A DNA stretch of 11,836 nucleotides, from contig JBBCAV010000194.1 in the NCBI GenBank assembly GCA_051382305.1, positions 1-11,836 of the forward strand. Direction: 5' to 3'. The notes below the pieces were generated by a model that did no database searches, was not told where the DNA came from, and worked only from the letters and a program-made list of their open reading frames with translations. How positions within the stretch are numbered: position 1 is the stretch's first letter; every line of letters starts with the position of its first letter. This DNA is from Bdellovibrionota bacterium FG-2 (GTDB lineage Bacteria > Bdellovibrionota > UBA1018). Both the position numbers and the translations under genes were made by a program. This document shows positions 1-11,836 of the stretch, one piece after another.

Positions 1-48
1 ACCCCATTGTGACACGAGGATGGTCTTCGTGCTGCAGTGGGGTTTTTT
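1..48 (+). terminator. Probable Rho-independent terminator (long hairpin followed by U-tract)
   Basis: Bases 1-20 (ACCCCATTGTGACACGAGGA) pair with 24-43 (TCTTCGTGCTGCAGTGGGGT): 20-position stem, 4 G.U pairs, 1 mismatch, 3-nt loop, then T6 at 43-48. The G.U pairs only form on the + strand RNA. The gene it terminates lies outside the window. Confidence 0.65.
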
Positions 49-76
49 GCGACTATGCTACGCGGCTAAGTCCTGG

Positions 77-127
77 GTGGGTCCCTTTAACTGAGCGCAA
101 GTGGGTCCTTTTTGGTGAGCGGCGCCG
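77..127. mobile_element. Possible IS21-family terminal region (tandem subterminal repeats)
   Basis: Direct repeat with 24-bp period: GTGGGTCCCTTTAACTGAGCG (77-97) and GTGGGTCCTTTTTGGTGAGCG (101-121), 17/21 identical. Tandem transposase-binding repeats just inside the end are typical of IS21-family ends. The expected terminal CA reads CG here and no transposase is in the window. Confidence 0.4.
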
Positions 128-225
128 TTCTGATCGTTTCCACAACTACTACCCCTTTCAGGACCGCTCACCAAACCATGATTTTTATAGCATAGCAAGC
201 TGTCCAGTTTTAGGGGTCCACTATA
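128..225 (+). mobile_element. Possible IS3-family right-end remnant (terminal inverted repeat plus decayed transposase tail)
   Basis: 200-225 CTGTCCAGTTTTAGGGGTCCACTATA (reverse complement TATAGTGGACCCCTAAAACTGGACAG) resembles IS3-family terminal IRs. The preceding frame FHNYYPFQDRSPNHDFYSIAS loosely recalls the IS3 transposase C-terminal FYNxxRPHxxLxxxTP motif. No partner IR in the window. Confidence 0.45.
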
Positions 226-279
226 GAGGGCACCAAATTCGACATATTCATTCCGAAACATGAATAAAGAATTTATAGC

Positions 280-711
280 CTATAACTTCAAAAGCGCATC
301 TCGATGACGCAACTCCTGAGCCGAGAGCCCCGCCACCGCCGTGGATATTTTGTCATAGGATAGCGCCTGGGCTTTGGCGAACTCCGATAGTGCAGAATAA
401 ATCTGGGAAACGCCCTCCTCGACTTTTGCAAGCTCTGCCGTCAGATCATGGTCATCAAGACCCGGGCGAATTTTAGAAATCAAAATCTCTTTTAAATTCT
501 TATGAACTCCCAAAATAGCTTGAGAGTTCAACGTCCTTTCTTGAAGCAGATCAGCCATCTTTTGAATCGCAGCGGCGTGCCCTTCGGTCTCTAGGCGAAG
601 CCTCTCGAAGATCTCGGTCGACGTCAGTGTATGTTGCTTTAGCGCGAGCGTGCGATAGCATTCAGCTAAGTCATTTTCCAAAAATACGATCAAATCGAGA
701 ATGGGTTTCAT
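280..711 (-). CDS. Ferritin-like (rubrerythrin-like four-helix bundle) protein, 143 aa
   Basis: ATG at 711 preceded by GGAGG RBS (minus strand CGGAGGATTTATG). Two-fold pattern E-x6-Y ... xxxH: FLENDLAECY ... LETEGH and KVEEGVSQIY ... QELRH. The track's start at 1020 is rejected because it overlaps the porin gene and the operator. Confidence 0.75.
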   Translation of the reverse strand: MKPILDLIVFLENDLAECYRTLALKQHTLTSTEIFERLRLETEGHAAAIQKMADLLQERTLNSQAILGVHKNLKEILISKIRPGLDDHDLTAELAKVEEGVSQIYSALSEFAKAQALSYDKISTAVAGLSAQELRHRDALLKL

Positions 712-849
712 AAATCCTCCGAAGGAAGCTCCCAAATCGTAGTTGAATAGGAATCTAAGTTGCAAACGATAAGGCCTAGGCCCCCAGGGTTTACGTATTT
801 TCTCCCATTTTCGCACCGGCCAGCAAAAAAAGATTTGACTTCGACCCCC

Positions 850-878
850 TTGATAATGATAAGCGTTATCATTATCAA
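850..878. promoter_or_regulatory. Fur-type operator (two overlapping Fur boxes; perfect 13-3-13 inverted repeat)
   Basis: TTGATAATGATAA-GCG-TTATCATTATCAA. 852-870 GATAATGATAAGCGTTATC matches the classical Fur consensus GATAATGATAATCATTATC at 17/19; a second box offset by 6 bp lies at 858-876. Sits in the divergent intergenic region 47 bp before the porin start. A TTGACT (-35-like) hexamer is at 835-840. Confidence 0.9.
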
Positions 879-925
879 CAACAGAGCAACAGCCCCTGAT
901 ACCGCCCCTAAACAGAAAGGATCCA

Positions 926-2047
926 ATGGCCAACCTTAAGCTTCTCTCATCAAGCTGTCTCCTCATCATATCGATGCATGCACTCACTAATGCGAGCGCC
1001 GATGCAACAGTGGAGACCACTACTGCGAGTGATAAACTCTACGCTTTGAGCCTCTCGTATGTCTCCGAAACCAGTGGCGCGCTCCAAGGAGGGCTGGAAC
1101 GCAAAATAAACCTCACGGGAAACCTACTCATTGATGCTCGCTTTGATCTTGGTGCTATCACCCACTTAAGCGGCTTGAGCCTCTACGCCCAAGGCATTGG
1201 CATTCACGGAGATTCTTTGAGCAAATCCGTGGGAGATGTTCAGGTGTCCAGCAATATCGATGCGCCAAAAGCCGCACGAATTTACCAGGCTTGGTTACAA
1301 AAAGAATTTGCTGGGGGGGCCGTCTCACTTCTCGCCGGCATCCACGACCTGAACTCAGAATTCTATTCAACAGAAGCATCAAGAATATTCTTAAACAGCT
1401 CCTTTGGTGTTGGCTCTGATCTATCGCACACAGGAGCTAACGGACCTTCGATTTTTCCAGAACCCGGAATGGCCATTCGCGCGAAAATTCGCCCCATCAA
1501 TGATTGGGAAATCTCCACCGCGATGTATGACGGCAATCCTGGCAGCTCCCCTTGGACTTCTGAAGATGGTGGCTTGGGAATCCTCGAGCTCGCTCACTCT
1601 CAAAAAATCAATGACCGCGACGGTCGTTACGCAATCGCTGCCTGGGGCTATAGCGCACAAAAGCAGACTCGCGGAGCCTATTTTCTGGCCAATCAGAAGA
1701 TTTACTCCCCCACTTCGAACGACCCACGAGGCTTGAGCGCCTTTGTCAGGACAGGACTTAGTGATCGTGGATCCGTTTCCAGCTCTTGGTCTTCAGGGGT
1801 GAACTACACGGGCGCCATTCGGACGCGCGATGAAGATCAGATGGGTTTTGCGATTACGCAAGCCAAGGGCATTGGCGAAGAAGGCGAGGAGTTGGCGCGC
1901 GAAACGGTCCTCGAATTCACTTATCTCGGGAAAATCAAACCCTGGTTTAGCGTACAACCCGATTTCCAATGGATCCTCAATCCGGGAATGGATTCAACAG
2001 CTGTGCCTGCACTCGTCGGAGCCGTCCGCTTGCAGGTGGTGTTCTAA
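926..2047 (+). CDS. OprB-family (carbohydrate-selective porin family) outer-membrane porin, 373 aa
   Basis: AAAGGA RBS; N-terminal signal peptide (..LTNASA); OprB-type motifs GDVQVSSNID, DLNSEF, FLNSSFG, GPSIFP, VQPDFQWILNPG; alternating beta-strand pattern and C-terminal Phe (RLQVVF) typical of BAM substrates. Confidence 0.88.
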   Translation: MANLKLLSSSCLLIISMHALTNASADATVETTTASDKLYALSLSYVSETSGALQGGLERKINLTGNLLIDARFDLGAITHLSGLSLYAQGIGIHGDSLSKSVGDVQVSSNIDAPKAARIYQAWLQKEFAGGAVSLLAGIHDLNSEFYSTEASRIFLNSSFGVGSDLSHTGANGPSIFPEPGMAIRAKIRPINDWEISTAMYDGNPGSSPWTSEDGGLGILELAHSQKINDRDGRYAIAAWGYSAQKQTRGAYFLANQKIYSPTSNDPRGLSAFVRTGLSDRGSVSSSWSSGVNYTGAIRTRDEDQMGFAITQAKGIGEEGEELARETVLEFTYLGKIKPWFSVQPDFQWILNPGMDSTAVPALVGAVRLQVVF

Positions 2048-2415
2048 TGATGAAACAATTCAAATTTCGATCAATTACCCTGTGTTTTGCTATTTTATCT
2101 GCCGTTTGTCTTGACCCAACCCGGGGTTCCGCAAACGAACTTCATATTGTGGGTTTGGATAAAAACAACCAAACAACCAGTGTGAGCGTGCCGGAAACGG
2201 TTTATCGTGAAGCACTCAAACAAGTGATTGGTTCCGTGCATGGATCAGCGCTCAAATCCTTGAGCGCTAAATCCTCTGGCGATTGGATGTTAAGAACTGT
2301 GGGGGTTGGGATCACAGTGACCCTCGCGGCAGGCTTGGGAGAGATCGCAAGCGTGAGTGCGCAAAAGACGATTCGCTTGATCTACTCAAACAGCTGTAGC
2401 CCGATTTTGCCTTAG
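2047..2415 (+). CDS. Hypothetical exported protein, 122 aa, one helix/beta-hairpin module
   Basis: ATG overlaps the porin stop (TAATG, 2045-2049), implying translational coupling; alternative ATG at 2050. Basic N-terminus plus hydrophobic stretch (MMKQFKFRSITLCFAILSAVC..GSA) looks like a Sec signal. C-terminal half is similar to the modules in the next two genes. Confidence 0.75.
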   Translation: MMKQFKFRSITLCFAILSAVCLDPTRGSANELHIVGLDKNNQTTSVSVPETVYREALKQVIGSVHGSALKSLSAKSSGDWMLRTVGVGITVTLAAGLGEIASVSAQKTIRLIYSNSCSPILP

Positions 2416-2438
2416 CCTTTTTTATTAAGGAGTTGCCC

Positions 2439-3842
2439 ATGAAAACCAGAAATCTATTGATCGTACTCACACTCGTGTCTACAGGCCTTGGCGGATGCCG
2501 CCCTTCAAAGCCCTCCTCTGTGATTCCATCGGATTGGTACAACTTACCCAACACCGAGAACTCAGAGACACCCTCAGCTGCAAGCAAAGGCCTCACAAAT
2601 AACCTCAAAGAGAATTTTGATCTACATGCACAGATTCTTGCTGAAGCCACTCAAGACGGCGCCGCAGCCGCCTCTTCTGTTGAAGATCAGGTCCCATGGC
2701 ATTTAAGTGCCGTGCAAATGAGACTAGGCCTTACTGCGGATGGACTTTTGGGTCCTTTGCTTTTCGCCGGAACGGCTGCCGTACAAACCGTTTGGATGCC
2801 TACCCAAGGGGAAGGCAAAATCAACTCGACGGACTCAAACCTCACCCTCAAGGGAAACCCACGCTCTGCTAATCTGGATCGCCAATTAGAGCCCATGATT
2901 CAAAGTGCCCTGTCCTCGAAACTCATCCGAAATGAAACAAAATTCAGAAAAAACGTCCTTCGCATTGGCGAGCGCTTCAAAGCCGTCGCGGCCCGACTTT
3001 ATGATCTTCATAGCGTAAAATCAAAGTGGGTCGCCCAGAAGTTCAGGCTCAAAATGGGTTTTGACGCCTCTGGCGATGTTCTCCCTTTTGGAGCCTTGGG
3101 AGCCACGATCAGCTTAAGATTTGACTGGGATAAGGCCTCTACGGATACCGATCCAGCAGTTCAAGTTCCGGCCCCGTCTTTGGATCCACTGAGTGAAAAT
3201 CTCGGACAGTTCGTCACTGCCGTGGCCCACGATCTCAATGCGATTCAACCCGCCATCGATGAAGTTCAAACCAGCGGATTCAGTCTCGGAGGGATACGCA
3301 TTGGACTCGCCATCACCGGCAGTGGAGAAGTCGGTATTGCCAAAGCGCTCACTTCGGTTGCGGGCAGCATTGAATTTGAGCGCACCAATTCACTGCAGGC
3401 TTTCGCCATCAACCTAAACTCCTCGCTGCCAAAATTTAATCCTATTATGCCGAATTTTATAAAAGCACAGACTGTTTCTGCCGACAACTCAGACAAGGAT
3501 GACAATGCCCCGATTCTGATGATTGACGATGCTCCGGCGGCTCACACTTTCGATACGGCAAGGCGATTAGGAATCCAATTCAACGTCATCGCCTCAAACT
3601 CTCAAACGACTCCTGATAAAGTTGTTTACAAGATTGACCGCTCGCGTCTCCGAAAGGGCTTGAGCAAAGCCGTTCGAATCGGCGCATTCTTTGCTAAAAG
3701 TGCGGCTCAGGCCAAAGTGGGAAAATGGAAAATATCAGAAATTTCTACTGAATACGACGCCTCCATTTCTGGTGCCCTGGGACTCGTCACGGCAAGCGGA
3801 CAAGGCATTGTCGAGCTTGTTTTTTCGAATAATAGCTTCTAA
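2439..3842 (+). CDS. Hypothetical lipoprotein, 467 aa, four internal helix/beta-hairpin modules
   Basis: AAGGAG RBS at 2427-2432 with ATG at 2439; signal MKTRNLLIVLTLVSTGLGG-C with lipobox-like LGGC followed by a Pro/Ser-rich tether; long open frame; four-fold internal repetition. Confidence 0.85.
   Translation: MKTRNLLIVLTLVSTGLGGCRPSKPSSVIPSDWYNLPNTENSETPSAASKGLTNNLKENFDLHAQILAEATQDGAAAASSVEDQVPWHLSAVQMRLGLTADGLLGPLLFAGTAAVQTVWMPTQGEGKINSTDSNLTLKGNPRSANLDRQLEPMIQSALSSKLIRNETKFRKNVLRIGERFKAVAARLYDLHSVKSKWVAQKFRLKMGFDASGDVLPFGALGATISLRFDWDKASTDTDPAVQVPAPSLDPLSENLGQFVTAVAHDLNAIQPAIDEVQTSGFSLGGIRIGLAITGSGEVGIAKALTSVAGSIEFERTNSLQAFAINLNSSLPKFNPIMPNFIKAQTVSADNSDKDDNAPILMIDDAPAAHTFDTARRLGIQFNVIASNSQTTPDKVVYKIDRSRLRKGLSKAVRIGAFFAKSAAQAKVGKWKISEISTEYDASISGALGLVTASGQGIVELVFSNNSF
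2589..3830 (+). repeat. Four diverged protein-level repeats (amphipathic helix plus aromatic-bounded beta-hairpin) in the lipoprotein
   Basis: Approximate spans 2589-2798, 2940-3134, 3186-3383, 3642-3830. Hairpins: WHLSAVQMRLGLTADGLLGPLLFAGTAAVQTVW; WVAQKFRLKMGFDASGDVLPFGALGATISLRFDW; FSLGGIRIGLAITGSGEVGIAKALTSVAGSIEF; WKISEISTEYDASISGALGLVTASGQGIVELVF. Each is 33-34 aa with Gly at position 16. Confidence 0.7.
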
Positions 3843-3862
3843 TTGAGAAAGGAAATTTATCG

Positions 3863-4141
3863 ATGCGCACTCCAATGATTCTCATTCTTTTTTCACTTTT
3901 GACTCCTGCCCTCTCGCAAGCAGAGAGCCTCCCAGATTTAAGCAGCCACTTTAACGAGATAATCGAGAATGCCGATCATGCGTTTTCGACCCAGAGTTCC
4001 TCCCAGCAGGCTTGTGATTGGGAATTCAAAGCGTTCTATCTGAATATCGCCCCCCACATCTCCTTTGGAATCTCAGGGGTTTTGGATCTTACAATTTCCC
4101 CAGATATTGTGCTGATTTGGGAGAAAGTTGGACCGCATTAG
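3863..4141 (+). CDS. Hypothetical exported protein, 92 aa, one helix/beta-hairpin module
   Basis: AAAGGA RBS; signal peptide MRTPMILILFSLLTPALSQA; the mature part is essentially one module (helix DLSSHFNEIIENADHAF, hairpin WEFKAFYLNIAPHISFGISGVLDLTISPDIVLIW). Confidence 0.8.
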   Translation: MRTPMILILFSLLTPALSQAESLPDLSSHFNEIIENADHAFSTQSSSQQACDWEFKAFYLNIAPHISFGISGVLDLTISPDIVLIWEKVGPH

Positions 4142-4164
4142 CGAAGCAATACGAGGGCTAAACC

Positions 4165-4189
4165 AATTATGATACCGGTTCTCATTATC
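4165..4189. promoter_or_regulatory. Second Fur-type operator
   Basis: AATTATGATACCGGTTCTCATTATC is 19/25 identical to 852-876. 4171-4189 matches the Fur consensus at 14/19; 7-1-7 core TGATACCGGTTCTCA. Intergenic, upstream of the dtxR-feoA/feoB genes. Confidence 0.7.
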
Positions 4190-4190
4190 C

Positions 4191-4219
4191 TTGTCTTCTG
4201 GCGACGATTCCGCTACAAT
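4191..4219 (+). promoter_or_regulatory. Sigma70-type promoter for the dtxR-feoA/feoB unit
   Basis: TTGTCT (4191-4196), 17-bp spacer, TACAAT (4214-4219); GGAGG RBS at 4234-4238 before ATG 4250. Confidence 0.7.
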
Positions 4220-4249
4220 TAACTCAACAATTCGGAGGTCCTATTTCCC

Positions 4250-4951
4250 ATGAATGCCACCCAAAATACCGAAACCCCCACATTACCAAGCGCGCTCGAA
4301 GATACGCTTGAAACCCTCTTCCTGCTTTTGCGCGACGGCAAAGCGGCAAGCATCAAAGACATTGCTCGCGCGCGCGAAACGAACTTAAAAGACGTTTCGG
4401 CTGCTTTGGCCCAGCTCAAGGACCTAGGCCTAATTCAAGTCACACCGGCAGACACGCTAGCCCTCACTGCTGAGGGAGAAAGAACCGCGATCCGAACCTT
4501 CTCGCGCCACCGATTGCTTTTGAGACTTTTTGAGGAAATCTTGGCGATGCCCCCTGCGATCGCTGAAGCCAATGCCTGTGCCATGGAGCACTCACTTAAC
4601 GCCGAAGGGATGGATCACGTGGAAAAATTTATTGAGTTCGTTCGAAACACTCCTGAAGGGAGCAAGATTGCCGGAGACTTTCGCAAATTCGTAGACTCCA
4701 AACAAACAAGCAATGATCTAACGGTTGCGGATCTGAAGGCCGGACAACGTGCGATCGTAAAAGAAGTTCGCGGCCGCGGCGCAATCAGACAACGGCTCCT
4801 GGATATGGGCATTATGCCTGACACCCTTATCAAGGTAGAGCGAAGAGCTCCGGCTGGCGATCCAATCTGGGTTAGACTTCAAGGCGGTCAGATCTCGTTA
4901 CGTCGCAAAGAATCCGACGCCATCATAGTGACCCACGAAAAACTGCAATAG
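4250..4951 (+). CDS. DtxR/MntR-family metalloregulator fused to a C-terminal FeoA domain, 233 aa
   Basis: N-terminal LEDTLE..IKDIA..L..LGLI..LTAEG winged helix; metal-binding/dimerisation motifs RHRLL and ACAMEH; C-terminal FeoA signature DLKAGQ..RQRLLDMGI.P..APAGDPI.V..ISLRRKES. Directly upstream of feoB. Confidence 0.9.
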   Translation: MNATQNTETPTLPSALEDTLETLFLLLRDGKAASIKDIARARETNLKDVSAALAQLKDLGLIQVTPADTLALTAEGERTAIRTFSRHRLLLRLFEEILAMPPAIAEANACAMEHSLNAEGMDHVEKFIEFVRNTPEGSKIAGDFRKFVDSKQTSNDLTVADLKAGQRAIVKEVRGRGAIRQRLLDMGIMPDTLIKVERRAPAGDPIWVRLQGGQISLRRKESDAIIVTHEKLQ

Positions 4952-4984
4952 AAAAAGAAAATAAAAAACGGAAAGAAGTCGAAC

Positions 4985-7153
4985 ATGGAACAAGATCTCA
5001 ATAAAATCCTCTCCCCCACCACAACCTCTCTAAAAAATGGCGCAGGCAAATCCTTGGACCAAACCAAGCCCATTAAAATCGCCCTTGCTGGGAATCCAAA
5101 TTCTGGAAAAACATCGATTTTTAACGCCCTCACGGGCTTGCGCCAACACGTGGGCAATTATCCTGGTGTCACTGTTGAAAAACGCGAAGGCGAGTACAAA
5201 GTAGGTTCAACTTCGTGCAGTGTCCTGGATCTGCCCGGCACCTATAGTTTAAACGGCTATTCACCCGAAGAGCAGATCGCGCAAGTCGAGCTGCTTAAGG
5301 GTGGGTTTGACGTCGTGATCGCGGTCATTGATTCAACGACGCTTAATCGAAGTCTTGTTTTTGTGTGTCAGCTCATGCAGCTGGGCGCGAATATCGTTCT
5401 TTGCCTGAACATGTCTGATGAAGCCAAAAAATCGGGTCAAGAACTGGACCTCAAACAGTTTGAGAAACTCTTAGGATTTCCTATTATTGAAACCGTCGCC
5501 CATCGTGGTATCGGGATGGACGCGCTCAAAGCAGCCGTCGTGAAGGCCTCAGCCACTCGCGCTCCTCAATCTCGCCTCGTCCTGGGCGATCGCTTAACAA
5601 TCGCGATTAAACGCATCACTGAAAAACTCTCAGGCAACAGCTCAGAAGTGAACGCTTGGCTCGCCATGCGACTTTTGCTTGACGACCCCGCAACCCTCCA
5701 GACCCTACGAGCACAAGGATTTGATGAAGCCATTAAAACAGCCGTTAAACTTCGCGCCGACATCGAGTCTGAAACGGGTCAGGATGTTGCACTTTTTGTG
5801 ATGTCCCAATACTACGGCTTTGTCGATGGCCTTCTTCGCGAAGTGATCACACGTCAACCCGTCGAAAATGCGCGAATCGTTTCCGACCGTATTGATTCGG
5901 TGTTGAGTCACCGCCTCCTGGGTCTCCCCTTCTTTGCCATTATTATGTACGCCGTGTTTTGGATTACGTTTAAGGGCGGCGAATTGCCTATGGATTGGAT
6001 TAAAGCGGGCGCAGAACTTCTTGGGAAATCTATTTCAGGTCTATGGCCGGTCGGCTCTGATTCCATCCTACGCTCCTTACTCGTCGACGGTATTATTGCA
6101 GGCGTAGGCGGGGTGATCGTATTTTTGCCAAACATTCTTTTGCTTTTCATGTGTCTCGCGTTTCTTGAAGACACGGGCTATATGGCGAGGGCGGCTTTTC
6201 TCATGGATCGCATGATGCATCTTTTTGGCTTACATGGGCGCAGTTTTATTCCCCTCATGAGTGGTTTCGGGTGCAGCGTTCCAGCCATCATGGCCACAAG
6301 GACCTTGGAGAACGAGCGGGATCGTTTAACCACGATGCTCGTGCTTCCGCTGATGTCTTGTGGTGCAAGACTCCCTATTTGGATGCTGCTCGTGCCTGCT
6401 TTTTTCGCGGCTCAACATCGAGCAGGGATATTGTGGCTCATTTATATGATCGGAATCGCGTTAGCCTTTGTGCTCGCGTTTCTCCTTCGCAATACCGTAC
6501 TCAAAGGCGAAGACGCTCCATTTGTGATGGAGCTACCCCCTTATCGATTGCCAACCCTCAAAGCCGTCTTCAATCGAATGGTCGAGAGAGCCTGGCTATA
6601 TCTTCAAAAAGCTGGCACGATCATTTTGGCCGTTTCAATTCTGATGTGGGTGCTCACGCGTTATCCACAAAAACAAAGTTTTGACATTGATGCAGCTGTC
6701 GCCTCTGGCCAAGTCTCTGGGCTCACTTCCGAGCAAATCGAACTGCGACGCAATTCAGAGTCGCTCGTTTATTCGGCCTCAGGGCGTGTGGGACACTTCA
6801 TCGAGCCCCTGATTAGACCTTTGGGTTTTGATTGGAAAATCGGCGTGGGGATTTTGGGCGCCTTTGCTGCAAAAGAAGTCTTCGTTGCCCAAATGGGCGT
6901 CATGTATGCGCTAGGCGGTGACACCAAAGATACAACCGATCTTCAGACAGCCCTAAAAGGGATGTACTCTACCAGAGTCGGATTCTCTTTGATTCTTTTC
7001 ATGCTCATTGCTACTCCCTGCATGGCAACGGTTGCCATCACGCGGCGAGAATCAGGCCGTTGGGGATGGGCGTTTCTGCAATTTGGAGGGCTCACGGCCA
7101 TCGCCTATGTGATTTCATTTTCCTTTTATACGATTTCGGGGTTTTTTGTATGA
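4985..7153 (+). CDS. feoB: Ferrous iron transport protein B, 722 aa
   Basis: G1 GNPNSGKT, G2 VGNYPGVTVE, G3 DLPG, G4 NMSD; membrane-domain motifs LEDTGYMARAAFLMD, GFGCSVP, MSCGARLP, FVMELPPYRLP, AKEVFV, TPCMAT. Confidence 0.98.
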   Translation: MEQDLNKILSPTTTSLKNGAGKSLDQTKPIKIALAGNPNSGKTSIFNALTGLRQHVGNYPGVTVEKREGEYKVGSTSCSVLDLPGTYSLNGYSPEEQIAQVELLKGGFDVVIAVIDSTTLNRSLVFVCQLMQLGANIVLCLNMSDEAKKSGQELDLKQFEKLLGFPIIETVAHRGIGMDALKAAVVKASATRAPQSRLVLGDRLTIAIKRITEKLSGNSSEVNAWLAMRLLLDDPATLQTLRAQGFDEAIKTAVKLRADIESETGQDVALFVMSQYYGFVDGLLREVITRQPVENARIVSDRIDSVLSHRLLGLPFFAIIMYAVFWITFKGGELPMDWIKAGAELLGKSISGLWPVGSDSILRSLLVDGIIAGVGGVIVFLPNILLLFMCLAFLEDTGYMARAAFLMDRMMHLFGLHGRSFIPLMSGFGCSVPAIMATRTLENERDRLTTMLVLPLMSCGARLPIWMLLVPAFFAAQHRAGILWLIYMIGIALAFVLAFLLRNTVLKGEDAPFVMELPPYRLPTLKAVFNRMVERAWLYLQKAGTIILAVSILMWVLTRYPQKQSFDIDAAVASGQVSGLTSEQIELRRNSESLVYSASGRVGHFIEPLIRPLGFDWKIGVGILGAFAAKEVFVAQMGVMYALGGDTKDTTDLQTALKGMYSTRVGFSLILFMLIATPCMATVAITRRESGRWGWAFLQFGGLTAIAYVISFSFYTISGFFV

Positions 7154-7353
7154 GTGGGAACATAATCGAACTAGCGGGAGTCGGCATAATTCTCGGAGGC
7201 ACTTCGTACTTTTTTGGAAAAAAGATATGGGGCAGCTTGCAAGGAGTGCCCGCCAAAAATCACAGTAATGCCAAGCCCGGCTGCGGTGGATGCAGCGGCT
7301 GCGGCTCCGCCCAAGCGATCCCTCCTGTAAAAACCAAGACGTCATGCCACTAA
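7150..7353 (+). CDS. FeoB-associated Cys-rich small membrane protein, 67 aa
   Basis: ATGA overlap with the feoB stop (7150-7153); single N-terminal hydrophobic segment followed by basic residues, GCGGCSGC motif and C-terminal CH. This is the usual architecture of the FeoB-associated Cys-rich family. Confidence 0.85.
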   Translation: MSGNIIELAGVGIILGGTSYFFGKKIWGSLQGVPAKNHSNAKPGCGGCSGCGSAQAIPPVKTKTSCH

Positions 7354-8000
7354 CTTCTACAGGAACTTCTTGGATTCGCTGGACCCTATATTTGGCCTGG
7401 TTCACGATTGGCTACAATCTACTCGAAGGAGTTGTATCAATCGGCTTTGGGCTTAACGATGAGTCTGTTGCCCTCGCGGGCTTTGGCGCGGATAGTCTCA
7501 TTGAAGTTGCGTCGGCCATTTTAGTTTTGTGGCGTTTCAGGGGCGAAGCCGGCCAAAAAGAGGGGTTATCCATCAATCGCGAACGCCAAACCACGCTGGG
7601 CATCGGTGTCTTATTTATCTTCTTGGCATTGCTCACCGCCCTCGCCTCTGCACTTCAGCTCAAGAGTGGCTCACACCCTTCGAGCACGCTTTCGGGTCTT
7701 GTGATATCGGCCGTGAGTTTGAGTTTCATGTTTTTTCTTTGGCAAGCCAAGAAAAAAGCCGCGCGCATTTTAAACAGTGCCACGGTCAGGAAGGACGCTG
7801 CTTGCTCCCTAGCCTGCATCAAATTGTCGATTATTCTGTTCTTCGGAAGTTTGGTTTATCTCGAATTTCCTGCGTTTTGGTGGATTGACTCAGTTGCAGG
7901 ACTTGGTCTAGCGCTTCTTATTGCAAAAGAAGGCTGGGAGACGGTGCGTACCGCCCGAAGGCCTGATTTTTCAGGGGGCTGTGGCTGCGCGTGTGACTAG
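7344..8000 (+). CDS. Cation transporter, CDF-like transmembrane domain only (TMEM163-like), 218 aa
   Basis: ATG 7344 overlaps the end of the upstream gene by 10 nt; about six hydrophobic segments; motifs YNLLEG, SVALAGFGADSLIE, LWRF, WWIDSVAGL, KEGWE; no cytoplasmic CDF C-terminal domain; ends GGCGCACD. Confidence 0.85.
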   Translation: MPLTSTGTSWIRWTLYLAWFTIGYNLLEGVVSIGFGLNDESVALAGFGADSLIEVASAILVLWRFRGEAGQKEGLSINRERQTTLGIGVLFIFLALLTALASALQLKSGSHPSSTLSGLVISAVSLSFMFFLWQAKKKAARILNSATVRKDAACSLACIKLSIILFFGSLVYLEFPAFWWIDSVAGLGLALLIAKEGWETVRTARRPDFSGGCGCACD

Positions 8001-8372
8001 ACTCTCCAGTCCCTTTAGCCCACGATTAATTGAAATAATCAACCTTTCATAATCCACAAGTTTCTCAAAAAAGTCGGCTGCCCCAAGCTTCAAAAAAGAA
8101 TCGCAAGCAATATCCTCTCCATGCCCCGTAATGATGAACACCAGCGTTGAAGGGAAACTTTCCTTTATTGACTTAAGTACTTCAATTCCGTCCATTTTGG
8201 GCATTCTTATATCCGTCACCACGACATCAGGAGAGGCCTGCTTAAAAATCTCCATTCCCATAATGCCATTCTCCGCGCCGAACACTTCGTATTCATCGAG
8301 GGCTAAAAGCTTCATCAATCCTTTACGGACAGGTTCTTCGTCATCGATGACTAAGACCTTAATACGGTCCAC
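7971..8372 (-). CDS. Stand-alone response regulator receiver domain, 133 aa
   Basis: VLVIDDE acidic pocket, phospho-acceptor TDIRMPKMDG, ITGHG, conserved Lys in FFEKL; GTG start overlapping the kinase stop (TAGTG) with GGAG RBS; no output domain. Confidence 0.92.
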   Translation of the reverse strand: MDRIKVLVIDDEEPVRKGLMKLLALDEYEVFGAENGIMGMEIFKQASPDVVVTDIRMPKMDGIEVLKSIKESFPSTLVFIITGHGEDIACDSFLKLGAADFFEKLVDYERLIISINRGLKGLESLVTRAATAP

Positions 8373-11300
8373 TATTTTTCTCCGCCGATAGGCAGACTGA
8401 CGGTAAAGGTGGTGCCCTTCTTCTGTTCACTTTTGACTTCGACTATCGCTTTATGCGATTCAATAATCCCATGTACGATAGACATCCCAAGCCCTGTGCC
8501 TTGTCCAACAGGCTTGGTCGTAAAAAAAGGTTCAAAAACTTTTTTTCTCACCTCATCACTCATGCCAATGCCATTATCAATTACTTCAACAAGGACATTG
8601 TTGCCCTCACATTTTGAGCTGATCGAAAGTCTCTTGCTGTAGGGCAAATTGCCGAGATCGCACTCAGTTTCCATTGAGTCAAGGGCGTCCCTCGCATTAG
8701 TAAGCAGGTTGATCCAGATTTGCTCCAGCCGAAATGGATCGCCGTTGATCCTGGGACATAAACTGCTCAGATCCTTTGCGATCTCAATACCGCGAAGCCT
8801 GAGCTGCTCCCCCATCAGCATAAGCGCGGATTCAATAGTCTCATTGATATCGATTTGACGCAGATTCAGAACTTCCTGCCTAGCAAAAGTACGAACATGT
8901 TTAATCACTTTCGTGCACCGCTCGACAGAAAGCGAGATGTCCTTGAGCGAAGTTTCAAGCTCCGCATCGGTCAGTAGATTTTTTTGTTTCATTTTCCTGA
9001 TCGCATGGACTGCTAAGGAGATGCCAGCCATCGGCTGATTCATTTCGTGCGCCATACCAGCAGACATCTCACCCAAAGTGGACAACTTCGATGATTGAAA
9101 GAGTTGGGCTTGTAGATCTTTCTCTTTTTGCTCTGAGTTTACAAGCTCAGTATTGTCGCGCACAGTGGCTATGAGTATTGATTCAGCCCCTCTCGGAATA
9201 CGGGTCAAGCGCACTTCAGCCGGGAACGATTCGCCATCAAGACGGGTGTGGGTCCATTGAAAAAAATGTTTCCCATCTTTCAAAGCCATCTCGATCATGG
9301 CCATTGCTTTCTGAGCCGATAGAGCACCATCGGGTTGATGTTCCGGCGATAGAACCCATGGAGGCGCAGCCGTAAAGGCCTCTACCGTAGGTGCTCTAAA
9401 CATCTTGAGCGTTGCTTCGTTCGCAGCGGCAAATCTCCAGGTCGGAGGCTCCAAGGTCATAATTGCATCCGATGTATGATTGAAAATAGTACGATGCTTT
9501 TCTTCGCTCTCCTTTAGCTGCATTTCCTTCTGTTTTATCTCAGTAATATCCTGAATAGTGCCCCGCAGCCTCACAACTTTCCCAGCAGGATCACGCAGTG
9601 GTTCGCAGATTGTGATAATGGTTCTTTCGCTACCGTCCGGACGATTGAGGCGCAACTCCATATTATAGGGAGTACCATTCTGGAAGGCTTCCCCCACCGC
9701 AGCGTCAAATCGCTGAAAATCGGCTGGGTGAATATATTTCTGGTGGTCACTATAGCGAGGCGGGCCAAGTGCGGGATCCAAACCCCAGATGTCAAACATA
9801 CCTTTTGTCCATTCAGGCTGCTGACTCACCGGATCGTAGGTCCAACTGCCGATAGCTGCCAAACGTTGCGCCTCTTCCAGTTCCAAATCTCTCTCTCGCA
9901 GCTTGTCCTCGGATTTTCTCCGCTCAGAGATATCTTCATGAATCGCAACCCAGACCTTGCCATATGTTGAATGCTCAAAAGTCTTGACAGTAGCTAGACA
10001 CCAAAAAGGCAATCCATTTTTCCTCACGTTCTGAACTTCGCCCCTCCACTCTGAGCTACGCACAAGGGCTGATATAATATGTTTTTCTGTTTCTTTAGAT
10101 TCTCGACTCACATCATTAAAGTTCAACACACCCACCTGTTGACCAATGAGTTCGCCAGTTTCGTAACCGAAAAGAGTTTCAAACTTTGGATTTACATACA
10201 CGATTCTCAAATCGTGCGCACTTGTAATAACAATACCATCGGTTAGGTTGTTCAGAATTAGGCTTTGCATCCTAAGCTCTGATTCAGCTTTCTTACGTTC
10301 GGTGATGTCCCGCGAAACGGTGAAAACATGCGGCACACCGTCTAGAAATATTCGAGAAGCATGAGCCTCCACATCAATCAAAGAACCATCCTTACGCTTG
10401 TGGGTCGTCTCGACCTTCAGCTCCTTACCTGCAAGTATGCTGGCGAGAACCTCCCGAACGTCCTCTAGGGAGAAACTGGGATTAACGTCCGCCGGAGTCA
10501 TCGACAGCAATTCTTCTCGTGTGTAACCGAGCTGACGACAAGTTGTTTCATTGACCTCAACAAAGCGCCCTCGTTCATTCAACACGTGGACATCATCGAC
10601 CGCTTGATCGAATAGAGCATGGAATCTGGCCTCGCTGTTCTTGAGAGACTCCGTCATTCGCTTGCGTTCGGTAATATCTTTGAAAAACCCAACAAGACAA
10701 GTTCTGCCGTTAATCTTCATTGCCGCTGAACAGATATCAGCGAAAACAATCGACCCATTCTTCGTTAAACAAGGAATACTTTCCGCTACTTTTTGTTCTC
10801 CTCTGGCCGATTTTTCAAATTGAGAAACCACAAAAGCCAATTGATCCTGAGGGTGGATTCCTAAAATATCCTTTTTTAATAATTCGTCTTGAGAATAGCC
10901 AAGAAGTAGAATCATAGCAGGATTGGCACCGACTACAGCCTTTGTTTCAATATCCGCAATCAATATGCCGTCGGGATTATTCTCAAAAAGTGATCTGAAT
11001 TTTTCCTCCCGATCCAGCAGTTCTTGCCTTGACACAGTTGAATATTTTAGCTCCTCAGAGAGCATATTTAAGCCAACAGCAAGAGTGTCAAATACACTCC
11101 CGTCTCCGACGACAGGGAGAATTTTTCCGAAATCCAATCCCGCAATAGAAGTGATCATGTCAAGAGCAGCATCTAAGTGGGCTTGGGCTTGGGCTTGGGC
11201 TTGGGCTTGGGCTTGGGCTTGGGCTTGGGCTTGGGCTTGCAATGACTGGGCGACCCCATTGAGCTTGTCAACAATAGAATCCAAAATATTTTTTGAATAA

Positions 11301-11380
11301 TCACCGTGCTGAAAATGGGACACCAAATCCATGAGTTCTAAGACAACCGCAAGAGGTTTTTTTTGATCAGTCTCACTCAT
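8372..11380 (-). CDS. Soluble multi-PAS sensor histidine kinase, about 1002 aa (HAMP-like x2, PAS x5, HisKA, HATPase_c)
   Basis: ATG 11380 in ATGA overlap with the upstream stop, AAGGA RBS. Five PAS/PAC units end in DITERK, DITERK, DISERR, DITEIK, DNTE. H-box GMAHEMNQP, N-box INLLTNARDA, G1 DNGIGM, F-box FEPFFTTK, G2 GTGLGM. No transmembrane segment seen. Confidence 0.95.
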   Translation of the reverse strand: MSETDQKKPLAVVLELMDLVSHFQHGDYSKNILDSIVDKLNGVAQSLQAQAQAQAQAQAQAQAQAQAHLDAALDMITSIAGLDFGKILPVVGDGSVFDTLAVGLNMLSEELKYSTVSRQELLDREEKFRSLFENNPDGILIADIETKAVVGANPAMILLLGYSQDELLKKDILGIHPQDQLAFVVSQFEKSARGEQKVAESIPCLTKNGSIVFADICSAAMKINGRTCLVGFFKDITERKRMTESLKNSEARFHALFDQAVDDVHVLNERGRFVEVNETTCRQLGYTREELLSMTPADVNPSFSLEDVREVLASILAGKELKVETTHKRKDGSLIDVEAHASRIFLDGVPHVFTVSRDITERKKAESELRMQSLILNNLTDGIVITSAHDLRIVYVNPKFETLFGYETGELIGQQVGVLNFNDVSRESKETEKHIISALVRSSEWRGEVQNVRKNGLPFWCLATVKTFEHSTYGKVWVAIHEDISERRKSEDKLRERDLELEEAQRLAAIGSWTYDPVSQQPEWTKGMFDIWGLDPALGPPRYSDHQKYIHPADFQRFDAAVGEAFQNGTPYNMELRLNRPDGSERTIITICEPLRDPAGKVVRLRGTIQDITEIKQKEMQLKESEEKHRTIFNHTSDAIMTLEPPTWRFAAANEATLKMFRAPTVEAFTAAPPWVLSPEHQPDGALSAQKAMAMIEMALKDGKHFFQWTHTRLDGESFPAEVRLTRIPRGAESILIATVRDNTELVNSEQKEKDLQAQLFQSSKLSTLGEMSAGMAHEMNQPMAGISLAVHAIRKMKQKNLLTDAELETSLKDISLSVERCTKVIKHVRTFARQEVLNLRQIDINETIESALMLMGEQLRLRGIEIAKDLSSLCPRINGDPFRLEQIWINLLTNARDALDSMETECDLGNLPYSKRLSISSKCEGNNVLVEVIDNGIGMSDEVRKKVFEPFFTTKPVGQGTGLGMSIVHGIIESHKAIVEVKSEQKKGTTFTVSLPIGGEK
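11180..11239 (-). repeat. Perfect hexanucleotide microsatellite (CAAGCC)10 encoding (Gln-Ala)10
   Basis: Ten exact GGGCTT units on + (11179-11238), read as CAA GCC x10 in the kinase frame with no synonymous variation. Confidence 0.98.
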
Positions 11381-11766
11381 TTCAATAATTCCTTTAGCCA
11401 ACTGATAGCATCCTCTTCTGAGGTGAATAAACGAGTCGGGTAAATCGTCTTATTCAACCCCAGAAAAAAATTCCCGATGACTCGACCGATAGGAGAGCCA
11501 ATCACAAGAGCAGTCGCATAGACATTTTTCGCGGCTTCTGGGCCGCCTAAATATGAGCGGGCATCACGGCTCATAGATTTCATAGACCCCATCCTAACTA
11601 GAAGAGGCCGTTTAATTCCTGCAGCCAAAACTGCCTGGGCGTTGATACTTTCCACTGCATCGCTAAGATTCATCTCGGCATTTGGAGATACGTCTACTTG
11701 AAGAATGCCATCTTTACGAAGAAAAGTGGTGGAAATTCTTAACTCAATCACTTTGGATTCGCTCAT
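11377..11766 (-). CDS. STAS/SEC14 (SpoIIAA-like) domain protein, 129 aa
   Basis: Pattern DGIL..RPLLV..MSRDARSY..ALVIGSPIGRVIGNFFL..PTRLFTSEEDAISWL; the C-terminal FxxxxxAxxWL motif is characteristic of SpoIIAA-like/STAS-SEC14 proteins; coupled to the kinase by ATGA overlap. Confidence 0.8.
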   Translation of the reverse strand: MSESKVIELRISTTFLRKDGILQVDVSPNAEMNLSDAVESINAQAVLAAGIKRPLLVRMGSMKSMSRDARSYLGGPEAAKNVYATALVIGSPIGRVIGNFFLGLNKTIYPTRLFTSEEDAISWLKELLK

Positions 11767-11836
11767 TTCAAAAACCCTTGTTGATCAGGCTTTCAGGCTG
11801 ATCCCTCAAAGCAAGAGCTGAGGAAATCTTGGGGGG

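Follow-up and report, generated by a model that had tools for sequence, protein, structure and literature searches.

A trio of Pepco-like proteins with export signals, candidate subunits of an outer-membrane channel, in a putatively Fur-controlled iron cluster of Bdellovibrionota

In Bdellovibrionota bacterium FG-2, three adjacent genes (hereafter A, B and C) lie between an OprB-family porin gene and feo genes. The unit A-B-C is a fixed trio across Bdellovibrionota and seems to be undescribed. Our preferred explanation, to which we give an even chance, is that A-B-C is an undescribed hetero-oligomeric outer-membrane channel that has been recruited in this lineage for Fe(II) entry. Very probably, the surrounding cluster provides the cell with Fe(II) under the control of Fur. 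The analysis covers the stretch of 11,836 nucleotides in which the cluster was found (contig JBBCAV010000194.1, hereafter the window) and 83 fetched stretches with 85 B genes, on which the counts of the unit are based.

Layout and control of the iron cluster

The initial annotation had described a Fur operator followed by eight co-directional genes, and this held in full: all eight open reading frames at 926-8000 were confirmed on the forward strand with the lengths first given, and Pfam and NCBIfam confirmed the porin, the DtxR-type repressor with its FeoA domain, FeoB and the CDF transporter. The first gene (926..2047) encodes an OprB-family porin of 373 aa in a FeoP-like position (PF04966, E 6.6e-39), with orthologues of 82% identity in the related locus L011 and 65% in L012. 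The OprB porin alone could account for Fe(II) entry. Its stop codon overlaps the start of A, and A, B and C are followed by a DtxR/MntR-type repressor of 233 aa with a C-terminal FeoA domain (4250..4951; PF02742 and PF04023) and by FeoB, 722 aa with intact GTPase motifs (4985..7153; TIGR00437, E 5e-171). A small Cys-rich membrane protein of 67 aa occupies a FeoB-associated position (7150..7353); it was recognised from its sequence, has a weak DUF6587 match (E 0.01) and a counterpart of 63% identity in L011, and this small gene 3′ of feoB gave no FeoC match. The last gene (7344..8000) encodes a short CDF transporter of 218 aa with a Cys-rich tail (PF01545, E 2.4e-9), in which no dimerisation domain was detected and which is retained in L011 and L012. 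In line with what had been stated initially, a terminator scan gave no forward-strand match in any intergenic gap, with 20 matches in all against 13.9 ± 3.3 in shuffles. An Rfam scan of the window found nothing.

Fur operator 1 (850..878) is a perfect 13-bp inverted repeat with two overlapping 19-bp boxes inside. With a general Fur-box consensus, it gave three matches at up to three mismatches, where 200 shuffles averaged 0.01, and it contains the best Fur-like site of the 4.3-Mb assembly, the only one with two or fewer mismatches. The operator is conserved in both relatives with the operon, L011 and L012. It overlaps a probable promoter, P1 (835..863, forward strand), that was found by eye and missed by the promoter scan; P1 has a −35 hexamer at 835-840, a 17-nt spacer and a weak −10, and the hexamer and the spacing are identical upstream of the porin gene in the window, L011 and L012. 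Scans and conservation further pointed to a Fur-like box 2 (4171-4189) and, immediately downstream, a sigma70-like promoter P2 (4191-4219), which together occupy 4171..4219 on the forward strand before dtxR-feoA. Box 2 is conserved in L011 and L012 and P2 in L011; neither element appears in the initial annotation. Because box 2 and P2 precede feoA, the feo genes may own a promoter. Transcription therefore probably enters the cluster at two points under Fur control, and feo could be read independently of the genes before it. The host genome encodes two Fur homologues and three FeoB homologues.

The layout of this iron operon is a variation on one already known. The feoPABC cluster of Acidithiobacillus ferrooxidans is described as carrying a Fur box and an OprB-family porin proposed to admit Fe(II), with Fur binding and repression shown in vitro (PMC1874648, PMC2621215). 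Both clusters place a Fur box before an OprB-family porin gene and group it with feoA and feoB. In the window, unlike in feoPABC, porin and feoA are separated by three genes for barrel-like proteins and by a second Fur box with a promoter; FeoA forms one protein with a DtxR-type domain, FeoC gave no match, and a CDF gene comes last. The novelty first claimed for the module is therefore confined to the trio, which is apparently undescribed, as the combination of Fur box, OprB porin and feo was already known from feoPABC. A TonB-independent outer-membrane partner of FeoB, likewise proposed at the outset, is not new either, since Francisella FupA-FeoB is described as a TonB-independent outer-membrane iron route that feeds inner-membrane uptake (PMC4905997, PMC7432831). 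Synechocystis Slr1908 is reported as an SLH/OprB porin and a TonB-independent route for inorganic iron (PMC8707739). Slr1908 and FupA are single-chain porins and differ in this from a Pepco-like multi-chain barrel. The idea of a cell without TonB uptake was rejected, a TonB-dependent receptor being present in the genome.

Subunits A, B and C and their predicted assembly

Subunit B (2439..3842, forward strand) is a 467-aa lipoprotein with lipobox Cys20 and four helix-plus-hairpin, Pepco-like repeats. It had been called unknown, but it matches Pfam Pepco (PF24393) at 37.7 bits, above the cut-off of 27. Among 23 further B proteins, 15 matched Pepco at E <= 0.001, 11 of these over the cut-off, and 8 gave no match; weak Trypco1 matches were also seen, and no Pepco match arose in the OprB, alginate-export and MetA-type beta-barrel porins in the same Pfam scans. 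An AlphaFold2 model from 146 sequences (pLDDT 84) contains the four helix-plus-hairpin units, an earlier and poor model from 8 sequences (pLDDT 54) having been set aside, and the repeats match each other at 91-96% in hhalign.

Subunits A (2047..2415, 122 aa) and C (3863..4141, 92 aa), both on the forward strand, each have a signal peptide, a helix and a single hairpin, which in A is amphipathic and lies at about residues 80-113. Pfam linked none of 47 A and 41 C members directly to Pepco, and one A member matched Trypco1 at E 0.36. When the alignments of these members were compared with hhalign, A matched the B repeats at 90-96% (reversed controls at most 12%) and C matched A at 96%, with weaker matches of C to the B repeats (47-85%). 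Column profiles showed a strict hydrophobic/polar alternation in all 12 strands over about 16 positions each, and hydrophobic tips. By a crude rule, export-signal-like N-termini occur in 47/47 A, 136/146 B and 40/41 C proteins, and a lipobox-like motif occurs in 63 of 138 full-length B proteins. A C-terminal Phe, found in 59 of the 138 B proteins, was rejected as a beta-signal because it stands several residues beyond the last strand. No conserved iron-binding motif was seen in the alignments of A, B and C.

A profile search yielded 494 B-family representatives at 50% identity, against only two relatives from a single-sequence search with B. Among solved structures there was no sequence match at a meaningful E for B or A, and for C only matches at E 0.004 to designed helical proteins. 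The whole 467-aa model of B found nothing significant in fold searches (best Foldseek E 0.03; best VIA match with Z 5.3 and rmsd 5.5 over 92 residues). No relatives of B were found in viral contigs, plasmids or two metagenome pattern scans, blanks that do not show absence because the scans need near-exact peptides. A literature search, outside of which most subscription journals lay, turned up no account of Pepco proteins that are exported or built from tandem units.

In the preprint that describes it, Pepco is a single unit of about 117 aa that forms homo-9/10-mers, and an adjacent protease clips its C-terminal tail, upon which the cell dies (10.1101/2025.11.14.688446). Anti-phage pores of this suicidal kind are the only setting in which the fold is known to date. 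The trio shares with Pepco, Trypco1 and Trypco2 (PF24393, PF19493, PF19631; 10.1101/2025.11.14.688446; PMC7159879) a unit made of an amphipathic helix and a long beta-hairpin, and its model and column profiles predict that, as described for Pepco barrels (10.1101/2025.11.14.688446), the outer face is hydrophobic and the lumen charged. Unlike Pepco, it distributes six diverged units over three exported chains (1+4+1), one of them a lipoprotein; no protease is encoded next to it, and its regulation is of a nutrient type. The main text of the preprint mentions neither signal peptides nor tandem units, and neither lipoproteins nor Bdellovibrio (10.1101/2025.11.14.688446). The trio is thus Pepco-barrel-like in its architecture, yet lies outside protease-effector modules.

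A model of the A/B/C complex obtained a score of 0.86, while the best of three controls stayed at 0.00. The tool scores only A; in its calibration 116 of 157 solved pairs attained the mark, as did 2 of 215 mismatched ones, and this job differed from the calibration in its three chains with their own alignments. Related hairpins may pair through mere likeness in a complex model. The runs share 84% of contacts, with a partner pLDDT of at least 72. The model places A between C and B, and the closest pairs are strand 1 of A antiparallel to strand 2 of C and strand 2 of A antiparallel to strand 1 of B. The contacts of A, together with the natural B-C fusions, therefore suggest the cyclic order A, B1-B4, C and a 12-stranded barrel. 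Modelled in this way, the three proteins have the look of subunits in the wall of one barrel-shaped envelope channel; from there we infer the closure of the barrel between B and C, a 1:1:1 stoichiometry, an outer-membrane location, transport and its substrate. TolC and CsgG also build a barrel wall from hairpins of several chains and have a helical or periplasmic body, CsgG being lipoprotein-anchored, and both are homo-oligomers that serve export. As proposed, the trio would resemble them as a multi-chain barrel and would differ as a hetero-oligomer for import.

Distribution, neighbours and regulation of the trio

A lies upstream of B for 82 of the 83 B genes with room for it, and C follows B in 79 of 82, as a separate gene in 71 and fused to the end of B in 8, L080 and L016 among them. 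B turned up in 15 of the 116 genomes from the order, in 41 of 401 sampled across the phylum and in 45 of 237 from one further family, with up to four copies per genome, and the named family members are Bdellovibrionota/Oligoflexia.

The porin, A, B and C had initially been read as a dedicated four-gene module, which was not borne out. In the homologue-neighbour check, set beforehand as the refuting condition for this module, 80 of the 83 trio loci lacked an adjacent porin and feo, many of the stretches stopping at contig edges, and porin and feoB stood beside the trio in three (the window, L011 and L012). Likewise, 21 of 24 loci of OprB homologues in the order had no trio within 1.5 kb. At one further locus (L169) an OprB gene lies more than 4 kb from the trio on the opposite strand, and at another, from a genome with mamA (L013), only 354 bases are available downstream and the genome has no porin match. 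The B proteins of the three linked loci form one clade (SH-aLRT 100 in a quick tree of 64 rows), which points to a single recruitment.

All three linked loci come from genomes with magnetosome genes. In the window's genome, mamA-, mamQ-, mamB-, mamM- and mamE-like genes and a fur were found on contig C68, separate from the contig of the operon, with best matches for the mam genes that fall under the curated cut-offs. In L011, of the same genus as the window, and L012, of the same family, the operon is intact and adjoins mamM/B-like and mamE-like genes at the edge of a magnetosome cluster; the 67-aa gene was confirmed in L011 only. The operon has been kept across two genera with a B identity of about 50%. 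Two named records (L197 and L198) have it arranged as in the window and were left out of the counts, as they may duplicate counted loci. Magnetotactic Bdellovibrionota have been described, and the isolate of L197 is listed among genomes with a magnetosome cluster in a paper whose main text contains no 'feo' and has porins only in a reference (PMC13200544). MamA was found in 5 of the 116 genomes of the order, and the trio had no match in one of the mamA genomes (G027, 90% complete).

At the majority of the 83 loci the trio stands among unrelated housekeeping genes, and no regulatory signal was detected there. In two loci of one genus (L073 and L173), a cobalamin riboswitch lies directly 5′ of A and cbtA lies 3′ of C; in L073 the downstream genes are cbtA-cbiX-cbiD, with cobalamin synthesis genes. 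Apart from these two riboswitches, Rfam found only tRNA/tmRNA in the scanned part of the 83 loci. A Fur box with one mismatch lies 34 nt 5′ of A in L097 (shuffle p 0.003), a value that is near chance given the 82 upstream regions tested, so that this case rests also on the one-mismatch palindrome; its sister L016 has a weaker box (p 0.017). Of the iron module first proposed, Fur control and a role in Fe(II) supply were upheld as very probable, and the four-gene unit was not; copies elsewhere also sit under metal-responsive control. Other nutrients appear in the neighbourhood of further copies. In L093 a pstS-like gene of the phosphate-binding type precedes A-B-C with a gap of 11 nt to A, in L080 sbtA, a PII-like gene and a gene for an unannotated exported protein precede A-B/C, and in L095 an Mrp/DabB-like gene precedes A-B-C, which is followed by a homologue of that unannotated exported protein.

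The predicted net charge of the lumen has a median of +4 and is negative in 17 of 78 loci, among them all seven loci with Fur or B12 signals (-2 to -15), in a post hoc comparison that covers three lineages and takes lumen positions from the alternation pattern. The iron-linked trios have a weakly acidic predicted lumen (-2 to -4), and four loci in anion or metalloid contexts have values of +2 to +11. No metal-responsive element was detected in the ten other loci with a negative lumen, and a copy beside a DtxR-like gene (L172) has a lumen of +10.

Proposed role of the trio and competing explanations

If A-B-C is a channel recruited for Fe(II) entry, the three proteins would be exported, and one copy of each would join in a 12-stranded beta-barrel skirted by helices, in which six Pepco-like helix-hairpin units follow the gene order: first A, then B1-B4, then C, which would meet A again. 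The outer membrane would enclose the hydrophobic face and the tips, and the lipid of B would anchor the complex. The trio would be a self-contained small-solute channel whose nutrient control differs by lineage, and in the lineage with magnetosome genes it would have been placed once behind an OprB/FeoP-like porin under Fur. Under iron shortage both outer-membrane routes would be made and would admit Fe(II) to the periplasm, from where FeoAB would import it; feoAB would additionally be read from a Fur-boxed promoter of its own; the CDF transporter may balance or deliver iron. Such an added Fe(II) route would suit the high iron demand of magnetosomes. We tentatively advance a wider claim, somewhat improbable as it stands, that A-B-C is a new class of outer-membrane channel: a hetero-trimeric 12-stranded barrel that may have been domesticated from, or be ancestral to, the Pepco/Trypco anti-phage fold, with a lumen charge retuned for Fe(II), Co(II), phosphate or bicarbonate across Bdellovibrionota, and that may feed magnetosome iron in magnetotactic members.

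It is also conceivable, and in our judgement fairly unlikely, that the trio is a passenger in the cluster, a barrel with a general envelope role and no link to iron that became trapped a single time between a FeoP-like porin and feoAB, with Fe(II) entering through the OprB porin alone, as has been proposed for feoPABC. The 80 loci without porin and feo neighbours, the single clade of the iron-linked copies, the mostly random neighbours of the trio elsewhere, and an internal Fur box and promoter that would let feo be read without the trio are all consistent with such a passenger. However, the arrangement has stayed intact between genera whose B proteins have diverged to about 50% identity, and because the porin stop codon overlaps the start of A, the trio would be under Fur repression. 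Moreover, in independent lineages a B12 riboswitch or a Fur box immediately precedes the trio.

A prey-directed role appears quite unlikely. The trio would then be a three-component pore that the predator delivers to prey membranes, where it would release ions and cofactors, and its nutrient regulation would reflect feeding. The known member of the fold is described as a pore-forming killer (10.1101/2025.11.14.688446), and the named family members belong to Bdellovibrionota, a largely predatory phylum (PMC13200544). Hydrophobic hairpin tips, up to four copies in a genome and the more than half of full-length B proteins without a lipobox-like motif would also fit secretion toward prey. The lipobox of B in the window, however, would tether it to the producing cell, the trio is patchy (41 of the 401 phylum-sample genomes), and it is presumably co-transcribed with importers of the cell itself (feo, cbtA, pstS, sbtA).

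The relay that the initial annotation envisaged, a four-part Fe(II) pathway in which the unknown proteins are periplasmic or surface binding partners of the porin, seems very unlikely to us. The porin, A, B and C do stand together behind one Fur operator in three genomes, but trio and porin are almost always apart elsewhere, A, B and C look like a barrel wall rather than binding proteins, and their alignments contain no conserved iron-binding motif that we could see.

Least probable of all, and scarcely credible, is a canonical Pepco-type anti-phage death pore with its protease encoded elsewhere: although Pfam gives Pepco and weak Trypco1 matches and the nearest Atlas clusters are all Trypco2 (scores 0.77-0.81, leads only), this explanation fails because no trypsin-like protease is adjacent to the trio in any of the 83 loci and all three subunits carry export signals, and nutrient-responsive control would be unexpected for abortive infection. 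Homologues of such a protease occur in three of these loci, all at least 2.7 kb away, and among about 150 scanned neighbours there was no trypsin or caspase, other peptidase types being sporadic. A search for protease-linked Pepco/Trypco2 found 0 of 301 genomes over the cut-off for either family, a search that is insensitive to split repeats, as the window's own B was also missed.

Should A-B-C prove to be the nutrient channel that we propose, an immune death-pore fold would have been reused as a regulated nutrient channel whose barrel wall comes from three different genes, and the 494 representatives of the family would offer a natural series for relating lumen charge to ion selectivity. The trio and the porin would then stand out as specific candidates for the passage of iron across the outer membrane of deep-branching magnetotactic bacteria. 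Even if the link to iron were to fall away, predatory bacteria would still have, in the exported tandem Pepco family, an envelope complex that lacks annotation and matches no solved structure.

Genes flanking the iron operon and iron genes elsewhere in the genome

Divergent to the iron operon, a ferritin/rubrerythrin-like gene was identified at window positions 280-723 on the reverse strand (PF02915, E 0.0095), with 89% identity to its counterpart in L011, a locus from the same genus. The predicted iron-responsive intergenic region may be common to this gene and the operon. On the other side, positions 7971-11766 of the reverse strand carry a response regulator, a 1009-aa multi-PAS histidine kinase and a DUF7793 gene; the kinase contains a Gln-Ala run with its hexamer repeat near 11178-11240. 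Two-component clusters close to the magnetosome clusters of magnetotactic Bdellovibrionota are reported in PMC13200544.

Elsewhere in the host assembly, fur is embedded within the magnetosome cluster of contig C68 (L017), a second DtxR-FeoA gene adjoins an actin-like gene on contig C7, and two FeoB homologues occur in addition to that of the window (contigs of this gene set: C68, C7, C158 and C346).

Variation among trios and their B subunits

Near the iron-linked B proteins stands a clade (P0003, P0008, P0009, P0010, P0022 and P0038; alignment A7) with a conserved acidic insert between repeats 3 and 4, comprising a Dx-Dx-DG run, two Cys and a His. The insert may be a metal-binding loop.

In one group of trios (L100, L106, L163, L167, L174 and L193), a PepSY-TM gene was a recurrent flank, usually accompanied by a GCS2-like gene. 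At L182 (5818-6925), the trio directly follows two genes, one ArsC-like and the other encoding an aquaglyceroporin-type MIP protein. The whole trio is duplicated in tandem at L175, and genome G101 carries four copies. The trio of L168, with a predicted acidic lumen (-12), has a perfect 8-bp inverted repeat upstream of gene A that may serve as operator for another regulator.

OprB homologues and possible second barrels

Fur-like boxes with 1 and 3 mismatches were located upstream of the OprB homologues L199 (G049) and L200 (G003), respectively, and neither feo nor trio genes were found near these homologues. Unannotated exported proteins, sharing 38% identity with each other, are encoded at L080 (5616-6716) and L095 (3203-4098), each adjoining a trio and an inorganic-carbon uptake gene. 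By analogy with the OprB porin in the window, these proteins may represent second barrels paired with the trio.

Follow-up and report, generated by a model that had tools for sequence, protein, structure and literature searches.

Three adjacent exported proteins of Bdellovibrionota share a Pepco-type helix-hairpin module and are predicted to form a twelve-stranded barrel

Introduction

In the genome of Bdellovibrionota bacterium FG-2, three genes of exported proteins lie between an OprB-family porin gene and genes of ferrous iron uptake. What do these three proteins build, and does it have to do with the uptake of metal, as their neighbours suggest? The window considered here is the whole analysed stretch of DNA, 11,836 nucleotides of contig JBBCAV010000194.1 (assembly GCA_051382305.1). 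The reading that we favour, with a probability of about 0.5 for the explanation as a whole, is that the three proteins, called A, B and C below, would form an exported machine of the Pepco type, a membrane pore of 12 strands that would be controlled by Fur in this lineage.

Organization of the locus

All genes described here lie on the forward strand. The first of them (926–2047) encodes an OprB-family porin of 373 residues, which matches Pfam OprB (PF04966) with an E-value of 6.6e-39 over profile positions 7–372 of 372. At the gene junction, the stop codon of the porin overlaps the start of protein A (122 residues, 2047–2415), which consists of a Sec leader, an amphipathic helix, one β-hairpin (residues 80–113 of the translation, nt 2284–2385) and a short Pro-containing tail. 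Protein B (2439–3842) is a 467-residue lipoprotein with four helix-plus-hairpin modules, identified with Pfam Pepco, AlphaFold2 and alignments. Its hairpins, placed by translation and model, occupy nt 2697–2795, 3027–3128, 3279–3377 and 3726–3824, or residues 89–121, 199–232, 283–315 and 432–464 when numbered from a TTG codon at 2433. The ATG at 2439, with an AAGGAG motif 6 nt upstream of it, is a likelier start of protein B than this TTG. Protein C (92 residues, 3863–4141) is again made up of a Sec leader, a helix and one β-hairpin (residues 53–86 of the translation, nt 4019–4120). It is followed by a DtxR-type regulator fused to a FeoA domain (4250–4951; Pfam FeoA, 2.5e-20; Fe_dep_repr_C, 5.5e-15) and by the ferrous iron transporter FeoB (4985–7153; TIGR00437 feoB, E-value 4.9e-171). 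A promoter and terminator scan returned three promoter-like sites against 3.8 expected, which is not above chance, and no terminator between the genes of protein C and DtxR–FeoA, so that the argument for co-transcription is the spacing of the genes.

The initial annotation had all three proteins exported, and N-terminal export signals can be recognized in each of them: by eye, proteins A and C begin with Sec-type leaders and protein B with a lipobox, L-G-G-C. A strict lipobox is present in 46 of 174 B-family proteins, and membrane tethering is thus not a trait of the B family; for the same reason, the assignment of B as a lipoprotein across its family is ruled out. The short, Pro-containing tail of protein A is conserved, and many C homologues carry a Trp/Tyr-containing tail. 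No cleavage site can be inferred in the tails of A or C from the homologue alignments, and the alignments of A, B and C contain no conserved BAM-type signal at the chain ends.

Six homologous modules in three proteins

Translation places one module in A, four in B and one in C, as had been proposed from the DNA alone. In its AlphaFold2 model (pLDDT 74.2, pTM 0.72), protein B contains four long hairpins, with a helix ahead of each and strands at residues 87–101/108–121, 197–215/218–231, 281–298/301–315 and 434–447/450–464 (numbered from the ATG). A natural fusion of B and C is predicted to fold into five such helix-then-long-hairpin units (pLDDT 68). The two monomer models, with pLDDTs of 74 and 68, are of moderate confidence only.

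The profiles of the modules were taken from alignments of 31 A, 31 B and 24 C homologues. The pairwise comparison by hhalign suggested at the outset finds all 15 module pairs related, with probabilities of 73.3–96.6% and P-values of 3e-5 to 6e-10, and in 12 of the 15 pairs the helix and the hairpin are aligned in register over 63–71 columns. The module of protein A matches those of B and C at 92.7–96.5%, and that of protein C matches A at 96.5% and B1–B4 at 73.3–93.4%. Plain HMMs of A and C also match each other and the modules of B. The scores of the real pairs (26.3–48.3) all exceed the top score of 300 column-shuffled nulls (17.1), and 14 of the 15 reversed-template controls stay at or below 29%, the exception being A against reversed C (83.8% over 18 columns). 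The segment pattern noted by eye, with aromatic residues at both ends, alternating hydrophobic residues and a glycine near the turn, holds across the 174 B-family sequences: conservation reaches 99–100% for the aromatic residues at the flanks and 94–100% for the turn glycines, and hydrophobic residues in the strands alternate with charged or polar ones.

Could this be a chance resemblance of unrelated amphipathic hairpins? The one high reversed control would fit such an explanation, as would the weak scores of single modules against Pfam Pepco (E-values of 9e-4 and 0.038). The shuffled nulls, all of which lie below all 15 pairs, the in-register alignment of helix plus hairpin and the conserved gene order described below speak against it, and we give it next to no weight. 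At the level of sequence comparison, it is confirmed that proteins A, B and C carry 1+4+1 homologous helix-plus-β-hairpin modules.

Relation to Pepco

The initial annotation saw a likeness to the Trypco and Pepco domains of conflict systems. For Pepco this is borne out by protein B, which scores 37.6 bits with Pfam Pepco (PF24393; the domain also goes by the names Trypco1/Trypco2), where the cut-off is 27 (E-value 3.3e-9), the sole Pepco match in the genome. Of its 31 homologues, 21 match as well (best E-value 1.3e-14), and each of the four module positions is matched by the Pepco model in some homologue. Direct matches to Pfam Pepco, Trypco1 or Trypco2 are found in none of 31 A and none of 24 C family members, and the tie of A and C to Pepco runs only through their hhalign matches to the modules of B. 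This link stays transitive, because a search for canonical single-module Pepco with the B3-module alignment gave none of 732 candidates an E-value of 0.01 or better. The nearest clusters in the ESM Atlas are of Trypco2 (score 0.80), which is a lead only, since a third of shuffled proteins reach the same score.

What Pepco does has been described for anti-phage systems. According to the main text of a recent preprint, SsPepco of Streptomyces subrutilus is a pore-forming toxin that assembles into SDS-resistant barrels of 9–10 subunits with a hydrophobic outside and a charged lumen; canonical Pepco barrels are pre-assembled and inactive until cleavage removes the C-terminal tail after a conserved isoleucine (10.1101/2025.11.14.688446). 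The canonical protein is a single module of ~117 residues whose gene has as its neighbour a fusion of a phage sensor with a protease of the trypsin or caspase type, and in the parts of these sources that we draw on its only described role is that of a protease-triggered suicide pore (10.1101/2025.11.14.688446; PMC7159879). The main text of the preprint (10.1101/2025.11.14.688446) does not mention signal peptides, the periplasm, lipoproteins, tandem modules or Bdellovibrio, and its supplement could hold exported or tandem homologues. As signal peptides and the periplasm do not figure in that text, canonical Pepco presumably stays in the cytoplasm.

The modules of A, B and C resemble Pepco in that an amphipathic helix precedes a long β-hairpin, hairpins lie side by side to form a barrel and strands alternate hydrophobic and charged residues. 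They differ in being exported, in being distributed as 1+4+1 over three genes, in lacking a nearby protease and in their predicted assembly, a hetero-oligomer of six hairpins rather than a homo-oligomer of 9 or 10. The absence of a protease, remarked upon from the start, extends beyond the window: Pfam and TIGR profiles detect none among the genes of the window, and around 28 cassettes each peptidase family is confined to at most one of 107 neighbours.

Predicted assembly of the three chains

A model of A, B and C with one copy of each chain has an ipSAE of 0.86, compared to 0.00 for the best of three controls. Among solved complexes 58 of 80 attain this mark, and among mismatched pairs 2 of 110, a calibration that is only rough here, where custom alignments and three chains were used. 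At least 80% of the contacts agree between runs, and the pLDDT of the partner is at least 72. In the model, residues 110–113 of A run antiparallel to residues 87–93 of B, residues 82–87 of A pair with residues 82–86 of C, and A is also touched by residues 451–453 in the last strand of B4. The hairpin of A is thereby modelled between the first strand of B and the last strand of C, and contacts also form among the helices of A, B1 and C. This placement of the hairpin implies a closed ring of 12 strands, which is deduced from the contact list and whose B4–C junction lies outside the score.

When the profiles of B and of the B3 module are searched against the sequences of the PDB, no match is significant, the best match being an 89-residue chain, JUBO2 (E-value 0.056), on which nothing relevant was found in the literature. 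Foldseek searches of the PDB with the models of B and of the B–C fusion give no match at an E-value of 1e-3 or better and TM-scores of at most 0.11. As no solved relative exists, the score of the three-chain model does not reflect a memorized structure. The 1:1:1 barrel of 12 strands that had been put forward fits both this model (0.86) and the natural B–C fusions, and the barrel assembly is supported by models.

Several A–B–C units might instead join into a larger ring with a barrel of at least 24 strands, nearer to the 18–20 strands of the Pepco 9- and 10-mers. The rings described in the Pepco preprint hold 9–10 hairpins, and a larger ring could not appear in a model that held a single copy of each chain. 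On the other hand, with one copy of each chain A already links C to B1 with high confidence, and the count of six modules is constant in the 30 complete cassettes. We regard a larger ring as distinctly improbable.

A conserved cassette and its genomic context

In all 31 loci, the gene of A directly precedes that of B. The gene of C follows B as a separate gene in 24 loci and is fused to B in six, with the C-equivalent module at the C-terminus of B; the remaining locus stops at the end of its contig. The total of six modules, split or fused, is kept in all 30 complete cassettes. Among family representatives, B–C fusions account for 6 of 151. The A–B–C trio is a fixed cassette in Bdellovibrionota, found in 35 of 401 genomes of the phylum and in 2–4 paralogous copies in some of them. 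The family comprises at least 531 sequence clusters; source names among its members include Oligoflexia, Bacteriovoracales and Bacteriovoracaceae, and every source annotation among the members listed reads ‘hypothetical protein’. A related-locus scan with a single protein returned one locus.

Among 107 neighbours of 28 cassettes, no family recurs more than three times. OprB and Feo families each occur three times, all in three close genomes, and of the 27 loci with wide flanks, three closely related ones have the porin/Feo neighbourhood. A general tie of the cassette to porin and Feo genes is ruled out by this confinement; outside the three close genomes the cassette stands alone amid unrelated genes.

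Might the cassette then be a weapon, a heterotrimeric barrel that leaves the cell, by release or by transfer on contact, and enters the membrane of a prey or competitor cell? Bdellovibrionota hold many predators, the cassette has spread through them, some genomes hold several paralogues, and the lipid anchor is missing from most family members. The Pepco family is, moreover, one of pore-forming toxins, the canonical form of which kills its own cell from inside according to the preprint. Against this stand the neighbourhoods, which show no recurrent secretion system, immunity gene or protease, the restriction to 35 genomes, and the window itself, where B is lipid-anchored and the operon resembles one of nutrient uptake. 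We consider a delivered weapon improbable.

In the window, iron may control the cassette. A Fur-box-like operator, a perfect 13-nt inverted repeat with a 3-nt spacer (850–878), lies ~50 nt upstream of the porin start. It has two mismatches to the 19-bp E. coli-type Fur consensus and is the best match to that consensus in the genome, with no match in the reversed control. Two syntenic relatives (loci L012 and L013) have a Fur-like site at the equivalent position. A weaker site with four mismatches (4171–4189) separates the genes of protein C and DtxR–FeoA and recurs in the same relatives (four mismatches in L012, five in L013). Three Fur-family proteins are encoded in the genome, which thus combines a promoter palindrome with Fur proteins, as a putative Fur operon would. 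Before cassettes in other contexts, Fur-like sites are weak or missing altogether: none has fewer than four mismatches, the best one (four) being next to A in locus L051. Local iron control through the predicted palindrome is plausible, and a role in metal uptake is suggested by this local context.

Discussion

We propose that A, B and C would be one exported machine of six homologous Pepco-type units, in each of which a β-hairpin of ~33 residues comes after an amphipathic helix. The chains would assemble 1:1:1 in the hairpin order A–B1–B2–B3–B4–C, with the hairpins closing into an antiparallel barrel of 12 strands and all six helices at one end. One face of the strands is hydrophobic and the other charged, as in Pepco barrels, and the most likely activity would therefore be that of a pore or channel inserted into an envelope membrane. 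The lipid anchor of B would tether the machine in this organism, probably to the outer membrane. The cassette would have come to lie, in this lineage, behind an OprB porin with a Fur-type operator and ahead of feoAB, and it would be expressed under iron scarcity. From these features we infer membrane insertion, location, iron control and any transport role.

The same chains could form a soluble periplasmic α/β assembly, a scaffold, chaperone or ligand binder whose helices permanently cover the hydrophobic face. An amphipathic helix is kept in every module, the helices of A, B1 and C are in mutual contact in the model, the chain ends lack a conserved BAM-type signal, and canonical Pepco barrels, as the preprint's main text has it, exist pre-assembled and inactive before cleavage. 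What argues for a membrane is the hydrophobic stretch of 9–11 residues on one face with its conserved aromatic ends, which is membrane-like, and the action on membranes that the preprint describes for the homologous Pepco family. A soluble assembly seems unlikely to us, if worth keeping in mind. The alternation of hydrophobic and charged residues, taken by itself, would fit a soluble assembly with helices over the hydrophobic face as well.

The most far-reaching version of the membrane pore would be a new type of self-assembling outer-membrane channel, in which three exported chains with an immune pore-toxin fold form a 12-stranded hetero-barrel without the usual insertion machinery and, induced by iron starvation in this lineage, pass ferrous iron or another small solute on towards Feo. 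It is a speculative extension, and we think it improbable in this complete form.

Barrels of hairpins from several chains are known elsewhere. In α-haemolysin and the leukocidins, one hairpin per subunit contributes to the membrane barrel, sometimes from two different chains; their barrels have 14–16 strands and are joined to soluble cap and rim domains of large size. The TolC family and the anchors of trimeric autotransporters are 12-stranded barrels made by three chains, and CsgG is a lipid-anchored lipoprotein channel; all are homo-oligomers. The predicted A–B–C barrel would resemble the former in being built of hairpins from multiple chains and the latter in being an outer-membrane barrel to which several chains contribute hairpins. 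It differs from α-haemolysin and the leukocidins, to which PDB sequence and Foldseek searches give no sequence or fold match, and from the homo-oligomeric TolC, autotransporter and CsgG barrels, whose folds are unrelated. An autotransporter β-domain appears at rank 16 of the Foldseek matches and is not significant (E-value 0.063, TM-score 0.08).

No published description of the cassette was found in the literature on Pepco and Trypco or on pore-forming lipoproteins of Bdellovibrio. The cassette is a variant of a known building block, that of the Pepco type, which is reused here in a different manner: it is exported, occurs four times in one chain, is distributed over three genes with a constant total of six hairpins and has no protease beside it. 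Small β-barrels closed by three different chains are rare, and the predicted ring, if real, would be one of them. It would also be a candidate channel of the envelope, with an assembly that is open to study through three small genes.

Gene organization of the locus

On its forward strand the window encodes, one after another, an OprB-family porin (926–2047, Pfam E = 6.6e-39), the 122-residue protein A (2047–2415, its start overlapping the porin stop), the 467-residue lipoprotein B (2439–3842, ATG start, lipobox L-G-G-C), the 92-residue protein C (3863–4141), a DtxR-type regulator fused to FeoA (4250–4951), FeoB (4985–7153), a small Cys-rich membrane ORF and a short CDF-like protein. The regulator consists of a DtxR/MntR-type winged-helix and metal-binding domain followed by a C-terminal FeoA domain. 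The small ORF (7150–7353, 67 residues) overlaps the end of feoB; its product has a single hydrophobic helix and the Cys-rich sequence C-G-G-C-S-G-C-G. It resembles FeoB-associated Cys-rich membrane proteins, though an NCBIfam search gave no hit with E ≤ 0.01. The 236-residue product of 7290–8000, a cation-efflux-like (cation-diffusion-facilitator, CDF) membrane protein, matches the CDF profile in the membrane part only (positions 70–193 of 198); its C-terminal tail is rich in Cys. The opposite strand carries genes for a response regulator and for a 1009-residue PAS histidine kinase with a run of some 13 Gln-Ala repeats close to the N-terminus (window about 11150–11230), and a divergent gene of about 143 residues (280–711) with a weak rubrerythrin-like match (E = 0.05), which lies beside the porin gene in the closest relative too.

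A, B and C are built from six homologous modules

Translation places all six helix-plus-hairpin segments named in the initial annotation where it had located them, one in A, four in B (B1–B4) and one in C. The AlphaFold2 model of B, built with 31 homologues (pLDDT 74.2, pTM 0.72), contains four long hairpins with a helix before each. Alignments of the helix and hairpin at each of the six module positions were cut from 31 A, 31 B and 24 C homologues and compared using hhalign. All 15 module pairs align with probabilities of 73.3–96.6%, and 12 of these alignments span 63–71 columns. With reversed templates, 14 of the 15 pairs stay at or below 29%, and one reaches 83.8% over 18 columns. The top score among 300 column-shuffled nulls is 17.1 versus 26.3–48.3 for the real pairs. 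Plain HMMs made from A or C match each other's proteins and single B modules. These profile comparisons confirm the repeat proposed in the initial annotation and establish the six modules as homologous.

Six modules in every complete cassette examined

A word-indexed protein search finds two close relatives of B, and the B profile retrieves 531 clusters with E ≤ 1e-3, of which 366 reach E ≤ 1e-30. Among the 150 profile matches listed, each is a single stretch covering most of the profile, in proteins of 299–547 residues. In genome searches, B was located in 7 of 61 relatives; across the phylum, 35 of 401 genomes have it. Named homologues belong to Oligoflexia, Bacteriovoracales or Bacteriovoracaceae and are always annotated as 'hypothetical protein'. 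Literature searches of main texts returned no description of the A-B-C cassette.

In each of the 31 loci examined, the gene immediately upstream of B is of the A type. Directly downstream, 24 loci have a separate C-type gene (12 recognized by a seed HMM and 12 by position, size, leader and pattern, all 24 alignable), six have the C module fused to the end of B, and one is truncated at a contig edge. All 30 complete cassettes thus have six modules in total. Such B–C fusions account for 6 of 151 family representatives, and the model of one natural fusion contains a fifth helix and hairpin (hairpin pLDDT 70–87). The genome of one relative (G018) carries two cassettes, a split one in a porin–Feo operon (L013) and one with C and B fused that adjoins a DnaB-type helicase gene (L017). 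Many C-type proteins and B–C fusions (loci L023–L035; fused L015 and L016) share a conserved tail, P-x-G-W-x-x-Y-[KR]-P, which the C of the window lacks.

Relation to Pepco

The initial annotation had guessed at a Pepco-like family, and the guess is borne out: B matches Pfam Pepco (PF24393) with 37.6 bits (cut-off 27), as do 21 of 31 B homologues (best E 1.3e-14). A weak Trypco1 match is found in two of the 31. Of the isolated modules, module 3 (E = 9e-4) and module 4 (E = 0.038) score against Pepco and the other four pieces give nothing; in other B homologues the model settles on module position 1, 2, 3 or 4. No direct Pfam Pepco match is found in 31 A or 24 C proteins. The A-B-C locus is the sole Pepco match of this genome.

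Pepco and Trypco were defined (PMC7159879) as small proteins encoded beside trypsin-type peptidases in conflict systems. In a 2025 preprint (10.1101/2025.11.14.688446), SsPepco (117 residues) is reported to form detergent-resistant β-barrels of 9–10 subunits; amphipathic helices sit at the base of these barrels, the outside is hydrophobic and the lumen charged, and they become toxic pores once a protease cuts off the tail.

Hairpin chemistry and export

Among 174 B-family sequences, a conserved aromatic residue marks either end of the hairpins (99–100% in module 1), the turns have conserved glycines, and hydrophobic and charged residues alternate over 9–11 residues per strand. The hairpins of A and C follow this pattern too. 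It suits a barrel that is hydrophobic on one surface and charged on the other, like the one modelled for SsPepco, and is compatible with a hydrophobic face turned either toward lipid or toward the amphipathic helices. B of the window and its close relatives have a strict lipobox, yet only 46 of the 174 family members do; in A it is found in 7 of 31.

Predicted assembly into a barrel

The complex of mature B, C and A was predicted with one copy per chain, using our own alignments and A as the scored partner. The ipSAE values are 0.84, 0.87 and 0.86, and all three controls give 0.00. In the calibration of the method, 58 of 80 solved complexes but also 2 of 110 mismatched pairs attain this mark; the calibration is only roughly valid here because our own alignments and three chains were used. 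At least 80% of contacts are common to the runs (partner pLDDT 72–74). PDB sequence and structure searches found no solved relative, so the score is not recall of a known complex.

In the least-error contacts, residues 110–113 of A pair antiparallel with residues 87–93 of B (the first strand of module 1), and residues 82–87 of A pair antiparallel with residues 82–86 of C (its last strand). A is further contacted by residues 451–453 of B, in the last strand of module 4, and there are mutual contacts between the helices of A, B1 and C. Together with the natural B4-to-C fusions, these contacts suggest a ring order A-B1-B2-B3-B4-C, in which all helices would lie at one end. The barrel put forward in the initial annotation is thereby supported by modelling and gene fusions.

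Iron context and neighbourhood

A perfect 13-nt inverted repeat with a 3-nt spacer (850–878), about 50 nt upstream of the porin gene, resembles a Fur box. It has two mismatches to the 19-bp Fur consensus and is the best of only three sites with three or fewer mismatches in the 4.3-Mb assembly, where the reversed consensus yields no such sites. As a 25-nt pattern, the repeat is unique in the genome at up to three mismatches. The genome has three Fur-family genes. Both syntenic relatives have a Fur-like site in the equivalent position (with 1 and 4 mismatches), and a weaker one precedes the DtxR-FeoA gene in all three loci. A scan for promoters and terminators gave no signal above chance. Porin-A-B-C is probably one iron-repressed unit.

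The 107 genes located at most two positions from one of 28 cassettes include no recurrent peptidase family, in agreement with the initial remark that a protease is missing, and no Pfam family is represented more than three times among them. OprB and Feo families occur three times each, only in the window and the two relatives closest to it. With no recurrent neighbours and a single Pepco locus, the cassette is self-contained, and its placement in a porin–Feo operon is a lineage feature. Metal uptake, the role initially suggested for A-B-C, is a tentative reading drawn from this local context.
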